In this document: positions 1 to 60,583 of the stretch, one piece after another
Numbering within the stretch: the stretch's first letter is position 1
Layout of the letters: every line of letters begins with the position of its first letter
Origin: Acidimicrobiia bacterium
GTDB taxonomy: Bacteria > Actinomycetota > Acidimicrobiia > Spongiisociales > ZC4RG35
Direction: 5' to 3'
Length of the DNA: 60,583 nt
Assembly: GCA_035281425.1 (NCBI GenBank)
Contig: DATEDX010000124.1
Span: 1-60,583 of the forward strand
Program-made: the position numbers and the translations under genes
The notes under the pieces: model-generated
Databases searched by the model: none
Told to the model about the DNA's origin: nothing
The model's input: the letters and a program-made list of their open reading frames with translations, nothing else

Positions 1-654
1 CGCCACCTGGGCAACGGCACCGATCACATCCATGGAGGTAAAGGGATCGGGGAGCAACTCCAGAACCATCTCGGCGATCTCGTCGTCGGCTTCCATCTCC
101 GCCAGCTTGGAGGCGAAGCTGGGGCGGTCGTGGCTGATCTCGGAACGGAGACCGGCGCGGGCGTAAGGCCCGGGCGGGGTCACCGTTACCTCGCCGTCGG
201 CTGAAACCGATCCCTCTCGAAACTCGATCGAGGAGATGTGGCCCTCACCGATCGCACGGAGGCTAAGCAGGAACTGACCATCCTCGGTGGGTATGGCGGA
301 AGGGTTGGTGAGAGCAGCGCCCTCGATGGCGTACTCCTGGGTGAAGGTGGCCCCGAGCAGCAATCGCAGGTTTCGATCGCTGATCGATGCCAGCCGGGGA
401 ACGAATCCGGTGACGATCTCCAGGTGGCGCTCCCAGACTGTCTCTAGTTGGCGATGACGGGCCCGGAACTTCTCCCGGAGGAAGCCCAAGGTGGCCTCGA
501 TCTCGACGCTGGTGAGATCGAGGAGACGATCGGCGACCTGTTCCAGCCGCTGGCCCTGGTCGATCAGAGAGGTGGTGTGGGCCAGGAACGGTTTGGCGAT
601 CACCCGCGTCGGATCGGGCGACAGTCGCACCCCACTCGGATTGACCGTTATCAC
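1..654 (-). CDS. hypothetical protein, N-terminal 218 codons (gene continues past the left edge of the window)
   Basis: Hand translation of the minus strand from GTG at 652-654 is open down to position 1 (VITVNPSGVRLSPDPTRVIAKPF...LSLRAIGEGHISSIEFREG...). It is absent from the ORF track because it has no stop in the window. It may resemble the N-terminal extension of GH130-like glycosidase-related proteins, but that is from memory only. Confidence 0.5.
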   Translation of the reverse strand, partial: MITVNPSGVRLSPDPTRVIAKPFLAHTTSLIDQGQRLEQVADRLLDLTSVEIEATLGFLREKFRARHRQLETVWERHLEIVTGFVPRLASISDRNLRLLLGATFTQEYAIEGAALTNPSAIPTEDGQFLLSLRAIGEGHISSIEFREGSVSADGEVTVTPPGPYARAGLRSEISHDRPSFASKLAEMEADDEIAEMVLELLPDPFTSMDVIGAVAQVA

Positions 655-717
655 TGAGGACAGGGTAAGCGGGGTGGGGCCTGAACTTGTGGACTTTCCT
701 TAGGTCGTCAGGTTCAA

Positions 718-809
718 GACGTGTGACGTGAGACGTGAGACGGATGACGTGAGACGGAAGACGTGAGATCTGAGACGTGAGACGTGAGACGTGAGACGTG
801 AGACGTGAG
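718..809. repeat. tandem heptanucleotide repeat (GACGTGA)x13, 9 perfect and 4 variant units
   Basis: Read directly: gacgtgt gacgtga gacgtga gacggat gacgtga gacggaa gacgtga gatctga, then five perfect gacgtga units. It lies between the stop at 831 and the GTG at 654 of two minus-strand genes. Confidence 0.95.
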
Positions 810-830
810 TTTCAGCTCCGGGAAGTGCTG

Positions 831-1511
831 TCAGGTCGGCGGAGACGGCCGTTTGAACCAGCGGGCGGGGGCACTCACCACATGCCAGGCAGAGCCGATG
901 GCGGCGTTGTAGCGAATGTTGCCAGCGTTTTTCCAGATCCGCTTCTTGTCGACTTTGTTGGCGACTACCTCGGGTTCACCCTCGACGCCGAAGTGGGCAG
1001 CCAGGGCCTTCAAGGTGTGACGCCACATCATGTCTTCACCCTTGCCCACCCCGAACAGAAATGCCAGTTCCCACAAGGGATCGTTGGGCCGGATCAGGAC
1101 TTGCACCTGGCCCACGGTTCCTTCCTCGTCGAAAGCGGAGAAGGTGATCCAGCCAGCAAAGGGGTGGCCTTCTGGGGTCATGAATGCGAAGGAGGTGTCG
1201 TCGGCGTACATGACCAGCACTCCGGTGGAGAGGAGCTGCATCGACTGGATGTTGCCGACTTCGCCGGGCTTGATCCCCGCCACCGGGGCGTTGAAGCGTG
1301 AATAGGCCGGCCAGAAGGACCCGTAGTTGGCCTTCCACTCCGAGATGACCTTCTCAGGGGGCACCCCGGGAATGCGGATGCGGTAGGTCTTTTGCCACAT
1401 CTGCCCAAAACCCTGTTGGGGACCGGTAAGCCTCCGACCGCCAACGTTGACGCCTCCCGCGGCCAGCCGCTCGATGGGGGCCGCCCAGTTGCCGTCGTCT
1501 CTACTGCTCAT
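831..1511 (-). CDS. hypothetical protein (226 aa)
   Basis: Long ORF with balanced amino-acid composition (WKANYGSFWPAYSRF, MTPEGHPFAGWITFSAF). The overlapping plus-strand ORFs are Arg/Gly/Pro-rich antisense artefacts. I recognise no family. Confidence 0.6.
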   Translation of the reverse strand: MSSRDDGNWAAPIERLAAGGVNVGGRRLTGPQQGFGQMWQKTYRIRIPGVPPEKVISEWKANYGSFWPAYSRFNAPVAGIKPGEVGNIQSMQLLSTGVLVMYADDTSFAFMTPEGHPFAGWITFSAFDEEGTVGQVQVLIRPNDPLWELAFLFGVGKGEDMMWRHTLKALAAHFGVEGEPEVVANKVDKKRIWKNAGNIRYNAAIGSAWHVVSAPARWFKRPSPPT

Positions 1512-1564
1512 CTTTCCTCCCGAACTATCTGTATCAGTGATAACCAGGCAGCGTCACGACACCG

Positions 1565-1915
1565 TTACGACAGGGTGGCCTTGATGGCGTCTTCGTCGGG
1601 ATGGATCTCGATGGCTTCGTCGAGTCGGGTGAGGGACAGGATCTGGCGATAGTGATCGTTCAGTCCGTAGGCCGCCAGCTTCTGGTTGTTGCGTTGCGCC
1701 CGGATCAGCATGGTGACGAGCAGGCCGATCCCGCCACTGTTCATATATTCGAGATCGGCGAAGTTGAGCGCCACCGCTTTGACGTCTCCGCTTGATGCTT
1801 GCGAGAAGGCCTCCGAGAACACGCCTTCCGAAAAGGCGGTGATCTCCCCTTCAATGTCGATGACCCGCAGCCCGGGGGTGGGCTCCCGTACGTTCATAGC
1901 CGTTCTTGCTTCCAC
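1565..1915 (-). CDS. STAS-domain anti-sigma-factor antagonist (SpoIIAA/RsbV-like)
   Basis: STAS pattern: LNFADLEYMNSGGIGLLVTMLIRAQRNNQKLAAYGL...L. GGGAGG lies 4 nt upstream of GTG at 1915. It sits 9 nt after the stop of the upstream STAS gene. Confidence 0.85.
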   Translation of the reverse strand: MEARTAMNVREPTPGLRVIDIEGEITAFSEGVFSEAFSQASSGDVKAVALNFADLEYMNSGGIGLLVTMLIRAQRNNQKLAAYGLNDHYRQILSLTRLDEAIEIHPDEDAIKATLS

Positions 1916-1924
1916 GTTTCCTCC

Positions 1925-2269
1925 CTAACTTGCCGCTACTGCGGTCTCTTGGCTGTCGAACAGGTCGATGAAGTCGGCCAGCCTGGTGATTCTGAAAATC
2001 TCCTGATAGTGGGGGGTGAGCCCATAGGCCCGGACCGCTCTCCCCGCCGCCCGGGCCTTAGCCAACAGCCCGACGATGAGGGCGATGCCGGTGGAGCTGA
2101 TGAAAGTGACGTCGGTGAAGTCGAGTACCACCGGTCCCCCGGATTGGGCCTCGGCATAGGCGGACTCCATCCCCGCTTGCGCCGACCGGTCGATGATTCC
2201 GCTCAGCTTGACGAGGTCGGCGTTGCCGATGGCACCCACCTCGGCCAGGAATGCTTCGTCGGCCATCAT
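1925..2269 (-). CDS. STAS-domain anti-sigma-factor antagonist (SpoIIAA/RsbV-like)
   Basis: VVLDFTDVTFISSTGIALIVGLLAKARAAGRAVRAYGLTPHYQEIFRITRL. AAGGAGG is upstream. The start overlaps the stop of the upstream gene (ATGA at 2266-2269). Confidence 0.85.
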   Translation of the reverse strand: MMADEAFLAEVGAIGNADLVKLSGIIDRSAQAGMESAYAEAQSGGPVVLDFTDVTFISSTGIALIVGLLAKARAAGRAVRAYGLTPHYQEIFRITRLADFIDLFDSQETAVAAS

Positions 2270-3846
2270 TCGCCTCCTTTCGAGGAACCGGCGATGGTCA
2301 TCTCCAGTTCAATCGTGTGGTGAAGGTCGTCGCTTTCGGTTCTCAGCTCATCAACCATTTGCCCGATGAGAAAGAGCCCCCAGCCGCGGGGCGACTGCAG
2401 CCCTGCCAGCTTGGCGTCCAGGTTGGGTAGGGGTTGGGCGGTGAGGGGCCGTCCCCCGCCTTGGTCCCGGATCCGCACCAAGATGCAATGATCGTCGGTA
2501 CGCACCGAGATCTCCACCGGGAGCTCAGGCCGGCTTTCGTTCCCGTGCTCAATGGCATTCATGGTGGCCTCCGCCACCGCCGTCTTTAGCCGCTCGACCC
2601 GGTCCGGGGCCAGCCCGAGGGGGGCCACCGCTTCCGCCACCCGGGCCATGGCAATACGTTCGTTCCCCTCCTCGGAGGGGAGAGTGAATTCGAGCACCGT
2701 TCTCATCTCGGCAAAGGATCGGGCGGACTCGGCGGCCGAAGCCACCCTGGTGACCGACACCAAGGTGACGTCATCTTCCGGTTCGGCGCCGGGGCCGACG
2801 AACCGGTCGAGTTCGCCCACCAGCTGGTTGATGATGTCGTGGTCGAAATTGCCAACTAGCTCCATCAGCCGGGGAAATCCGAACATGGTGCCATCAGGGC
2901 CGTGGGCCTCGACGATGCCGTCTGAGGAAAGGACCATTGAGGATCCCGGGCCGAGGCGGGAGCGCTGTTCGTCGTAGCGCATGCCCTCCATCAGGCCTAA
3001 GGGCATACCGGTGGCGCGCAGCTCCGCTACCCCATCACCACTACGAAGGTAAGGCAAGTTGTGGCCGGCGTTGGCAAAAACCAGGTCCCCGCTGGCGGTG
3101 TCGAGTACGCCGTAGAGGCAGGTGACGAACATGGCCGGAGGGATTTCGTTGACCAGGGCCTGATTCACCTCGGCCAGGACTTCGCCCGGGGAACGATGGG
3201 CGGTGGCGGCGCCACGGATGGTGGAACGAGTGGTGGCCATCACCAAGGCCGCCGGAACCCCCTTGTCGGTGACGTCGCCGATCACTAAGCCCAGGCGCTG
3301 ATTGTCGAAGGGGATGAAGTCGTAGAAGTCGCCACCAACCGCCCGGGCCGGGCGGTAATAGGCGTCGATCTGCCAGCCGGGGGGATTGGGCAATTCTTTG
3401 GGCAGCAGTGTCTGCTGGATGAGGGCCGCCACCCGTAGCTCTTGTTCGATCCGCTCCCGCTCCTTGGCCTCCGCTTCCTGCTGGCGGACCAACTGGGCCA
3501 CTCGAACCGCCGGCGCCACTTGGGCGGCGAGGCTGGCGAGCAATCGCTTGTCGTCGGTTGAATAGGGCTGATCCGAGAGCCGGGGCCCAAGGTTGAGGGT
3601 GCCAAGCAACTCGCCTTGATTAATGAGCGGCACCAGGAGCGAAATCCCGGCCGCTCGCAGCTCATCGAGCGCCATCGAGCTGAGATTGAGGTCGGTGAGC
3701 TCGACCGGCCCTCCCGAGTTGAGCAGATATCCATAGAGAGGGTCGTTGCGGGCAATCTCCACCCCCGGCGCGGTTTCGATCCCGGGGGGACTGGCGCTCT
3801 CCTGTTCTTGTCTATGGCTGCGGCGGAAGCGAGCCACCATGGTCAC
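2266..3846 (-). CDS. fused GAF-like sensor / PP2C (SpoIIE-family) phosphatase / RsbW-type HATPase kinase
   Basis: N-terminal GAF-like segment: LVPLINQGELLGTLNLGPR. PP2C motifs: GGDFYDFIP, GLVIGDVTDKGVPAALVMATTRS, SSDGIVEA. C-terminal anti-sigma kinase-like segment: AVAEATMNAIEHGN...LVRIRDQGGG. The start is either GTG 3846 or ATG 3840. Confidence 0.85.
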   Translation of the reverse strand: MTMVARFRRSHRQEQESASPPGIETAPGVEIARNDPLYGYLLNSGGPVELTDLNLSSMALDELRAAGISLLVPLINQGELLGTLNLGPRLSDQPYSTDDKRLLASLAAQVAPAVRVAQLVRQQEAEAKERERIEQELRVAALIQQTLLPKELPNPPGWQIDAYYRPARAVGGDFYDFIPFDNQRLGLVIGDVTDKGVPAALVMATTRSTIRGAATAHRSPGEVLAEVNQALVNEIPPAMFVTCLYGVLDTASGDLVFANAGHNLPYLRSGDGVAELRATGMPLGLMEGMRYDEQRSRLGPGSSMVLSSDGIVEAHGPDGTMFGFPRLMELVGNFDHDIINQLVGELDRFVGPGAEPEDDVTLVSVTRVASAAESARSFAEMRTVLEFTLPSEEGNERIAMARVAEAVAPLGLAPDRVERLKTAVAEATMNAIEHGNESRPELPVEISVRTDDHCILVRIRDQGGGRPLTAQPLPNLDAKLAGLQSPRGWGLFLIGQMVDELRTESDDLHHTIELEMTIAGSSKGGE

Positions 3847-3940
3847 CTACCTTTTCTACCCGGCCTCCGTTCCGGAAACGTTACGGAGATGGCTGCCTCG
3901 CCGGGTGAGGCCCAGCGACGTTACCGTTACGAACCGGCTC

Positions 3941-6670
3941 ATGGTGGAAAAGTCGTCACGTCTGTCTATAGCTCTGCTGGGGCCACCGGTGGTGACGGTG
4001 GGACGGGACCCGCTGGTGGTGGACACTAAGAAAGCAGTGGCTCTGCTCGCCTACTTGGCGGTGGAAGAGAGCCGCCCCAGCCGGGATCAGCTGGTCGACT
4101 TGCTCTGGAGTGAATCCGATGTCGAGCGGGGCCGGAGCGCCCTTCGCCGCACCCTCTCGGCTCTTCGCACCGGTTTGGGCGGGGGCCGCCTCCAAGCCGA
4201 TCGGGATCGGGTGTGGCTGGAGAGGGCCGGGCTGACGGTCGACCTCGAAGAGGTCGACCGGCTGCTTCATCAGGACCACGGACATGCCGTGGACTTGGTG
4301 TGCCCCGACTGTGTGAAGCCGCTGCAGCGTGCGGCTCGGTTGCACCGGGGAACCTTCCTAAGCGGTTTTCAGATCAAAGCGGCGCGGGGTTGGGAGGAGT
4401 GGGTCAGGCAGGTGGAAGGAGAGCGCCGGCGAGTGAGGCAGTTGGTATACGACCGGCTCACCAGGGCCTACGCCGCGATCGAGGATTACCGGGCGGCGGC
4501 CCGGACCGCCGAGGAGCGGATCGCCGCTGACCCCTTGGACGAGGCTGGTTACCGGCATCTGATGCTGGCATTGGCCCACGCCGGAGATCGCAATGGCGCC
4601 CTTCTCGCCTATCGCAAGTGTGTCCAGGTGCTGGAGACCGAATTGGGGGTGGCGCCCTTGGAGGAGACGGACGACCTCAACCAGGCGATCCTGGCCTCGG
4701 ACCTGCCCCGATTCCCCGGAGTCCGCCGGAGACCGGCGGCCGAGGCAGTTCCCAGCCCCCGGCGAGACTTGCTCGGTCGTCGATCCGAGCTAGCCGAAGT
4801 CGAGACTCTGCTGGGGGAGGCGTCATCCGAGGGCCGGGTGTTGCTCATCAACGGTCCGGAAGGGATCGGCAAGACCCGGGTCCTCGATGAGCTGATCCAC
4901 CTCGCCCGACAAGGCCAGCGGGTGGTGGTAACGGGCCGGGGTTACGAGTCGGAGAAGGAGATGCCCTACGGGGTGGTCGCCCAGATAGTCGACGCCGCCC
5001 TGAGCACAGTCAATTTCCCACCTCGGGAGGTCCCCTCCTGGGTGCTGGCCGAGGTTTCCCGCCTGGCGCCGTCGCTGGGGGCGGCTCCCGCCCTCGAACT
5101 CGAACCGGGCCCGGCGGAGCGCCGGCTGGTCGAGGGGCTGAGCCGTTTTCTGATGGCCCTTCCTGCCGGCGGTGTGGTGGCGGTCGACGCTGTCGAGGCG
5201 GCCGACCCAGCCTCCCTGCAGGTCCTGGCCTATCTGGCCCGTCAATTCCATCAGACCTGTGGCTTGCTCGTCTTGAGCGGGCGCTACCAGGACCTGGCCG
5301 CCACTTCGGCGCTCCGCGCCTTGGCGAGCTCGGCGCCGAGTCATGTCCGCCATCTGGCTTTGGGTCCCCTCGACGCCGCCGCCACTGCCGCCCTCGCCCA
5401 AAGTCGTGGTCTGCCCCGACTCTCCCCGGAGGAGCTCATCCGGAGGACCGGAGGGATACCTCTCTATGTGGTGGGGGAGATCGACGCATCAGGAGAGGAG
5501 GCGGCCCGGGCCTCAGTGAGGAGACGCCTCGACCAGCTCTCCCAGTTGGGGATGCAGACGGTGTCGGCACTGGCCTTGGCTGAGAGGCCGGTCAACATGG
5601 AATGGCTGGAGCCGGTCAGCGGCCGCTCGGAAGAGGAACTGGTCACCGGGTTGGAGGAGAACATCCGGGCCGGGTTGGTCCAGGAGCTAGACGATGGAAC
5701 GGTCGACCTGAGCCACGACCTCGCCCGGCGCCTGGTTAAAGAACGAACCACCCTGGCCCGCCGGCGATTGCTGCATCGCCGGGCGGCGCAGGCTTTGGGG
5801 AGTGATCCCGCCCACGCCGCCTTGGCGGTGAGGCATCTACGGGAGGCGGGCCGAGAGGCAGAAGCGGCGCAAGCCGCGGTGCGTGCTGGCCAGCACGCCC
5901 TCAGCCTCTTCGCTCTTCGGGAAGCCAAAGACCATTTTGAGACCGCTCTGGCTCTGGGACCGGCGCAGCTGCCGCTGGTGCAGCGAGCCCTAGGCGACAT
6001 CGCTCTGCTGCAGGGACGGTTTGGCGAAGCACGTCACCACTTCGAGGCCGCCGCCTCGGAAAGCAGCGGCGCCGATCTGGCCCTGGTCGAGCACCGGCTG
6101 GGTGATGTCGCTCGCCGGGTGGGGGATTTCGCCGCCGCCCAGCTGCAGTTCCAACGGGCGGAACGGCGTCACCCCCAACCGGCCCGGCTCCTCGCCGACC
6201 GGGCCCTGCTGGCTCGCCGGCTAGGGCATTTGGAGGAAGCCCGCCGGTTGGCGGAGAGAGCCCGCCAGCGCGCCGTCGACGAGGCCGACCTTGCCCGGGC
6301 ACTGGGCTTGATTGGCATGTTGACCGAGGAGGCTGAGGAGGCGATCGCGCTGCTCGAACAGAGCCTCCAACGAGCCGGGGAAGATCCCACTCTCAGAGCC
6401 GCGGCCCACAACAGCCTCTCCTATGCGCACCAACGGGCGGGACACTTGGATGAGGCGTTGTTGGCTGCCCAGCGGGGACTCGATTTGGTGAGGTCGGTGG
6501 GAGATCGCCACCGCGAGGCCGCGCTACTCAACCGCCTGGCCGACGTTCTTCACCTCCAAGGTCGGGTGGAGGAGTCCAAGGAGGCCTTGCGCCAGGCGGT
6601 CGGGATCTTCTCCGATCTGCACACCGTCGAGGCGCCGGTTCCGGAGTTGTGGCTCCTCACCGAATGGTGA
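3941..6670 (+). CDS. SARP/AfsR-family transcriptional regulator (BTAD + NB-ARC-like P-loop + TPR)
   Basis: From ATG 3941: MVEKSSRLSIALLGPPVV...KKAVALLAYLA...LVDLLW (winged-helix/BTAD). Walker A: LLINGPEGIGKTRVLDEL. The Ala/Leu-rich C-terminus is TPR-like. The ORF-track start at 3746 overlaps the divergent gene and was trimmed. Confidence 0.85.
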   Translation: MVEKSSRLSIALLGPPVVTVGRDPLVVDTKKAVALLAYLAVEESRPSRDQLVDLLWSESDVERGRSALRRTLSALRTGLGGGRLQADRDRVWLERAGLTVDLEEVDRLLHQDHGHAVDLVCPDCVKPLQRAARLHRGTFLSGFQIKAARGWEEWVRQVEGERRRVRQLVYDRLTRAYAAIEDYRAAARTAEERIAADPLDEAGYRHLMLALAHAGDRNGALLAYRKCVQVLETELGVAPLEETDDLNQAILASDLPRFPGVRRRPAAEAVPSPRRDLLGRRSELAEVETLLGEASSEGRVLLINGPEGIGKTRVLDELIHLARQGQRVVVTGRGYESEKEMPYGVVAQIVDAALSTVNFPPREVPSWVLAEVSRLAPSLGAAPALELEPGPAERRLVEGLSRFLMALPAGGVVAVDAVEAADPASLQVLAYLARQFHQTCGLLVLSGRYQDLAATSALRALASSAPSHVRHLALGPLDAAATAALAQSRGLPRLSPEELIRRTGGIPLYVVGEIDASGEEAARASVRRRLDQLSQLGMQTVSALALAERPVNMEWLEPVSGRSEEELVTGLEENIRAGLVQELDDGTVDLSHDLARRLVKERTTLARRRLLHRRAAQALGSDPAHAALAVRHLREAGREAEAAQAAVRAGQHALSLFALREAKDHFETALALGPAQLPLVQRALGDIALLQGRFGEARHHFEAAASESSGADLALVEHRLGDVARRVGDFAAAQLQFQRAERRHPQPARLLADRALLARRLGHLEEARRLAERARQRAVDEADLARALGLIGMLTEEAEEAIALLEQSLQRAGEDPTLRAAAHNSLSYAHQRAGHLDEALLAAQRGLDLVRSVGDRHREAALLNRLADVLHLQGRVEESKEALRQAVGIFSDLHTVEAPVPELWLLTEW

Positions 6671-6675
6671 GCCGG

Positions 6676-6924
6676 TCAGGCGGCGGGGGTGTCAACCAGC
6701 GGCGCCGGGGTGCAGTAGAGGAGGGCGGCTGCTACCAGCGAGAAAGCTCTCAGCCTCGCCACCTCGGGTTGGGTGCGATCGAGGAGGACTTTGGCAGCAG
6801 TGGTCGCCACCCGACGCTTGTGGGCCAATTCAGCTGTGGTGGCCAGCTCGGTGTCGGCTGCCTCTATTCCTGAGCCGGCGATCCGCCAACCCAGTTCGGT
6901 CAGATAAACATTGAGGTTCTGCAT
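6676..6924 (-). CDS. small hypothetical protein (82 aa)
   Basis: ATG at 6922-6924 is preceded by AAAGGAG with about 7 nt spacing (MQNLNVYLTELGWRIAGSG...). The longer track ORF (to 7119) would overlap the LysR gene. Confidence 0.45.
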   Translation of the reverse strand: MQNLNVYLTELGWRIAGSGIEAADTELATTAELAHKRRVATTAAKVLLDRTQPEVARLRAFSLVAAALLYCTPAPLVDTPAA

Positions 6925-7012
6925 GTTTCTCGGCTCCTTTCGAGCCTCAACGTACGGCAAAACGTTCATCACGTCCAACGATGATTCCTGCTCGCTATGA
7001 TTAGCGATACTT

Positions 7013-7963
7013 ATGACTCTGGAAACGCTCCGTGATGTGGAAGTTCGGCACCTCCTTGCTCTGCAGGCGGTGGCGGAAGAGAGATCCTTCGGCAAGGCGG
7101 CCGACCGGCTCGGCTTCACCCAAAGCGCGGTAAGTCAGCAGATCGCGGCGTTGGAGCGCTTGGTGGGGGAGAGCCTCTTCCACCGACCGGGAGGCCCCAA
7201 GCCGGTCGAGGTCACCCCCGCCGGCCGGCTGATACTGGAACACGCCTCGGCCATCCTCGACCGGTTGGAACTGGTCGAAGACGAGCTCAACGGGTTTCGT
7301 AAGGGCACCACCGGACGCCTGGTGGTCGGCACCTACCAGAGCGTTTCGGTCAAGGTCCTTCCGGAGGTGGTGAGCCGCTTCCGTCTCACCCGTCCCCACC
7401 TCGACATCCGACCCCTCGAGTCAGACGACAACGACCTCCTGATGTCGCTCCTCGTCGAGGGTGAACTTGACATCGCCTTTGCGGTCGGCCCCACCTACCA
7501 CGAACGGATCGAGTTGATCGAGTTGTGTGAAGACCCCTATGTCGTGGTTTCCACCCCGGACTTCGAACCCGGCAAGGCCGCGGTCCCGGTGGGGGCTTTG
7601 AATCACACCGGCATCGTCGGCTGCCGACCCGGGGATGCCTGCCAGGTGCGGATCGAGGCCAGCTTCCGCTCTCTCGGTATCAACCTCCGCTATTCCTTTC
7701 GGAGCAGTGACAACGCCGCCATCCAGGCCATGGTGAGGGCGGGGGCGGGACCGGCGGTGATGCCCCTGCTGGCGGTGGACACCTCCGATCGTTCGGTTGC
7801 CATTCGCCCCCTCGAACCCGAGATCCCTCCCCGGGTGATCGCGGTGGCCACCGTCACCGATCGTCCCCTGTCTGCCGCCGCCGCCGAGTTCATCGAGGTT
7901 TCACGCGACGTGTGTGAGAGGGTCCAGAGCGAACACCGCGCTGCCCTGGCCCCAGCCGCTTAG
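7013..7963 (+). CDS. LysR-family transcriptional regulator
   Basis: N-terminal HTH: VRHLLALQAVAEERSFGKAADRLGFTQSAVSQQIAALERLVGESLFHR. The C-terminal region has substrate-binding-domain length and pattern. Confidence 0.9.
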   Translation: MTLETLRDVEVRHLLALQAVAEERSFGKAADRLGFTQSAVSQQIAALERLVGESLFHRPGGPKPVEVTPAGRLILEHASAILDRLELVEDELNGFRKGTTGRLVVGTYQSVSVKVLPEVVSRFRLTRPHLDIRPLESDDNDLLMSLLVEGELDIAFAVGPTYHERIELIELCEDPYVVVSTPDFEPGKAAVPVGALNHTGIVGCRPGDACQVRIEASFRSLGINLRYSFRSSDNAAIQAMVRAGAGPAVMPLLAVDTSDRSVAIRPLEPEIPPRVIAVATVTDRPLSAAAAEFIEVSRDVCERVQSEHRAALAPAA

Positions 7964-7981
7964 CTCCCCTCCCAGAAGGGT

Positions 7982-8029
7982 TTTTGGCTCGTAAAGGTGA
8001 CGCCATGGCGTCACCTTTACGAGCCAAAA
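7982..8029. repeat. REP-like 48-bp perfect palindrome (family copy 1)
   Basis: ttttggctcgtaaaggtgacgcca|tggcgtcacctttacgagccaaaa, with 24-nt perfectly complementary arms. It is related to the copies at 31549, 43626 and 46529. Confidence 0.95.
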
Positions 8030-8049
8030 CCAAAACAACCCGAAAAACA

Positions 8050-8091
8050 CAGTTCCCGGTGTCGAGACCGAGGTCTCAACTCCGGGAACTG
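8050..8091. other. nested inverted repeat / long hairpin in the lysR-serB spacer
   Basis: cagttcccgg tgtc gagacc ga ggtctc aact ccgggaactg: 10-bp outer arms and 6-bp inner arms. No clear U-tract follows. Confidence 0.6.
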
Positions 8092-8188
8092 ATGACATCT
8101 TTATATCCACGCCGGGTCCGTTTGGCAAACTGAAAGCGAAGAAAGATTTCGCGTTCTCGGCTCGGTGGCCTCCGGGTAGCCTCCGGCA

Positions 8189-9397
8189 ATGGCATCGACG
8201 ATTCTGGTCAGGCTGTCGGGCCCGGACCGCCCGGGCATAACCGCAGGGCTGATGCAAGTCCTTGACGCCGGCGGGTGCGAGCTCTACGACGTGGAACAAG
8301 TGGTCTTGAGAAACCGCCTCAACCTCAGTGTCGTCATCGCCGTCCCCGAGGGAGAACCAACCATCCGCGACGTCCTCTTCTACGCCTGGGAACAGGGCTT
8401 GCAGGCCGACTTTGAGGTTCTCGAAGAAGAGGTGCCCCAGCTGCTTCGGCCCCGCTTCGCAGTAACGGTCATTGGCGGGCAGGTGGGACCGGCCGCCTTC
8501 GGGGCGGTGGCTACCGCCATCGCCTCCGCCGGAGGCAACATCGACTCGATCGACCGGCTCTCCCGGTACCCGGTGGTCAGTTATGAGCTGGCGGTGAGCG
8601 GTGGGGATCAACAGCTGATGCGGTCGTCGCTTCTCACCACCGCCTCCGAGCACGGGATCGACGTCGCCGTCCAAGCCGAAGGGTTGACCCGCCGCTCCAA
8701 GCGCCTGGTGGTGCTCGACGTCGACTCCACCCTCACCCAAGACGAAGCCATCGATCTCTTGGCGGTGGAGGCGGGGGTCACCCAAGCGGTAGCTGATCTC
8801 ACTACCCGGGCTATGAACGGCGAAATCGACTTCGTCGCCGCCCTCGAGGCGAGGGTGGCGCTGTTGGCCGGGCTCTCCGAGGAGGCCCTGGAACGCACTT
8901 GGCGTCAGCTCCGCCTCACTCCTGGAGCCCGCACCCTGGTGCGGACCTTGCGCCGTCTGGGGATGAAGGTAGCGGTGGTGTCGGGGGGATTCACCTATTT
9001 CACCGACCGCCTCAGAGAGCAGCTGGAGCTCGATCACGCCTTCAGTAACGAGCTCGAGCTGGTCGATGGTCACCTCACCGGCAAGTTGGTGGGACCACCG
9101 ATCGACCGGGCCCGCAAGGCAGTCATCCTTCGCCAAGTTGCCGAAGAGGAGGGAGTGCCTCTCGACCAGACCGTGGCCATCGGCGACGGTGCCAACGACC
9201 TCGACATGCTGGCGGCTGCCGGACTAGGGATCGCCTTCAATGCCAAGCCGGCCGTTAAGACCGCCGCCGACACCTCGCTTTCGGTTCCCTACCTCGACGC
9301 CATCTTGTTCCTGCTTGGCATACGACGGGAAGAGATCGAAGCCGAGGCGACCGATCCCATCACGCCGGTGCCGGTCGCCGGCCTGCCGCCGATCTGA
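8189..9397 (+). CDS. serB: phosphoserine phosphatase with N-terminal ACT domains (SerB2-type)
   Basis: ACT-like N-terminus: ILVRLSGPDRPGITAGLMQVL. HAD motifs: LVVLDVDSTLTQDE, VSGGF, GDGANDLDML. Confidence 0.85.
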   Translation: MASTILVRLSGPDRPGITAGLMQVLDAGGCELYDVEQVVLRNRLNLSVVIAVPEGEPTIRDVLFYAWEQGLQADFEVLEEEVPQLLRPRFAVTVIGGQVGPAAFGAVATAIASAGGNIDSIDRLSRYPVVSYELAVSGGDQQLMRSSLLTTASEHGIDVAVQAEGLTRRSKRLVVLDVDSTLTQDEAIDLLAVEAGVTQAVADLTTRAMNGEIDFVAALEARVALLAGLSEEALERTWRQLRLTPGARTLVRTLRRLGMKVAVVSGGFTYFTDRLREQLELDHAFSNELELVDGHLTGKLVGPPIDRARKAVILRQVAEEEGVPLDQTVAIGDGANDLDMLAAAGLGIAFNAKPAVKTAADTSLSVPYLDAILFLLGIRREEIEAEATDPITPVPVAGLPPI

Positions 9398-9453
9398 GCT
9401 CGAGTGCGACTGATAGCGCCGGCAGGTGAGCCTGGTTCGTTAGCTTTCCGCCG

Positions 9454-10698
9454 GTGACCGACGTCGAGACCCTCATGGCTCTGATGGTGGGTGGGGCCTT
9501 GGGGCTGGTGGTGGGGCTGGAGCGCCAACTCACTGCTCCCGACGACGATGGATATGCCGGTGCCCGAACCTTCGCCCTTTACGGGGCGATGGGAGCGGCC
9601 TCCGGCCTTCTCGGGGAGCGATACGGGGCAGCCGGCTTTGTCATCGCTGCCGCCATCTTCGCCGCCTTGCTGCTGGTGGCTTATGTGACCTCCTCCCAGC
9701 AGACCGGAGATTGGGGAGTGACAACAGAAACCGCAGCCCTGCTTGTCTTCTTCGCCGGCTGGCTGGCCTTTGAGAGTCTCTGGGTCGCTGCCATCGGATT
9801 GACGGTGGCGGTGACGGCAGTGCTCCGGGGCAAAGACCTCCTCCACCGGCTCAGCACTCGATTTTCCGACCAAGACGTACGGGCGGTGATCCAGTTCGGG
9901 GTAGTGACGGCGGTGATATTGCCCCTGGTTCCTGACCAGGCCTTCGGCGCCTTTGATGGTTTCAACCCCCGCGAGGTTTGGTTGATGGTGGTGTTCGTGT
10001 CGGCCATCGGGCTGGCCGGTTACGTAGCGCTGCGAGTCCTGGGCATGCGGGGCCTGGCCCTCACCGGGTTGTTGGGGGGTTTGGTGTCGTCGACCGCGGT
10101 GACGCTTTCATTTAGCCGGTTGAGCCGGGAAACCCGCCACTCTCCTCAGGTGGTGGCGGCCGGGGTTCTGGGGGCGTGCGGGCTGATGTATCCCCGGGTG
10201 ATGGTGGAAGCTTTGGTCCTGGCCCCCGATCTGGCGATGGCCCTGGCTCCCTGGCTGGTGGCCGCCTTCGGTTTTACCGAGGCGGTGGCCCTGGTCTACT
10301 GGCTGCGTTCGGCTCGCCGGCCTCAGGAGTCCGCTGGGGTGGAGTTCAGCAACCCTCTCACCCTGACAGTGGCGATCGGCTTCGCATTGGTCTATGCCGT
10401 GGTGGCTTTTCTCTCCCGAGCGGCGGTGGCCCTGACCGACGACCGTTCGCTGTCGCTGGTCGGGGCTGTCAGCGGCCTCAACGACGTCGACGCCATCACC
10501 CTCTCTATGGGCAACCTGGTACGGACCGGATTGGATGTTCCGCCCGCGGCGGCGGCGGTGCTGGCGGCGGTGACGGCCAATGCCCTGGTCAAAGCCGGGT
10601 TGGCGTTCTTCCTGGGACGGGGACCGTTTCGCCGCCAGGTGGCCCTCATCCTCGTCGCCGCCGCCGGGTTGACTGCCGTCGCCTGGTGGATGATCTGA
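9454..10698 (+). CDS. MgtC/SapB-family membrane protein with DUF4010-like C-terminal extension
   Basis: N-terminus LMALMVGGALGLVVGLERQ is typical of MgtC. The protein is polytopic and hydrophobic throughout. Confidence 0.7.
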   Translation: MTDVETLMALMVGGALGLVVGLERQLTAPDDDGYAGARTFALYGAMGAASGLLGERYGAAGFVIAAAIFAALLLVAYVTSSQQTGDWGVTTETAALLVFFAGWLAFESLWVAAIGLTVAVTAVLRGKDLLHRLSTRFSDQDVRAVIQFGVVTAVILPLVPDQAFGAFDGFNPREVWLMVVFVSAIGLAGYVALRVLGMRGLALTGLLGGLVSSTAVTLSFSRLSRETRHSPQVVAAGVLGACGLMYPRVMVEALVLAPDLAMALAPWLVAAFGFTEAVALVYWLRSARRPQESAGVEFSNPLTLTVAIGFALVYAVVAFLSRAAVALTDDRSLSLVGAVSGLNDVDAITLSMGNLVRTGLDVPPAAAAVLAAVTANALVKAGLAFFLGRGPFRRQVALILVAAAGLTAVAWWMI

Positions 10699-10702
10699 CG
10701 GA

Positions 10703-11599
10703 TCAGTGCTCCCGGCGTGAAGCCAGGACCGCTGCCGCTAGCACCAGCCCCACCCCGGCCAGCGCAGCTGGGGCGACCCGGTCGTTGAGGATCAGCACCC
10801 CCAACAGCAGCGACACCACCGGGATCAGATAGGTGATGAAGGTAGCCCGCGGCCCTCCCACCCGGCCGACCAGCGAGGCCATGAATGCAAACGCGAAACC
10901 GGTTCCGACCACCCCCAGCCCGGCGACCGCCAGCGCCGCGGGCCAGGTGAATTCAGACCGGGTCAGCCCCAACAAACCAAAAGGAGCCGTCCAAATCGTT
11001 CCCAGGGCCAGCATCTGCGCCATCACCGGCACCGACCCGTATCTCTGCTGGATGGAACCGGCCAGGTTGGTTGCCAACCCGTAACAGAGGGTCGCCCCCA
11101 GAGCCATCAGCACCCCCAACGCGGCCGTCTCCCCTTGGCGGCTGGAGCTCAGGCTGACCAGGGCGATGCCCACGAAACCCACGGCGATCCCCAGTCGCTG
11201 GGGGCCACGGGGGACTCGCTTGAAGAACAGTCCGCCGATGACCCCAGCGAAGAAGGGGGTGGCACCGTTGAGCAGCCCGGTGACGGCCGAATTGATGTGC
11301 TCCTGCGCCAGGGGAAAAAGGGTGAAGGGGATGCCCACCCAGACGACGGACAAAACCACCAGCCGGGCCCGATCAGCGGGCTCGATTCGCCGGCGGGCAG
11401 AAGGCAATACCCCCAAGGCGAGGGCGCCGAGACCCACCCGGGCCCAGGTGATCAAACCGGGATGGAAGGCCTCCAATCCCAGTGCAATGAGAAGGAAGGA
11501 AGACCCCCAGATCAGGCCGACCAGCGCGAACAACATCCATTCGGTCGGACCAAAGGCTTCGCGATCGGAACGGGCGGCGGAGACGGTGGGAGCAGCCAT
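10703..11599 (-). CDS. EamA/DMT-family transporter
   Basis: About 10 hydrophobic segments in two EamA-like halves (LIWGSSFLLIALGL..., LYGLATNLAGSIQQRYG). Confidence 0.8.
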   Translation of the reverse strand: MAAPTVSAARSDREAFGPTEWMLFALVGLIWGSSFLLIALGLEAFHPGLITWARVGLGALALGVLPSARRRIEPADRARLVVLSVVWVGIPFTLFPLAQEHINSAVTGLLNGATPFFAGVIGGLFFKRVPRGPQRLGIAVGFVGIALVSLSSSRQGETAALGVLMALGATLCYGLATNLAGSIQQRYGSVPVMAQMLALGTIWTAPFGLLGLTRSEFTWPAALAVAGLGVVGTGFAFAFMASLVGRVGGPRATFITYLIPVVSLLLGVLILNDRVAPAALAGVGLVLAAAVLASRREH

Positions 11600-11629
11600 G
11601 GAAGGGTCACACGATAAGAGACCGCGGCG

Positions 11630-12136
11630 TTAACCGATCCGAAACGGGGCTTGATCGTCGATGTTGCCCACGAACTGGGGCAGCCGTTCGTGTCCGAGCT
11701 GCTGACGAATAGCCATGTTCTCCCCGGTGTGATACCAGTAGTGGTAGATGACTCGTTGGAGCAGGTTGCCGTAGGTGCGCTTGAGGGTCCTGCCCCGGCT
11801 CACCACCGGCCCCGCCAAGTCGGCTGAGTTGAGCCGATTGAGGAAGGGATCCGCCCCGCGGGTGATGTCGCGCCATGCCTCGACCACCTCGGCCAGGGGA
11901 GGGGTGCTGGCCGGCGCCCCAAACGCAAACCGATCTACTAGTTCGGGACGCACTGATTCACCGGTGGGGAATGAGATGAAGTATCGCTGCTCTTGCCAGG
12001 CCAGGTGACCAACATTCCAACTGAGCGAGTTCATGGGGAGGACCCGCTTCACCGCATCGGCCGGATCAACCCCCCGGATCGCCCGCAGAAACTCCTGGCG
12101 GGTGAAGCGAAGCTGATCGACCAGGGGATGAGGCAT
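11630..12136 (-). CDS. DinB-family protein
   Basis: From ATG 12136: MPHPLVDQLRFTRQEFLRAIRGV...WNVGHLAWQEQ...YHYWYHTGE, a DinB_2-like four-helix His pattern. The longer track start would overlap the upstream gene. Confidence 0.7.
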   Translation of the reverse strand: MPHPLVDQLRFTRQEFLRAIRGVDPADAVKRVLPMNSLSWNVGHLAWQEQRYFISFPTGESVRPELVDRFAFGAPASTPPLAEVVEAWRDITRGADPFLNRLNSADLAGPVVSRGRTLKRTYGNLLQRVIYHYWYHTGENMAIRQQLGHERLPQFVGNIDDQAPFRIG

Positions 12137-12174
12137 CGGGCCAGGGTATCGGGGGTCGAGGACAGCTCTCGTCC

Positions 12175-12504
12175 TCAGCTCTGGGCCAGTTCCAGTTCGT
12201 CGGCGAAACACCACCCCCAGTCTTCACCCGGTTCCTCCGACCTGACCAGCGGATGACCCCCCTGGTGCCAGTGGGCACGGGCGTGGCGGCGGGGGGAGGC
12301 GTCGCAACAGCCGACATGGCCACAGGTCAGACACATCCGCAGATGAACCCAACGGGTCCCCTCCCGGAGGCAATCTTCGCATCCGCCCCGGGTGCTGGGA
12401 GCCACCTCCGCCACCTGACCGATGTGAAGGCAACTCTCAGTAGTGGGTCGTCCCTCTCGATCGGCTACCACTATCCAGCCCGCTACCGTCCCTGGTTCGT
12501 CCAT
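12175..12504 (-). CDS. UBP-type zinc-finger domain protein
   Basis: CEDCLREGTRWVHLRMCLTCGHVGCCDASPRRHARAHWHQGGHPL, the Cys/His pattern of zf-UBP. Confidence 0.7.
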   Translation of the reverse strand: MDEPGTVAGWIVVADREGRPTTESCLHIGQVAEVAPSTRGGCEDCLREGTRWVHLRMCLTCGHVGCCDASPRRHARAHWHQGGHPLVRSEEPGEDWGWCFADELELAQS

Positions 12505-12565
12505 GCTCTGAATTTAGGCGGGAAGGAAGAGGTATGAGCCGGTTCGTCCCCTCCATTCCAACCCT

Positions 12566-13309
12566 GTGACCTCCGAACTCCTCTTCATCCTCGCCACCAC
12601 CGCCTTCGCCTTTCTGGTCAAGGGGATCGCCGGCTTCGGGGGCCCCCTCCTCGCCATTCCCATTCTCGCTCCCAGCATGGGGGTGGAACACGCGGTGGTG
12701 GCGGTTTCGCTCGGCAACGTCGTCGCCAATCTGATGATGCTGGTCGAGCACCGAACCGGCTGGGAGGCGACCAAGAGCCTCCTGGTGAGGCTCCTCGCCG
12801 CCGGAGGCTTGGGGACCGTGGCCGGTACCTGGCTTCTTACCCGTCTCGACAATCGCCCTTTGGCCCTGGCGGTGGCGGCCATGGTCATCAGTTACATCGT
12901 GATCGCGGTGCGACGGCCCGGCTTGCGGGTTTCTCCCGAACTGGGGTTGCGGTTGACCTGGCCGGTGGGCGCCTTCGGCGGGCTGGTGCACGGCGCCACC
13001 GCCAACAGCGGTCCGGTGTTTGGAACCTTCATGCACAGCCTGGGCTTGCCCCGGTCGGCTTTCGTCTTCTCGGTGACGGTCCCGTTTCTCGTCTTTGGCA
13101 GCATCCAGGTGCTGACCCTGGCCGGACTGGGATCGTTCACGTCCGATCGGCTGGCCCAGTCGCTTTGGGCCATCCTGCCCGTACTGATCGTCATACCGAT
13201 CGGCACCCGAATCGCCCGCCGGCTCAATCAACGGACATTTTCGAAGATCGTGCTGGGGTTGCTGGCCGTCGCCGCCCTCCGGCTGGTCCTTTCGGCTTTC
13301 GGTATCTGA
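12566..13309 (+). CDS. TauE/SafE (TSUP) family anion exporter
   Basis: FLVKGIAGFGGPLLAIPIL motif and a repeated 4-TM architecture. Confidence 0.8.
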   Translation: MTSELLFILATTAFAFLVKGIAGFGGPLLAIPILAPSMGVEHAVVAVSLGNVVANLMMLVEHRTGWEATKSLLVRLLAAGGLGTVAGTWLLTRLDNRPLALAVAAMVISYIVIAVRRPGLRVSPELGLRLTWPVGAFGGLVHGATANSGPVFGTFMHSLGLPRSAFVFSVTVPFLVFGSIQVLTLAGLGSFTSDRLAQSLWAILPVLIVIPIGTRIARRLNQRTFSKIVLGLLAVAALRLVLSAFGI

Positions 13310-13351
13310 GTCCTCAGCCTGCCTTAAGGACCCTGTTTACGGTGCCGGGAG

Positions 13352-14539
13352 ATGAGACCTGTGGCCTGGTTGCTGGTCATTGCGGTTGGCGCCTGCGGGG
13401 GAGGGGAGGGCACCGGTCCCCCCACCACCACCGACGCCTTGACCCCGACGTCAACCACCGGCATCGATGTCGGACCCGGCCAAGGTCCCACCACCACCTC
13501 GGGGATCGGTGCGGGTACGGCCTGTCCCACCGACCGGATCTGCGAAATAAAAGTCCCCTTGCGGGAAGTGCCGCTGGAGGGAGAGGGAATCTCGCTCACC
13601 GGGGGAGAGGAAGACCGTGCCCTCGTCGTCACCAAGGGCCGGATAAGCCAGGTGGATCTGGTCTCGGGAACGGTGGTCGACACGATTGACATCCCCGAAG
13701 ACGGCCTCGAAGTGGCGCCAGATGGCGATGGCTTCTGGCTGGTGGCGAACGAGTTCGGTGGGGGCCGGCTGCTCAGACTGGCTGCCGACGGATCGATTAC
13801 TGCCGAAGTTGAGATCGAGGTGATTGGGGGCCCGCGGTCACTGGCCGTGGGGGAGGGGGCGGTGTGGACGGTGGTCGATGGGAACGGGCGGGTAGCTCGG
13901 GTCGACCCGAGTGACAACACCGCCACCGTCATCGAAGGCGCATCGGAGACGGTGGCCGGCAATATCGAGACCCCGATCGCCATCGGCCACGGCTCGGTCT
14001 GGGCCAGCGACGCCTCGCGGGGTGCGGTCCAAATCATCGACCCCACCAGTGTGAGCATCACCGACGTAGTCGAAGATCTGGGTTATCTCGCCTCCACCGA
14101 GGGGGACACCACCACTATCTACGCCTGGGGCGCGATCGGGCTGCAAGCCGGGGAAGCGGGGATGTGGGTGTTGAGCCAGACTGCCCATGAGGAGGAGGGC
14201 AGTCAGGTGCAGCGAGGGGCCGTCTTCCTCCTCGACCCGGTGGGATCCATTGTTAGACGCACGGATCTCAAGGTCTCGCCGGTTTATGCCCGCCCCGCCC
14301 TGGCCGTCACCGAGGGCGCTGCCTGGTACATCGGTCCCGACGGTCACCTGCTCAGAGCCGACCTTGCCTCCGGCCGCCAGGTCATGATCCGTACTCCCGG
14401 CTTCGGCTTCCTCGCCACCGGGGTGATCGCTAGCGTCGGCCGGATCCACTTCTTGACTGATGGAGGTTTCGAGGGCCGGGCGACCTTGGTCAGCGCCGAT
14501 CTGGCCGAGATCGAAGGGGCGGTGGCCGCGCTGGGCTGA
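13352..14539 (+). CDS. secreted lipoprotein with beta-propeller-like repeats
   Basis: Lipobox in MRPVAWLLVIAVGACGG, a Thr/Pro linker, and a repeated GxVW/VDP pattern. Confidence 0.6.
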   Translation: MRPVAWLLVIAVGACGGGEGTGPPTTTDALTPTSTTGIDVGPGQGPTTTSGIGAGTACPTDRICEIKVPLREVPLEGEGISLTGGEEDRALVVTKGRISQVDLVSGTVVDTIDIPEDGLEVAPDGDGFWLVANEFGGGRLLRLAADGSITAEVEIEVIGGPRSLAVGEGAVWTVVDGNGRVARVDPSDNTATVIEGASETVAGNIETPIAIGHGSVWASDASRGAVQIIDPTSVSITDVVEDLGYLASTEGDTTTIYAWGAIGLQAGEAGMWVLSQTAHEEEGSQVQRGAVFLLDPVGSIVRRTDLKVSPVYARPALAVTEGAAWYIGPDGHLLRADLASGRQVMIRTPGFGFLATGVIASVGRIHFLTDGGFEGRATLVSADLAEIEGAVAALG

Positions 14540-14542
14540 TGG

Positions 14543-15619
14543 CTACCCGATCTGGTAGCTGACGGTGCCGTCGGGCCCCACCAACCCGGCCAGTCGGGCC
14601 ACCTCACCTTCCAGTCCGGTTCGGGCCGACCGGCTCAACCCGCCCACCGCGACCTCGATCACCGCCGGGCGTCGCTGCCGAGGGCGATGGAGCTTCCAGG
14701 TGCCGGCGAAGAAGCCGTCGATCAAGACCCCGCCGACCCAACCCGCCGGTTGGGGCCCGTGGGGTTGGAAGAACCGAGCACGATCGGCGTGGCTAAGTAG
14801 CAGGTTGTCGTATTCGGGCAGGAGCCGGGGAGGCGCTTCGGTGTCGGGAGGGGGCCGGGGTGCGTCCGGTAGGTCGAACAGTTCGGTTCCGTTCTCGTCG
14901 CGGAAGGTCAGCAACTGTGGTCTTAGCTGTTCGAAAGCCTCCCGGAGTTGGGTGAGGCCGGACCAGGTGCGCATGTCTTGGGGGGCGGCGGGACCGAACG
15001 AAGCCAGGTAGCGAAGTGCCAGGTGCTGGCGGGTGGTGCCGGGTCCCAGGGGTCGTCCCAGCCAGCTCTCCACCGTGGTCCAAGCGGCCGGCCCGGTCGC
15101 CCCCCAGACTCCCCGCGGTGGGACCTGGACCAGTGACAACAGGTAGGTGGCGGTTTGGGCCAGCGATGCTCCCACCCGGTGGGGAAACCGCTCTTCGAGG
15201 AGAGGAGCCAGTTCGGCCCGGGTGCGGGGACGCTCCTCCAGCAGAGTCCGGGCCAGTTTGAGGAGGGCGGCCTGGTCGACGCCGGCAGTGTCCTTGGCGA
15301 ACTGGGTGGAGCGGTGCGTCCGGACCAGGACCGAGCGGGTGAGGGGAACGATGGCCTGAGCATCTTCGGCGGTTACCAGATGGATGGTGGAACGCAAAGT
15401 CTGCATCCGCACCACTTCCCGCCGTTGCATCATCCCCGCCAGGGCGGCGGGGTCAAAGTTGTCGAGCCGGGCCCATAAACCGAAGTAGGGGTCGAGGGGA
15501 TTCTGCGCCTGCATTCCCACCAGGTGTTCGATGGTCTCAGCAATCGGCCGGGTCTCGCGGGCCAGCAACAGCTGACGACTCAAGGTCGCCCGGTTGAGGG
15601 AGCGGCGGTCGAGGACCAC
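14543..15619 (-). CDS. winged-helix DNA glycosylase, AlkZ/YcaQ-like (DUF1006)
   Basis: LNRATLSRQLLL...IEHLVGMQAQNPLDPYFGLWARL...VVRMQTLRSTIHLV. The start is set to GTG 15619, just after the upstream stop at 15625. The track start at 15799 would overlap that gene. Confidence 0.7.
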   Translation of the reverse strand: MVLDRRSLNRATLSRQLLLARETRPIAETIEHLVGMQAQNPLDPYFGLWARLDNFDPAALAGMMQRREVVRMQTLRSTIHLVTAEDAQAIVPLTRSVLVRTHRSTQFAKDTAGVDQAALLKLARTLLEERPRTRAELAPLLEERFPHRVGASLAQTATYLLSLVQVPPRGVWGATGPAAWTTVESWLGRPLGPGTTRQHLALRYLASFGPAAPQDMRTWSGLTQLREAFEQLRPQLLTFRDENGTELFDLPDAPRPPPDTEAPPRLLPEYDNLLLSHADRARFFQPHGPQPAGWVGGVLIDGFFAGTWKLHRPRQRRPAVIEVAVGGLSRSARTGLEGEVARLAGLVGPDGTVSYQIG

Positions 15620-15624
15620 CTCGG

Positions 15625-16035
15625 CTACGACGGCAACTCCCGCACCGACCGCAACACGAGGCCGATGCCGCCGAATAGAAGGATGAGGATCACGATCAGG
15701 TCGAAAGCTGACATCCCAGCAAATGAGAAGCGGACGCTGGCCACCGCTCCCACGATCAAGGCCAGCAGTGAGGCCCCGGCCAGAAACCACCCATACCACC
15801 GGCTGGAGTCGTAGAAGATGATCCCCACCCCGATGATGAAAGGGATGAGGATCATGCCGCCGGTGAGACGGAGTCCACCGAAATCGTAGAGGGCACCGCC
15901 GAATCCGTTTACCACCCGCAGAGAGTTGAGCAGCAGGTAGCCGCCCCCGATGGTCATGGCCACACCCAGCAAGAATGGCCCCACTCCTCCCGGGGTTCCC
16001 CCGGCACCCCGGACGGGCAATTTGGATTCCGCCAT
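15625..16035 (-). CDS. small integral membrane protein
   Basis: Four hydrophobic segments (FLLGVAMTIGGGYLLL, MILIPFIIGVGIIF, WFLAGASLLALIVGAV, LIVILILLFGGIGLVL). Confidence 0.55.
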   Translation of the reverse strand: MAESKLPVRGAGGTPGGVGPFLLGVAMTIGGGYLLLNSLRVVNGFGGALYDFGGLRLTGGMILIPFIIGVGIIFYDSSRWYGWFLAGASLLALIVGAVASVRFSFAGMSAFDLIVILILLFGGIGLVLRSVRELPS

Positions 16036-16072
16036 GGCGGCGATGCTAAATGCCGCCGCCGGGGATCTTCGG

Positions 16073-16726
16073 TTAGAGCAGCAAGAGGATCATGCCAGAG
16101 GCTGTCGCCCCCAGTCCGATCACCGCCCATTTGGTCGGGGTCATCACCTCAGGTAGGCGGGCTGCCAGCAGCGGATCAAGAATGGCCGCCCCCGCAATCA
16201 CCACTCCCGATATACCAACGAAGAGCAACAGAGCCGTGAGCAGGCCCGGGGCCACCACCCCCAGGGCCACCACCGCCACTAGCAGGCCGGCCAGTAGCTG
16301 AACCCGGCGATCCCTCCACTTGAGCTGCCACCTCGCCTGACGGCGGGGCTTGGCAGGTTTGCTCTGGCGAGGTTTAGCTGCTCGAGCCTCTGCTCGATCC
16401 TTCCGCCTGGACTTGGATTCTTTGACCGGTTTGACGGGTTTGCTGGCTTTGACCGGCTTGCCGTTGGGGGCCTTGGTACGAATCCCCACCCCCAGGGCAT
16501 CAGCCAGTTGGGAGCGGGCGTGGGTCATGAAGATGAACTCTTCACCGTCCACCCGCATGTGGAACCCGTCCGGTTCGATTTGAACGGCCACCTCTTCGAG
16601 AGGCCACTCACCCACCTCATGGTTGCTAACGATGAGGGCGACCGAGCCCTCCCCGACTTCTAAATCGGCGCCGACCACATTGAGAGGGTCGGCAAGAAGA
16701 CGCATCTTCCCCTGAAACTCCGGCAC
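16073..16726 (-). CDS. membrane-anchored protein with Lys/Arg/Pro-rich linker
   Basis: Soluble N-terminal domain, a basic low-complexity linker (KPVKASKPVKPVKESKSRRKDR...) and three C-terminal TM segments. Confidence 0.5.
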   Translation of the reverse strand: MPEFQGKMRLLADPLNVVGADLEVGEGSVALIVSNHEVGEWPLEEVAVQIEPDGFHMRVDGEEFIFMTHARSQLADALGVGIRTKAPNGKPVKASKPVKPVKESKSRRKDRAEARAAKPRQSKPAKPRRQARWQLKWRDRRVQLLAGLLVAVVALGVVAPGLLTALLLFVGISGVVIAGAAILDPLLAARLPEVMTPTKWAVIGLGATASGMILLLL

Positions 16727-16791
16727 GAACTCCCCTAACTCGAAGTCAACAGGCTATCGGCCCCCAGCCGATCCGCCAGCCCCCTTTTGAA

Positions 16792-17175
16792 CTATTTCGG
16801 TTTGACCGCCTCGATGAGGCCATCGGTGTCAACCACGGTGACGGTGAGTCCGGCGTGCCCCGGTCCTGGAGGGAGAATCCGGGGTATCGGCTCGACGAAA
16901 AGAACGCATACCCCACCCCTGGCCGTGGTGCCGAAAGTGAGTCCGGAATCGACCAGGGAGGCGCGAATGCCGATCGCCTTCCACCATTGGTAGGGACCGG
17001 TGAACTGGGCGCAGTCGATGTTGGAAAGCGGGGTGTCCACCCGGTAGCGGCCGTAGGTGGCGATAAAACGGCCATCAGAGGTGAGAGTTACACCGTCCCG
17101 GCCGGGACGGGCGCCGAGGGTTCTCCATATCAACATGTAGCGGTAGTCGAAGCGGTAGGGGAAGAACCGGTCCAT
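16792..17175 (-). CDS. hypothetical protein (127 aa)
   Basis: ORF with normal composition (MDRFFPYRFDYRYMLIWRTLG...). I recognise no family. Confidence 0.5.
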   Translation of the reverse strand: MDRFFPYRFDYRYMLIWRTLGARPGRDGVTLTSDGRFIATYGRYRVDTPLSNIDCAQFTGPYQWWKAIGIRASLVDSGLTFGTTARGGVCVLFVEPIPRILPPGPGHAGLTVTVVDTDGLIEAVKPK

Positions 17176-17239
17176 GGAGGAATCCTATTGATGGCAGCGG
17201 TGTTGGTGTTAGTGCTTTCCTTCCCGACGGAGAAACCCC

Positions 17240-18301
17240 TTGGAACTAGGCATCTACGACTTCGGCGAAGTGTTCCCCGACCCCCACACGGGACAGGTCA
17301 TCACGGTTGAGGAGCGTTACCGGAACCTGGTTGAACAGGCGGAGCTGGCCGACCAGGTAGGGCTCGACGTATATGGCCTCGGTGAACACCACCGCCCGGA
17401 CTTCCCGGTGTCAGCTCCGGCAGTGGTGCTGGCCGCCATCGCCGAACGCACCCAGCGAATCCGCCTCACCAGCGCCGTGACCATCCTTTCCTCCGACGAC
17501 CCGGTGCGGGTCTTTCAGACCTTCGCCAGCCTGGACCTCCTCTCGGCGGGGAGGGCTGAGATCATGGCTGGACGGGGTTCGTTCATCGAGTCATTTCCTC
17601 TCTTTGGCTATGACCTCGACGACTACGACGACCTGTTCCACGAGAAGATCCAGTTGCTCCTTCAGATCAGAAGCCGCGAGGTGCTGACCTGGAGCGGGAA
17701 ACACCGGCCGCCGATCGTCGAGCAGGGTATTTATCCCCGACCGCTCAATCCGCGTATCCCTATCTGGATCGCGGTGGGGGGAAATCCCGGGTCTGCGGTT
17801 CGGGCCGGGGTGCTGGGGGTACCGATGGCGGTGGCCATCATTGGAGGACAGCCGGCCCGGTTTCGGACCCTGGTCGACCTCTACCGCGAGTCGGGGACTC
17901 GGACCGGGCATTCATTGTCCGATCTGGCGGTCAGCATCAACTCCCATGTCTTTGTGGCCGACACCTCGCAGGAGGCCGCCGACCTCTTCTATCCGTATTA
18001 CGCCGAGGTGATGACCCAATTGGGCCATGAGCGGGGCTGGCCGCCGATGACTCGCCTGCAATACGAAGCCGGCCGGGGCCCTCAGGGCCATCTGCTGGTG
18101 GGCAGCCCGCAACAGGTGGCGGAGAAGATCCTCTGGGAACATGAGTTGTTCGGTAACACCCGTTTCTTGGCCCAGATGTCGGTGGGCACCGTGCCCCACA
18201 AGGGGATGATGCGGGCCATTGAGCTGTTGGGAACCGAGGTGGCTCCGCGGGTGCAGGTTGGGCTAAAGCCCTCCGAGGGGGAGCCCTCCTCGTCGGAGTA
18301 G
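17240..18301 (+). CDS. LLM-class (luciferase-like) flavin-dependent oxidoreductase
   Basis: LGIYDFGE...[11 protein letters not shown]...[17 protein letters not shown]...[12 protein letters not shown]. The start is TTG. Confidence 0.85.
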
Positions 18302-18314
18302 GGTGCGCGGGTAA

Positions 18315-19154
18315 ATGATCACCTGGAGGAAAACGGTGACGGTGGAGGCCAAGCCAGAAGATCAAGCCACTGAGTTCACGGATCTGACCATGCCGGTCCT
18401 GTACCTGAGCCACGGTGCTCCACCCCTGGCCGATGATCCGCTGTGGACCTCTCAGCTGGCGGACTGGTCGGCGGCTATGCCCCGGCCGTCGTCGATCTTG
18501 GTGGTTTCCGCCCACTGGGAGGAAGATCCACTTACCGTCTCTGCCACCACCACGGTGCCGCTCTATTACGACTTCTGGGGCTTTCCCGAGCACTACTACC
18601 AGGTGCAATATCCCGCTCCCGGCGCCCCGGCCCTGGCCAACCTCGTCGGAAGACTCCTCCACGACCCCGATCAAACCGTCCGCCAGGACCCGACCCGGGG
18701 ACTCGACCACGGCGCCTACGTGCCGCTGGTGGAGATGTACCCGGCCGCCGACGTCCCCGTGCTGCAGATCTCGATGCCCACCCTCGATCCCCGCCGGCTG
18801 TTCGACATCGGGACCAAGCTGGCACCCTTGCGCCGCCAGGGGGTGCTGATCATCGGCAGCGGCTTTTCCACTCACAATCTGCGGGCCATGAACTGGCATC
18901 TGCCCCACGACGCCCACCCCCCTACCTGGTCGAGCGAGTTCGATGACTGGCTCAACCGGACGGTGGCGGCTGGCGACATCGACTCTCTCATCGACTTCCA
19001 AACCAAAGCCCCGGCGGCGGCGATGGCTCACCCCCGCACCGAACACTTCGCGCCGTTGTTCATCGCCCTGGGTGCCAGCACCGATGGACTTGCCCAGAAT
19101 CGGGTGGAGGGCTTCTGGTTCGGGCTCTCCAAACGGTCCCTCGAGTTCAACTGA
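18315..19154 (+). CDS. class III extradiol dioxygenase (LigB/YgiD, DOPA 4,5-dioxygenase-like)
   Basis: MPVLYLSHGAPPL...ILVVSAHWE...DHGAYVPL...GSGFSTHNL. The true start may be ATG 18390. Confidence 0.8.
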   Translation: MITWRKTVTVEAKPEDQATEFTDLTMPVLYLSHGAPPLADDPLWTSQLADWSAAMPRPSSILVVSAHWEEDPLTVSATTTVPLYYDFWGFPEHYYQVQYPAPGAPALANLVGRLLHDPDQTVRQDPTRGLDHGAYVPLVEMYPAADVPVLQISMPTLDPRRLFDIGTKLAPLRRQGVLIIGSGFSTHNLRAMNWHLPHDAHPPTWSSEFDDWLNRTVAAGDIDSLIDFQTKAPAAAMAHPRTEHFAPLFIALGASTDGLAQNRVEGFWFGLSKRSLEFN

Positions 19155-19162
19155 CAACGTTT

Positions 19163-19265
19163 TGCGCGGATTTTTCCGTCGCAGCGACGGAAAAATCGAC
19201 ACGGAAGGGTGCGGCTGCGGGTTCCGTGCAGGTTTTTGCGTGGCAGCGACGGAAAAATCCGCGCA
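19163..19265. repeat. 103-bp triple-hairpin MITE-like element (copy A)
   Basis: Terminal inverted repeats: tgcgcggatttttccgtcg ... cgacggaaaaatccgcgca. There are three internal stem-loops built on TTTTTCCGT/ACGGAAAAA. It lies in a convergent intergenic spacer and has the same length and ends as 39877-39979. Confidence 0.9.
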
Positions 19266-19295
19266 GAATGATGGGGGCCCTGGCTTTGCTGGGGA

Positions 19296-19874
19296 TCACG
19301 GGGCTGGATAGAGCTCGATCCCGGCTCGACGGCCCGCTTCGGCAAATTGGGCGGCGAGTCCCTCCACGGTTTGATGGGCGTTGAGGCCACTCGGGTTGCC
19401 TGCCACCATCAGCTCGGCGCCGGCCAGGCGGTGTGGTTGCCAGCCCAACTGTGCTCGGGGTTCCGAGAAGCCGACTCGGTAAGCGGTCACCCCCAGGATC
19501 ACCACCACTTGCGGAGCGATGGTCGCCACCTTGGCAGCGAGCTGGCGGCTTCCCGCTGCGAGCTCGTCGGGTTTGAGCTCATCTGCCCGGGCGGTGGCTC
19601 GGTTGACGAGGTTGCTGATGCCGATTCGCTGCTCGATCAGGTGTAGGGCATCCTCCGGGTCCATTCCCGCCGAGGCGTCGATCTGGTAGCGGGTCAACCC
19701 TCCCCGGTGAAGGGCCTGGTAAAAGCGATTGCCCCGTTTAGCAAAGTGGGCCTGGGCCGCCGCCGTCCACAGCCCCGGGTTGATGCCGACGAAGAGCAAG
19801 CGACAGCCAGGCCCAACCAGATCGGGCACGCTCCTCCCGGCTGCAGCCAACAGCTCCTGGCGGGTGAATCCCAC
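19296..19874 (-). CDS. mug: G/U mismatch-specific uracil-DNA glycosylase (Mug/TDG family)
   Basis: LLFVGINPGLWTAAAQAHFAKRGNRFYQAL...NPSGLN. GTG 19874 lies 2 nt after the upstream stop. The track start at 20063 overlaps the upstream gene. Confidence 0.8.
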   Translation of the reverse strand: MGFTRQELLAAAGRSVPDLVGPGCRLLFVGINPGLWTAAAQAHFAKRGNRFYQALHRGGLTRYQIDASAGMDPEDALHLIEQRIGISNLVNRATARADELKPDELAAGSRQLAAKVATIAPQVVVILGVTAYRVGFSEPRAQLGWQPHRLAGAELMVAGNPSGLNAHQTVEGLAAQFAEAGRRAGIELYPAP

Positions 19875-19876
19875 GT

Positions 19877-20326
19877 TCAGGAGGGTGGATAGAGATCCAA
19901 CTGACGGAGCAACCCCAGTTCGTCGCCGAAGTACCAGGCCTCGGCAATCAGATCGCCTTCCACCCTCCACAAACCCACCTCGATGACATCGATCGGCTTG
20001 CCGGTAGCGGGGATGCCGTAGATCGAGCCGGTATGGGTGCCGGTCACCCGCCAGATCCCCCACACCTTGTCGTCCTTGGCGGTCAACTCGAGGACGACAT
20101 TGCGGCGGTCGGCCACCGCCTCGTCATTCATCCCGTGACCGGAGAAGATCTCGCCGATGTGGGTGAACCCTGCCCGGTGACGCTTGAAGTTGGGAGCCAG
20201 AAACTGTCCCCGTTCGGAGTGTTTGGCCTGGCGATAGGCGGTGATGAGGGCGAGGTTGCTCGCCTCTTCGTCGGTGCAGGTGCATGAAACCTCGCCGAAC
20301 AGCGAGACGTGTTGATGATCGATCAT
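19877..20326 (-). CDS. SnoaL-like / ester-cyclase-family protein
   Basis: About 149 aa with the pattern F..H.....G......V...RVTGTHTG...GIPATGK......GL.RVEGDLIAE.W, typical of predicted ester cyclases. Confidence 0.6.
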   Translation of the reverse strand: MIDHQHVSLFGEVSCTCTDEEASNLALITAYRQAKHSERGQFLAPNFKRHRAGFTHIGEIFSGHGMNDEAVADRRNVVLELTAKDDKVWGIWRVTGTHTGSIYGIPATGKPIDVIEVGLWRVEGDLIAEAWYFGDELGLLRQLDLYPPS

Positions 20327-20365
20327 GGGCCGGGAGGATAAGACCGACGGCTGCCGCCAGGACGA

Positions 20366-21856
20366 TCAGGGAGCGACTTGGCCCGAGTCGGGATCCACCA
20401 TCAGAGAAGAGACATCCACCGCCTCGAAGGCCGAACCGGGCACTTCTTTCAGCTCGCGGAGCAGATCGTTGTCCCATCGTGGATCGGGAGCACCGGAGAT
20501 GTACCAAGCGGAGCCGTTATCGGCCAGCATCAAGCCGTATTCCTTCATGGCTCGGAGGATCACCTGAACCGGAGGTGAGAAACCTTCGATGTTGTAGGCG
20601 GCCTTGAGACGGAAACGCTGTCCCATCGGGGGAAGCGACGGGTCGGAGGAGGGAGAAGCGTGATGACGGGCCGGCCAGACATGAGCTGCCTGGGTGGAAG
20701 GGGCGGTGAAGCGGAGGGCGTGACCGATGAAACCCGCCGCCACTTCCTCGAAGCGGACCAGGCCGGGGAAGATAGGAAGGCCGGCGGCGTCAGCCGAAGT
20801 CCAACCGTCGGGTCGGAGGCCGGAAGAGTCGAGGGGGAATCGGGCCCCGGAAGCGGCTAGCCAGGAGGAGTCGGGGGCGGGATAGGCGCTAAACAGTTCG
20901 AACAGCTCACAACGGAACCGGTCCACCACTATGACGTGTCGATCTCCTTCGGAGTCGGGGCCGCCTTCGATGGGGGCGTCGAGAGGAATCGGGAATGGCC
21001 CCGGGTCCGATTCGTCCCCATACGCTGTGTAGGTGATGGTCACTAGCGGGGTATCGGCCGGAACTTCGAGGTAGGGGATGCCGATAGGGCTGTTGGAGCC
21101 GGGAGGCCAGACGCCGGAGCCGAAGTCGGGGTGGAGGGTGGCGGCAGCGCCGATGGCCGCGACGTACTGGTCGGAGCGGGGATGCACCGGCAGGGAGTCG
21201 ACGGGCGTGTTCCAGATGTCGTCGGCGGGCAAGGTGGGGCATCGGGGAGGAGGCAATTGGAGGGTGAGGCCCAGCGCCCGAGCCAAGAAGCTCGCCATCT
21301 GATCGCGGGCGATGGGGTCATCGGGACAGAAGCGGTCGTTATCGGGAGGGTTACATCCTTTGGTCACACCGGCGGTGGCGATGCGTTGGATCGAGTCTTC
21401 GAAGAGGTGACCGTCGTCGTCGACGAACCGATCACCGTCCCCAGGCGGATATTGGAAGGCTCGAGCCAGCATGGCCGCCATTTCTCCCCGGGTCATGGCC
21501 CGGGTGGGGCAGAAGCGATCGTTGGCGGGCGGATTGCAGCCTTTGGTTACTCCGGCGGTGGCCAGACGATTGATGGAGTCTTCGAAGGTGGTTCCGTCAT
21601 CGTCCTCGAAGTGGTCCACAGTGGTGCCGGGGAGATCAAAAGCCCGGACCAGGAAGGCGGCCATCTGTCCGCGGGTGACGCTGTCAGCGGGGCAATAAAG
21701 GCTGTTGACAGGCGGGTTGCAGCCGTGGGTGATGCCCTCGGCGGCAATGGCTTCGATGGCACCTTCGTGGATGTTGCCGTCGTCATCGGTGAAGGTTCCG
21801 CCGGGAGGGAGGGCCAGCAAAATCAGCCCTAACCAGGCGAGCTTTTTCACCGACAC
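20366..21856 (-). CDS. secreted protein: signal peptide, three SLH-like repeats, C-terminal uncharacterised domain
   Basis: Signal peptide: MSVKKLAWLGLILLALPPG. Three repeats of F.DDDG..FE..I..LA.AGVTKGCNPP.N.RFCP....TRG.MA..LARA. Confidence 0.75.
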   Translation of the reverse strand: MSVKKLAWLGLILLALPPGGTFTDDDGNIHEGAIEAIAAEGITHGCNPPVNSLYCPADSVTRGQMAAFLVRAFDLPGTTVDHFEDDDGTTFEDSINRLATAGVTKGCNPPANDRFCPTRAMTRGEMAAMLARAFQYPPGDGDRFVDDDGHLFEDSIQRIATAGVTKGCNPPDNDRFCPDDPIARDQMASFLARALGLTLQLPPPRCPTLPADDIWNTPVDSLPVHPRSDQYVAAIGAAATLHPDFGSGVWPPGSNSPIGIPYLEVPADTPLVTITYTAYGDESDPGPFPIPLDAPIEGGPDSEGDRHVIVVDRFRCELFELFSAYPAPDSSWLAASGARFPLDSSGLRPDGWTSADAAGLPIFPGLVRFEEVAAGFIGHALRFTAPSTQAAHVWPARHHASPSSDPSLPPMGQRFRLKAAYNIEGFSPPVQVILRAMKEYGLMLADNGSAWYISGAPDPRWDNDLLRELKEVPGSAFEAVDVSSLMVDPDSGQVAP

Positions 21857-21900
21857 TTATCGTCCGATGACCTCGGTTCCTCAACCTCGGCGAGGTGAGT

Positions 21901-22395
21901 TCAATGTCCGGGGACGGCCGCCGCCAGCCGGGCCGCCACCGTTTTCAGGATCTTCACCCCCACCTGGGGATGGGCATCGATCAACTCACTGAACTCGTGC
22001 TGATTCATCACCAGCGCCGAAACGAACGTGTCGGCCCGCACACTGGCATTGCGAGGCAGGTTGGTGACCAGGCTCATCTCGCCCACCACATCGCCGGCGG
22101 TGATTTCCGCCACCTTGCGTCCGTTGCGGCGGACGGTGGCTCGACCGGCCAGGATCACCAGAGCTTCCCGTCCCACTTCGCCTTCATAGGCGAGGAACTC
22201 CCGGGGAGCGATCTCGGTCTCGGTCACCAGGCGGGCGATCTGTCCCAACTCCTTCTTGGAGAGCCCGGAGAACAGGGGCACTCCCGCCAGGACTTTGATC
22301 TTGTCGGCACGTGTTGCTCTGGCGATGGCGGACCTTTCGGTCGGTGAACTGTAACTACCCCGGGTAGAGGCGGGAGGGTGGATGGCCCCCGGCAT
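21901..22395 (-). CDS. stand-alone cyclic-nucleotide-binding domain protein
   Basis: From ATG 22395: VPLFSGLSKKELGQIARL...REGEVG...GEMSLV...PRNASVRA (cNMP-binding fold). The upstream part of the 332-aa track ORF is antisense to the YCII gene and was rejected. Confidence 0.8.
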   Translation of the reverse strand: MPGAIHPPASTRGSYSSPTERSAIARATRADKIKVLAGVPLFSGLSKKELGQIARLVTETEIAPREFLAYEGEVGREALVILAGRATVRRNGRKVAEITAGDVVGEMSLVTNLPRNASVRADTFVSALVMNQHEFSELIDAHPQVGVKILKTVAARLAAAVPGH

Positions 22396-22491
22396 AATTC
22401 GCAAAAATCCCCGTCGATTTCGCCTGGCGTGGTTCGTTCTTGTATTAGTGACCCGACATGAAGGACGTCGGGCAGAGATCAAGGAGGCGAG

Positions 22492-22881
22492 ATGCGCTAT
22501 CTGTTGCTCATATACGGAGCCCCCGGGGACCCGGCGACCACGCCCGAAGAGCAGGCGGCGTCGATGGAGGAGTGGGGCGCCTACACCGCCGACCTCCTCC
22601 GTCGGGGAGTGATGGAAGGAGGCGAAGCGCTGGAGGAGGTTGAAACCGCCACCACCGTGCGGGTGCGGGATGGTGACGTCCTCACCACCGATGGCCCCTT
22701 CGCCGAAACCGCCGAAGTCTTGGGCGGCTACTACGTACTCAAGGTCAAAGACCTCGATGAGGCCATCAGCCTGGCGGCGGCCTGCCCCGGCGCTCGCCGT
22801 GGCTCGATCGAGTTGCGACCCATCGTCGAGTTCGGTGAGGAGTATCAGCAGTCCGTCACGGAGCGTGCCGGCATCGCCTGA
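22492..22881 (+). CDS. YCII-related (DGPF) domain protein
   Basis: MRYLLLIYG...[35 protein letters not shown] lies upstream of the ATG. Confidence 0.8.
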
Positions 22882-24172
22882 ATCCCTGCCGGTACTCACC
22901 GGTGCTTCATTTGCCGCCGAGGCGGCCCGGCTCTACCGCCAGGTGTGGGGCCGGGCGCTGGCGGCGCTGGTCAGGCAGTTCCACGACCTCGACACAGCCG
23001 AAGATGCCCTCCAAGAGGCGTGGCTGGTGGCGCTGGCTCGCTGGCCCGAAGAGGGGATCCCCGCTAGCCCCACCGGTTGGTTGCTCACCGTCGCCCGGAA
23101 CAAAGTCGTCGACCGGTGGCGGCGGGAGCAGACCCTCGCCGCCAAGCAACATCTCCTTGCTGAGCCCCAGATGAGCGACGATCCCTACGCCGACGTTACC
23201 GGCTCCCAGCTGATCGATGACCGGCTGCGGTTGATGTTTGCCTGCTGCCATCCGGCTTTGGCGCTGGAGTCGCAGGTGGCCCTGTCTTTACGGACCTTGG
23301 CGGGTTTGACGACTTCCGAAATCGCCGCTGCCTTCCTGCTTCCCGAGGCGACCTTGGCCCAGCGGCTGGTGCGGGCCAAACGCAAGATCAAGGTGGCGGG
23401 GATTCCCTTCGAAGTTCCCCCCGATCATCTTCTTCCCGATCGGCTGCAAGCGGTGCTGGCCATGATTTACCTCATCTTCAACGAGGGCTACGCAGCGTCG
23501 GCCGGCGACGAGCTGATCAGGTCCGAACTGTGCGAGGAGGCGATCCGCCTCGGCCGGCTGATGGCGGAACTTATGCCTGACGAGTCGGAAGTGCGGGGTT
23601 TGCTGGCGTTGATGCTGATCCACAACGCTCGTCGTCCTGCCCGGCTGGACGAGTCGGGCGATCTGGTACTTCTCGAACAGCAAGACCGACTGCTGTGGAA
23701 CCGAGCGCCGATCGAGGAGGCCTTGAGCTTGATTGGTCCCGACCCCACCGGCCCCTACATGCTGCAAGCGGCCATCGCGTCTCTCCATGTGCAAGCCAGG
23801 ACCTTCGCCGCCACCGATTGGGGGAAGATTGTTGCCTTGTTTGACCGTCTGCTGGCAGTATCGCCGACCCCGGTGGTGGCCCTGAACCGGGCAGCGGCGG
23901 TCGCCATGCGCGACGGCCCTTCGGCGGGCCTGGCCCTCCTCGATGACCTGGAGGGCGATCCCCGGCTGCGTGCTCACCACCTGTTTCATGCCGCTCGGGC
24001 AGATCTGCTTCGCCGGGCCGGATATCGGGACGAGGCGATCAGGGCTTATGAGGATGCGTTATCGATTCCTCAGAACGAGACCGAGCGCCGTTACCTTCGG
24101 CGCCGGTTGGGTGAGTTGAGGGAGGACGTCAGTCGGAGGCAGCCAGGACCGAACAGTTCCCATGGCGAATGA
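22865..24172 (+). CDS. ECF sigma factor with long C-terminal TPR-like extension (ECF42-type)
   Basis: Region 2: [19 protein letters not shown]...[18 protein letters not shown]. Region 4: [38 protein letters not shown] helical extension of about 200 aa follows. The start is uncertain; GTG 22865 overlaps the YCII 3' end by 17 nt. Confidence 0.75.
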
Positions 24173-24920
24173 TGGCGGCGGCGGTGGAGCCGAGCCGGAG
24201 GCGATCGAGGCCGGATAACCCTCGGGTGCCGATCACCGCCAGCTCGGGAGAGATGTGGCTCAGGTGGGCAAGGATGACACTGGTGGGGCGTCCGGTGCTG
24301 CGCTGCAATTCGGGCTCGATTCCCGCCGCTCGCAGGACCTCCACGGTCTCATCCACGCTCTGCTGGTCGATGCGACCATCGTCTACCACCACCATCGTTA
24401 CCTTGGTGGCGGCCGACCAGGGCATCCGAGTTAGGGCTTCGACGGCCCGATGAGCATGGGTCGACCCGTCGACGGCCACTACCACCGTTTTCACCGGATG
24501 TGATGATCTCGGAACCAGCAGCGGGGAGGGCGGATCGGCCAGGAGCCATTCAGTGGTACTCCCCACCAGCAAGGCTTGCAGGGGATTGAGGCCCTTGCTC
24601 CCAACCACCAGCAGCTCGGCATCGGTGAACCGGCTGAGAAGGATTCGAGGGTCGGCGACCGCGGTGAGGAAGCGAACCGAGGCCAATCCTGCCTCGGGGT
24701 TGGCTTCCCGCTGATAGGGAGAGTCCCACTCCACCAACTCGGGTTCACCTTCGGCCGCCGGGGGGGCCAGGGGTGGTTCGGTGGCAGTGACCACCTCGAG
24801 TTTCCAGCCCGACCAAGGGTGGTTGTTGATCCACGTCCAGGCAAGATCGGCAGGCGGCGATCCGTCGTCACCGAAGACGATCTTTCCCGGCCTCGAGGTT
24901 TGGTCCGTGTCGCTCTCCAT
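24129..24920 (-). CDS. tandem-domain universal stress protein
   Basis: Two Usp halves; the C-terminal half reads [15 protein letters not shown]...[31 protein letters not shown]. Confidence 0.8.
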
Positions 24921-24958
24921 GAGGCGAGCGTATCAACCTCGGGTGATGGTGACGCCGC

Positions 24959-25393
24959 TTAGACCTCGAAGTCGCCCACCGGCTGACCGTTGAGCGTCAC
25001 CTGGCGGCTTCCCGATTCGAAGTCGCCCAGGGGAATAGAAAATTCGAACGGTTCCAGCACCTGGGCGCAAACGGCATCCGCCTCGGCCACCGAGGCCAGC
25101 CGGGCGGCGATCGTGGTGCCATCATCTTCTACTTCGTAAGCCAGGCGGTGACAGGGGGTGGGGAGGTTGCCGGTAACTCTCAACACCACCTGGACGGGGA
25201 AGCTCTCCATGAGGATGATGTCGGTGCTGTCCACGAAGACGGGGCCGGCGTCGTCGGGGATGCTGTCCTCCACCGGGACGGTGGGGGTGGTGGTGGGGGT
25301 GGTGTCGTCGACGGGCTCGTCGGGCCCTCCGCCTCCGGCGCCGCAGGCGGCCAGGGTCAGGGCCAAAGCCAACAGGACGGTGATCTTCTTCAT
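24959..25393 (-). CDS. small secreted lipoprotein
   Basis: From ATG 25393: MKKITVLLALALTLAACGAGGGG (lipobox) followed by a Thr/Pro linker. Confidence 0.6.
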   Translation of the reverse strand: MKKITVLLALALTLAACGAGGGGPDEPVDDTTPTTTPTVPVEDSIPDDAGPVFVDSTDIILMESFPVQVVLRVTGNLPTPCHRLAYEVEDDGTTIAARLASVAEADAVCAQVLEPFEFSIPLGDFESGSRQVTLNGQPVGDFEV

Positions 25394-25493
25394 GACAATG
25401 AGACGGGCCGGGGAAGGTGGGCGGTTCCGCTCATCTTCATTCTCGGGGCTGGGAGTGATCAAAACGATCACCTGGAACCTGGGTTCGCTGGTG

Positions 25494-26615
25494 TTAGGGG
25501 AGGAGGTCCTCTATCCGGGAGACGGCCAGGTCGGGATCGCGCAGGAGTGAGGCTTGATCGGCCAGGACCAGCAACTGGCACAGGTGGGGGAGGGAGCGGG
25601 CGGTCTCAACCCCTCCCAGCATGCGGAAGTGGTCTTGGTGGCCGTTGAGGTAGGCGAGAAATGTGATGCCGGTTTTGTAGTGATAGGTCGGGGCGGTGAA
25701 GAGATGTCGGGAGAAGGGAACCGTCGGTTCCAGCCAGCGGCGATAAGCCTCGCGGTCGCCGCGGTCGAGGGCGGCGAGGGCCTGCGCCGCCACCGGGGCG
25801 ATCGGGTCGAATACGCCCAACAGGGCATGGGAGTGACCGGTTTCGTCTCCGAGGACCAACGGCATGAAGTTGAAGTCGTCCCCGGTGAAGACTTCGACCC
25901 CGGAAGGCAGATTTCGACGCAGATGGATCTCCAAGGCGTCGTCGAGCAGTGAGATTTTGATCCCTTTGATCCGATCAGGGAAAGCCTGTGCCAGCTCGAT
26001 CACCGTCTTCGCCGCCTGCCAGGGATCGTTGCTACCCCAATATCCGGAGAGGGCCGGATCGAACACCTCCCCTAGCCAGTGAATCATCACCGGCCGTTGG
26101 GCAGCACCGATGACGGCTCGGTAGACGCCGAGGTAGTCCTCCGGTCCGGAGGCGGCGTCGACCAGCGCTCGGGAGGCCATGACAATGGCTTCCCCTCCCG
26201 CCTCCTCCACCACCGCTAGTTGCTCCCGGTAGGCCACCTCAATCTGTTCCAGGTGGGCGGGACCGGTCAGCTGGTCGGTGGCTACCCCGAAGACGGCGGC
26301 TGTCCCCCGGGCGCCAGCTTCGGCGGCGGTGCGGATGATGAGCTCACGGGCCAGATCCCAACCCAGGCCCATCCCCCGCTGGGCGGTGTCCATGGCCTCG
26401 GCCACCCCCAACCCCTGATCCCAGAGGTAGTGGCGGAAGGCGAGGGTCGCTTCCCAATCGAGCTGCCCGGGGCGGGTGGGATCGGCCACCACATGGGCGG
26501 CGGCGTAGGCCACCCGGGAGGTGATGGGCTGAGCCGGTGGGGGCGGGGCAGTGCGGCCGGTCGGCTGCCAGGGAAAGCGGCCCCCCGACTCGTCGATGAG
26601 GTGCACGTTTCTCAT
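25494..26615 (-). CDS. DUF993-family (DHDPS/TIM-barrel-like) protein
   Basis: From ATG 26615: MRNVHLIDESGG...RVAYAAAHVVADP...DWEATLAFRHYLW...AEAMDTAQRGMGL. It is ATGA-coupled to the upstream gene. The family assignment is from memory. Confidence 0.6.
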   Translation of the reverse strand: MRNVHLIDESGGRFPWQPTGRTAPPPPAQPITSRVAYAAAHVVADPTRPGQLDWEATLAFRHYLWDQGLGVAEAMDTAQRGMGLGWDLARELIIRTAAEAGARGTAAVFGVATDQLTGPAHLEQIEVAYREQLAVVEEAGGEAIVMASRALVDAASGPEDYLGVYRAVIGAAQRPVMIHWLGEVFDPALSGYWGSNDPWQAAKTVIELAQAFPDRIKGIKISLLDDALEIHLRRNLPSGVEVFTGDDFNFMPLVLGDETGHSHALLGVFDPIAPVAAQALAALDRGDREAYRRWLEPTVPFSRHLFTAPTYHYKTGITFLAYLNGHQDHFRMLGGVETARSLPHLCQLLVLADQASLLRDPDLAVSRIEDLLP

Positions 26616-27481
26616 TCCCCCGACATCTCCGCCTCTCGGGAATCGGACAGCAGGGGAGCCACCGCCGCCTCCATGACCGGAGCCGCGGTCGCAATTCCGG
26701 TCCAAAGGGCGAATGCCAGTGCTGCTTGTTGGATCAGCATCCCCCCTCCCCCCACGGCGGCGAGCCCGCGACCGCGGGCCTCAGCCAGGAGTTGGGTCTC
26801 AGTCGGAACGTAAACCAGATCGAAGACTGCGGCCCCATCCGGGAGAAGACCCACGTCGAAGGGCGGGCCGATGCTGGTCATCCCCACCGTGGTGGCATTG
26901 ACCGCAAGATCGGCTCGGCCCAAAGCCGCCTCGAACTCGGTTGAGCCCAAGGCGGCGCCGGCCAGGCGAGGGGTGGCGAACTCCTCCACCAGGGCGGATG
27001 GAAGCTGGCGGGTTCCCACGGTCACCTGCTCGGCGCCAGCATGGAGGCAGCCGTAGACCACCGCCCGGGCGGCGCCACCGCCTCCGGCGATGACCACCTT
27101 CAAACCCGCCGGGTCGAGGCCGAGGTGGGATCGGAGCGAGGCAAGGAATCCACCTACATCGGTGTTGTAACCCGTAACCCGGCCCCCCTCGACCTGGGCT
27201 GTGTTGATGGCGCCGATGGTTTTGGCCTCGCCGGCCACGGCATCACAACGCGCCAGCGCCTCCTGTTTGTAGGGAGAGGTGACCTGGAAACCGAGCCAGC
27301 GGGGTCTTCTTGCTTCGGTGAAGAACGGGTCGAGGTCTTCGCTGGGAAGGGGCCGCAATTGATAGTGAGCGTCGATTCCGAAGTGGCGGAAGGCGGCATT
27401 GTGCATCACCGCCGAGTGGGTGCGGCGAAGGGGGTACCCGATCAGCGCTACCAACTGGGTCTCTTTCGTGACTTCCTTCAA
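26612..27481 (-). CDS. shikimate/quinate 5-dehydrogenase-like oxidoreductase
   Basis: LIGYPLRRTHSAVMHNAAFRHFGIDAHY...FQVTSPYKQ...NTD..GF...VIAGGGGAARAV. TTG 27481 is preceded by AGGAG with 4 nt spacing. Confidence 0.75.
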   Translation of the reverse strand: MKEVTKETQLVALIGYPLRRTHSAVMHNAAFRHFGIDAHYQLRPLPSEDLDPFFTEARRPRWLGFQVTSPYKQEALARCDAVAGEAKTIGAINTAQVEGGRVTGYNTDVGGFLASLRSHLGLDPAGLKVVIAGGGGAARAVVYGCLHAGAEQVTVGTRQLPSALVEEFATPRLAGAALGSTEFEAALGRADLAVNATTVGMTSIGPPFDVGLLPDGAAVFDLVYVPTETQLLAEARGRGLAAVGGGGMLIQQAALAFALWTGIATAAPVMEAAVAPLLSDSREAEMSGE

Positions 27482-27607
27482 TGTTCTCCTGATCGGGCTA
27501 GATGACGCTGCCGGAGGTGAGGCCACGGGGTCTTATGTCTCCGGCCAGGGACACCTCTTCGGATGCTAACCCCTACGAATGTAGGGCGAACGCGGCGGTC
27601 AACGCCG

Positions 27608-28708
27608 CTAGCCGTCGGCAGCGAGCAGCTTCTGCAGCGCCCGCTCTGGCCGGGCCAGCCACTTGCTCCGGCGGGACTGGGCCCACACCCCCTGCAAGTC
27701 ACCGCTCTGGTGGGCCTGTTCGATGGCGGGGTGCACATAAGCTTGACGGCACACAGCCCTGGTGTTTCCCAGCGCCAGAGCGGCCACGTCCACTGCTTCG
27801 CGGAAGGCCCGCGCCCGGTCGGGCGGCTCTGGGGCCATAGTTGCCAGGTGGTTCACCACCAGCGCCGAGGCCCCCCAGGTTCGGAAGTCCTTGGCGGTGA
27901 AGTTCATCCCGGTGGCTTCCCTGAGATAGGAATTGACGTCGTCGGAGGTAACCGCTGAGAGCTCTCCTGCCTCGTTGAGGTAAGAAAAGAGGCGCTGGCC
28001 GGCCAGCTCCTGACATTGGGCAACCAGCCGGGCCAGGCGACGGTCGGCGACCGCCACTTCCTGGGGCTGCCCACCCTTGCCGTCGAAGGCGAAGCGAACT
28101 ACCCCCTGTTCTACATCGGCGTGGCGGGGCGCCAGGGTGGTAAGACCAAAGGAGCCGTTTTGTTGGGCATACCTCTCGTTCCCGATCCGGATCAGAGTCT
28201 GGTCGAGGACGCCGGTGCACAGCGCCACCACCCGAGACCTCGGCAGGCCGGGCCCGGCCAGATCGGAGATGATCGACTTGCGGAGACGTGGCAGGCATCG
28301 GGCGAATTCGAGCATGCGCTCGAACTTGACTTCATCCCGGACCTGCTCCCACTTGGAGTGGTAGCGATACTGCTTGCGCCCCTCGGCGTCGCGGCCGGTT
28401 GCCTGAATGTGGCCCTCCGCATCGGGGCAGATCCAGACCTCGGCCCAGGCGGGGGGAATCGCTAGGTCCTTGATTCGCTGCCGGTCACGCTCCTTCACCC
28501 GGGCTCCGCCGCCTTCGTGCGCATAGGTGAATCCCTTGCCTCGCCTGATTCGTTTGATCCCCGGCTCCTGGTCGGAGACCCAGCGCAGATTGGCCAAGTC
28601 GGCCAAGTTGGCACCGTTCAGTTCATGTTTCTCGGTCGCCGTCCCGACCACCAAGGCTCCTTCCGGGGGGCTGCATGGGCCTTCCCGTAATGGGTCCTGC
28701 CCAAACAT
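27608..28708 (-). CDS. type IB DNA topoisomerase
   Basis: LRWVSDQEPGIKRIRRGKGFTY...IPPAWAEVWICPDAEGHIQATGRDAEGRKQYRYH...TAKDFRTWGAS...LGNTRAVCRQAYVHP. The start is uncertain; ATG 28708 was chosen. Confidence 0.8.
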   Translation of the reverse strand: MFGQDPLREGPCSPPEGALVVGTATEKHELNGANLADLANLRWVSDQEPGIKRIRRGKGFTYAHEGGGARVKERDRQRIKDLAIPPAWAEVWICPDAEGHIQATGRDAEGRKQYRYHSKWEQVRDEVKFERMLEFARCLPRLRKSIISDLAGPGLPRSRVVALCTGVLDQTLIRIGNERYAQQNGSFGLTTLAPRHADVEQGVVRFAFDGKGGQPQEVAVADRRLARLVAQCQELAGQRLFSYLNEAGELSAVTSDDVNSYLREATGMNFTAKDFRTWGASALVVNHLATMAPEPPDRARAFREAVDVAALALGNTRAVCRQAYVHPAIEQAHQSGDLQGVWAQSRRSKWLARPERALQKLLAADG

Positions 28709-28804
28709 CAGGTTTGGCCAGGTGCTGCCCCGGGGAACTCGACAGTGATATCTGAAACTCGCCAGTTCGGCGACGACTGGCGACCTAAAGAAAGCCGGCA
28801 AGGC

Positions 28805-29758
28805 ATGCGAAAGATCGGGAGACTGTTGACCGCGGCCGCCAAAGACTGGGTGGCGGACAAGGCCCCTCGCATCGCCGCCGCCCTCTCCTACTACACCATC
28901 TTCTCGCTGCCTCCGCTGCTGGTGGTGTTGGTGGCGGTGGCCGGTTGGGTTTTCGGCGCGGAGAACGTTCGGACCCGCCTCTTGGCGGAGATCGCCGAAC
29001 TGGTGGGGGAACAGGCAGCCGCCTTGCTGGGCGAGGCTATCGAGCGGGCCGGGCAGCCCGGACAGGGGGCGGCCCTGGTGCTGGGGGTAGGGGCGCTGCT
29101 GTTTGCCGCCGGGGGGGCATTTGGACAGTTGCAGGAGGCCCTCAACTCGATGCTTGAAGTAGAAACGCCACCGGGGAGGGGGCTGTGGCGGATGGTTCGT
29201 AGGCGGCTTCTCTCCATCGCCGCGGTGGCCGGCGCCGGATTCCTGCTGTTGGTCTCACTGGCGGTGTCGGCCGCCATCGCCGCCATCGTGGAGGTGGCTT
29301 CCGGCGTAGAGGCGATGGCGCCCTTTCTCGTCCTGGTGGACTGGGTCACTTCACTCGTAATCACCACCACCGTCTTTGCTTTCTTATTCCGCTATCTCCC
29401 CGACACCCGCCTTCCCTGGCGGGGGGTATGGGCGGGGGCGGGCCTCACGGCGGTGTTATTCGTAGCCGGGAAGTTCGCCATCGGTTTCTACCTGGGAACG
29501 AGCGAGGTGGGCTCGGCCTATGGCGCCGCCAGCGCTCTCATTACCGTCCTGGTCTGGGTCTATTACTCGGCCCTCATCCTCTTCTACGGGGCTGAAGTGG
29601 CGCATCAAGTGGCCACGACCACCCCCAAGACACCGGCGTCGATCTCCCCCCCAGGCCGGGCATCATCAGAAAACGACCAATGGCAGCCTTCCCGGCTGGT
29701 GGCGACACTTCTGTTCGTGGTCGTCTGGTGGTGGGACCGCAAACGAGGACCGGATTAG
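28805..29758 (+). CDS. YihY/BrkB-family membrane protein
   Basis: From ATG 28805: MRKIGRLLTAAAKDWVADKAPRIAAALSYYTIFSLPPLLVV...YGAASALITVLVWVYYSALILFYGAE. Confidence 0.8.
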   Translation: MRKIGRLLTAAAKDWVADKAPRIAAALSYYTIFSLPPLLVVLVAVAGWVFGAENVRTRLLAEIAELVGEQAAALLGEAIERAGQPGQGAALVLGVGALLFAAGGAFGQLQEALNSMLEVETPPGRGLWRMVRRRLLSIAAVAGAGFLLLVSLAVSAAIAAIVEVASGVEAMAPFLVLVDWVTSLVITTTVFAFLFRYLPDTRLPWRGVWAGAGLTAVLFVAGKFAIGFYLGTSEVGSAYGAASALITVLVWVYYSALILFYGAEVAHQVATTTPKTPASISPPGRASSENDQWQPSRLVATLLFVVVWWWDRKRGPD

Positions 29759-30768
29759 CCGGAGTCTTCGGGAAAGCGGACGTGGGGGATGATCTGTGTC
29801 AGCCAGTGCTCCAATTGACCGGGATCAGGGGTCATGGTGTGAAGCATGAACTTTTGTACCCCCGCATCGACCCGGGCCTGCAACGACGAGACGATCTCGT
29901 CGGGAGTGCCGAACAGGTAGACCTTCTCCAGGTAGTGGGGGCCGCGGGCGTCGCTCATCACCCGGAGGAAAGCTCGATGTTGTTCTTCCCGGGCCCGGGC
30001 GGGATCGCTGGTCGGCACGAAATGCATGAAGTTTTCGTGGGCGACGGTGAGGGTGGCGGGGTCGCGACCATGGCTGCGGAGATACTCCTGCAGCTCCTCC
30101 CAGTCGCGGGCGATGTCCTCGGGAGGGCAGGTGGGGCGAGGGATCCATCCTTCGGTGCGGAGGATGCGCTCCTTGACGGCGTCGACGAAGCGGGGCAGGT
30201 CGGGGGAGCCGGGGTCGGCTAACTGGGAGCCTCCCCCGATCCAGATCTCGGGCCGGCGTTGGGGGCGCGGTTCGATGAGGACCTCATCGATGGAATAGAA
30301 GGTGCCCCGGTAGCTGTGGGACTTGCCCTCCAGCAGAGGAATGATGATGTCGAGGATCTCATCGGTGCGGGGGCCTCGCTCCGACTTCTTGACCCCGGTA
30401 GCGGCATATTCCGGTGGGTACCAGCCGATGCCGGCGCCGAGGACGAGGCGCCCCGCCGAGAGGAAATGAAGGGTGGCGAGTTGTTTGGCCAGCAACACCG
30501 GCTCCCGGATGGGAACCACCATCACCGAGGTTCCTAGCTTCACCCTTTCGGTCACCCCTGCCACCAGGGAGAGGGCGGAGACCGGTTCGAGAAACGAGAC
30601 CGAATAGAACTGGCGGGCGGCGAGCAAGTGGTCGGTGATGAAGATGGAGTCGAAGCCGAGATCTTCAACTTGGCGGGCGAAGTCGATCAGCCCCCGGGCT
30701 CGGTCGGGTCCGTCGCCCTCCCAGATAAAAGAGGGGAGGAATACCCCGAAGCGTTCGACGTTGTTCAT
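29755..30768 (-). CDS. LLM-class (probably F420-dependent) oxidoreductase
   Basis: GFDSIFITDHLL...KLGTSVMVVPIREPVLLAKQLATL..LS.GRLVLGAGIGW. Confidence 0.8.
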   Translation of the reverse strand: MNNVERFGVFLPSFIWEGDGPDRARGLIDFARQVEDLGFDSIFITDHLLAARQFYSVSFLEPVSALSLVAGVTERVKLGTSVMVVPIREPVLLAKQLATLHFLSAGRLVLGAGIGWYPPEYAATGVKKSERGPRTDEILDIIIPLLEGKSHSYRGTFYSIDEVLIEPRPQRRPEIWIGGGSQLADPGSPDLPRFVDAVKERILRTEGWIPRPTCPPEDIARDWEELQEYLRSHGRDPATLTVAHENFMHFVPTSDPARAREEQHRAFLRVMSDARGPHYLEKVYLFGTPDEIVSSLQARVDAGVQKFMLHTMTPDPGQLEHWLTQIIPHVRFPEDSG

Positions 30769-30782
30769 AGCGCTCCTTCCTG

Positions 30783-31535
30783 TCAGCGACCCACAAAACG
30801 CGGCGGACGTTTCTCTTTGAAGGCGGCGACTCCTTCCCCAAGGTCTTCGGTGGCAAAGACGCGTTCGGAAGCGGCCAGACTGGCGGCGGCTGCCTCAGGG
30901 TCGAGGAAGGAGTCGATGAGGAGCTTGGCCTCCCTCACTGCCAGCGGTCCGCGAGCCGCGATCTCCTCCGCCCATTCTTTGGCGGTGGCCTCGGCCTGGC
31001 CGGTAGCGGTGACGGCGTTGACCAGTCCGAAGCCGTGGGCCTCGGCCGCGGAATATTCGGCTCCCCGCAAGATCATCTCCTTGGCCTGGGCGGGGCCGAT
31101 CAGGCGGGGCAGGCGGTGAGTCCCCCCGGAGCCCGGGATCACCCCCAACCGCACCTCGGGTAGGGCCAGCCGGGCCGACTCGCTCGCCACCCGCAGGTCG
31201 CAGCAAAGAGCTAGTTCCAGCCCACCGCCAAATGCGATCCCCTCGATGGCCGCCACAGTGGGGAGGGAGAGCTGCGCTAGGCGGTCGTAGACCTGGTTCT
31301 CCCTGATCAACTTGCCTTCTCCCACCCTGCCGGCCAGGCCCGCGAACTCGTTGATGTCGGATCCAGCGGAGAAGGCCCGTTGGTTACCGGCCACCACCAA
31401 AGCGCGCATGCCCGGTTCAGCTTCGATCCGCCCCAGGGCTTGGTCGAGCGCCTCGGTCATCTGCCGGTTGAAGAGGTTGAGGGGGGGATGGTCGAGTCGC
31501 AGCAGTCCCACCTCACCCAACCGAAGCTCGATCAT
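30783..31535 (-). CDS. enoyl-CoA hydratase/isomerase (crotonase) family protein
   Basis: LRLDHPPLNLF...VVAGNQRAFSAGSDINEF...PTVAAIEGIAFGGGLELALCCDLRVAS...EGVAAFKEKR. Confidence 0.85.
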   Translation of the reverse strand: MIELRLGEVGLLRLDHPPLNLFNRQMTEALDQALGRIEAEPGMRALVVAGNQRAFSAGSDINEFAGLAGRVGEGKLIRENQVYDRLAQLSLPTVAAIEGIAFGGGLELALCCDLRVASESARLALPEVRLGVIPGSGGTHRLPRLIGPAQAKEMILRGAEYSAAEAHGFGLVNAVTATGQAEATAKEWAEEIAARGPLAVREAKLLIDSFLDPEAAAASLAASERVFATEDLGEGVAAFKEKRPPRFVGR

Positions 31536-33094
31536 CGGCTTTCCCCGTTTTTGGCGCGTAAAGGCGACGCCAGAGCGTCGCCTTTACGCGCCAAAACCCC
31601 GAAGGAGGAGGCGAGACCCATCGGCTCGGGGGAGAAGAGGCGAGGGTCCATGGTGGTGAGATGGGGGGAGATCCGGGGGCGGAATCCCATCCGGGAGAAG
31701 ATGTCGGCCTCGGGGTCCCGATCGGGAGCCACCTCGATCAGGGTGATGCCCTCCTCGTCCAGGGCGAATACCGCAAGGTCGGTGATGTAGTGGACCTGTT
31801 GATGCTGGCGTCGAGCCCGGGCGGCGGAGAAGGTGACCTCTTTGACTTGGGGAACGAACCGGGGGATGTCTCCGGCGGTGAGAGTTCCCACAAAACACAG
31901 CCGGGGAGTCCGCGCCGAGATGTTGGGAAAGCCCCCGGCGCCTCGCAAGCGGTGGCCAAAGGCGTGGACGTTGACGTTGCCCGCCCGGTCCACTTCGGCG
32001 AATGAAAGCGAGGCGATGTCGAGACCCCCGCCGTCGTAGAAGTCGAACATGGCGGTCTGATCAACGATGGCCTGGGGGTTGACCCCGGCGCCACCGTCGT
32101 TGCCACTGGCTGGCACTCCCCCGAAAATGCCTTGTTCCACGGTGAGGGTGAGGCGATCAGCCACCCCTTCTTCGCTGGCGATGGCCCCAATAAGTTGGGA
32201 AATGCCAAAGCCCAGGTTGCAGATGTCGCCTGGCCGGAACTCGAGCAGCGAACGGCGTGCGATGACCTTGCGGTGGTCGAAGGGCACCGTTTCATGGTCG
32301 GAAGCAGCCGCCCGTTTCTGCCCGGAGTAGAAGGGCGAATAGTCGGTCTGATAGGTCTGGGTTTGGTGGGGGTCGAGATAGGCATAGTCCACCAGGGCGC
32401 CGGGCACTGCCACCGCTCTTGGGGGAAGGCTGCCATTCGCCACCAGATGGCGCGCCTGGGCAATGACGATGCCGCCGCTGTTGTGGGCGGCCATGGCCAT
32501 CGCCAGCACCTCGCCGTTGATCGCCTCTCCGCTCATGCTGAGGTTGCCTTCTTGGTCGATCTCCCATCCCCGGATCACCGCCACATCGACCGGGAAGGAG
32601 GGAAAGAAGAGCCACTCCTGGCCGGCCAGCTCGACCACTTCCACCAGGTCCTGGGTGGCGGGACCTTGTTTGCCTCCTCCCCGGCGAGGATCGACGAAGG
32701 TGTCGAGGCCCACCGAGGTGAGCAGCCCCGGCCGTCCGGCGGCGATCTCCCGGCACAGCTGCGACAGCACCCCCTGGGGGAATGAGTAGGCCTCTATCTC
32801 TCCGGCGGCGACCATGGCGGCCAGGGCCGGTTCGTTGCCGAGGTTGGAGCCGATGGTGCGCCTCATCAGTCCGGGGAGCGCCAGCTGGGAGAAGCCCCGG
32901 TCGGCGAAGTCACCGATCCCCACCACCCGCACCGTGGTCAGCTGGCGGGGATGGCCGGTCTCGGAGTAGACCCGGGCCAGTGTGTCGATGAAGAGTTGGG
33001 GGACGGCGTGACCAGCTCCGGAACCACCGAAGAGGACGGTGGCGCCATCGTTGACGAGTCCTACTGCTTCCTCCGGTTGCAGCAGCGACCTCAC
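31532..33094 (-). CDS. acyl-CoA:acetate/3-ketoacid CoA-transferase (YdiF-like), with REP-encoded C-terminal tail
   Basis: From GTG 33094 (GTGA overlap with the SDR stop): LQPEEAVGLVNDGATVLFGGSGAGH...SFPQGVLSQL...GGFPNIS. The last 22 codons read through the 48-bp palindrome at 31549-31596. The stop overlaps the crotonase ATG (ATGA). Confidence 0.8.
   Translation of the reverse strand: MRSLLQPEEAVGLVNDGATVLFGGSGAGHAVPQLFIDTLARVYSETGHPRQLTTVRVVGIGDFADRGFSQLALPGLMRRTIGSNLGNEPALAAMVAAGEIEAYSFPQGVLSQLCREIAAGRPGLLTSVGLDTFVDPRRGGGKQGPATQDLVEVVELAGQEWLFFPSFPVDVAVIRGWEIDQEGNLSMSGEAINGEVLAMAMAAHNSGGIVIAQARHLVANGSLPPRAVAVPGALVDYAYLDPHQTQTYQTDYSPFYSGQKRAAASDHETVPFDHRKVIARRSLLEFRPGDICNLGFGISQLIGAIASEEGVADRLTLTVEQGIFGGVPASGNDGGAGVNPQAIVDQTAMFDFYDGGGLDIASLSFAEVDRAGNVNVHAFGHRLRGAGGFPNISARTPRLCFVGTLTAGDIPRFVPQVKEVTFSAARARRQHQQVHYITDLAVFALDEEGITLIEVAPDRDPEADIFSRMGFRPRISPHLTTMDPRLFSPEPMGLASSFGVLARKGDALASPLRAKNGESR
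31549..31596. repeat. REP-like 48-bp palindrome (family copy 2), inside the 3' end of a CDS
   Basis: ttttggcgcgtaaaggcgacg ccagag cgtcgcctttacgcgccaaaa, 21-nt perfect arms with a 6-nt loop. Confidence 0.95.
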
Positions 33095-33846
33095 GGCATG
33101 TGGCTCCCGCCGTTGGGGCAGAGGGTCTGCCCGTGGTAGAGAGCGGCGGCCTCGGAGAGGAGGAAGATGACGGTGGCTGCAATCTCTTCCGGCTGGGCGA
33201 AACGGCCGGCGGGTATCTCCGCCAGTCGCCGTTCCCCGGCGGGATGCTCGACGATGCCGGCGGTCATGGCGGTGACGGTCACCCCGGGAGCGACGGCATT
33301 GACCCGAATGCCCTGGGGCCCAAACTCTCGGGCCAGCGACTTGGTGAGTCCCAGCAGCCCTGCCTTGGCCGCGCTGTAGTGGGCCACTCCCGGCCAGCCC
33401 ACCTGGCCCAGCCGGGACGAGATCATTACCACTGCTCCCTTTCTCCTCCGCAACATCCCCGGCAGGGCGGCCTGGGTGCAGACGAAAGCCGCGGTGAGGT
33501 CGGTGCGGATGACCCGATCCCACTCCTCGTCGCTGATTTCGAGGAATGCGGTCTCGGGCATGATCCCGGCGTTGTTAACCAGTCCGTCGATGCGCCCGAA
33601 GTGCCGCTCCACCTCCTTCACCATCGACCGGGCCTGATCGCCGTCGGTCAGATCAGCGGCGAATATGGCTGCCTTGCCTCCCCGTCGGCTGATCTCCTCG
33701 GCCTGAGCCGAGGCCTGCTCCTCATCGTCGAGATAAGCAATGGCCACTTCGGCCCCCTCCAAAGCGGCGGCGTTGGCCACGGCGCCACCGATGCCGCCGG
33801 AGCCGCCGGTCACCAAAACCACCTGCCCCAAAAGGACCCCCGACAT
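33091..33846 (-). CDS. SDR-family oxidoreductase (FabG-like)
   Basis: VTGGSGGIGGAV, NNAG and YSAAK catalytic motifs, and IRVNAVAPG. Confidence 0.9.
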   Translation of the reverse strand: MSGVLLGQVVLVTGGSGGIGGAVANAAALEGAEVAIAYLDDEEQASAQAEEISRRGGKAAIFAADLTDGDQARSMVKEVERHFGRIDGLVNNAGIMPETAFLEISDEEWDRVIRTDLTAAFVCTQAALPGMLRRRKGAVVMISSRLGQVGWPGVAHYSAAKAGLLGLTKSLAREFGPQGIRVNAVAPGVTVTAMTAGIVEHPAGERRLAEIPAGRFAQPEEIAATVIFLLSEAAALYHGQTLCPNGGSHMP

Positions 33847-33888
33847 CCTCTTCTCCTGAGGGTTGAGGAAAGCGTTTGCCGCCCGACG

Positions 33889-34950
33889 TTAGCGGCTCGG
33901 GGGGGGAGCGGTAGAGGCCCTCACCACCAATGTCGGATTCATGGTCATGGTTTCCGGACTCGCTCCGCTCAGCCCCCCCAAAACCAGTCTCCCTCCCTGG
34001 CGTCCCAGCTCGACGGTGGGGACCCGCACTGTGGTCAAAGGCACTGGCCCGTATTCGGCAATGGTGAGGTCATCGATTCCCACTACCGACACCTGAGAGG
34101 GGACGGATACACCGCGATCGAGCAGACCTCGGATCGCTCCCAAGGCCAGCATGTCGTTGGCGGCCACTAGGGCGGTCGCTTCTCCCGCCAGCACCTGGCC
34201 CACCGCTTCCCGCCCCCCTCGGAGAGAGAAGTCGCCGGGGGTGATGAGGGCGGGGTCGGTAGCCATCCCGGCTCGTTCCAGGGCGAGGAGGTATCCCTCC
34301 AGGCGTCGCTGACTTACCGCTAGATGTTGAGGACCGGAGATGAATGCGATGCGGCGATGGCCCATCCCGAGGAGATGTTCGGTCGCCAGCTGGGCGGTTT
34401 TCTGGTTGTCAACTCTGGCCCCGGCGACTGGAAAGGGATGTTCGGAGAGGGTGACTACCACCCCGCCCCGCCTTTGATAAGACGACAGCACCTCCCACAG
34501 CCGGGCCACGTAGCCGGCGTCGACGATGGCCGAGGCGCAGAACACGATCCCGTCCACTTGGTAGGACTGGAAGGCCCGCACATAGTCGAGTTCTCGCTCG
34601 GGATCGCGGTCGGAGCTGGCCACCAAGAGCGAATAGCCACTGGCCCCGATGACGTCCTCCAGGCCTCGAAGGATCTCCCCGAAATAGGGGTCGGAAGTGT
34701 CGTGGACCAGGGCGGCGATGGTCTGGGACCGGGCCGTGACCAGCGCCCGGGCCAGACGGTTGGGAGCGAAGCTGAGCTGCTCGGCCGCGGCCAGCACCCG
34801 GGCCTTGGTGGCCGCTCCCACCGGATGGGTCGAGCCGGAGAGGACTCGAGAGGCCGTAGAAACCGAAACCCCGGCCAGCCGGGCAACTTCTCGAAGCGAG
34901 GTCTTGGTTCGGCTGACGGTCACCGCCGGGAGGCTAACTGAAAAAAACAT
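33889..34950 (-). CDS. LacI-family transcriptional regulator
   Basis: HTH: SLREVARLAGVSVSTASRVLSG, followed by a periplasmic-binding-protein-like core. The start is either ATG 34950 or GTG 34923. Confidence 0.85.
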   Translation of the reverse strand: MFFSVSLPAVTVSRTKTSLREVARLAGVSVSTASRVLSGSTHPVGAATKARVLAAAEQLSFAPNRLARALVTARSQTIAALVHDTSDPYFGEILRGLEDVIGASGYSLLVASSDRDPERELDYVRAFQSYQVDGIVFCASAIVDAGYVARLWEVLSSYQRRGGVVVTLSEHPFPVAGARVDNQKTAQLATEHLLGMGHRRIAFISGPQHLAVSQRRLEGYLLALERAGMATDPALITPGDFSLRGGREAVGQVLAGEATALVAANDMLALGAIRGLLDRGVSVPSQVSVVGIDDLTIAEYGPVPLTTVRVPTVELGRQGGRLVLGGLSGASPETMTMNPTLVVRASTAPPPSR

Positions 34951-34998
34951 GGAAAACGTTTGACGGCTTCCGCGCCCGGTCCATACAATCGTTTGCCG
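34951..34998. promoter_or_regulatory. two candidate LacI-type operator half-palindromes in the divergent promoter region
   Basis: ggaAAACGTTTgac (34951-34964) and acAAtCGTTTGc (34985-34996) resemble the LacI/GalR consensus core AANCGNTT. The matches are imperfect. Confidence 0.3.
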
Positions 34999-35034
34999 AC
35001 GCCCGCAGCCTGCGAGCGCTGGAGAGGAGGAGCG

Positions 35035-36417
35035 ATGCGATCAACCACACGGGTGTCTGCATTACTGGCGGTGCTGGCGTTGGTCATCGCCGCCTGCGGC
35101 GGCACCGGAGGGACCACCACTACTACCGGAGGAACCACCACCACCGGAGGAGGGGTTACCACCACAACCACCGGCGACGGGACCACCACTTCCGGCGCCA
35201 CCGGCGAACCCATCGTGTTCGCATCGTCGCTTCCCCTGACGGGTGAGTTCTCTATTGCCGGTGTCAAACACCAACGCGGTTACGAGTTCTGTGTCAACGA
35301 GATCAACGATCGGGGCGGGATCCTGGGTCGCCCGGTGGAGCTGACGATCGAAGACAACCGGAGCGACAGCGAAGTGACCGTTCAGCAGACCGAGCGGTTC
35401 ATCAACGTCGACAACGTTGACATCATCCTTGGGACCTTCTCCAGCCTGCTCACCTTCCCCGCCTCGGCAGTGGCGGAGCAGAACGGCTACGTGTATCCGG
35501 TGCCATCGGGAGGTGCTTACCGGATCTGGGCCCGTGGGTTCCAGAACATCTTTTACTTCCAGCAGCGTCCCGCTGAGTTCACCGGAGGGTCGATCGTCAG
35601 CCTCATCGATCACTACGAGGGGCAGGGGATCATCGATGCCCGGCCGACCACCGCCGCCATCGTTTACGCCGATGACTTCTTCGCCGCCGCCATCGCCAAT
35701 GGCTTCGTCGGCGGTACCGTCACCATCCCCGACACCGGTGAAGAAGTGGACCTGGCGCCTGGCTTCCTGGCCGACGCCGGGATCGAGCTGGTATTCGAGG
35801 AGCAGTGGCCGGTTGGATTCACCGACTGGACAACGCTGGCCAACTCGATCCGCAACTCAGGTGCCGAGTTCCTCTCCATCTCCACCGCCTCACCCGACGA
35901 AGCGATCTCGCTGATCCGGGCCCTGCAGACGGTCGGATTCCAGCCCAGGATGGTGTATGCCTCCCAAGGCGCTCAGAGCGAGTTCCAGGAGGCATTGGGC
36001 GACGCCGCCGAAGGGGTGCTGATCCACTCGGTGTGGGCGCCCACCACCAACTTCGAAGGGTCGCTGGCGGGTGAGCCCTACGACAATGCCACCTTCATCG
36101 AGCGCTACACCGCCGCCAACGGCGCCGCCCCCGATGAAGACGAGGCCCTGCCGTTTGCCGTCTGCCAGGGGATGGAACAAGCCATCATCGGCACCGGCGG
36201 AACCGATAACGCCGCCATCAGCGAATGGATGCATTCCCGCACCGCCGAAGAGCCGGTGCGGACGGTCGTGGGTGAATTCGTCTGGGACGAGCGGGGTCTT
36301 CCCGCCGCCCGCGACTTCCTCATCAACCAGTGGCAAGGTGGTGAACTCGCCTTCGTCTTCCCCGTCGGTGAGTTCCCCGGCACCGTGGACATGATCTACC
36401 CCAAGCCGGAGTGGTAA
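35035..36417 (+). CDS. Liv-type (HAAT family) ABC transporter substrate-binding lipoprotein
   Basis: GGAGAGGAGG lies upstream of ATG 35035. Lipobox: MRSTTRVSALLAVLALVIAACGG, followed by a Thr/Gly linker. The core reads IVFASSLPLTGEFSIAGVKHQRGYEFCVNEINDRGGILGRPVEL, typical of LivJ-like proteins. Confidence 0.85.
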   Translation: MRSTTRVSALLAVLALVIAACGGTGGTTTTTGGTTTTGGGVTTTTTGDGTTTSGATGEPIVFASSLPLTGEFSIAGVKHQRGYEFCVNEINDRGGILGRPVELTIEDNRSDSEVTVQQTERFINVDNVDIILGTFSSLLTFPASAVAEQNGYVYPVPSGGAYRIWARGFQNIFYFQQRPAEFTGGSIVSLIDHYEGQGIIDARPTTAAIVYADDFFAAAIANGFVGGTVTIPDTGEEVDLAPGFLADAGIELVFEEQWPVGFTDWTTLANSIRNSGAEFLSISTASPDEAISLIRALQTVGFQPRMVYASQGAQSEFQEALGDAAEGVLIHSVWAPTTNFEGSLAGEPYDNATFIERYTAANGAAPDEDEALPFAVCQGMEQAIIGTGGTDNAAISEWMHSRTAEEPVRTVVGEFVWDERGLPAARDFLINQWQGGELAFVFPVGEFPGTVDMIYPKPEW

Positions 36418-36430
36418 TCGTCGATCAGTC

Positions 36431-36462
36431 AAGGGGGACCCCGCCCGGGGTCCCCCTTTTCT
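36431..36462 (+). terminator. intrinsic terminator/attenuator hairpin between the binding-protein gene and the ATPase genes
   Basis: aagggggacccc gccc ggggtccccctt tt ct: perfect 12-bp GC-rich stem, 4-nt loop and a T-run. It lies 14 nt after the stop at 36417. Confidence 0.65.
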
Positions 36463-36511
36463 ACCCTCCGTGCTTCTACCCGGACGGCGCCGGCAGCGAA
36501 GGAGAAGTGGG

Positions 36512-37246
36512 GTGAATCTGTTGGAGGTGCAGGCTCTCCGTAAGGCGTACGGAGGGTTGGTGGCAGTCGACGACGCCACCTTTGTGGTGCCGGAGAAGTC
36601 CATCACGTCACTCATCGGTCCCAACGGAGCCGGTAAGACCACCGCCTTTGATGTCATCTCCGGGGTGGTGGCACCCGACTCCGGCTACGTCGGCTTTGAA
36701 GGGGAGGACATCACCACCCTGCTTCCTCACCGCGTAACTGCCCGGGGAATCGGGCGTACCTTCCAGATCACGAGGGAGTTGGGCGACCTGACCGTTCTCG
36801 AGAACATGGTCGTCTCCACCATTCGAACCGACCTTCCATCGCTGTTGCGAGGACGGGTATTGCCTCCGGAAAGGGAACGGGCCATGGAGTTGCTGGCCTT
36901 TGTCGGCATCGACCGGCTGGCCAATGAATATGCCAAGAAGCTCTCCTACGGGCAACGCAAACTGCTCGAGTTTGCCTCCGTTCTTATGTCGGCTCCCCGA
37001 TTGGTGATGCTCGATGAACCCGCCGGCGGCGTCAACCCGGCCCTGATGGAAAAGCTGATGGATCACATCGAGGAGTTGAACCGCCAAGGCACCTCCTTCC
37101 TCATCGTCGAACACAACATGGATGTGGTGATGCGGCTGTCCCATTCCATCATCGTCATGGCCCATGGCAAGGTGATCACCCAGGGTCCTCCCGCCGTGGT
37201 CCGCGAAGACGAACGAGTGCTTGCTGCCTATTTGGGGGAAGTGTGA
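36512..37246 (+). CDS. livG: Liv-type ABC transporter ATP-binding protein (LivG-like)
   Basis: AAGGAG lies upstream of GTG 36512. Walker A: GPNGAGKTT. Signature: LSYGQRKLLEF. Walker B: LVMLDEPAGG. Confidence 0.9.
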   Translation: MNLLEVQALRKAYGGLVAVDDATFVVPEKSITSLIGPNGAGKTTAFDVISGVVAPDSGYVGFEGEDITTLLPHRVTARGIGRTFQITRELGDLTVLENMVVSTIRTDLPSLLRGRVLPPERERAMELLAFVGIDRLANEYAKKLSYGQRKLLEFASVLMSAPRLVMLDEPAGGVNPALMEKLMDHIEELNRQGTSFLIVEHNMDVVMRLSHSIIVMAHGKVITQGPPAVVREDERVLAAYLGEV

Positions 37247-37986
37247 TGCCCTTCCTGCAGGTGGCCGACCTCAAGGCGGGCTATGGGATCGGACCCGACA
37301 TCCTCACCGACGTCAGCCTCGACATCGACCAGGGCCGGACCTATTGCATCATCGGGCCCAACGGTGCCGGCAAGTCCACCCTGCTCAAGGTAGTGGCCGG
37401 GCTTCTCCGTCCTCGCCAGGGCGCCGTCATCTTCGACGGGGCCGAACTAGGTGGACTCCGTCCCGACCAGATTCTCAGCCGGGGAGTCTGTTTCGTTCCC
37501 CAGGACCGCACCCTCTTTCCCGAGATGACGGTCAAGGACAACCTGATCATGGGCGGCTACTTGATCCGTGACCGGCGGGAAGTGAACGAACGGCTGGAAC
37601 GGGTGATGGGGATGTTCCCGGTGCTGGCCGGGCGGGCCAGCCAGCTCGCCCAGACCATGTCGGGGGGAGAGCAACAGATGCTGGCCATGGCCCGGGCGCT
37701 GATGATCGAGCCCAAGCTGATCATGATCGACGAGCCGAGTCTGGGCCTCGCCCCGCAGGTAACGAACCAGATCTTCAACATCATCCGCAGCCTCAACTCC
37801 GACCTGGGCATCACAGTGGTGCTGGTCGAACAAAACGTCCGCCGCGGCCTGCAGGTGGCGGACTGGGGGTTCGTGCTCGACCTGGGAACCAAGCGCTTCG
37901 AGGGCCCTGCCGACCGCATCCTCGATGATCCCCGGATCCGCGATCTATACCTTGGCAAAATGGCCGGCGGGGGAGAGCAGCCATGA
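37243..37986 (+). CDS. livF: Liv-type ABC transporter ATP-binding protein (LivF-like)
   Basis: Walker A: GPNGAGKST. Signature: MSGGEQQMLAMARAL. Walker B: LIMIDEPSLGL. The start overlaps the livG stop (GTG 37243 or ATG 37246). Confidence 0.9.
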   Translation: MMPFLQVADLKAGYGIGPDILTDVSLDIDQGRTYCIIGPNGAGKSTLLKVVAGLLRPRQGAVIFDGAELGGLRPDQILSRGVCFVPQDRTLFPEMTVKDNLIMGGYLIRDRREVNERLERVMGMFPVLAGRASQLAQTMSGGEQQMLAMARALMIEPKLIMIDEPSLGLAPQVTNQIFNIIRSLNSDLGITVVLVEQNVRRGLQVADWGFVLDLGTKRFEGPADRILDDPRIRDLYLGKMAGGGEQP

Positions 37987-38858
37987 CCGGCGTGATCCAG
38001 GTAGCCATCCTCGGCCTGGCCCTGGGTGGGGTTTATGCCCTCATGGCCTCGGGGCTGACTTTGATGTTCGGAGTGATGCGAGTCGTCAACCTCGCCCACG
38101 GTGCTTTCATGATCCTGGCCGCCTATGGCGCCTTCTTCCTCTGGCAGTTGTGGAACATCGACCCCTTTGTGTCGCTGGTGGTGGTGATGCCGGCGATGTT
38201 CGGGTTGGGGATGCTGATCTACCGCTCGCTCTTCACCCGGATCGAGGCTTCTCCCCGCTACCCGGAGATGACGGTTTTGATGACCTTCGGGCTGGCCTTC
38301 GTGGTGGAGGGGCTGATGAGCTACTTCTTCACTGGGATCTTCCGTACCGCTTCCCCGCCTTATGCGACCCAGGCCTTCTTGTTCGGGCCTTTCTTCGTGC
38401 CCCGGGGCCAGCTTTTCGCCTCCATGGCCAGCGTGGTGTTGCTGATTTTGCTGTGGGTCTTCTTGACCTTCACCCGTACCGGCTACGGGGTGCGGGCGAC
38501 CATGCAGAACCGCACCGCGGCCCAGATCGTCGGGGTGGACGTGCGCCGGGTGTCGATGATTTCGTTTGGGGTGGGGATGGCGCTGGCCGGCGGGGCCGGG
38601 GCCCTGATCAGCTTCCTCTTCACCTTCTTTCCCAACCGGCACTGGCAGTGGATCGCCATCATGTTGTCCCTCATCGTCCTCGGCGGCATGGGGAGCCTCA
38701 AAGGGGCGGTGGTGGGCGCCCTCGCCCTGGCCGTGATCGCCTCCTTCGTCAGCGACACTCTGGGGTCTCTATGGGCCCCGATGACCTTCTTCCTGGTCCT
38801 TTTCCTGGTGCTGCTAGTACGGCCCCATGGGTTGTTCGGAAAGAAGGTCCGCCTGTGA
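37983..38858 (+). CDS. livH: Liv-type ABC transporter permease (LivH-like)
   Basis: ILGLALGGVYALMASGLTLMFGVMRVVNLAHG. ATGA overlap with livF. Confidence 0.9.
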   Translation: MTGVIQVAILGLALGGVYALMASGLTLMFGVMRVVNLAHGAFMILAAYGAFFLWQLWNIDPFVSLVVVMPAMFGLGMLIYRSLFTRIEASPRYPEMTVLMTFGLAFVVEGLMSYFFTGIFRTASPPYATQAFLFGPFFVPRGQLFASMASVVLLILLWVFLTFTRTGYGVRATMQNRTAAQIVGVDVRRVSMISFGVGMALAGGAGALISFLFTFFPNRHWQWIAIMLSLIVLGGMGSLKGAVVGALALAVIASFVSDTLGSLWAPMTFFLVLFLVLLVRPHGLFGKKVRL

Positions 38859-39871
38859 CTGCCGAGCCCACCACCGTCGCCCTCCCTCCCAGCCTGGAGC
38901 CGGTGGCTGACGGTCGTGGGACCCGCCGGATCTTCATCACCATCGTCGTGCTGGCGCTGGCATTGGTTCCGGTGGCCCGTTTCCTCCCCGCCTACAACTA
39001 CATCCTCCAACTGGGAATTTCGGGGCTGATGTGGATTGCCCTCACCTCCAGCTGGAACATCCTCGGTGGTTACACCGGCTACATCTCCCTCGGTCACAAC
39101 GTCTTCTTCGCCATCGGCGGCTATCTATCGGGAATGCTGCTCGTCTATCAGGGGCTGTCACCGTTCCTGACCGCGGTGCTGGGTGGGGCGCTGGCCTTTT
39201 TGGTCGGCCTGGTGGCTGGACTGATCACCCTCCGCACCCGGGGACCTGCCTTCATCATCTCCACCGTGGCCCTGCTCTTGGTGATCACCCTCTGGCTCGA
39301 CAGCTGGGAGCTGGCAGGGGGTTCCAACGGGCTCAGCCTTCCCCTTCCTCCCTTCCCCATCCAATGGCTGAAGGTGCCGTTCTATTACGCCATGTTCGTA
39401 GCGGCGGTGGGAGCGGTGTTCCTTGGCTACCGGGTCCAGCACTCCAAACTGGGCCTGGCACTGCGGGCCATCGCCCAAGACGAGGTCAAGGCCGAGGTGG
39501 CAGGGGTGAATACCCGCCGGCTCAAGATCCTGGCCTTTGCCCTCAGCGCCTTCTTCCCAGGTGTGGTGGGGGCGATCTTCGGCTACAACCTCAGCTACAT
39601 CCGCCCCACCGTCTTCCTCATTATCGGGGTGGCGGCGCAGATGGTCTTGATGGCCATCATCGGCGGGCGGGGTACGGTGGCCGGCCCCGTGATCGGAGCC
39701 GTGCTCATCGTCGCCCTCAACGAGCTCTCGCTGGTCTACTTCGGAGCCACCGAGCTCAACATCGTCATCACCGGAGCCATCATGATCGTGGTCTTGTTGT
39801 TTTTCCCCGGGGGGATCGTCGGCTACCTACGGGAGAAAGGAAAGCTCCCCGCCATCCTCGACTGGGACTAA
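38855..39871 (+). CDS. livM: Liv-type ABC transporter permease (LivM-like)
   Basis: GTGA overlap with livH. LTSSWNILGGYTGYISLGHNVFFAIGGY. The long 5' extension in the track (from 37925) is an open-frame artefact. Confidence 0.85.
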   Translation: MTAEPTTVALPPSLEPVADGRGTRRIFITIVVLALALVPVARFLPAYNYILQLGISGLMWIALTSSWNILGGYTGYISLGHNVFFAIGGYLSGMLLVYQGLSPFLTAVLGGALAFLVGLVAGLITLRTRGPAFIISTVALLLVITLWLDSWELAGGSNGLSLPLPPFPIQWLKVPFYYAMFVAAVGAVFLGYRVQHSKLGLALRAIAQDEVKAEVAGVNTRRLKILAFALSAFFPGVVGAIFGYNLSYIRPTVFLIIGVAAQMVLMAIIGGRGTVAGPVIGAVLIVALNELSLVYFGATELNIVITGAIMIVVLLFFPGGIVGYLREKGKLPAILDWD

Positions 39872-39876
39872 CCACC

Positions 39877-39979
39877 TGCGCGGATTTTTCCGTCGCTACG
39901 ACGGAAAAATCCGCACGGAACCAGTCGACGGGTCCTTCCGTGCTGATTTTTCCGTGCCTGCCACGGAAAAGTCCGCGCA
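39877..39979. repeat. 103-bp triple-hairpin MITE-like element (copy B)
   Basis: tgcgcggatttttccgtcgctacgacggaaaaatccgc acggaaccagtcgacgggtccttccgt gctgatttttccgtgcctgccacggaaaagtccgcgca. It begins 6 nt after the livM stop, in a convergent spacer. Confidence 0.9.
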
Positions 39980-39995
39980 GACGTGTATGGCTCGA

Positions 39996-40691
39996 TTACG
40001 GCCCAAGCCTCACGGACACTTCACCGAGGGGCTCGATGGTGAAACTGACGAGATCCCCCGGTTCCAGAGCCAGCGGCGGGACCACCGAACCGCAGATCAC
40101 CACCTCTCCTGCCCGGAGGACCTCACCGAAGTGGCCAACCACCCGGGCCAGGTGAGCGATGACCTCGGCCGGAGGGCCGGTGAGTTGAAAGGAAAAGCCA
40201 CCCGCAGCGATCAACTCGCCGTCCTTCACCACCCGGATCTGTAAACCATCCAACCCCCCGAGCGACAAGGACTGTGGTTGGCCGAGGATGACGTATCGAT
40301 GGAAGATGTTGCCGGCCAAGATGACCTCGACCTCACCAGGAGGCGGATCCACGTCGGCCAGCTCCACCGCCGGCGCCAGCATTCCTACCGCCTCGCTCAC
40401 CTCGTCCACGGTGGCCCGTGGGGACAGATCCGAAGTGAGGTAGGCGGCCAGTTCCGGCTCGGCCACCGGCCGCGACCAGCCGGCGATGGAGACCTCACTT
40501 CCCGCCGCCACCAGCGAACGATCGGTGAGAAACCCGACCAGCGGGCCCTCCAGCGAGAACTGTGTCTGCGCCGAGGGTGCCCCGAACCCGGCCTTCCAGC
40601 CGAGGGGCTGCTCGCCTGCCGCCAGCCGATCCCTCCGCTGGGCCAGTTGCCGCCGCATTCCCTGCTCGACTCGGGGATCGAGCGAGTTCAT
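39996..40691 (-). CDS. 2-keto-4-pentenoate hydratase / FAH-family hydratase-decarboxylase-like protein
   Basis: From ATG 40691 (ATGA overlap with the cupin stop): GWKAGFGAPSAQ...GFLTD...EPELA...GEVVICGSVVPP. Confidence 0.65.
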   Translation of the reverse strand: MNSLDPRVEQGMRRQLAQRRDRLAAGEQPLGWKAGFGAPSAQTQFSLEGPLVGFLTDRSLVAAGSEVSIAGWSRPVAEPELAAYLTSDLSPRATVDEVSEAVGMLAPAVELADVDPPPGEVEVILAGNIFHRYVILGQPQSLSLGGLDGLQIRVVKDGELIAAGGFSFQLTGPPAEVIAHLARVVGHFGEVLRAGEVVICGSVVPPLALEPGDLVSFTIEPLGEVSVRLGP

Positions 40692-41083
40692 TCCGGGATC
40701 TCGTACCCGGCCGCCTCCAAGGACCCGGCCCCACTCCATCCCCAGACGAGAGTCACGTCTTCGTCCCCGGTGTTGTTGAAGCCGTGCCAGTTGCCCCGCC
40801 GGGTGAAGATCACATCACCGGTGGTCGCCGGCTCGTCCTCTCCATCGGTGTAAATGACGCCCTGCCCTGAAAGCACGATGAAGAACTCGTCGGCGTGAGG
40901 ATGACGATGCCGTTCGTGTCGAGCGCCGGGGGGCAGCACCGTCCATCCCACCAGCAGTTGATCGGAACCGGCGGAGAGGGTGTCGATGAGGAACTGGACC
41001 TTCATGTCCACCCATCCCTCCTCCGCTTTCAAACCACCGACCTCCGGCACCTGACGGCGGTTGGTGCGATAGCGGTCGGTCAC
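40688..41083 (-). CDS. cupin-domain protein
   Basis: Cupin motifs: PPGARHERHRHPHADEFFIVLSGQG ... GDVIFTRRGNWHGFNNTG. GTGA overlap with the upstream gene. Confidence 0.75.
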   Translation of the reverse strand: MTDRYRTNRRQVPEVGGLKAEEGWVDMKVQFLIDTLSAGSDQLLVGWTVLPPGARHERHRHPHADEFFIVLSGQGVIYTDGEDEPATTGDVIFTRRGNWHGFNNTGDEDVTLVWGWSGAGSLEAAGYEIPE

Positions 41084-41961
41084 CGGGCGCCGCCCAGGGT
41101 TCGGTAGGCGTCAAAGACCGTGACGAAGTCGCGATGGCTGAGACCCAGTCCGTGACAGGCGTTGAGCATCTCGTTGGCCGCCGCCGCCAGGGGGACCGGC
41201 GATCCCAACCGACGCCCCAGGTCGAGCGCTAGCAGCATGTCTTTCTGCTGCAAGGTGACATCGGCCAGGGGCTTCTCCGGCATCCCCCCTTCGAGGATGA
41301 AAGGGCCCCGATAGCCCATCACCGGTGAAGCCACCACACTCTTCAGCATCGCATCCACGGCTACCGCCCGATCAACCCCACCCTTCTCAGCCAGCGCCAC
41401 CGCCTCGGAGAAAGCAACCATCTCCACAATCAGGCAGAGGTTGATGGCGATCTTCATCTGAGCGGCCATCCCGCTTTCCCCGATATGGGTAACCGAGGGG
41501 CCGATGTCTTCTAGTACCGGCTTGATCCGCTCAAATGCCCCACGGTCGCCACCCACCATCAGCGAAGCCTTGCCCTGGGCGAGGGTGATGGGACTGCCGG
41601 AGAGCGGCGCGTCCAGCATGGTCAGGCCCGCCTCGGCGAAGCGGCGGCCGATCTCCCGTGACGCTTCTGGGTCGATCGTGCTCATGTCGGCGTAGATCGA
41701 ATCGGGGCCCAGGCCGGCGATCACCCCCTCCGGTCCCAAGGCCACCGCTTCCACCGCTTTGGCGTCGGTAACGATCGACAGCACCACCTCGGCACCGGTG
41801 GCGGCCGCGGCCGGCGACTCGGCTTCCTCCATGCCCAGGGCGATCAAGTGCTGGGCTTTGCCGGCAGTACGGTTCCAGCCCTTCACCCGGTGGCCGGCGG
41901 CCAGCAAGCGGGGAACAATGCCCTGTCCCATGTCTCCCAAGCCAATGAAGCCAACTCGCAA
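41080..41961 (-). CDS. NAD(P)-dependent 3-hydroxyisobutyrate-dehydrogenase-family oxidoreductase
   Basis: MRVGFIGLGDMGQGIVPRLLAAGH (Rossmann), DAPLSGS, MKIAINL. Confidence 0.85.
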   Translation of the reverse strand: MRVGFIGLGDMGQGIVPRLLAAGHRVKGWNRTAGKAQHLIALGMEEAESPAAAATGAEVVLSIVTDAKAVEAVALGPEGVIAGLGPDSIYADMSTIDPEASREIGRRFAEAGLTMLDAPLSGSPITLAQGKASLMVGGDRGAFERIKPVLEDIGPSVTHIGESGMAAQMKIAINLCLIVEMVAFSEAVALAEKGGVDRAVAVDAMLKSVVASPVMGYRGPFILEGGMPEKPLADVTLQQKDMLLALDLGRRLGSPVPLAAAANEMLNACHGLGLSHRDFVTVFDAYRTLGGAR

Positions 41962-41997
41962 CCCGTCCCTCCTTGTCGATGAGCCTTCCCGGGAGGC

Positions 41998-43605
41998 TCA
42001 GGCCTGTTCGTGCATCCGCTTCGCTGCCAGACCCTGCGCCACCAATCGAGCCTCGCCGGTAACACCCAAAGCTCCCAAGAACACGTGCCGATCCAGGGTG
42101 TAGTAGCTGGCTGGCCCGGTGCTGCGCACCGTAGCCGTCCGCGGTACGTCATGCAGCAGGGCGATCTCGCCGAACACATCACCGACCACGAGCCGGGCCA
42201 GCTCCCGGTCTCCTTTGCTGACGGCGAACTCCCCGCCGGCGATCACGAAGAGAGTGTCACCGGGGTCACCTTCCCGCACCACCACCACATCACTCTCCAC
42301 TTCATGGGAAGCAAGCTCGGCGGCTAGTCCCTCCAAGACCAGGGGGGAGAGGTGGGCGAACATCGGCACCTGGCGCAGCAACCGCAGTTCCGTCAGATGG
42401 AGGGGCACCGATCGGTCGACTTGGGCCACTTGTCGCCGCAGGGCGATCACGGCGGCCGGCAGCAGCGAACCAATGACCACCAGGGTGGCGGTGGCTCCGG
42501 CTCGGGAGAAGAGCAGCGACACGGTGATGGAACCAAGGGCGAGGCTGAAGGCGGCTAGACCCTCGTGAACTCCGAGCACCCTGGCCAGCACCGATGCCGG
42601 GGCGGCGCGTTGGAGCAAGGTGCGGACGATCAGGTCGATCCATTGCAGTCCCACCGCCGCCACGAACACCAGAAGGAGAGCCCCCTCAGATACCCATCCG
42701 AGCCCATAGAGAGGCACCGCGGCGAGCAGGACGGCGAGCTGCAATGCCCGCAGCAACCTTCGCCCTACCAGCGAGGTGGCGATCAATGCACCGATCAGGG
42801 CACCCAATCCCACCGCCGAAGCCAGTGCCCCTGCGCCTTCGTCACCCCAGCCGAGGACTTCGACGGCCAGGATCACCACCAGCACGTCCATCGCCCCCAC
42901 CACCGTGTAATAGGCGGCTCCGATCGTGACCAGGCTGCGCAGACCGCGGTCGGAAGCCATGGCCCCGACCCCGGCAGCCAGCTGCCTTCTTGCCGGTTGC
43001 TCGATCCGTGGTGGTGGTACCCGGCCTCGCACCCCGACGGTAAGTACCACAGCGGCTGCCATAGCCCCCGCCATAAACAGGAAGACATGGCCGGGCGCAC
43101 CGTCGATGAGGATCACTGCTGCCAGCGCCGGACCTAACAGCACTCCGAGGGCATCGGCGGTGGAGGTGACGACGTTGGCGGCGGTCACCTCGTGGGGATG
43201 GCTGGCCAGGTCCGGGATCAGCGACCCGTGGGCGGGTCGGGTCGAGGCCACCAGGGTGGCGGCCACGGTCGCCAGGGCGAGGGTCAAAACCAGTGGGCGG
43301 CCGGTAATCATCGCCACTCCCACCACGCCGTGAGCGACCGTCTGGGCGAGATAGATCCCTCGCAGCGGCCAGTCCCGGCGGTAGCGGTCGGAGGCGGCCG
43401 AGATCACCGGGGCAATGACCGCGGCGGGAAGTAGCTGCACCACCGCCGCCACCCCGACCATTTCGGCTCCGCCCTGACGGTGGGCGTAGAGAAGGACCGC
43501 TACCCAGGTGCCGAACTCGGCCGTGGAGGCGAGGAGGTAAGCCAGTTCGATCCTTCGGATTTGGGGCAGTCGGAGCACCGACCGCAGCGGGGAGTCAGGT
43601 TTCAC
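41998..43605 (-). CDS. MFS transporter fused to a C-terminal cyclic-nucleotide-binding domain
   Basis: About 12 TM segments, then LLRQVPMFAHLSPLVLEGLAAEL...VVREGDPGDTLFVIAGGEF...GDVFGEIALLHDVPRTATVRS. Confidence 0.8.
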   Translation of the reverse strand: MKPDSPLRSVLRLPQIRRIELAYLLASTAEFGTWVAVLLYAHRQGGAEMVGVAAVVQLLPAAVIAPVISAASDRYRRDWPLRGIYLAQTVAHGVVGVAMITGRPLVLTLALATVAATLVASTRPAHGSLIPDLASHPHEVTAANVVTSTADALGVLLGPALAAVILIDGAPGHVFLFMAGAMAAAVVLTVGVRGRVPPPRIEQPARRQLAAGVGAMASDRGLRSLVTIGAAYYTVVGAMDVLVVILAVEVLGWGDEGAGALASAVGLGALIGALIATSLVGRRLLRALQLAVLLAAVPLYGLGWVSEGALLLVFVAAVGLQWIDLIVRTLLQRAAPASVLARVLGVHEGLAAFSLALGSITVSLLFSRAGATATLVVIGSLLPAAVIALRRQVAQVDRSVPLHLTELRLLRQVPMFAHLSPLVLEGLAAELASHEVESDVVVVREGDPGDTLFVIAGGEFAVSKGDRELARLVVGDVFGEIALLHDVPRTATVRSTGPASYYTLDRHVFLGALGVTGEARLVAQGLAAKRMHEQA

Positions 43606-43625
43606 CAGGCGAAGTTAGCCCTGGT

Positions 43626-43673
43626 TTTTGGCGCGTAAAGGCGACGTTGGGCCGTCGCCTTTACGCGCCAAAA
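43626..43673. repeat. REP-like 48-bp palindrome (family copy 3)
   Basis: ttttggcgcgtaaaggcgacg ttgggc cgtcgcctttacgcgccaaaa. It lies in the divergent spacer between the MFS gene (start 43605) and the histidine-kinase gene (start 43756). Confidence 0.95.
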
Positions 43674-43755
43674 CAGGAGAATTGAGGGGCTAGTCCTTCT
43701 GGCAGCGCCCGAAATGACGCCCAGTGCCGGTGGCGCTCGAGGCCGATGAAACACC

Positions 43756-45081
43756 ATGAGTCGCCCCTCACCCCGGGAAACCTCGCGCTGGGTCACGATC
43801 GCAGTGTGGGTGGCGATCGGCGCCGCGGCCGTATCCCTGATCATGGCTGCGGCCGTGGGCTGGGTGGCCGATGGAGCCATCCGCCTCGGGCACATCGAGC
43901 GGGCTACCACCGCCGCCGAACTCTCCCGGGTGCAACTGTCGGCGACGCTGCTGCTGGCGGAGCAGGCTCGTCTCGGTTTGGCCACGCCGGCGCAGGTGCA
44001 GGAAGCAGCGGAAGCGGTCGCCGCCAGTCTCGACCTCCTTGAACAATCGGTCCGATCCCTGTCCGACGAGAGGGCGGCGGCGGCGCCCTACCTCACATCC
44101 GCCCGCTCCTTATTGGCCGGGTTGGGAAACAGCCCCGAGCCGCCGGATCCTGAGGCGGTGGCCGAGTCGCTCGAGCAGCTCACCACGACTCTCAATGCCG
44201 GGCGCCTCGCCAATGAGCAGCAGCTGGTGGTCCTGCGGTCGGAATCCGCTCCCCTGATGCTGGTGGCGACTTTTGTGGTGGTGCTGGCCGGCCCCCTGGC
44301 CATCATCGGAGCGCATCAAAGCTGGGCCAACCGCCGCCTGGAAGCGAGTCAGCTACGCCAGCGGCTGCTGGCTAGCGAGGAGGTGCTGACATCGAAGAAC
44401 GAATTCCTCGCCAACGTCTCCCACGAACTACGGACCCCGCTGACCGGCATCTACGGCCTTACCCGTTTGCTCGAAAACGAGTCCCTTGATCCCCACGAGC
44501 GGCGAGAGCTGATCGGGTTGATATCCCAGGAGTCGGGAGAGCTGCTGCGGATGGTCGATGACATCCTCACGCTGGGACGGTCCGACGCGGGCGTTCTTAC
44601 CTACCAACCTCAGCTCCTCTCGCCGGGAGGCGAGGTGCAGTTGGTGCTGGAGAGCTACCAATGGCAGGAGGGACCAACTGCGGTCGACTGCCAGCCGGGA
44701 CCGGTGTGGGTCGATCCCCTGCGCCTCCGTCAGCTGCTCCGCAATCTGGTGGGCAACGCGCATCGCCACGGTGGCGGGACGATCGAAGTCGTGGGCCGGG
44801 TGACCCCCGCCGGATACCGGTTGGTGGTTCGAGACGACGGGCCGGGAGTCCCCGATCACCTACTCAGCTCCCTTTTCAGTCGATTCCTCCACCGCGACTC
44901 CACCCCGCTCTTGGCGGGAAGCATCGGGCTCGGCCTCCACATCGCCCGATTGCTGGCTGAGGGAATGGGCGGAGGGCTCACCTATGAGCGGCGGAACGGA
45001 TGGACCGAGTTCGTGGTGACCTTGCCCATGTCCGGTGCAGAAGCCGTGGCCGAGACCACCGAGTTGGCCTATGCGGTCTAA
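43756..45081 (+). CDS. sensor histidine kinase (no cognate response regulator in window)
   Basis: N-terminal TM segment. H-box: NEFLANVSHELRTPLTGIYG. N/G boxes: LRNLVGNAHRHGG, VRDDGPGVP, GSIGLGLHIARLL. Confidence 0.85.
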   Translation: MSRPSPRETSRWVTIAVWVAIGAAAVSLIMAAAVGWVADGAIRLGHIERATTAAELSRVQLSATLLLAEQARLGLATPAQVQEAAEAVAASLDLLEQSVRSLSDERAAAAPYLTSARSLLAGLGNSPEPPDPEAVAESLEQLTTTLNAGRLANEQQLVVLRSESAPLMLVATFVVVLAGPLAIIGAHQSWANRRLEASQLRQRLLASEEVLTSKNEFLANVSHELRTPLTGIYGLTRLLENESLDPHERRELIGLISQESGELLRMVDDILTLGRSDAGVLTYQPQLLSPGGEVQLVLESYQWQEGPTAVDCQPGPVWVDPLRLRQLLRNLVGNAHRHGGGTIEVVGRVTPAGYRLVVRDDGPGVPDHLLSSLFSRFLHRDSTPLLAGSIGLGLHIARLLAEGMGGGLTYERRNGWTEFVVTLPMSGAEAVAETTELAYAV

Positions 45082-46621
45082 GGCCTCTCGGCTCCTCGCC
45101 GCGCTAGCTCTCACTGCCATTTCCATTGCCCCACTTCCAGCCGGTGCCGCCCCCATCGCACTGGGTGAGGTGGCGGTGGCGGGGGAGGCCGCCCAGTTCG
45201 TTGCCGGTGGGGAAGGCACCTACTGGGTTCGGGTCACCAACCTGGGACCCACCTCCGACCAACTCAACCTGACCCATCTACTACCTGGCTTTATAACTCT
45301 GATCGACTGGGAGGGGGAGGCTTGGGACTGCGGAGGTCAAGGCCACAACTTGGATTGCAGCCATCCGGAGGTGGACGCCGGAGCGAGCGCGGAGATGACG
45401 GTGCGGGTCTCCGTCGCCTCCACCGCTCCCCCCAGCGGTCAGATCAACCTTCTTGCCTCGGGAGCCCATCCGGGTAGCACCACCCACCACCAGATCGACT
45501 TTGTGGTGACGCCGATGCCAGAGGATCCGGCGCCCGACCCTGAGCCAGCACCCAACCCGGACCCTCGGCCTGACCCCTCTGAACCCCCGCCGGTGAATCC
45601 CCCCGATCCTGAACCCCCGCCGGTAACGCCGCCGGATCCCGACCTCCCGGCAAAGACTCCGCCCGATCCCGAAACCCCGCCCGATCCCGAGCCGGAGCCC
45701 ACACCGGCTCCCGAGCCGGAGCCTCCCGCCGTGCCAGCCCCCGACCCCCAACCAGAACCTGATCCTCAACCGGCTCCGGCGCCGGAGCCTCCCGCGGTGC
45801 CTGACCCATCACCAGCACCTCCCACGGTGCCTGACCCACCCGCGGACACCCCGGCTCCGGTCGCGGAACCACCACCCGCTCAGGCGCCCCCACCAGCAGA
45901 GCCGCCCCCTGCACAGTCGCCCAATCCGCCCTCTGAAGTGCGCCACCCACCGGACAATCCAATGCCGGAAACCTCCCCGCTGCCACCCACCGAGCCGTTA
46001 CCACTCGTTGTGGCTGTACGCCATGAGCCGGAGGTGGTGCCGTTCTCTCTCCCTCTCCCGCGAGTGGCTCCCGAAGCAACTCTTTGGGAGGCGGCGCCTT
46101 CACGGCCGGTCGGAGAGGTCGCCCTGGTGCTGGCGCCGGTGACGCAGTCGCTGCGGGCGGTGGCAGGAAGTGAGTTGGACTTCACCGTGCCAGGCAAAAC
46201 ACCCCGGTTGGTGGTATACCAGGGCAAGGGGGAGGTCCGCATCAATGACACTGGTTTCAGTTATGAGGCTCCGTCCGGCTGGAGCGGATGGGACCGATTT
46301 GGTCTTCTCCTCTGCGATCTAGCTGGGGATTGCGGACTGGGTTGGTTCGAGGTGTTGGTGCGGATCGCCACTCCTCCCATGTTCGGGCTGGGAATGCTCC
46401 CGTCTCCCCCCACTGAGGTGGGGATGGCCACGCTGGTTAGCACCGCGGCCGATCTGATGACCTCAACTGCCAGGATGGTTGCCGGTCCTCTCCTGGCCCT
46501 CGCTTTGGGCGTCGCCCTCTTCCCTGGTTTTTGGCGCGTCAAGGCGACGATCCACCGTCACCTTCACGCGCCAAAACGGAAAGAGGGTCAGGCGAGCGCC
46601 GCCATCGAACAGGCAGGGTGA
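45071..46621 (+). CDS. secreted cell-surface protein: signal peptide, DUF11-like domain, about 160-aa Pro-rich linker, C-terminal domain and TM anchor
   Basis: From ATG 45071: MRSKASRLLAALALTAISIAPLPAGA. Then YWVRVTNLGPTS...MTVRVSVAS, a PEPxP-type low-complexity region, and the C-terminal anchor MVAGPLLALALGVALF. The tail reads through REP copy 4. Confidence 0.65.
   Translation: MRSKASRLLAALALTAISIAPLPAGAAPIALGEVAVAGEAAQFVAGGEGTYWVRVTNLGPTSDQLNLTHLLPGFITLIDWEGEAWDCGGQGHNLDCSHPEVDAGASAEMTVRVSVASTAPPSGQINLLASGAHPGSTTHHQIDFVVTPMPEDPAPDPEPAPNPDPRPDPSEPPPVNPPDPEPPPVTPPDPDLPAKTPPDPETPPDPEPEPTPAPEPEPPAVPAPDPQPEPDPQPAPAPEPPAVPDPSPAPPTVPDPPADTPAPVAEPPPAQAPPPAEPPPAQSPNPPSEVRHPPDNPMPETSPLPPTEPLPLVVAVRHEPEVVPFSLPLPRVAPEATLWEAAPSRPVGEVALVLAPVTQSLRAVAGSELDFTVPGKTPRLVVYQGKGEVRINDTGFSYEAPSGWSGWDRFGLLLCDLAGDCGLGWFEVLVRIATPPMFGLGMLPSPPTEVGMATLVSTAADLMTSTARMVAGPLLALALGVALFPGFWRVKATIHRHLHAPKRKEGQASAAIEQAG
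46529..46576. repeat. REP-like palindrome (family copy 4, degenerate)
   Basis: ttttggcgcgtcaaggcgacg atccac cgtcaccttcacgcgccaaaa, with 2 mismatches between the arms. Confidence 0.85.
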
Positions 46622-46767
46622 CCGCAGCCGCAGTCGAGGGTGTCATCGCCGGGGGGAAGCTCCGACACGACCACCGTCTCGTCGTCCGGCTGCTGGCGAC
46701 AGAACGCACTGCAGAAAGGTTCGGCTTCCGTCACGAAACAGGTGCAGTTACGGTGTCGGCATTGCAT
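46588..46767 (-). CDS. small Cys/His-rich protein, bacterial metallothionein (BmtA/SmtA)-like, 59 aa
   Basis: Hand translation: MQCRHRNCTCFVTEAEPFCSAFCRQQPDDETVVVSELPPGDDTLDCGCGHPACSMAALA. AGGAGGGA lies 5 nt upstream of the ATG. It is below the 60-aa ORF-track cutoff. The pattern C..NC.C.V / FCS..C / C.CGH..C parallels SmtA. Confidence 0.55.
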   Translation of the reverse strand: MQCRHRNCTCFVTEAEPFCSAFCRQQPDDETVVVSELPPGDDTLDCGCGHPACSMAALA

Positions 46768-46784
46768 AGGTCCCTCCTGTCCGA

Positions 46785-47693
46785 ATGACCCTAGGCGGGC
46801 GCGGTCTCAACCTGCATCCGGGCCGGCGCTGGTTGCTGGCCACTCTCCTCGCTTGTTCCACCAGCACAGCACCACTAACCCCCGAACCGCCGTCGACCAC
46901 CTCGGCTACCACCTCTACCACCACGGTGCCGGTGACCTGGTCGGTAGCCGAGGCCAAATCGGCGCCACCTCCCGTCCCCACCAGTCTCCCTCATGACCGA
47001 CCCGCCTGGCTGGGTCAGGTTCCCTTGCCTTTGGGGCCCGACGGCACCGCCCAGGTCCTCCCCACCCCACCCGAACTGGAAGACCGCCGTCTCGCCACTC
47101 CCGACTATCTCCCGGCTCCGGTGGGCGACCAGTTTGAAGCCGCCATTTCCGAGGTTCCCCCTGAGGTGGCGGCTCGTTCCACCTGGCGGGAGGAGTGCCC
47201 GGTGGGCCTGGAGGACCTCCGCTACCTCACCGTCAGCTTCGTCGGGTTCGACGGGCTGTTTCACACCGGCGAGTTGATCGTGGCCGCCGTCTACGCGGAA
47301 GATGTCGTGGGTGTGTTCGCCCGGTTGCATGAGACCCGGTTCCCTCTCGAGGAAGTGCGGGTGATCTCGGTCGAAGATCGGGAACGACCCCCCACGGGTG
47401 ACGGCAACGTCACCACCGGATTCGTCTGCCGTCCGGTGGTATTCGGGGAGTCCTGGTCAGAGCACTCCTTCGGGCGGGCGATCGACATCAATCCCTTCCA
47501 CAATCCCTACCGAAAGGGAGACCGGGTGTTGCCTGAACTCGCCACGGCCTACCTCGACCGCGACCACGTCCGCCCGGGGATGGTGATGGCCGGTGATGTC
47601 GTCACTCAGGCCTTTGCTGACATCGGCTGGGGCTGGGGCGGCAGCTGGCGCACTGCCGACGACTGGATGCACTTCTCCGCCACCGGCCGCTGA
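46785..47693 (+). CDS. M15-family (VanY/D-Ala-D-Ala carboxypeptidase-like) metallopeptidase, lipoprotein
   Basis: Lipobox: LLATLLACST. Then SFVGFDGLFHTGELIV..., SEHSFGRAIDINP, DWMHFS (Zn-ligand pattern H..D...H). Confidence 0.75.
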   Translation: MTLGGRGLNLHPGRRWLLATLLACSTSTAPLTPEPPSTTSATTSTTTVPVTWSVAEAKSAPPPVPTSLPHDRPAWLGQVPLPLGPDGTAQVLPTPPELEDRRLATPDYLPAPVGDQFEAAISEVPPEVAARSTWREECPVGLEDLRYLTVSFVGFDGLFHTGELIVAAVYAEDVVGVFARLHETRFPLEEVRVISVEDRERPPTGDGNVTTGFVCRPVVFGESWSEHSFGRAIDINPFHNPYRKGDRVLPELATAYLDRDHVRPGMVMAGDVVTQAFADIGWGWGGSWRTADDWMHFSATGR

Positions 47694-47721
47694 CTCCAGC
47701 CCCTCAAAGGGGAGGGGGTGA

Positions 47722-48774
47722 TCAGGGGGCGGCGGGCCCGTACACCCGCACCCCGTCTTCGTCGATGAACATCAGCCAGGGGTCGTTGGTTTGGGGTCGG
47801 ACCCCGAGGTGGGCGGGGCTCCCGGGATCAGCCGAGGTGAAAGGATCCCGCATCGGCTGCATCTCACTCATGCTTCCGTCGGGATAGATCTCCAGATACC
47901 CAGCCAGCTGCAATGACTCGTCGTTCTCGGCCGAGCCCACCATAAAGATGTAAAGCCCACCATCGATCCCACTGGCTACCTCGGTGGAGAAGAAGGCGTT
48001 CCCTCCCACCTGCCCGGCGGTCACTGGCAGGGAGATGGCCGCTCCGGCGTCGGGGAGCAGCACCTGCAGGTGGCCCGGCATCACCGTGATTCGGAAACGG
48101 TCGCCGGCCCGGGTCTGGAACCATTCGGCTTCGGTCGAGGTGCCGTCGTAGACGTTCACCTGCATCGGCACCGGCTCCTCTCCGATCGCGAAGCCGTACA
48201 GGGTGGTGCCGTCGTCGATGCGGGGGACGAAGTTGGCGTCGACCACCACGGTGTCGAGTTCCTCCCCTCGCCAGCGGAGCATGATGGTCTGGTCCCCGGC
48301 CAGCCGGTTGGCTACCAGCATTCCGTCGTCGAGGACCCGAGGCAGCTGGTACTGGAAGTAGACACCGTCGGTGAGTAAGTCCTCTTCCAGTACGACCTCC
48401 ATCAGGAATTCTCCTTCGGCGGAGAACTGCGCCAGCCGGTATTTGGCCCCGTCGAGAAACCACCAGGTGCCGTCGGGGGACTGGGCCCCATATTCCGGTC
48501 CGATCTGGATCCCCTCGCCGTCGCCACCGAGGGAGGTGCCCAGGGTCTCGGGGGTATTCCCATATGGGATAAACAAGATCTCCTCCCACGGCACCGGCAT
48601 CTGATCGGTGGCCACGGGGAGCACCAACTCAAGCGGAGCGCCAGTGGTGGTGGTGGCAGGGATAGAGGAGGTGGTGCCCGGCTGCGTCGAAGACGTAGTC
48701 GTAGCCAGGCTGGTGGTCGATGGGGGAGCCGTGGTCGTCGACGGACTCTGGCTTACACAGGCGGCGATCACCAT
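47722..48774 (-). CDS. secreted lipoprotein with Thr/Ser/Pro linker (start probably upstream and non-canonical)
   Basis: The ATG-initiated product begins MVIAAC, which is a lipobox with no signal peptide. The in-frame upstream codons read RRKPIPTRQLVLAGGL without any ATG/GTG/TTG. Confidence 0.6.
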   Translation of the reverse strand: MVIAACVSQSPSTTTAPPSTTSLATTTSSTQPGTTSSIPATTTTGAPLELVLPVATDQMPVPWEEILFIPYGNTPETLGTSLGGDGEGIQIGPEYGAQSPDGTWWFLDGAKYRLAQFSAEGEFLMEVVLEEDLLTDGVYFQYQLPRVLDDGMLVANRLAGDQTIMLRWRGEELDTVVVDANFVPRIDDGTTLYGFAIGEEPVPMQVNVYDGTSTEAEWFQTRAGDRFRITVMPGHLQVLLPDAGAAISLPVTAGQVGGNAFFSTEVASGIDGGLYIFMVGSAENDESLQLAGYLEIYPDGSMSEMQPMRDPFTSADPGSPAHLGVRPQTNDPWLMFIDEDGVRVYGPAAP

Positions 48775-48799
48775 CAGCCCGCCAGCCAGGACCAGTTGT

Positions 48800-49861
48800 C
48801 TAGTGGGAATGGGTTTCCGCCTCTGGGTTGGCTTCGACCGGCTCCTCGGGTTCCGACACTGCCTCGCTCTTGGTGAGCGAAGCTTCCCGCCGATCGGCGC
48901 GCAGAGATAACACGATGGCCACGGTTAGGGTCACCGCGATCACTCCCAAGCTGACGCTGGTGGGGAAGTGGTACCACTCGGTGATCAGCATCTTGATGCC
49001 GACGAAACCCAGGATCACTCCCAACCCCACGTTGAGATAGCGGAACTTGCCCGCCATCCCAGCGAGGAGAAAGTAGAGCGCGCGCAGCCCGAGGATGGCG
49101 AAGGCGTTGGAGGCAAAGACCAGGAAAGGTTCCCGGCTCACGGCGAGAATGGCGGGGACCGAATCGACGGCGAAGACCACGTCGGTGGTCTCGATCAGAA
49201 TGAGAACCGCGAAGAGGGGCGTGGCCAGGCGGCGGGCGTTCTCTTTGATGAAGAAGCGCTGCCCATGGCTGTAGCTGGTGGTCATGGGGATGATCCGGCG
49301 GACGATGCGAAGCACCGGGTTGGACTCGGGATGGATCTCGGTTTCCTCGTGGCGGGCGATCCGCACCGCGGTGTAGAGGAGGAAGGCCCCGAAGATGTAG
49401 AGCACCCAGTCGAACCGTTCGATCAGTGCCACTCCGGCGAAGATGAAGATGGCCCTCATCACCAAGGCGCCGAAGATCCCCCAGAACAGGACCCGGTATT
49501 GATATTGGGGAGGAACGGCGAAATAGGTGAAGATCACCGACCAGACGAACACGTTGTCGATGGAGAGGCTCTTTTCGATCAGGTAACCCGCCAGGTATTC
49601 CCCGGCGGCCCCGGTCCCGAACCACGCCACCAGCAGACCGGCGAAGCTCAACCCGATGACGATCCACACCGTGGACTCAATTGCAGCCTCACGGAAAGTG
49701 ATGACATGGGGCCGGCGGTGGACGAGAAGCAGGTCGATGAACAGCAAGGCGGTGATGCCCCCTACCAGGGCCAGCCAGCCCCAAGGGGGCACATCGATGC
49801 TGACGAATTTGCTGCTGGTCTCGGTGGCGGCCAGCAACGCACTAAATGTCAATTCGACCAC
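48800..49861 (-). CDS. TerC-family integral membrane protein
   Basis: LFIDLLLVHRRPH...REAAIESTVWI...EKSLSIDNVFVW...AVDSVPAILAV. An alternative start is GTG 49792. Confidence 0.85.
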   Translation of the reverse strand: MVELTFSALLAATETSSKFVSIDVPPWGWLALVGGITALLFIDLLLVHRRPHVITFREAAIESTVWIVIGLSFAGLLVAWFGTGAAGEYLAGYLIEKSLSIDNVFVWSVIFTYFAVPPQYQYRVLFWGIFGALVMRAIFIFAGVALIERFDWVLYIFGAFLLYTAVRIARHEETEIHPESNPVLRIVRRIIPMTTSYSHGQRFFIKENARRLATPLFAVLILIETTDVVFAVDSVPAILAVSREPFLVFASNAFAILGLRALYFLLAGMAGKFRYLNVGLGVILGFVGIKMLITEWYHFPTSVSLGVIAVTLTVAIVLSLRADRREASLTKSEAVSEPEEPVEANPEAETHSH

Positions 49862-49972
49862 TGCTCCCGGCTTGTTGGCGACGCCTTTGCTCCAGAGCCA
49901 TTTTTACAGGGTTGGTTCAACACCGGAAAGCAGGCGGTTATGCCCCCGGCCCCTCGCCCGCCAAGCTGTGCC

Positions 49973-50377
49973 TTAGCCGTCGGCCCGGACGCACAACACC
50001 GGGCAGGGAGCGTCGTGGAGGATCTCGAGGGCGTTGCTTCCCAGCAACACTTTGCCGGTGGTGGTCCGGCGGCGAGTTCCGATCACCATGATCTCGGCGT
50101 CGAAATCGGTGGCCGCCTGGATCAGGTCCTCGGCCGGTGACTGCCCCCGGACGTATTCGTGAACCTGAAAAGGAACCCCGGCCTGAGCAAGGTTCTTCTC
50201 CACTTGTTCCAGAGCTTGGCGGGCCTCGATGTACTCCTGATCCGACTCCCGGTTCTCGCCGTACATGGAGTGCACCAACACCAGTTGGGCGGATCGCAGC
50301 TGAGCCTCGGCTATCGCCTGGTCAAGGGCTGCTCGACCGGCCGGGGTGTCGATGAAACCCACAACCACTGACTTCAT
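49973..50377 (-). CDS. universal stress protein
   Basis: AAGGAGAAGAGGA lies upstream of ATG 50377. MKSVVVGFIDTPAGRAAL...MVIGTRRRTTTGKVLLGSNALEILHDAPCPVLCV. Confidence 0.85.
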   Translation of the reverse strand: MKSVVVGFIDTPAGRAALDQAIAEAQLRSAQLVLVHSMYGENRESDQEYIEARQALEQVEKNLAQAGVPFQVHEYVRGQSPAEDLIQAATDFDAEIMVIGTRRRTTTGKVLLGSNALEILHDAPCPVLCVRADG

Positions 50378-50459
50378 TCCTCTTCTCCTTTGATCGACTG
50401 CTCCCAGCATGGTCGAGCCTTCTCCCCGGGGCCAGGGGCCAAGGTCCCGGCTGCCAAGG

Positions 50460-51470
50460 TCAGATCTCCAACCCGAACACCGCCACCGCCGTGGCCCCTT
50501 TGATCGCCTGGCGGTCGTTGTCGTCGAGACCTTCGACCTTGTCTACCAGGCCGAGTGGGTCGGTTTCGCTCATGTCGAAAGGAAAGTCGGTGCCCACCAT
50601 CACCCGATCTACGCCGACTACCTCGATGAGATGGCGCAGGTACATGGGCTGAAAGACCATCGTGTCGTAGTAGAGACGCTTGACGTAATAGCTGGGCGGG
50701 TTGTCGGGGATGTGTTGGCGCGTTTCCGGCCTGACCGACCAGGTGTGATCGGCCCGAGCGGCGTAAAAGGGGAGATATCCGCCCCCGTGAAGAAGGACCA
50801 GTTTGAGGTCGGGCAGTTCCTCGAACAGCCCTGAGAAGATCATCCGGGTGACGGCGACCATGGTCTCGAGGGGGTTGCCGATGCAGTTGACCAGGAAGTA
50901 GTCGGAGAAGCGCTGGCTCTCGGGATAGCCGTTGGGATGGAGGATGACGGGAAGGCCCAGGGCCGCCACCGCCTGCCAGAACGGTCGGAAGCGGGGCTCG
51001 TCGAGGTTGTGGCCGTTGACGGTGCCGCCAATTTGGAGGCCCTTGAACCCGATCTGGCGGGCTCGGTCGGCCTCGGCGATGGCGAGGTCGACGTCCTGGA
51101 GGGGGACGGTGGCGCCTAGGCCGATGAAACGTTGGGGATAGTCGGCCACCGCTTGGGCGAGGTTGTCGTTCTGACGGCGGGCCAGGTCGGCCCCCAGCGG
51201 TGCCGGGGTCCAATAGAAATATTCGGAGACGAAGGTGGCCAACCCCTGGAGGTCGATCCCCATCTCATCCATCTTCTCGATCCGAGCGGCAGGGTTGGTG
51301 AGGTATTCGGCGATGGTGGGGAACATCACCCGGTTGTGCTCCTTCGAAGGGGCTCCCATGAAGAAGTCGTAGGGCTCGTACTCGGGCCGGAAGTGGGGGG
51401 CCGCTCCCTCCCGGGTGTCAGGAGTGGCGAGATGGCAATGGATGTCAATCGTCGGCGGCATCCCCTCCAT
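50460..51470 (-). CDS. amidohydrolase-2 (ACMSD-like) family metal-dependent hydrolase/decarboxylase
   Basis: IDIHCHL...VILHPNG...LVLLHGGGYLPF...VMVGTDFPFD. The start is ATG 51470 or 51461. Confidence 0.8.
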   Translation of the reverse strand: MEGMPPTIDIHCHLATPDTREGAAPHFRPEYEPYDFFMGAPSKEHNRVMFPTIAEYLTNPAARIEKMDEMGIDLQGLATFVSEYFYWTPAPLGADLARRQNDNLAQAVADYPQRFIGLGATVPLQDVDLAIAEADRARQIGFKGLQIGGTVNGHNLDEPRFRPFWQAVAALGLPVILHPNGYPESQRFSDYFLVNCIGNPLETMVAVTRMIFSGLFEELPDLKLVLLHGGGYLPFYAARADHTWSVRPETRQHIPDNPPSYYVKRLYYDTMVFQPMYLRHLIEVVGVDRVMVGTDFPFDMSETDPLGLVDKVEGLDDNDRQAIKGATAVAVFGLEI

Positions 51471-51604
51471 TATGCAGAATATGTGACCGGGAGGCACCGG
51501 CACCAAACCCCAAATAAAACCGCCAACCCAGGGTTCAGGAGTCCAAAAGTGGACTCTGTGGCCCCGAGAAGCCCTCGGACTCAGCCAACCCGGGGGTGGC
51601 GGGT

Positions 51605-52591
51605 TTAGCCGGAGACCAGGCGGGCCGTCGTGGTGCGGACCAGAACCCCGTTCCAGTACCAGCGGCCTTGGATGGTTTGGTCCGCACGGAGAGTGAGCTC
51701 GGCTCGCCAGCGGCGGGTGGCGACGTTGCCGCTCTCCGTCACCCCGAGGTGGGTCACCCCCACCAGTTGCCCGTCCACTCGCAGCTCGAAACGGGTCGAG
51801 CCGCCGGTGAAGACCGACTCCTCATTACCGAGGTAGGGGAGCACCTGGTACCAGCCTTCGGTGAGGCGGTAGCGAGCCTGGGCGGAGACCGTCACATTGG
51901 CCGAACAGGTCAACCCGTTCTTGGCGCAGTTGTAGTCAACATGGTTGAGAGGAAGGACCCGCACCACCCCCGCCAGCTCGTAGGCCCGCGCCAGGAAGGT
52001 GGCCATCTCCGCTCGGGTGATGTTGCGGTCGGGGCAGAAGCGGTCGTTGGCGGGTGGATTGCAGCCCAGGGTGATCCCGGCCCGGGCGATCCGGTTGATG
52101 TCCCCCTCGAAGGTCGAGTTGTTGTCGTCGACGAAGAAGTCCTGGTTAGTACCGGCCAGATCGAGGGCTCGGGCCAGGAAGGCCGCCATCTGCCCCCGGG
52201 TCACGGTGTCGTCAGGACAGAAGCGGCTATTGGTGGGTGGGTTGCAGCCACGGGTGATTTCGGCTGCAGCCAGGCGGTTGATGTCACCTTCGAAGATGGA
52301 CGACCCGTCGTCGCTGAAGAAGTCGACTCCGGTCGGTGACAACTCCTCGGCCCGGGCCAGGAAGGCGGCCATCTGTCCCCGGGTGACGTTGTCGTTGGGA
52401 CAGAACCGATTGTTGGTGGGGGGATTGCAGCCTTTGGCGATGCCCTGGGCGGCAATGGCATCGATGGCCGATTCGTGGACCGAGGTGTCGTCATCGATGA
52501 AGGCACCCCGCACCGCCAGAGCCCCGGCGGGGAGCGCCGCCCCGGCCAGCATCACCATCCCCGCCAAAAGTGTGAGAACCCGCCGCTTCAC
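51605..52591 (-). CDS. secreted protein: signal peptide, three SLH-like repeats, C-terminal beta-rich domain
   Basis: Signal peptide: MKRRVLTLLAGMVMLAGAALPAGA. Three repeats of F.DD..S.FE.DI..LAAA.IT.GCNPP.N.RFCP....TRGQMAAFLARA, paralogous to 20366-21856. Confidence 0.75.
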   Translation of the reverse strand: MKRRVLTLLAGMVMLAGAALPAGALAVRGAFIDDDTSVHESAIDAIAAQGIAKGCNPPTNNRFCPNDNVTRGQMAAFLARAEELSPTGVDFFSDDGSSIFEGDINRLAAAEITRGCNPPTNSRFCPDDTVTRGQMAAFLARALDLAGTNQDFFVDDNNSTFEGDINRIARAGITLGCNPPANDRFCPDRNITRAEMATFLARAYELAGVVRVLPLNHVDYNCAKNGLTCSANVTVSAQARYRLTEGWYQVLPYLGNEESVFTGGSTRFELRVDGQLVGVTHLGVTESGNVATRRWRAELTLRADQTIQGRWYWNGVLVRTTTARLVSG

Positions 52592-53052
52592 GGGTCGATC
52601 TCCAAATGGGCCAGGACCTGCGCCACCGCCGGGACCAACTCGGCCCGGTCGACGAAGCTGCCGATCACCACGTAGAGGCAGAAGGCTCGCCCCGCCTCGG
52701 TGAAGAAGCGTTGCATTCCCCCCTGCCCGGCGATGGGACGTTGCAGCATCTCGCGGAGGAAGTCGCCCGGCACCGGGGCCCGAGGCAAACCTCGGGCGGC
52801 AAAGAGGGCGGTGGTGGCGGCGGCGGGAGAGAACTCCTTGAGGACGATGAGGATGTCGCCGGCACCCATACCTTCCACCACCGAGGAACCGAAGTCACCT
52901 CGAGCGGGGGGGAGAGGGAAGTTGGCGACATGAAGCACCGGAAAGCGTTCGGCCCCGTCGGCCAGCTGCAACGCCAGCCTCTCCCCCTCGATTGCTCCTT
53001 CCCAGCCGGCAGGAAGGTCGACCCTGATCCCGGCGCCGCTCAACGAGGCCAT
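52588..53052 (-). CDS. hypothetical protein (154 aa)
   Basis: ORF with normal composition. Its stop overlaps the downstream start (GTGA at 52588-52591), and its ATG is 1 nt after the upstream stop. Confidence 0.5.
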   Translation of the reverse strand: MASLSGAGIRVDLPAGWEGAIEGERLALQLADGAERFPVLHVANFPLPPARGDFGSSVVEGMGAGDILIVLKEFSPAAATTALFAARGLPRAPVPGDFLREMLQRPIAGQGGMQRFFTEAGRAFCLYVVIGSFVDRAELVPAVAQVLAHLEIDP

Positions 53053-53053
53053 C

Positions 53054-53626
53054 TCAACCCACCAGTCCCAATATGGCGACGATCACCAGCAGCACCCCGG
53101 TGGCGGTCCGGGCGGGCGGCCCCAGCCGGCGCATCAGACGGTGAAAAGCGGTGAGCCGGCTGGGCCGGTCGATCCAGCCGGCCGCCAGCGGGGCCAGGGC
53201 TCTGCCCGCTCCGAACACAGCGCCGATCACCGCGCCGGCGATGGCGCTACCTGCCAGCAGTTCGACTAGATAGACGGCGTAGACGCCCCAGGTGACGACG
53301 AAGGTGGCTGCGCCCAGACCCAGCTGGGCTCCGAACCCCGCCCCATATACCCAGCCCCGGTACTGGCCGATCCAGCGCTCGTTTACCTGCCGGGCGGGAC
53401 CAGGTGGGGCCACCCGGGTCAGGTCGAGGAGCCCGGCCACCAATGCCACCGCCACCAAACCCCATCGCTGAGCGGTCTCTCCCAGCGGCAGCCAAGAGCC
53501 GACCCATCCCAACCCTGCGCCGACTGCTGCCCCGGCGGCGACCGCGGCCAGGCTGTAGGCGGTGACGGTGATCACCCATCGGTTGTGGCGGGCCCGCTCC
53601 CCGAGCGGGTGGATGCTGGACAGCAT
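53054..53626 (-). CDS. integral membrane protein (190 aa, no Cys)
   Basis: Five to six Gly/Ala-rich hydrophobic segments. GGAGAG lies upstream of ATG 53626. Confidence 0.55.
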   Translation of the reverse strand: MLSSIHPLGERARHNRWVITVTAYSLAAVAAGAAVGAGLGWVGSWLPLGETAQRWGLVAVALVAGLLDLTRVAPPGPARQVNERWIGQYRGWVYGAGFGAQLGLGAATFVVTWGVYAVYLVELLAGSAIAGAVIGAVFGAGRALAPLAAGWIDRPSRLTAFHRLMRRLGPPARTATGVLLVIVAILGLVG

Positions 53627-53700
53627 CGACTCTCCTCAAGGTGACCAGTTGGAGCGGATGGCGGCCAGCAATGCCACCAGCGTTCCCAGCAGAGTGCCGG

Positions 53701-54411
53701 TCATTCGCCCTCCTGGGAAGGTAGAGGATTGTCGAGCAGGCTTCGGTCGCCAGGGAGAATCCCTGCCTGCCGCAACTCCTCCCCAGAGTCGCGGAGCCGT
53801 TCCCGGGTGGTGCGGCGCAGATCGCTCCGACCTGGCGAGTCGGCCAGGGCTCGGCGCATCAGATCCATCACCTGGGGCCAGCTGGCGGCCGAACCTTCCC
53901 CCACCGACACTCCCCGGCCGGCATCGATTAGTTGGAAGAAGGGAGTTCCCGGGACCCGAAAGGCATCCCAGGCATCCGTCGACATGAGGGTGGTGACAGT
54001 GGCCGGGGCCATCCGTCCCACCTCGGCCGGGCTTTCGCCCTCGCTCCCTTTGGTAACGATCACCGGGCGGATGTCGGAGGAGGGAAGGTCGGGGCGGCCG
54101 AGGCTCTCCCAAAAGGTGCGGCACGGGAGGCATCCGGTGGAGAGAAAGGCGAGGAGGACGTAGCCCCGCTGCCCGCTCAACGCCACCGACACCGTCCCCC
54201 CCGATGGGGTGGCGCCGGTGAGCTGAGCCAGGGGCACCGGTTGTCCGGCGATACCCCGTCTCACCGGGACGAGCGGAGCATTTCCTCGCGACTCTCCGGC
54301 GCCGAGGGCATCGAGGGTGCGGAGAATCTCGGCATGGGAGCGAAGCAGGCCTGCTACCAGCACCGCCAGCAGCAGGATCACGATCCCTTCGATGATCACC
54401 AATGGCAACAT
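53701..54411 (-). CDS. membrane-anchored thioredoxin-fold thiol:disulfide oxidoreductase (TlpA/MauD-like)
   Basis: From ATG 54411 (1 nt after the upstream stop): MLPLVIIEGIVILLLAVLVAGLL (TM anchor), then YVLLAFLSTGCLPCRTFW (CxxC). Confidence 0.7.
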   Translation of the reverse strand: MLPLVIIEGIVILLLAVLVAGLLRSHAEILRTLDALGAGESRGNAPLVPVRRGIAGQPVPLAQLTGATPSGGTVSVALSGQRGYVLLAFLSTGCLPCRTFWESLGRPDLPSSDIRPVIVTKGSEGESPAEVGRMAPATVTTLMSTDAWDAFRVPGTPFFQLIDAGRGVSVGEGSAASWPQVMDLMRRALADSPGRSDLRRTTRERLRDSGEELRQAGILPGDRSLLDNPLPSQEGE

Positions 54412-54412
54412 C

Positions 54413-55744
54413 TCATCGCTCCAGTCGGTGCCAGACGACCGGCCGGTCGCCCGTCTGGCCATGGGTAAAGGTGAGCAGGGTTCCCGACCCATCGACTTCG
54501 TTGGAAACCCTCCAGGTGCCGTCGTCGAACCGGCCCGGGGTGTCCACTCCATCGGCGTCCCAATCGCCCACCACCGGAATGTCCCCGGCGTCCCCGAAGG
54601 TGAAGTCGAAATCGGCGCTTCCTGCCGAAAGTGAGTTCCGCAGCAGCCACCGGGTGCCCCTCACCACTCCGTAGCCGTCGACTCCGTCGCCGTTCCAGTC
54701 GCCCACGACCGGAATGTCGCCGGGCTGGCAGAAACTGCAGGTGAAGTCGATGGCGGCGGTGCCCGGTGAGTTGTTGTTGCGTAGCAGCCAACGGGTTCCC
54801 CGCACCACCCCGATCGTCTCCACCCCCTCCCCGTTCCAGTCACCGACCACGGGGATGTCACCGGGGCTGCCGTAGGGGACGATGAGGTCGGGGTCGCCAG
54901 CTCCTTCGATCTGTCGCAGGTACCAGGTGGGGCCACTGCCAGAGATGCCGTGGCGGCTGCCCCGCACCACCCCCGCCGTGGCCACTCCCGCCCCGGTCCA
55001 ATCGGCGGCGAGGGGGGTGTCTTCGGCCAGTCCGTAGGTGAATTGGGTGACCGGGGCCGAGCTGGAGGTGCCTTCTTTGAGGAGCCAGGTGTTGCCCCTC
55101 ACCACCCCCGGCCGCGCCCGGTCGGCGCCCACCGAGGAGTCGGTGACCAGACAAGCTGCGAAGTGGGTGCGGGTGGCGTCTTCCCGGGCGTCTTCGTTGG
55201 TGCAGGTCGAATCCCATTCGAAGGGAGGGACACAGGTGACCACCCGGCAGATGATGGGGCCGATACAGTCGATCCACTGGTTGCACTGGCCGTAGCGGAA
55301 GCGGGTGCAACAGGTCCGCCAGTTGTTGCAGGTGTCGTCGTGGCAGTGACAATCGCAGTTGACGCAGCCGTTGCCGCAGGTGCCACTACCTCCGCAGCTA
55401 CACCCTCCGCAACTGGCCGGGTGACAGTCCATGAAATACCGGGAGCCTCCCCCGCAGAAGTCGTCGTCGCCTTCGGCCCGCCACCAGCCTCCCACCACCG
55501 ACCCGGGAGGGCAGGTGTTGGTGCCGTGAACCTTGCAGCACAACTCGGTCCAGGAGTTGCACCGGGAGTTGGTCGAACAGTCATCGGGCACCACCGCGGC
55601 GTAAGCCGTCACCGGCCGCAAGAGGTAGGTGAGGGGAGCGGTCATCACCGCCGAACCGGCAATGGCCATTCGGCGCAGGAATCCCCGGCGAGAGGTGCGG
55701 CTGGCCAGCGCCTTGCTGGCTGCTTCCACCAGACGGACGCTCAC
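54413..55744 (-). CDS. Tat-signal protein: 24-Cys MauA (methylamine dehydrogenase light chain)-like domain fused to about five FG-GAP/VCBS repeats
   Basis: Tat signal: SRRGFLRRMAIAGSAV...AYA. Then CNSWTELCCKVHGTNTCPPGSVVGGWW...FMDCH... and CSCGGSGTCGNGCVNCDCHCH. Repeats: GDIPVVGDWNG.GV...GVVRGTRWLLRN. GTGA overlap with the MauE-like stop. Confidence 0.75.
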   Translation of the reverse strand: MSVRLVEAASKALASRTSRRGFLRRMAIAGSAVMTAPLTYLLRPVTAYAAVVPDDCSTNSRCNSWTELCCKVHGTNTCPPGSVVGGWWRAEGDDDFCGGGSRYFMDCHPASCGGCSCGGSGTCGNGCVNCDCHCHDDTCNNWRTCCTRFRYGQCNQWIDCIGPIICRVVTCVPPFEWDSTCTNEDAREDATRTHFAACLVTDSSVGADRARPGVVRGNTWLLKEGTSSSAPVTQFTYGLAEDTPLAADWTGAGVATAGVVRGSRHGISGSGPTWYLRQIEGAGDPDLIVPYGSPGDIPVVGDWNGEGVETIGVVRGTRWLLRNNNSPGTAAIDFTCSFCQPGDIPVVGDWNGDGVDGYGVVRGTRWLLRNSLSAGSADFDFTFGDAGDIPVVGDWDADGVDTPGRFDDGTWRVSNEVDGSGTLLTFTHGQTGDRPVVWHRLER

Positions 55745-56259
55745 GTACTGGCGCTCCGGGCTCGCCTGGTCAACAAGGGGAGCCGGGTGAGGAGAAGAAC
55801 CAAGAGATAGGTGGCGAGACCCAGATAAAAGAGATAGGGGAGGCCGGCGGCCGGCTGCTGACCCAGCACCTCAGCCAGGTCCACCCCTCCCTGGGCGGCC
55901 AGCGCCAGGGCTGCCGCGGCGGCGGTGAGGTTGACCGTCAGGTGGAGAAGGGTGGGAGGGGTGTCGGCACGGCCGAAACACCCGCAGGACTGGAGGGGGA
56001 GGTGCCGGTAGAGGGCGATCCCGACGAACCCGGCGAAGGAGGCGTATAACAGCCCGACCGCGAGGACCCCGGCGACCATCCCCCAGAGTCCGGCGAGGGC
56101 CGCTCCCACCTCGATGAGTCCCAGCAGAAGTACCACCAAGGTCGAGGAGGGAAGACCGGCCGCGGCCAGGGCGCCCCGGGTCGGCTGCGGATCCCGGACT
56201 TTGGCTCCCCCGCTTAGTGCCAGGAGGGCAGCGGTGACGAAGAACCACCCCTCGAGCAT
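55741..56259 (-). CDS. MauE/DoxX-family redox-associated membrane protein
   Basis: From ATG 56259: MLEGWFFVTAALLALSGGAKVRDP...LQSCGCFG (the CGCFG motif typical of MauE). Four TM segments. Confidence 0.7.
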   Translation of the reverse strand: MLEGWFFVTAALLALSGGAKVRDPQPTRGALAAAGLPSSTLVVLLLGLIEVGAALAGLWGMVAGVLAVGLLYASFAGFVGIALYRHLPLQSCGCFGRADTPPTLLHLTVNLTAAAAALALAAQGGVDLAEVLGQQPAAGLPYLFYLGLATYLLVLLLTRLPLLTRRARSAST

Positions 56260-56308
56260 CGGTGAGGGCAGGCTAGTGGTGCCCAGCACGGACACCCATT
56301 CCCCACAG

Positions 56309-57796
56309 TTAGGTCCGGCGAACTGAGTAGTAGCGCGAGACGATCCGTCGCCGTCGACGCCGGTAGCGATTGCTGGCGCCGGCCAGCACATGTTCGACCG
56401 GCGGGCCTTGCCGGATCATCTCCCCGGTCACCTCCGAGCCGAGGTAAAGCGGCTCGACCGTCCCCGAGCTTTGGGACCACTCGGTCACGATCTGGACCGG
56501 CAACTGATCCGCTTTGTCGCCGTAGGTGGGGCGGCCCAACAGGCGGCGAAGACCATTGGTAACTCGGGGACCGAGGAGACGTTTGACGGCTTCCCGCCCA
56601 GCACTGGCCGTCAGGTGGGTGGCTTCCCGCAGGCTGCTCCCCGGCGCCGGTCGGAACGTAGCCGCCTCCTTCACCAGCAGGTCGGCGGTCTGGGCGGCCC
56701 CTCCCCTGAGGTTCTTCGGGGGTACCTCGGTGCAGGCCTCGATGAGGTCACGGCGTACCACCGGATCGGCCAGGGAGCTGGTCAGCGAGGCCAGCAGGTC
56801 GGGTTGGTCGGCCCGGGCCGTCAGGGCCAGACCGCGGTCCGCCAGCCATTGGGCTCGGGCCTCTTGGTCGTCGGTGAAGGTGACCGGGTTGGGCACAAAC
56901 AGGGTGGGAAGAGCGGCGGGAATGAATTCGTGGACGGCGTTGTACCCGGCGGCGCTGATCACGGCATCGAAGGCAGCCAGGTAGCGAACCAGGGGATAGA
57001 CCCCCTTCAGTTCGACGATCCGCTCCGGGTCGAGCACCGGCACTCCCTGGAGAGCGATGCTGGCCTTAGTGAGGCAGATCTGCCAGCGTGGGTCGGAGAG
57101 CAAGGTGCGAAGGACCACGGTGGCCGGTTCCGTGATGTCGCCCAGCCGTCCCGAGCCGAGAGTGACCAGCACGGTGAGGCGCTCGGGGTCGAGTCCCAGA
57201 GCCCGGGCGGCTTCCTCGCGGGGGAGAGGCTCGACGACGTCGAGCATGGTCACCGGCGACACCTTGACGGCATCGGTGAGGCCGGCGGTGGCGCCTCGAT
57301 CGGCCTCCGCCGCCAAGTCCCCAGGCTCGATGATCAGATCGAAGACCTCGCCCCGACCCAACCGGTCGCGGTGTTCGCCCGGCCGCCACAAACCCCTTCG
57401 CATCCAGGTGAAGTGGACCCGGGGCAGGCGTGGCCGGGCCCGTATAAGTCCCGGGTAGGGCGCCACCCCGTCGAAGAGCAGCGCTTCGGCCTTGGTCTCC
57501 TTGGCGATCGCCACCAGTCGGTCGCACAGATAGGAATGCCAATGGGCACCTTTCACCCATTGCCGGTCGGACCCGGGGCAATATTCACCAGGAACTTCTC
57601 CGATCACCGCCGGCAGACCCAGGGAGAGGGAGAAGAGGGTGGAGGTGGCCCGCTCCTGACCGGCCATAGCGATGGCGAGTTGACGGGTGAGGTGTCCCAT
57701 GCCCCAGCCGTTGCTGGTCACGAGCAGCAGACGGGTCTTGTCCTCACTGCCCGGCATGCGACCGCTCATCACTGGCCCTTCCGTAGAATTGTCCAC
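56309..57796 (-). CDS. GT-B glycosyltransferase (GT28/MurG-like C-terminal domain) with C-terminal extension
   Basis: LLLVTSNGWGMGHLTRQLAIA; VLVTLGSGRLGD...YLAAFDAVISAAGYNAVHEFIPAALPTLFVPN. The start is uncertain (GTG 57796, ATG 57769 or ATG 57757). Confidence 0.7.
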   Translation of the reverse strand: MDNSTEGPVMSGRMPGSEDKTRLLLVTSNGWGMGHLTRQLAIAMAGQERATSTLFSLSLGLPAVIGEVPGEYCPGSDRQWVKGAHWHSYLCDRLVAIAKETKAEALLFDGVAPYPGLIRARPRLPRVHFTWMRRGLWRPGEHRDRLGRGEVFDLIIEPGDLAAEADRGATAGLTDAVKVSPVTMLDVVEPLPREEAARALGLDPERLTVLVTLGSGRLGDITEPATVVLRTLLSDPRWQICLTKASIALQGVPVLDPERIVELKGVYPLVRYLAAFDAVISAAGYNAVHEFIPAALPTLFVPNPVTFTDDQEARAQWLADRGLALTARADQPDLLASLTSSLADPVVRRDLIEACTEVPPKNLRGGAAQTADLLVKEAATFRPAPGSSLREATHLTASAGREAVKRLLGPRVTNGLRRLLGRPTYGDKADQLPVQIVTEWSQSSGTVEPLYLGSEVTGEMIRQGPPVEHVLAGASNRYRRRRRRIVSRYYSVRRT

Positions 57797-57798
57797 CC

Positions 57799-58620
57799 AT
57801 GACCCTCCCCGCCCCTGCTCCGGTCTATTACTCCCGGCGCGTCCGCCTCTACCTGGCGGACCTGTGGAGCAGGCGGGATTTTGCCTGGTTCCTGGCCATG
57901 GGCAACGTCAAAGCTCGCAACGCCTCCACCGCCCTCGGGCTCCTGTGGTGGGTGATCAACCCCTTGCTGCTCGGATTGGTCTACTACTTCGTCTTCGGGA
58001 TCCTCTTTGAGAGTGCCCGTGACATCTCCTATCTGCTCACCGGGATGTTCGTCTTCCACTTCACCAGCCAGGCGATGAGCGGCGGCGCCAACAGCATCCT
58101 CCAGAACTCGAAGCTCCTCGCCAATCTCAAATTCCCCCGTCTGATCCTGCCCATCTCCAACCTGATCGAGGCCACGGTCGGCTTCCTCGCTTCCTTGGTG
58201 ATCCTCTACGCCATCGCCATTCCGTTCAGCGGCATCTTTCCCGGCCCCTCCATCGTGTTGTTGTTGATCGCCTTACCGCTGCAGTTGATGTTCAACCTAG
58301 GGCTGGCCGCCATCACCGCCCGGATGGCGGTCCCCTTCCGTGACATCAACAACCTGCTGCCCTACGTCAACCGGGTCTGGCTTTACCTTTCGCCCATCAT
58401 CTGGCCGCTTGAGTTCCTCAGCCGGATGTCTCCCACCGTGCAGACCATCGCTGAGATCAATCCCATGTTCCCCATGATCGAGGTGTACCGAGCGGCCCTG
58501 CTTGGTTATCCCCTTGACCTCACCCATCTGGCCTGGTTCGCCTTCTGGGCGGTGGCGGTTCTCATCGTCGGGATCGCCCTCTTCGTCAAGTACGAGGGAC
58601 AGATCGTGAGGTACCTGTGA
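57799..58620 (+). CDS. ABC-2-type polysaccharide/teichoic-acid exporter permease (Wzm/TagG-like)
   Basis: LWSRRDFAWFLAMGNVKARNASTALGLLWWVINPLL, six TM segments, and PMFPMIEVYR near the C-terminus. Confidence 0.85.
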   Translation: MTLPAPAPVYYSRRVRLYLADLWSRRDFAWFLAMGNVKARNASTALGLLWWVINPLLLGLVYYFVFGILFESARDISYLLTGMFVFHFTSQAMSGGANSILQNSKLLANLKFPRLILPISNLIEATVGFLASLVILYAIAIPFSGIFPGPSIVLLLIALPLQLMFNLGLAAITARMAVPFRDINNLLPYVNRVWLYLSPIIWPLEFLSRMSPTVQTIAEINPMFPMIEVYRAALLGYPLDLTHLAWFAFWAVAVLIVGIALFVKYEGQIVRYL

Positions 58621-59381
58621 GCCGTCCCGCTCTCTACGTCGAGAACCTCAGCGTCCGCTTCCGGCCCTACATCGACCGCAAGCCCACCTTGCGCAAGTCG
58701 ATCAACCGCTTCCGGGCCCGGGAACAGGTGGAGGTGGTCGCTCTCGACAACGTCTCTTTCCAGGTGGCGAAGGGCGAAGCCTTCGGGATCATCGGTCGCA
58801 ACGGGGCCGGCAAGAGCACTCTGCTCAGATGCCTGGCCGGCACCCTCCGCCCCAACTCCGGGAAGGTGGTGATCAACGGCCGCACCTCCACCCTCCTCCA
58901 GCTGGGGGTGGGCTTCAACCCCGAGCTGTCCGGGCGCCGCAACGTTTACCTGGGAGGTCTCGCCGCCGGCCTCCGCAAGAGACAGATCGACGAGCTCTAC
59001 GACAGCATCGTTGAATACGCCGAATTGGAGGACGCCATCAATCGTCCCCTGAAGACCTACTCCTCGGGGATGTTCTCTCGCCTCGCCTTTTCGGTGGGCA
59101 TGCACCTCGACCCCGACATCCTGCTGCTGGACGAGGTGCTAGCGGTGGGGGATCTCGGTTTTCGGGACAAGAGCATGCAATCGATGCAGGACCTGCTCGA
59201 TCGCAGCGGCACCATCGTTTTCGTGTCTCACAGTCTCGGCAGTGTCAAAGACTTCTGCGATCATGCGATCTGGCTTGAGCAGGGGCGTGTCCGGGAAGCG
59301 GGTCAGGCCGCGGAAGTCGTAGACGCCTATGAGGCGCACTCGAGATCCAAGAAGACCGAGGTGAAGGTCAACAATAAGTGA
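58617..59381 (+). CDS. ABC-type polysaccharide/teichoic-acid exporter ATP-binding protein (Wzt/TagH-like)
   Basis: Walker A: GRNGAGKSTLL. Signature: YSSGMFSRLAFS. Walker B: ILLLDEVLAVGD. The start overlaps the permease stop. Confidence 0.9.
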   Translation: MSRPALYVENLSVRFRPYIDRKPTLRKSINRFRAREQVEVVALDNVSFQVAKGEAFGIIGRNGAGKSTLLRCLAGTLRPNSGKVVINGRTSTLLQLGVGFNPELSGRRNVYLGGLAAGLRKRQIDELYDSIVEYAELEDAINRPLKTYSSGMFSRLAFSVGMHLDPDILLLDEVLAVGDLGFRDKSMQSMQDLLDRSGTIVFVSHSLGSVKDFCDHAIWLEQGRVREAGQAAEVVDAYEAHSRSKKTEVKVNNK

Positions 59382-60583
59382 ACCGAAGTAGCGGTGGCGC
59401 CCCGTTGACTGCCCAAGGTCACCTGTCACAGCTGGCACGCGGCGCTGGTCGTAGACGATTCTGGCTCTGGTTCGCTGTCATCCTCACTCTGGTGATTCTT
59501 GTGGCTTCGTTTGGGGAGCTAACAAGGTTCCCGGAGTGGGACGAGGCGGTTTTCTGGTCACAGTCTGGCGGATACGCCGGTAACGATGCCCCGCCTTCCG
59601 TCATGGCCGCCAGTCGAGAGCTTGGTCCACCTGTGCTGATTGGATGGTTGCGGCAGTTTGGCCTTTCTCTATTTGGTGTTCGACTGGCATGGAGTGCCCT
59701 CACGATCGCCGTCTTGGTTACCGCGTGCTGGCGTTTGGACCGGCACTTCGGCCCCTATAGCGGATTGGTAGCGACGGCGTTCATTGGGACGAGTTGGCTA
59801 TTCGTCGCATATGCCGCTGGCTTCTACAGCTCATGCCTAGCAGCGGTCTTAGGGCTTCTCGTGTTTGCTCTATACCTCGACATTCGTACCGACCCTAGAA
59901 GCCGATGGATCTGGTTGTGGGGATTGGCAGCGTCAATGGCTTTGTGGATGAGACCGTTCGAGACAACCCTAATACTATTGGTTGTGATCGGCCACAGCGT
60001 CGTAGAAAGACCCCGCTTCCTCTGGAAGAGGAAGCCACCATCACTTATTGCGGGCTTCGCCATGATCCTGGTCCTATTCGCCATCCCCTGGATTGTAGAT
60101 TCGATCAACAGGTTCGGAGGTGTCGTGGAGCGGTTAACTCTCGCCTCTGAACAGGGGTTTGCTATAGGTGTCGGATTTCGTCTTATGCCGTATATCGACT
60201 ATCTCGGCGGTGCCCAACAGGCCAACAATATTTTTACGGAAATACCCGACTGGCCGGGAGTAGTGGTGGTGGGTTTCATCATAATCTGCGTAGCCTTGGC
60301 CGGGTTCCATGTTAGAAGGCGGGTTCAACCTCGTTCGGAGTGGATTCTCATGGGCGCTTTAGCAGTGGTTGGTTTCGCATTTTATTTCGTCTTCGCCGAG
60401 CAACTTCGCGATCGCTATTTGTTGTATGGTCTTGTATTCGTACTCGGATTATGCGGGTTCGCCGTGGCGCGTTGGGTACATGGATCGGCGAGGTCGCGAG
60501 TAGTGCTCACTGTCGGTGGACTGCTGCTGTGGACATTTGCAAACATCGCCATAGCCGGTCCGTACCAAAGGGCGCGCGCCATA
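59378..60583 (+). CDS. polytopic membrane protein, GT-C (ArnT/PMT-like) glycosyltransferase candidate; partial, runs off the right edge
   Basis: Hand translation from GTG 59378 (GTGA overlap with the ABC ATPase stop) is open for 402 codons to the window end. It has more than 9 hydrophobic segments. FPEWDEAVFWSQ in the first loop resembles the GT-C DE motif. G+C is visibly lower and the rare codons TTA, ATA and AGA appear. It is not in the ORF track because it has no stop in the window. Confidence 0.55.
   Translation, partial: MNRSSGGAPLTAQGHLSQLARGAGRRRFWLWFAVILTLVILVASFGELTRFPEWDEAVFWSQSGGYAGNDAPPSVMAASRELGPPVLIGWLRQFGLSLFGVRLAWSALTIAVLVTACWRLDRHFGPYSGLVATAFIGTSWLFVAYAAGFYSSCLAAVLGLLVFALYLDIRTDPRSRWIWLWGLAASMALWMRPFETTLILLVVIGHSVVERPRFLWKRKPPSLIAGFAMILVLFAIPWIVDSINRFGGVVERLTLASEQGFAIGVGFRLMPYIDYLGGAQQANNIFTEIPDWPGVVVVGFIIICVALAGFHVRRRVQPRSEWILMGALAVVGFAFYFVFAEQLRDRYLLYGLVFVLGLCGFAVARWVHGSARSRVVLTVGGLLLWTFANIAIAGPYQRARAI

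Follow-up and report, generated by a model that had tools for sequence, protein, structure and literature searches.

The closest described counterpart of the locus analysed here is the mauFBEDACJGMN cluster of Paracoccus denitrificans and Methylobacterium, in which MauE with its CGCF motif, the membrane-anchored CxxC protein MauD, the polytopic membrane protein MauF and a Cys-rich client, MauA, are found together. The MauA precursor carries an unusually long Tat leader, comprising an n-region helix and a TSRRxF motif, and its mature part opens with C-x5-C..DG..CC..G..N-CPPG..W. The active site of MauE consists of CXC followed by F-G, together with a conserved Lys in TM1 and a conserved Glu in TM2, and MauE homologues can replace E. 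coli DsbB by means of this CXC site (bioRxiv 10.64898/2026.03.05.709764). The same preprint, which also refers to previous work describing MauE as a possible reductase, found approximately 90% of MauE-bearing species to be devoid of MauA and argued that MauE is a generalist. MauE has already been reported to be common outside mau clusters (bioRxiv 10.64898/2026.03.05.709764; PMC7794033), and in Streptomyces lacking other mau genes, decRiPPter found mauE, and once also mauD, beside Cys-rich precursors (PMC7794033).

Here, we describe a six-gene operon of Acidimicrobiia which, judging from the comparisons below, encodes distant relatives of MauE, MauA, MauD and MauF without the dehydrogenase. 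It resembles the mau cluster in combining these four kinds of protein, and its client resembles the MauA precursor in its leader and in the opening of its mature part. In contrast to the mau cluster of proteobacterial methylotrophs, it occurs in a Gram-positive class, lacks MauB, MauG, amicyanin, MauJ, MauM and MauN, and shows the order E-A-D-F plus an extra gene, X, instead of F-B-E-D-A. The client has 24-26 Cys instead of the 12 of MauA, diverges completely after approximately 35 mature residues, lacks the second Trp of TTQ, and carries a propeller or wall-binding modules as its fusion partner. The MauF-like protein differs from MauF by the absence of the first ~80 residues and of its Cys.

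With regard to the other known systems, the cassette shares with the generalist MauE pathway (Ruddock laboratory preprint, 2026) the CXC-FG motif, the Lys and the Glu, a location outside a mau cluster and a thioredoxin-fold partner; however, MauE is free-standing in that pathway, whereas it is translationally coupled to one client here. The logic that we propose is also that of DsbB-DsbA and VKOR-thioredoxin, in which a quinone-linked membrane oxidase re-oxidises an extracytoplasmic thioredoxin-fold CxxC carrier, by which exported clients are oxidised in turn. Nevertheless, the membrane component of the cassette is not homologous to DsbB or VKOR and has a CXC active site instead of CXXC pairs, and its carrier, unlike DsbA, is membrane-anchored, closer to TlpA or MauD, and encoded with its client. 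In the decRiPPter candidates, too, mauE is an orphan, sometimes joined by mauD, and lies beside a Cys-rich product gene in Actinomycetota without the rest of the mau cluster, but their products are short predicted precursors with at least 8 Cys (PMC7794033), whereas the cassette encodes a predicted 440-aa Tat protein with a 145-residue Cys-rich domain and adds MauF-like, X and SLH genes.

Organisation of the operon

A preliminary description of this DNA reported three coupled genes on the minus strand, and these were found as claimed: both the GTGA start/stop overlap of the MauE-like and cargo genes at 55741-55744 and the 1-nt gap at 54412 (TGA-g-ATG) between the cargo and MauD-like genes are directly visible in the sequence. 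The operon extends beyond the three genes that had been proposed, as the same strand continues past 53701 and six genes were found (Table 1). The MauF-like gene starts 74 nt after the MauD-like gene and is followed, after a 1-nt gap, by X, which overlaps by 4 nt with S, the last gene of the operon. These three added genes are syntenic in other genomes.

Table 1. Features of the operon (E, MauE-like; A, cargo; D, MauD-like; F, MauF-like; X; S), with positions in the window, i.e. the whole 60.6-kb stretch of DNA that was analysed
Feature	Position	Strand	Basis
MauE-family membrane protein, 172 aa	55741..56259	(-)	Pfam PF07291
Cargo leader, residues 1-49	55598..55744	(-)	n-region, twin-arginine core, h-region and AYA cleavage-type site
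Cargo N-terminal Cys-rich domain, residues 56-198, 24 Cys	55151..55579	(-)	conserved signature, AF2
Cargo C-terminal five-bladed beta-propeller (predicted), residues 207-443	54416..55126	(-)	AF2, Foldseek
MauD-like membrane-anchored thioredoxin-fold protein, 236 aa	53701..54411	(-)	BLASTP, family profile
MauF-like polytopic membrane protein, 190 aa	53054..53626	(-)	BLASTP, family profile
X, orphan family, 154 aa	52588..53052	(-)	synteny
S, secreted protein with three SLH repeats, 328 aa, 8 Cys	51605..52591	(-)	Pfam SLH

When ten Paracoccus mau proteins were compared with the cassette by BLASTP, each of the four cassette proteins had its own counterpart as best match, and all 36 off-target profile comparisons remained below 4% hhalign probability. 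Paracoccus MauB, MauG, amicyanin, MauJ, MauM and MauN gave no tblastn match (E <= 1e-3) in the window or in 84 related loci, which bears out the reported absence of mauB, mauG and amicyanin from the window. No ORF of the window contains two CxxCH motifs.

The MauE-, MauD- and MauF-like proteins

The first protein had been described as MauE-like with a CGCFG motif, and this holds: it matches PF07291 with an E-value of 3.4e-14 (53.7 bits against a gathering cut-off of 27) over profile positions 10-126 of 128. The public gene call agrees with its 172-aa start, several hydrophobic segments are apparent from hydropathy, and CGCFG is found at residues 92-96. In Paracoccus MauE, the aligned counterparts of residues K20, E50 and CGCF are K29, E62 and C105-G-C107-F, and the orthologues mostly retain the window residues (K20 in 78/81, E50 in 77/81, C92 in 79/81, C94 in 80/81 and F95 in 73/81). 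Profile comparison with Paracoccus MauE gave 95.1% hhalign probability (E 3e-8, 112 columns). We propose that this protein may act as a DsbB-like thiol oxidase.

The third protein is, as described, anchored by one N-terminal TM segment (residues 4-22), carries CLPC (residues 94-97) and is MauD-like, its family profile aligning to Paracoccus MauD with 95.5% hhalign probability (E 1.4e-8) over 102 columns that include the CxxC and cis-Pro regions; BLASTP with Paracoccus MauD gave E 2e-5. In the profile alignment, CxxC corresponds to CPVC and VPxTPYF to VGKIPYG of Paracoccus MauD. C94, C97 and P157 are invariant among orthologues, the cis-Pro region reads VPGTPFF in the window protein, and the C-terminal tail, AGIxPGDxSL, is conserved. 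The term thioredoxin is supported by the CxxC, the cis-Pro and the homology to MauD, but not by curated models, as no Pfam or NCBIfam family matched the window protein at E <= 0.1, only 2 of 17 orthologues touched Thioredoxin_2 (E 0.029), and thioredoxin-fold matches in the PDB were all sub-threshold. Paracoccus MauD itself matches the Pfam families AhpC-TSA, Thioredoxin_2 and Redoxin. The residues following the TM segment are basic, a point against the reading that we favour below.

Contrary to the preliminary description, in which mauF was said to be absent, the fourth gene encodes a MauF-like protein. Its family profile aligned to MauF with 97.5% hhalign probability (E 6.6e-12) over 145 columns, residues 3-147 corresponding to MauF 82-234, and BLASTP with Paracoccus MauF gave E 2e-4. 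The protein has about 5 hydrophobic segments and no Cys. It shows a weak match to DsbD_2 (PF13386; E 4.6e-4, below the cut-off), and Paracoccus MauF has no family in the Pfam copy searched. The gene is present in 54 of the 84 loci.

This weak DsbD_2 match would fit a reductive or isomerising pathway, in which D, like TlpA, ResA or CcmG, keeps selected Cys of the cargo reduced so that they can bind a metal or cofactor, or shuffles its disulfides, while reducing power crosses the membrane via the DsbD_2-like F and/or MauE. The alignment of D to Paracoccus MauD, with the Pfam matches of the latter, and the earlier report of MauE as a possible reductase (cited in bioRxiv 10.64898/2026.03.05.709764) point in the same direction. 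We nevertheless consider such a pathway very unlikely, since F is devoid of Cys and thus of a thiol-disulfide relay of the CcdA/DsbD type, complementation of dsbB by MauE homologues indicates an oxidative role (bioRxiv 10.64898/2026.03.05.709764), and the even Cys parity of the cargo family indicates a fully disulfide-bonded product.

X has no match in Pfam, the PDB or among the Mau proteins. It has more than 3300 homologues of about 150 aa, all named ones being hypothetical, and is probably cytoplasmic because it lacks a hydrophobic segment. It is found in 76 of the 84 loci, always positioned after D/F. S matches Pfam SLH in three stretches (E 2.1e-13) and occurs in 41/84 loci; it accompanies 42 of 55 propeller-type cargo ORFs, versus 5 of 37 others.

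The cargo protein

The second protein was correctly described as Cys-rich and as carrying a twin-arginine signal, but the count of 24 Cys applies to its N-terminal domain; with 2 more in the propeller, the whole protein contains 26. In its predicted Tat leader, the n-region helix (LVEAASKALASR) is conserved and accompanied by the twin-arginine core TSRRGFLRR, an h-region and a cleavage-type site, AYA. Among 28 orthologues, R19-R25 and TSRRGFLRR are invariant. NCBIfam TAT_signal_seq (TIGR01409) scored 14.9 bits against a cut-off of 16.7, and several homologues are named twin-arginine translocation signal domain-containing protein by NCBI. The n-region alone, when compared with that of the MauA leader, scored 17.4, a value reached by none of 150 column shuffles (null 5.3+-1.5, maximum 12.9; z about 7.8). 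The twin-arginine core itself is generic.

The Cys-rich domain belongs to a family of 445 clusters at 50% identity, for which 129 diverse members define the signature C-x5-C..G..FCC..G.N.CPPG....GWW[KR]A[DE]....C....RYY.DC ... FRYGQC ... CRVV.C.PPW ... C. GWW, RYY.DC and FRYGQC are retained in 95-100% of these sequences, and the invariance of polar residues hints at a specific site for binding or catalysis. The number of Cys is even in 110 of the 129 domains, as expected were all Cys paired. The AF2 model of the domain is confident (pLDDT 88.2), and a Foldseek search of the PDB returned no fold neighbour, with a best E-value of 4.3 and no MADH chain listed. Sequence searches of the PDB with a single sequence and two profiles were likewise negative. 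The reading of the cargo as a Cys-knot protein was left without support.

The designation of the cargo as MauA-like stood in part. Profile-profile comparison of the cargo and MauA families gave 97.4% hhalign probability (E 1e-11; query columns 3-85 against 8-110), and the match of the mature part alone, although weak, scored above every column shuffle (0/120; z about 3.6). This resemblance is limited to the leader, where it concerns the n-region, and to the first ~35 mature residues, in which both families share C-x5-C..DG..CC..G..N-CPPG. On the other side, the cargo has no Pfam match, including PF02975, its family HMM scored MauA at -3.7 in hmmsearch, the family profile did not find MauA in the PDB, and the model has no PDB neighbour. 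The Cys-rich domain is best read as a putative new envelope domain, distantly related to MauA.

Beyond CPPG, the cargo/MauA alignment is of low confidence. At this low stringency, W87 aligns with the Trp of TTQ (SWV) and the invariant D106 with the RDCC Asp, so that the invariant GWW may match beta-Trp57 of TTQ; the position aligned with the second TTQ Trp, beta-Trp108, is W157 in the cargo and is variable across the family. These correspondences, together with the homology of the leader and N-terminal mature region to MauA and the retention of GWW, RYY.DC and FRYGQC beyond what a pure scaffold would need, raise the question of whether the cargo is a quinoprotein-like enzyme. In that case, it would be a wall-tethered amine or other oxidoreductase whose cofactor at GWW, derived from Trp (TTQ- or CTQ-like) or cross-linked in another way, would arise without MauG, with E, D, F and X serving its maturation. 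Cofactor proteins are typically exported by Tat, and MauG is not needed for the initial hydroxylation of the TTQ Trp, a step to which no catalyst is known to have been assigned. We regard this explanation as quite unlikely, given that W157 is not conserved, that searches of the cassette and of the 84 loci found no gene for MauG, a flavin mono-oxygenase or a radical-SAM enzyme, and that no window ORF has the two CxxCH motifs. The missing match to PF02975, the missing Foldseek match to the MADH light chain and the low confidence of the alignment past CPPG also speak against it, and the even Cys count speaks against a Cys-Trp cross-link, which would use up one Cys.

With regard to the C-terminus, the AF2 model (pLDDT mostly >90) comprises 20 strands in 5 sets of 4, in accordance with five repeats of GDxPVVGDWNGDG...GVVRG..W.LRN, and thus predicts a five-bladed, FG-GAP-like and lectin-like propeller. 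The best Foldseek matches in the PDB are the fungal FG-GAP GlcNAc lectins AAL-2 of Agrocybe aegerita and PVL of Psathyrella velutina (E 2.4e-5 to 1.9e-4). The modelled propeller resembles them in having repeats with a D-x-N-x-D-G-type loop; in contrast, these lectins have seven blades, and TM-scores are only about 0.3 at 14-18% identity. FG-GAP, FG-GAP_3 and VCBS did not match the window cargo at E <= 0.1, so the earlier label FG-GAP applies by fold and in some relatives, but not by Pfam for the window protein. Among 100 relatives, the C-terminal partners of the Cys-rich domain include LGFP (28), CWB2 (4), SLH (4), FG-GAP models (5-6; FG-GAP_3 5, FG-GAP 1) and tectonin (1). These partners are wall- or glycan-binding modules, and wall-binding modules take the place of the propeller in relatives.

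As decRiPPter found mauE of Streptomyces beside precursors with at least 8 Cys (PMC7794033), the cargo could also be viewed as a secreted Cys-rich toxin, bacteriocin or RiPP-like product. We consider this highly improbable: a two-domain protein of 443 aa, whose propeller fold is modelled with confidence and whose family has wall-binding partners, is not a short peptide, our searches of the conserved core found no protease, immunity or export gene, and the family is conserved across the class, unlike accessory toxins.

Conservation of the neighbourhood

At least 590 loci exist overall, and gene order was taken from the 80 Acidimicrobiia loci that were fetched. The three reported genes keep their neighbourhood: nearly all 80 loci show the order E-A-D-(F)-X-(S), while the flanks differ between genomes. 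This recurrence is far beyond chance. Cys domains across syntenic loci are only ~47-70% identical, tandem cargo paralogues with a single E/D set occur in two loci (L016 and L030), and the Cys domain and Pfam MauE were both matched in 2 of 100 relatives.

These data bear on whether E and D are a housekeeping disulfide pair of Acidimicrobiia, which merely lies beside an abundant Cys-rich substrate and might serve the whole secretome instead of the cargo alone. Paired Cys are also present in S and other SLH proteins, and a generalist MauE has been inferred from the ~90% of MauE-bearing species without MauA (bioRxiv 10.64898/2026.03.05.709764). However, strict synteny and coupling persist at ~47-70% Cys-domain identity despite variable flanks, single E/D sets accompany the tandem cargo paralogues, the two relatives match Cys domain and MauE together, and a mau counterpart exists for E, for D, for F and for the leader of the cargo, which suggests inheritance as one module. 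We therefore regard a housekeeping role as unlikely; the coupling of MauE to one client, travelling with MauD-, MauF- and X-type genes, argues for a dedicated rather than a general role.

Proposed role of the cassette

Since E, D, F and the leader and first ~35 residues of the cargo are distant mau homologues, the cassette can be seen as a sibling of the maturation module of the methylamine dehydrogenase small subunit that operates without the dehydrogenase. The reading that we favour, with some confidence, is that it constitutes a self-contained and dedicated disulfide relay from MauE to the MauD-like protein, serving the export and oxidative folding of one cell-envelope client, whose N-terminal domain of ~145 residues would hold about 12 disulfides.

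The cargo would be synthesised with its MauA-type leader and exported by Tat, its propeller possibly being already folded; until then, its leader or its still-reduced Cys domain may be bound by X. Once across the membrane, the cargo would meet the anchored MauD-like protein, whose CLPC would introduce and/or shuffle its disulfides. MauE, with its CGC and the Lys and Glu of TM1 and TM2, would re-oxidise MauD in the manner of DsbB with DsbA, handing the electrons on to the quinone pool, and the Cys-less MauF-like protein may assist by a non-thiol route. The lectin-like propeller would hold the mature cargo at the wall, possibly through the co-encoded SLH protein, a function that fused LGFP, CWB2 or SLH modules would fulfil in relatives. 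Tat normally carries folded proteins, which is awkward for a domain needing 12 extracytoplasmic disulfides.

Beyond this proposed disulfide relay, the Cys module could be a new extracytoplasmic catalytic or cofactor domain of the MauA lineage, tethered to the wall, with a redox cofactor, Trp-derived or cross-linked in another way, at GWW, RYY-DC and FRYGQC and with MauE, MauD, MauF and X, but not MauG, as its only maturation factors, although we find this rather doubtful. If it were true, the roles of MauE, MauD and MauF could be worked out in the cassette as a minimal natural system, which would also give access to the first step of TTQ-type Trp modification.

Organization and conservation of the cassette

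The three minus-strand ORFs of the preliminary description, encoding a MauE-like protein (E), a Cys-rich Tat cargo (A) and a MauD-like protein (D), were all found. The sequence confirmed the GTGA overlap at 55741-55744, formed by the stop of gene 1 and the start of gene 2, as well as the 1-base gap between genes 2 and 3 at 54412 (TGA-g-ATG). The start assigned to E is also that of a public gene call. However, the unit is not limited to three genes: three more same-strand genes (F, X and S) lie downstream, giving six. A promoter and terminator scan gave a result no better than shuffles, and neither tRNA or tmRNA genes nor Rfam families at gathering score were found in the whole 60.6-kb window (60-68% G+C).

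Features of the cassette and of its cargo, with the number of surveyed loci containing a match
Feature	Position	Strand	Properties	Loci with a match (of 84)
E (MauE-like)	ATG at 56259, end 55741	-	172 aa; several hydrophobic segments; CGCFG motif	79
D (MauD-like)	53701-54411	-	single N-terminal TM segment; CLPC	81
F (MauF-like)	53054-53626	-	190-aa polytopic membrane protein; 74-nt gap before F	54
X (orphan)	52588-53052	-	154 aa; no hydrophobic segment; 1-nt gap before X	76
S (SLH protein)	51605-52591	-	328-aa secreted protein; three SLH repeats; 4-nt overlap with X	41
Cargo, leader	residues 1-49		contains TSRRGFLRR	
Cargo, Cys-rich domain	residues ~56-198			
Cargo, propeller	residues 207-443		AF2 pLDDT mostly >90; five four-stranded blades	

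Immediately upstream, in the orientation of the cassette and 49 nt from mauE, is the gene of a 495-aa protein with a GT28/MurG-like C-terminal glycosyltransferase domain. Two ORFs divergent from this gene (57799-58620 and 58617-59381) are predicted, on the basis of sequence alone, to encode an ABC-2-type-permease-like and an ATP-binding-protein-like product. Conservation of this upstream set (56309-59381) was not observed in two further genomes. These genomes, on contigs of 2.4 Mb and 3.5 Mb, contain the six genes in identical order, with wholly different flanking genes.

When the Cys-domain alignment was used to pattern-scan 185,579 species genomes, at least 600 stretches were obtained, at least 590 of which were confirmed by tblastn. 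The best 80 of these confirmed loci, nearly all labelled Acidimicrobiia or lower taxa (Microthrixaceae, Iamia-type bins, Rhabdothermincola, Aquihabitans), were surveyed together with four from an exact protein look-up (L001-L004), one of them matching the window's own sequence. HMMs built from the window proteins were run on all ORFs of these 84 loci. The gene order E-A-D-(F)-X-(S) was found in almost all of them; many exceptions are on short contigs and may be truncated loci. The survey thus decisively supports the trio as a conserved neighbourhood, and this neighbourhood is larger than the trio. Two members, L016 and L030, exhibit two to three tandem cargo-like ORF matches beside one MauE (gene orders: EAAADD... 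and EAAADXS). With some of them being short, the tandem ORFs could represent either paralogues or fragments; in both cases, a single accessory set may act on several clients. Our literature search found no paper on this cassette in Acidimicrobiia.

With regard to the remaining mau genes, the reported absence of mauB, mauG and amicyanin was confirmed by tblastn with the Paracoccus proteins, which found nothing at E <= 1e-3 in the 60.6-kb window. The same result was obtained in the window and the 84 loci when MauJ, MauM and MauN were included. None of the window's stop-to-stop frames of at least 100 codons contains two CxxCH motifs, and in three genomes annotated with Pfam over +-10 kb, neither a dehydrogenase heavy chain nor a di-haem peroxidase or cupredoxin was revealed.

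The accessory proteins E, D and F

The MauE-like nature of the first protein was confirmed by PF07291, with a score of 53.7 bits that exceeds Pfam's own threshold of 27. No curated Pfam or NCBIfam model matched D, F or X; F gave a sub-threshold Pfam match to DsbD_2. As a reference, we used the plasmid cluster of Paracoccus denitrificans, comprising mauR, mauF, mauB, mauE, mauD, mauA, amicyanin, mauJ, mauG, mauM (annotated napG) and mauN (annotated napH). The ten Mau proteins of this cluster (all but mauR) were each compared by hhalign with family alignments from the 84 loci. The E family matched MauE (95.1%, E 3e-8, 112 columns), the D family MauD (95.5%, E 1.4e-8, 102 columns) and the F family MauF (97.5%, E 6.6e-12, 145 columns, MauF residues 82-234), while the remaining 36 pairings all had a probability below 4%. 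Plain BLASTP against the ten proteins likewise gave E, the cargo, D and F their own counterparts as best matches. Given that the MauF-like gene is the next one in the operon, the earlier statement that mauF is absent was wrong.

In the alignments, the K, E and C-G-C-F residues of MauE coincide with those of the E family, and MauD and the D family likewise line up at the CxxC and cis-Pro regions; all are nearly invariant among the orthologues. Some differences are observed as well. Compared with Paracoccus MauF, the window F lacks the first ~80 residues and has no cysteine. D and its orthologues carry a conserved C-terminal tail, (L)xxAGIxPGDPSLY (window residues ~213-225), and a nearly invariant juxtamembrane RSHAEILR, neither of which is present in Paracoccus MauD. 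The thioredoxin-fold matches of the D family in the PDB were non-significant and mixed with PTP1B noise.

MauE and MauD are described as required for methylamine dehydrogenase maturation in passages of PMC7794033 and bioRxiv 10.64898/2026.03.05.709764. The latter, a 2026 preprint, was the first to show a DsbB-like action of MauE: in E. coli, homologues originating from two phyla take the place of DsbB via a CXC active site, and quinone coupling was proposed. This complementation of dsbB, together with the lack of Cys in F, makes a reductive TlpA/CcdA-like pathway, to which the weak DsbD_2 match of F could point, very improbable. The same preprint found MauA to be missing in about 90% of MauE-bearing species and argues for MauE as a generalist, in which case E and D could be a housekeeping Dsb pair that happens to adjoin a substrate. 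We consider this unlikely, as E/D are strictly coupled to the cargo and two proteins match both MauE and the Cys domain.

The Cys-rich domain and the propeller of the cargo

The cargo had been described as containing 24 Cys. The total is in fact 26: residues 56-198 account for 24 and the C-terminal half for the other two, so that the earlier number fits the N-terminal domain only. This domain had no match in Pfam, NCBIfam or the PDB (single sequence, phmmer and two PDB profile searches). Among 1.84 billion cluster representatives, profile searching revealed 445 clusters (50% identity) at E <= 1e-3, 338 of them at E <= 1e-10, and the named members are Acidimicrobiia "hypothetical proteins". In 135 of 149 fetched representatives (187 to 1137 aa long), the domain begins behind a leader and no later than about residue 90. 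Its signature is C-x5-C..G..FCC..G.N.CPPG....GWW[KR]A[DE]....C....RYY.DC ... FRYGQC ... CRVV.C.PPW ... C, and N76, P79, G86, W87, W88, D106, F149-R-Y-G152 and R167 are retained in all of 129 diverse sequences. Of these 129 sequences, 110 have an even number of Cys in the domain, as would be expected if all Cys were paired in disulfides.

AF2 with 28 close orthologues modelled the Cys domain at pLDDT <50; with a diverse 59-sequence domain alignment, it reached pLDDT 88.2 and pTM 0.83. Foldseek of the latter model against the PDB returned no neighbour (best E 4.3), and no MADH light chain was among the matches listed. The suggestion of a Cys-knot cargo was not borne out and the cystine-knot reading was rejected, the sole such match being Gremlin at E 1.9, which is noise. 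For the propeller, the best Foldseek matches in the PDB were AAL-2 and PVL, both fungal GlcNAc lectins of the FG-GAP type, at E 2.4e-5 to 1.9e-4 and with a TM-score of about 0.3.

The downstream partners of the Cys domain are mostly wall- or glycan-binding modules: among 100 relatives we found LGFP (28), FG-GAP_3 (5), CW_binding_2 (4), SLH (4), DUF4214 (3), tectonin (1) and others. Pfam MauE was also matched in two of the 100 scanned relatives, and in P0133, P0187, P0151, P0123 and P0268 the Cys-rich domain has its start at residue 150-230 rather than near residue 50. These relatives may be genuine MauE-cargo fusions or gene calls across the 4-nt overlap. Streptomyces mauE clusters also adjoin Cys-rich precursors, but a RiPP or bacteriocin of this kind would hardly be a 443-aa two-domain protein with class-wide conservation, and we regard this explanation as extremely improbable.

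Relationship of the cargo to MauA

The description of the cargo as MauA-like holds for the leader and the first ~35 mature residues, and fails for PF02975, the fold and the rest of the domain. PF02975 did not match the cargo, the family HMM scored -3.7 against MauA in hmmsearch, and a MauA-like fold is not supported, the confident Cys-domain model having no Foldseek neighbour in the PDB. The leader is unusually conserved, with R19-R25 invariant in 28 orthologues. When 110 family N-termini were compared with about 110 MauA homologues by hhalign, the two families matched with 97.4% probability (E 1e-11). The alignment is collinear, residues 3-85 against MauA 8-110, and covers the leader, C-x5-C, DG, CC/C.C, G..N and CPPG.

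As controls, the family leader was compared with Tat leaders of E. coli and B. subtilis, which gave scores of 13-23; in addition, TorA was matched by the profile of the MauA leader at E 1.7e-7. Since generic Tat leaders also match, the twin-arginine core is no evidence of homology, and the comparison was therefore split, the n-region and the mature part being judged by column-shuffle nulls. The 14 residues upstream of the core alone (LVEAASKALASR vs MVEKLSRRVAGQ) scored 17.4 (null 5.3 +- 1.5, max 12.9; 0 of 150 shuffles reached the real score) and the mature parts alone 22.8 (null 13.4 +- 2.6, max 21.3; 0 of 120). We conclude from these alignments that the leader and the first ~35 mature residues are of MauA-lineage descent, that the remainder of the Cys domain has a distinct structure, unique so far, and that the cargo lies outside the MADH light-chain family.

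Past CPPG, in a permissive, low-confidence alignment, the TTQ Trp (SWV) is matched by the invariant W87 and the Asp of RDCC by D106, also invariant, whereas W157, aligned with the second Trp of TTQ, is not conserved in the cargo family. The Cys domain could be read as a quinoprotein-like cofactor domain, in agreement with the invariant GWW, D and FRYGQC. Given that the second Trp is not conserved, that our searches of the cassette and the 84 loci found neither an oxygenase nor MauG and that the Cys parity is even, this reading is quite unlikely.

The orphan protein X and the SLH protein S

X has no counterpart in Pfam, the PDB or the Mau proteins, including the ten Paracoccus proteins compared by hhalign, and none of its >3300 homologues bears an informative name. 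As it has no hydrophobic segment, it is probably cytoplasmic. Its start, the conserved strand G.SV.LP.GWEG, is reminiscent of the chaperone domains of the PsbP, DcrB and DUF1795 (EagR) type; a PsbP/EagR-like fold is a guess from the LP.GWE start, with no Pfam or PDB match in support.

S exhibits a fixed Cys pair in each SLH-like repeat (GCNPPxNxRFCP), and this wall-anchored protein is therefore probably a further disulfide-bonded client. Its C-terminal domain of ~110 residues had no match. Loci with S contain 42 of 55 propeller-type cargo ORFs and 5 of 37 other cargo ORFs. This co-occurrence is compatible with a pairing of the propeller with the SLH protein, and could equally reflect shared locus ancestry.

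Proposed mechanism and significance

The most economical mechanism combines the published MauE/MauD background with the anatomy of the cassette, and all of its steps are inferred. The cargo would be exported by Tat, and the anchored MauD-like protein would introduce or shuffle about 12 cargo disulfides and be re-oxidised by MauE. The MauF-like protein and X would assist, X possibly as a chaperone for the conserved leader or the reduced Cys domain, and the lectin-like propeller would keep the cargo on the wall. An awkward point for this mechanism, which is an extension of known chemistry, is that Tat would export a domain requiring oxidation outside the cytoplasm.

Orphan MauE, and MauE/MauD adjoining Cys-rich products, have already been published (PMC7794033; bioRxiv 10.64898/2026.03.05.709764), and orphan mau accessory genes are therefore not new in kind. 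What is new is that the full E-A-D-F quartet, with a MauF-like gene and a MauA-type precursor, persists without any dehydrogenase. Also new are the client, a large class-wide domain family with a strong polar signature and neither a Pfam entry nor a structural neighbour; the modularity of its domain, which is fused to various wall-binding domains; and the orphan X family, found in 76 of the 84 loci.

MauF is not known to have a defined role in the mau cluster. As E, D, F and a MauA-type precursor are kept without dehydrogenase, MauG or amicyanin, the cassette uncouples the export and oxidative folding of the small subunit from TTQ chemistry. It also suggests that the maturation genes constitute a folding module that is older, reusable and specific to its client. 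The cassette would be considerably more interesting if the Cys domain carried a cofactor, whether Trp-derived or other. The Acidimicrobiia include Microthrix as well as abundant soil and marine lineages. Given that the client domain is joined to wall-binding modules, its family is probably a major, unstudied component of the acidimicrobial cell envelope.

Follow-up and report, generated by a model that had tools for sequence, protein, structure and literature searches.

The Cys-rich protein gene and its neighbors

The stretch of DNA analyzed here (60,583 nucleotides; hereafter 'the window') carries on its minus strand a gene for a 443-aa protein that consists of a twin-arginine leader, a Cys-rich domain and a repetitive C-terminal tail (Table 1). 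The third-position GC content of this reading frame was 0.82, which is in the range of the real genes in the window. The gene lies in a cassette that begins with a MauE gene and continues with the Cys-domain gene itself and with genes for a CxxC thioredoxin-like protein, a MauF-like protein and a 154-aa protein; in the subclade of the window, an SLH-domain gene comes last. The stop codon of the MauE gene overlaps the start of the Cys-domain gene as GTGA, and the ATG of the thioredoxin-like gene lies 1 nt past the stop of the Cys-domain gene.

Table 1. Features of the Cys-domain gene and its cassette in the window
Feature	Coordinates	Strand	Remarks
Open reading frame of the Cys-domain protein	54413..55744	minus	GTG start, 443 aa
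MauA-type twin-arginine leader, residues 1-49	55598..55744	minus	long n-region, SRRGFL, hydrophobic stretch, AYA cleavage motif
Disulfide-rich domain, residues 50-200	55145..55597	minus	24 Cys; without match to a known family or fold
Five-unit FG-GAP-like repeat tail, residues 201-443	54416..55144	minus	predicted cell-wall-targeting module
MauE-family membrane protein	55741..56391	minus	CGCFG (CXC) motif; PF07291 E=3.4e-14; predicted DsbB-like disulfide oxidase
Membrane-anchored thioredoxin-like protein	53701..54411	minus	single CxxC (GCLPC); MauD analogue, predicted DsbA-like partner of MauE
MauF-like / DsbD_2-like polytopic membrane protein	53054..53626	minus	PF13386 DsbD_2 E=4.6e-4, below the curated cutoff
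Conserved 154-aa protein	52588..53052	minus	no evident signal peptide
SLH-domain protein	51605..52591	minus	final cassette gene in the window subclade; PF00395 SLH E=2e-13

We also surveyed synteny at 81 other loci (+/-7 kb, some of them incomplete; 82 sequences with the window). The helper genes were found in the same order and on the same strand at most of these loci: the thioredoxin-like gene at 77, the gene for the 154-aa protein at 76, the MauE gene, upstream, at 64 and the MauF-like gene at 51. Judged from the sequences, the cassette is thus a conserved and translationally coupled operon. The 154-aa protein, encoded downstream on the same strand in all 77 of the 82 sequences that have it (including the window), matched nothing in Pfam, NCBIfam or the PDB, and the window copy is 43% identical to its counterpart in one of the other loci (L001). 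A homologue of the SLH-domain gene lies directly downstream in 32 of the 82 sequences including the window, and its place is taken by a PD40-like protein in L001.

The MauE protein of the window and 56 of 63 cassette orthologues contain the CGCFG motif. According to a recent preprint, MauE functions as a disulfide oxidase, and both its CXC-FG active site and its replacement of DsbB have been demonstrated experimentally (bioRxiv 10.64898/2026.03.05.709764). Given that the CGCFG of the window protein corresponds to this experimentally defined site, we counted it in favor of a disulfide oxidase function. A single CxxC was found in 78 of 81 orthologues of the thioredoxin-like protein, which showed 23% identity to P. 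denitrificans MauD over 127 aa (BLASTP, E=2e-5); a tblastn search with MauD matched seven loci. The window copy had no direct match in Pfam or the PDB, and one orthologue matched Thioredoxin_2 weakly (0.029). P. denitrificans MauF matched the MauF-like gene in 31-34 loci (best match, 38% over 160 aa, E=4e-13). Most MauF-like orthologues (31 of 53) are free of Cys, which makes a role as a CcdA-type thiol relay impossible, and we rejected this role. Tblastn with P. denitrificans MauB, MauG, MauJ and amicyanin found nothing at the 81 loci, 7 kb to either side included, or in the window. Nor was any radical-SAM or peptidase family found among the cassette genes; the QHNDH gamma subunit QhpC has radical-SAM QhpD and peptidase QhpE as neighbors.

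A leader of the MauA type

A preliminary description of the locus had reported a Tat signal (SRRGFLRR...AYA), and the N-terminus of the 443-aa protein reads exactly so. Family-wide conservation of its RR-x-FL motif is at least 90%, and NCBI has named one family member 'twin-arginine translocation signal domain-containing protein'. The TIGR01409 Tat-signal model gave the window protein 14.9 bits, against a cutoff of 16.7. By its motif, the protein is a predicted Tat substrate.

We then compared the leader with that of MauA, the light chain of methylamine dehydrogenase (MADH). The leader alone aligned to MauA leaders with an hhalign probability of 94.9% (E=4.6e-8), and residues 10-48 of P. denitrificans MauA aligned with residues 5-43 of the window protein at 31% identity (BLASTP). 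When 9,096 open reading frames were ranked with an HMM of MauA leaders, all of the top 21 places were occupied by the family of the window gene. The resemblance to the MauA leader is therefore specific to this family.

The disulfide-rich domain

The family to which the gene belongs is an uncharacterised actinobacterial one. It comprises 466 representative clusters (E<=1e-3) and at least 574 genome loci in the Actinomycetota, mainly in the Acidimicrobiia, where it is near-universal and syntenic. The domain that follows the leader is marked by the invariant motifs N-x-CPPG, GWW, RYY-x-DC, FRYGQC and CRVVTC-PP, and N76, W87, W88, R102, D106, F149, R150, Y151 and R167 are its invariant residues other than Cys. 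A domain with 24 Cys had been described at about residues 50-190. Such a domain is real, but the strict interval holds 23 Cys and residues 56-198 are needed to reach 24; C336 and C339 are additional and lie in the tail. The strings quoted from the protein in that description (CNSWTELCC, GTNTCPPGSVVGGWW, YFMDCH, CNNWRTCC and CNQWIDC) were all found in it.

Across the family, the domain contains 16-28 Cys. Their number is even in 126 of 160 domains, and pairwise covariation among the 160 domains showed that the variable Cys are gained and lost in pairs (r=0.93-0.99). Even counts and pairwise covariation indicate disulfides rather than metal sites, and about 12 disulfide bonds are predicted for the window protein.

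Searches of Pfam and NCBIfam with the domain of the window protein, of Pfam with 100 family members, and of the PDB with phmmer and with profile hmmsearch returned no match. An AF2 model built on a 72-sequence alignment reached a pLDDT of 90.9 (a 17-sequence alignment gave an unusable pLDDT of 47) and showed a three-stranded sheet with irregular Cys-stapled loops. When this model was compared by Foldseek, which is insensitive for small irregular disulfide-rich folds, with 350,542 PDB chains, the best hit had E=5.3 with TM<=0.14, and BFVD gave no match. The many invariant aromatic and charged residues exceed what a knot with a structural role alone would require, so that catalysis or a cofactor is conceivable.

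The C-terminal repeat tail

By repeat alignment, the tail of about 240 aa consists of units of 39-54 aa, four of them complete and one truncated, with GDIPVVGDW occurring three times and VVRG four times. Of the earlier statement that there are about five FG-GAP/VCBS-type repeats, the five repeats were confirmed, but the family name applies by transitivity only. Pfam assigned no FG-GAP or VCBS to the tail even at E<=10 and no FG-GAP to 17 orthologues at E<=0.01, and a profile search of the PDB with the tail returned nothing useful. The tail did align to that of another family member, P0021 (BLASTP, E=7e-15), which matches FG-GAP_3 at 1e-15; a further member, P0112, matches this model at 7.5e-4. 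The label 'FG-GAP-like' is used here solely because the P0021 tail is both homologous and FG-GAP_3-positive.

The preliminary description had also compared the tail with the heavy chain of MADH, as if the Cys domain carried its own propeller in an undescribed fusion. The same combination of Cys domain and repeat tail recurs in about 35 of 80 genome loci, so that it is not a single fusion. In other family members, the slot of the tail is occupied by different modules, namely LGFP (24 of 100 members by Pfam), FG-GAP_3 (4), CWB2 (3), SLH (2) or lectin domains. Moreover, the repeat module was found in at least 3,881 proteins, which are mostly peptidoglycan hydrolase fusions, and its partners include NlpC/P60, CHAP, M23, glucosaminidase, GH25, Rpf-like transglycosylase, CAP, subtilase and beta-lactamase-family domains, among others. 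Because relatives fill the slot with other modules and because the repeat is generic on wall hydrolases, we rejected the tail as a dedicated heavy-chain analogue. Judging from its fusion partners, it is instead a predicted cell-wall-targeting module.

Relationship to the MADH light chain

The locus had been linked to the MADH light chain from the outset, and at the level of biogenesis this link was borne out by MauE (PF07291) upstream, the relatives of MauD and MauF downstream and the MauA-like leader. It had further been claimed that the Cys domain itself parallels MauA. If this were true, the domain would be a highly diverged MauA with a protein-derived quinone or a cross-linked cofactor, and the protein would be a dehydrogenase at the cell surface, acting on amines or other substrates and having no separate heavy chain. 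The cofactor would then lie on the invariant W87/W88 after CPPG, with D106 in the role of MADH beta-Asp76. The leader type favors this explanation, as does the fact that the MauE, MauD-like and MauF-like genes flank the gene as mauF/E/D flank mauA. The numerous invariant aromatic and charged residues also agree with it. In addition, low-stringency hhalign placed several motifs collinearly, namely CPPG-x5/6-W against CPPG-x7-W57, RYYxDC against AYRDCC and a hydrophobic C-terminal CRVVTC against HCTVSVVVG. W87/W88 lie 5-6 residues past CPPG and beta-W57 of MauA lies 7 residues past it, so that their position would suit the first TTQ tryptophan, but this alignment is not significant. The mature-domain score of 20.1 exceeded those of all 40 column shuffles (maximum, 18.2) and is thus marginally above chance.

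However, the hhalign probability for the mature domain was only 1.4-5.5%, and the confident part covered 11-15 columns around CPPG. Bridging via the divergent Thermomicrobium-type MauA proteins was discarded because the value stayed at or below 5.5%. These divergent proteins keep PF02975 (MauA), which is absent from the window protein at E<=0.1 and from 100 family members at E<=1e-3. The Trp residues in CNNWRTCC and CNQWIDC had been proposed as candidates for the second TTQ tryptophan, but neither W142 nor W157 is conserved among family members, and we rejected them. No Trp is conserved in the C-terminal half of the domain, and W108 of MauA (beta-W108, in NDxxWC) faces a variable column in the low-stringency alignment. 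The family domain has 16-28 Cys, against 12 (six disulfides) in MauA, and MauG, MauB, amicyanin and MauJ are missing from all 81 loci. An alignment to MauA and to the QHNDH gamma subunit and a structure prediction had been suggested as checks: the PDB searches were empty, with no sequence, profile or fold match to QhpC, and Foldseek retrieved no MADH, AADH or QHNDH chain. In the dataset of the preprint, about 90% of the species that bear MauE lack MauA (bioRxiv 10.64898/2026.03.05.709764). The mature domain thus has no demonstrable relation to MauA, and the protein is not demonstrably a MADH light chain fused to its own propeller. We consider a diverged MauA unlikely.

Proposed function of the cassette

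We propose, with a probability of about 0.65, that the gene encodes a secreted, envelope-anchored protein whose module of about 12 disulfides is a dedicated client of the surrounding oxidative-folding cassette. It builds on the observations of this analysis, namely that the genes keep a conserved order, that the leader resembles that of MauA, that the Cys pattern is that of disulfides, that the tail is modular and that no known fold was matched. The precursor would be exported by its MauA-type twin-arginine leader and cleaved after AYA. Outside the membrane, MauE would work as a quinone-linked oxidase of the DsbB type and use its CGC active site to re-oxidize the thioredoxin-like protein, the membrane-anchored MauD analogue with its CxxC. 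This protein in turn would introduce or shuffle the disulfides of the client. The MauF-like protein and the 154-aa protein would assist and may handle the leader or the unfolded client. Once folded, the module would be held on peptidoglycan or a wall polymer by the five FG-GAP-like repeats, and N76, W87, W88, R102, D106, F149, R150, Y151 and R167 would most likely make up a surface that binds a ligand or is reactive. What we infer in this scheme is the specificity for the client, the binding of the tail to the wall and the function of the conserved patch. We counted against the proposal that Pfam misses the tail and the thioredoxin-like protein directly.

Tat normally exports folded proteins. 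Export in a folded state sits awkwardly with the formation of disulfides after export, and MauA poses the same puzzle.

To our knowledge, the MADH light chain is the sole established client of the MauE, MauD and MauF maturation genes and the sole known bearer of the long twin-arginine leader. The family described here would be a second, unrelated-looking client with the same type of leader and the same helpers, present in hundreds of actinobacterial species. With a second client family, a comparison can test what the MauA leader does and what MauD and MauF do. In Gram-positive bacteria, the family would also give the recently proposed MauE pathway of disulfide formation a natural substrate. 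In addition, it defines two unannotated modules, namely a domain of about 150 residues with 12 predicted disulfides and without a PDB fold match, and a very common repeat, probably wall-targeting, that Pfam largely misses.

We also considered that the protein might be secreted as an antimicrobial or RiPP-like agent. In that case, the leader would be removed, the disulfide-knotted module would be a toxic or inhibitory warhead, the tail would target the walls of competitors, and the operon would provide maturation and possibly immunity. In Streptomyces, decRiPPter picked out clusters that contain mauE/mauD and lie beside precursors of at least 8 Cys as candidate RiPP families (PMC7794033). Many peptidoglycan hydrolases carry the tail module as well, and some of these are possibly lysins; the cassette also encodes small conserved proteins. 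However, 150 aa plus a 240-aa tail is far above the typical size of a RiPP, and no conserved protease, exporter or immunity-type gene occurs in the cassette. Bacteriocin loci are expected to be patchy and fast-evolving, whereas this family is near-universal and syntenic in the Acidimicrobiia, with invariant, slow-evolving motifs. Moreover, paralogous architectures have SLH, LGFP and CWB2 anchors, which suggests that the protein stays on the wall of its own producer. An antimicrobial product is therefore improbable.

We regard it as very unlikely that the family is an ancient offshoot of the MADH light chain that has a new protein-derived cofactor, without MauG or a heavy chain, and that serves as a wall-tethered extracellular redox enzyme in the Acidimicrobiia. 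Such a cofactor could, for example, be a quinone or a cross-link on the GWW pair and the FRYGQC tyrosine or a neighboring Cys. Finally, the Cys module might take up metal ions or Fe-S clusters while still in the cytoplasm, and Tat would then export it in the folded state to serve in redox reactions or metal storage. The leader typical of cofactor-containing exports, the very high Cys density and the superficially metal-binding-like CxC and CxCxC runs (C130-x-C132-x-C134) might point to this explanation. It is extremely improbable and was rejected on Cys parity and pair covariation, given that the Cys counts are even, that the variable Cys change in pairs and not in threes or fours, that the cassette encodes the disulfide oxidase MauE and a CxxC thioredoxin-like protein, that Pfam and PDB searches found no ferredoxin-type or metallothionein family, and that the AF2 model is confident without a ligand. 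The reading that we favor as probable is that of a disulfide-rich domain that is anchored to the wall and matures with the help of an oxidative-folding cassette of the Mau type.

Comparison with known systems

The window protein shares with MauA the long twin-arginine leader with a conserved n-region and a small, disulfide-dense secreted domain in which CPPG precedes a Trp-bearing strand and a Y-x-DC strand, and it shares with mauF-E-D the neighboring genes for MauE, a MauD-like CxxC thioredoxin-like protein and a MauF-like membrane protein. It differs from MauA in its larger number of Cys, in the lack of a second TTQ tryptophan, of detectable homology past CPPG and of a fold match, and in the absence of a nearby MauB heavy chain, MauG, MauJ and amicyanin. 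It also carries a predicted wall-binding module at its C-terminus, and its family occurs in the Actinomycetota (mainly the Acidimicrobiia) and not in the Proteobacteria.

With FG-GAP/VCBS repeat proteins, the tail has in common a unit of the form (F/Y)G ... GD-x-P-x-x-GDW-(N/D)-G-D-G with a period of about 45 aa, and related tails match FG-GAP_3. In contrast to these proteins, the window tail falls below every Pfam threshold and has five units only, and its module appears to be a portable wall-targeting device on peptidoglycan hydrolases rather than a scaffold for a catalytic subunit.

The Streptomyces clusters flagged by decRiPPter (PMC7794033) likewise place mauE and mauD homologues beside a Cys-rich precursor in Actinobacteria without other mau genes. 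Their predicted precursors are short, with at least 8 Cys, whereas the window family has a folded 150-aa domain and a predicted wall anchor; the comparison concerns gene content.

A close parallel to the proposed pathway is MauE-centered oxidative folding, in which, according to the preprint, MauE with its CXC-FG site acts independently of MADH and is paired with a thioredoxin-fold CxxC protein (bioRxiv 10.64898/2026.03.05.709764). The word 'Actinomycetota' is absent from the main text of this preprint, and no description of the window client family was found in its available text. Compared with the pathway as presented there, the window cassette would be hard-wired to one extremely Cys-rich client and two more conserved proteins, rather than being a stand-alone generalist.

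The mature Cys domain and MauA

The Cys-rich protein belongs to an unannotated, widespread actinobacterial family in which a Cys domain with 12 predicted disulfides and no fold match in the PDB is joined to a predicted wall anchor and accompanied by its own Mau-type oxidative-folding operon. The ORF is real: it has a GTG start, 443 codons and a third-position GC of 0.82, as in the other genes of this window of ~65% GC, whose strongest AT skew is -0.287 in a 2-kb bin (38001-40000) versus +/-0.16 elsewhere. The database record is HKX75250.1, 'hypothetical protein'. As the preliminary description had stated, the N-terminus is of the Tat type (SRRGFLRR, a hydrophobic stretch, then AYA at residues 47-49), and every peptide string quoted there was found in the protein sequence. 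The 24 Cys fall within residues 56-198, with 23 of them inside 50-190.

It had also likened the domain to the cofactor-bearing MADH light chain (MauA). We used a reference alignment of 10 MauA/AADH sequences, including a divergent Thermomicrobium ORF. In hhalign, the full-length protein matched MauA with a probability of 93% (E=2.5e-7), the aligned part running from the leader to CPPG only, and the leader alone matched MauA leaders with a probability of 95% (E=4.6e-8). The mature domain alone gave 1.4%, and 3.6-5.5% once the alignments were deepened and further MauA sequences of the Thermomicrobium type were added; the match covered only 11-15 columns at CPPG throughout. Its score of 20.1 was just above the maximum of 18.2 from 40 column-shuffled controls. 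In addition, when a leader-only MauA HMM was run on the 9,096 ORFs obtained by six-frame translation of ~970 kb of fetched DNA, this family took all of the top 21 positions.

Sequence searches of the PDB with the Cys-rich protein, by single sequence and by profile, returned zero matches. The AlphaFold model of the domain (72-sequence alignment; pLDDT 90.9, pTM 0.86) has strands at residues 82-90 (SVVGGWWRA), 102-109 (RYFMDCHP) and 166-170 (CRVVT), and Foldseek, which is weak on small irregular folds, found nothing for it among 350,542 PDB chains (best E=5.3, TM<=0.14) or in BFVD. Neither W142 nor W157, suggested as the second tryptophan of the TTQ cofactor, is conserved in the family. The leader and helper genes are thus Mau-type, and the MADH link stands at that level. 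For the mature domain, kinship with MauA could not be demonstrated, the PDB offers no fold match, and the reading as a light-chain-like cofactor domain is not supported. A diverged MauA-like quinoprotein, favoured by the leader and disfavoured by the mature-domain scores, seems unlikely. As structures were compared by Foldseek, with the weakness noted above, a deeply diverged core common with MauA (CPPG hairpin, Trp and Y-x-DC) may nevertheless exist.

We also observed, on the Thermomicrobium roseum plasmid NC_011961.1 (locus L009, ~3860-4315), a divergent ORF resembling MauA that is missing from the annotation. It retains the two tryptophans of TTQ, has relatives carrying PF02975, and is followed immediately downstream by a gene for a 597-aa protein with a MauE/DoxX family annotation. 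The arrangement suggests an MADH-like system of Thermomicrobiota that has gone unrecognised.

The repeat tail as a predicted wall anchor

The reported repeats are present as four complete units and one truncated unit (39-54 aa) in the last ~240 residues, without recognition by Pfam in the window protein or in 17 orthologues. The tail is homologous to that of the family member P0021 (E=7e-15), which is itself FG-GAP_3-positive, and a Cys domain followed by five such repeats occurs in about 35 of 80 fetched genome loci. In a set of 100 family members, the C-terminal position is taken by LGFP repeats in 24, FG-GAP_3 in four, CWB2 in three, SLH in two, and ricin, tectonin and B-lectin domains in one each. 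A tail profile search found at least 3,881 proteins, with Pfam-confirmed partners that include NlpC/P60, CHAP, M23 peptidase, glucosaminidase, GH25 lysozyme, Rpf-like transglycosylase, CAP, subtilase, a beta-lactamase-family domain and GGACT. Because the tail is fused to wall-acting proteins elsewhere and its position is exchangeable within the family, it is a transferable module of the kind carried by secreted proteins that act on the wall. The simplest reading is a predicted anchor to peptidoglycan or a wall polymer rather than a subunit that partners the Cys domain, and the idea of a fusion to its own propeller is not supported. The module is very common in Actinobacteria and mostly missed by Pfam, and may deserve its own family definition.

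A wall-targeted protein could also be an antimicrobial or RiPP-like product, as decRiPPter suggested for Streptomyces mauE/mauD clusters (PMC7794033); we consider this improbable here.

Family conservation and disulfides

A word-indexed search gave only 20 relatives, mostly of ~205 aa (leader and Cys domain). An exhaustive HMM search with a cutoff of E<=1e-3 gave 466 representative clusters, the majority 250-740 aa long with the Cys domain N-terminal, and at least 574 loci were confirmed by pattern scan of species genomes. Members are publicly named 'hypothetical protein', and a Pfam domain covers the Cys module in none of 100. N-x-C-P-P-G, G-W-W-(K/R)-A, R-Y-Y-x-D-C, F-R-Y-G-Q-C and C-R-V-V-T-C-x-P-P are invariant or near-invariant, and the large number of invariant residues other than Cys suggests a conserved, putative binding or reactive surface.

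In 126 of 160 members the domain has an even number of Cys, and variable Cys come and go as tight pairs (C130-C145, r=0.97; C132-C146, r=0.96; C123-C127, r=0.94; C62-C134, r=0.93). This parity and covariation indicate that the Cys form disulfides, not metal sites, so that a Tat-exported metal or Fe-S protein is very improbable. In agreement with the disulfide reading, MauE carries CGCFG in 56 of 63 cassettes and the thioredoxin-like protein a single CxxC in 78 of 81 orthologues.

A Mau-type operon

The Cys-rich gene is second in a tightly coupled operon: the MauE stop overlaps its start as GTGA, and the next ATG follows its TGA by one base.

Coordinates of the cassette and associated features in the window
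Feature	Position	Strand	Basis
MauE	55741-56391	-	PF07291, E=3.4e-14
Cys-rich protein	54413-55744	-	gene under study
Five-repeat tail	54416-55144	-	
236-aa protein, N-terminal membrane helix and one CxxC	53701-54411	-	sequence, orthologue motif count
DsbD_2-like membrane protein	53054-53626	-	Pfam search
154-aa protein, no family	52588-53052	-	Pfam and NCBIfam without match
SLH-domain protein	51605-52591	-	domain search
GT28-like glycosyltransferase, then ABC-2 pair	56309-59381	- (glycosyltransferase)	

The five-gene core also flanks a free-standing homologue of 207 aa, encoded on a contig of 2.36 Mb. Together with this locus, 80 loci taken from GTDB contigs with one genome per species, almost all from Acidimicrobiia or other Actinomycetota, made up 81, several of them truncated. 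On the same strand and in fixed order, the thioredoxin-like gene is present in 77, the 154-aa gene in 76, MauE in 64 and the membrane protein in 51. Among P. denitrificans queries, MauF, known from mau mutants for a role in light-chain biogenesis, matched the membrane-protein gene in 31-34 of the 81 loci (best 38% over 160 aa, E=4e-13), MauD the thioredoxin-like gene in seven, and MauE three loci. MauA (query 100% identical to the annotated gene), MauB, MauG, MauJ and amicyanin had zero matches in these loci. A CcdA/DsbD-type thiol relay was ruled out for the MauF-like protein because 31 of 53 orthologues have no Cys.

The 154-aa gene immediately follows the MauF-like gene in 77 of the 82 sequences searched, window included; its product has no signal peptide and no PDB match, and might conceivably serve the long leader as a cytoplasmic chaperone. 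The SLH protein has three repeats, each with G-C-N-P-P-x-N-x-R-F-C-P, then an unassigned C-terminal domain; a homologue closes the cassette in 32 of the 82 sequences, window included, and a PD40/Tricorn-like protein takes its place in locus L001. P0049 (624 aa, representative library) joins MauE, leader, Cys domain and repeat tail in a single gene call; this is either a genuine fusion or a calling error in which the stop and start at the customary 4-nt overlap were overlooked. The GT28-like gene lies directly upstream of the cassette and is followed by a divergently transcribed ABC-2 permease/ATPase pair; together they look like a wall-glycopolymer export unit.

We propose that the Cys-rich protein would be exported via its MauA-type twin-arginine leader, that the MauD-like CxxC protein may introduce disulfides and be re-oxidised by MauE, that the MauF-like and 154-aa proteins may assist, and that the repeats would tether the product to the wall. 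The action of MauE and MauD in light-chain biogenesis is established (van der Palen et al. 1997, as cited in later work). According to a 2026 preprint, MauE replaces DsbB in E. coli via exactly the CXC-FG site seen here as CGCFG, and MauA is present in only ~10% of the MauE-bearing species of its dataset (bioRxiv 10.64898/2026.03.05.709764).
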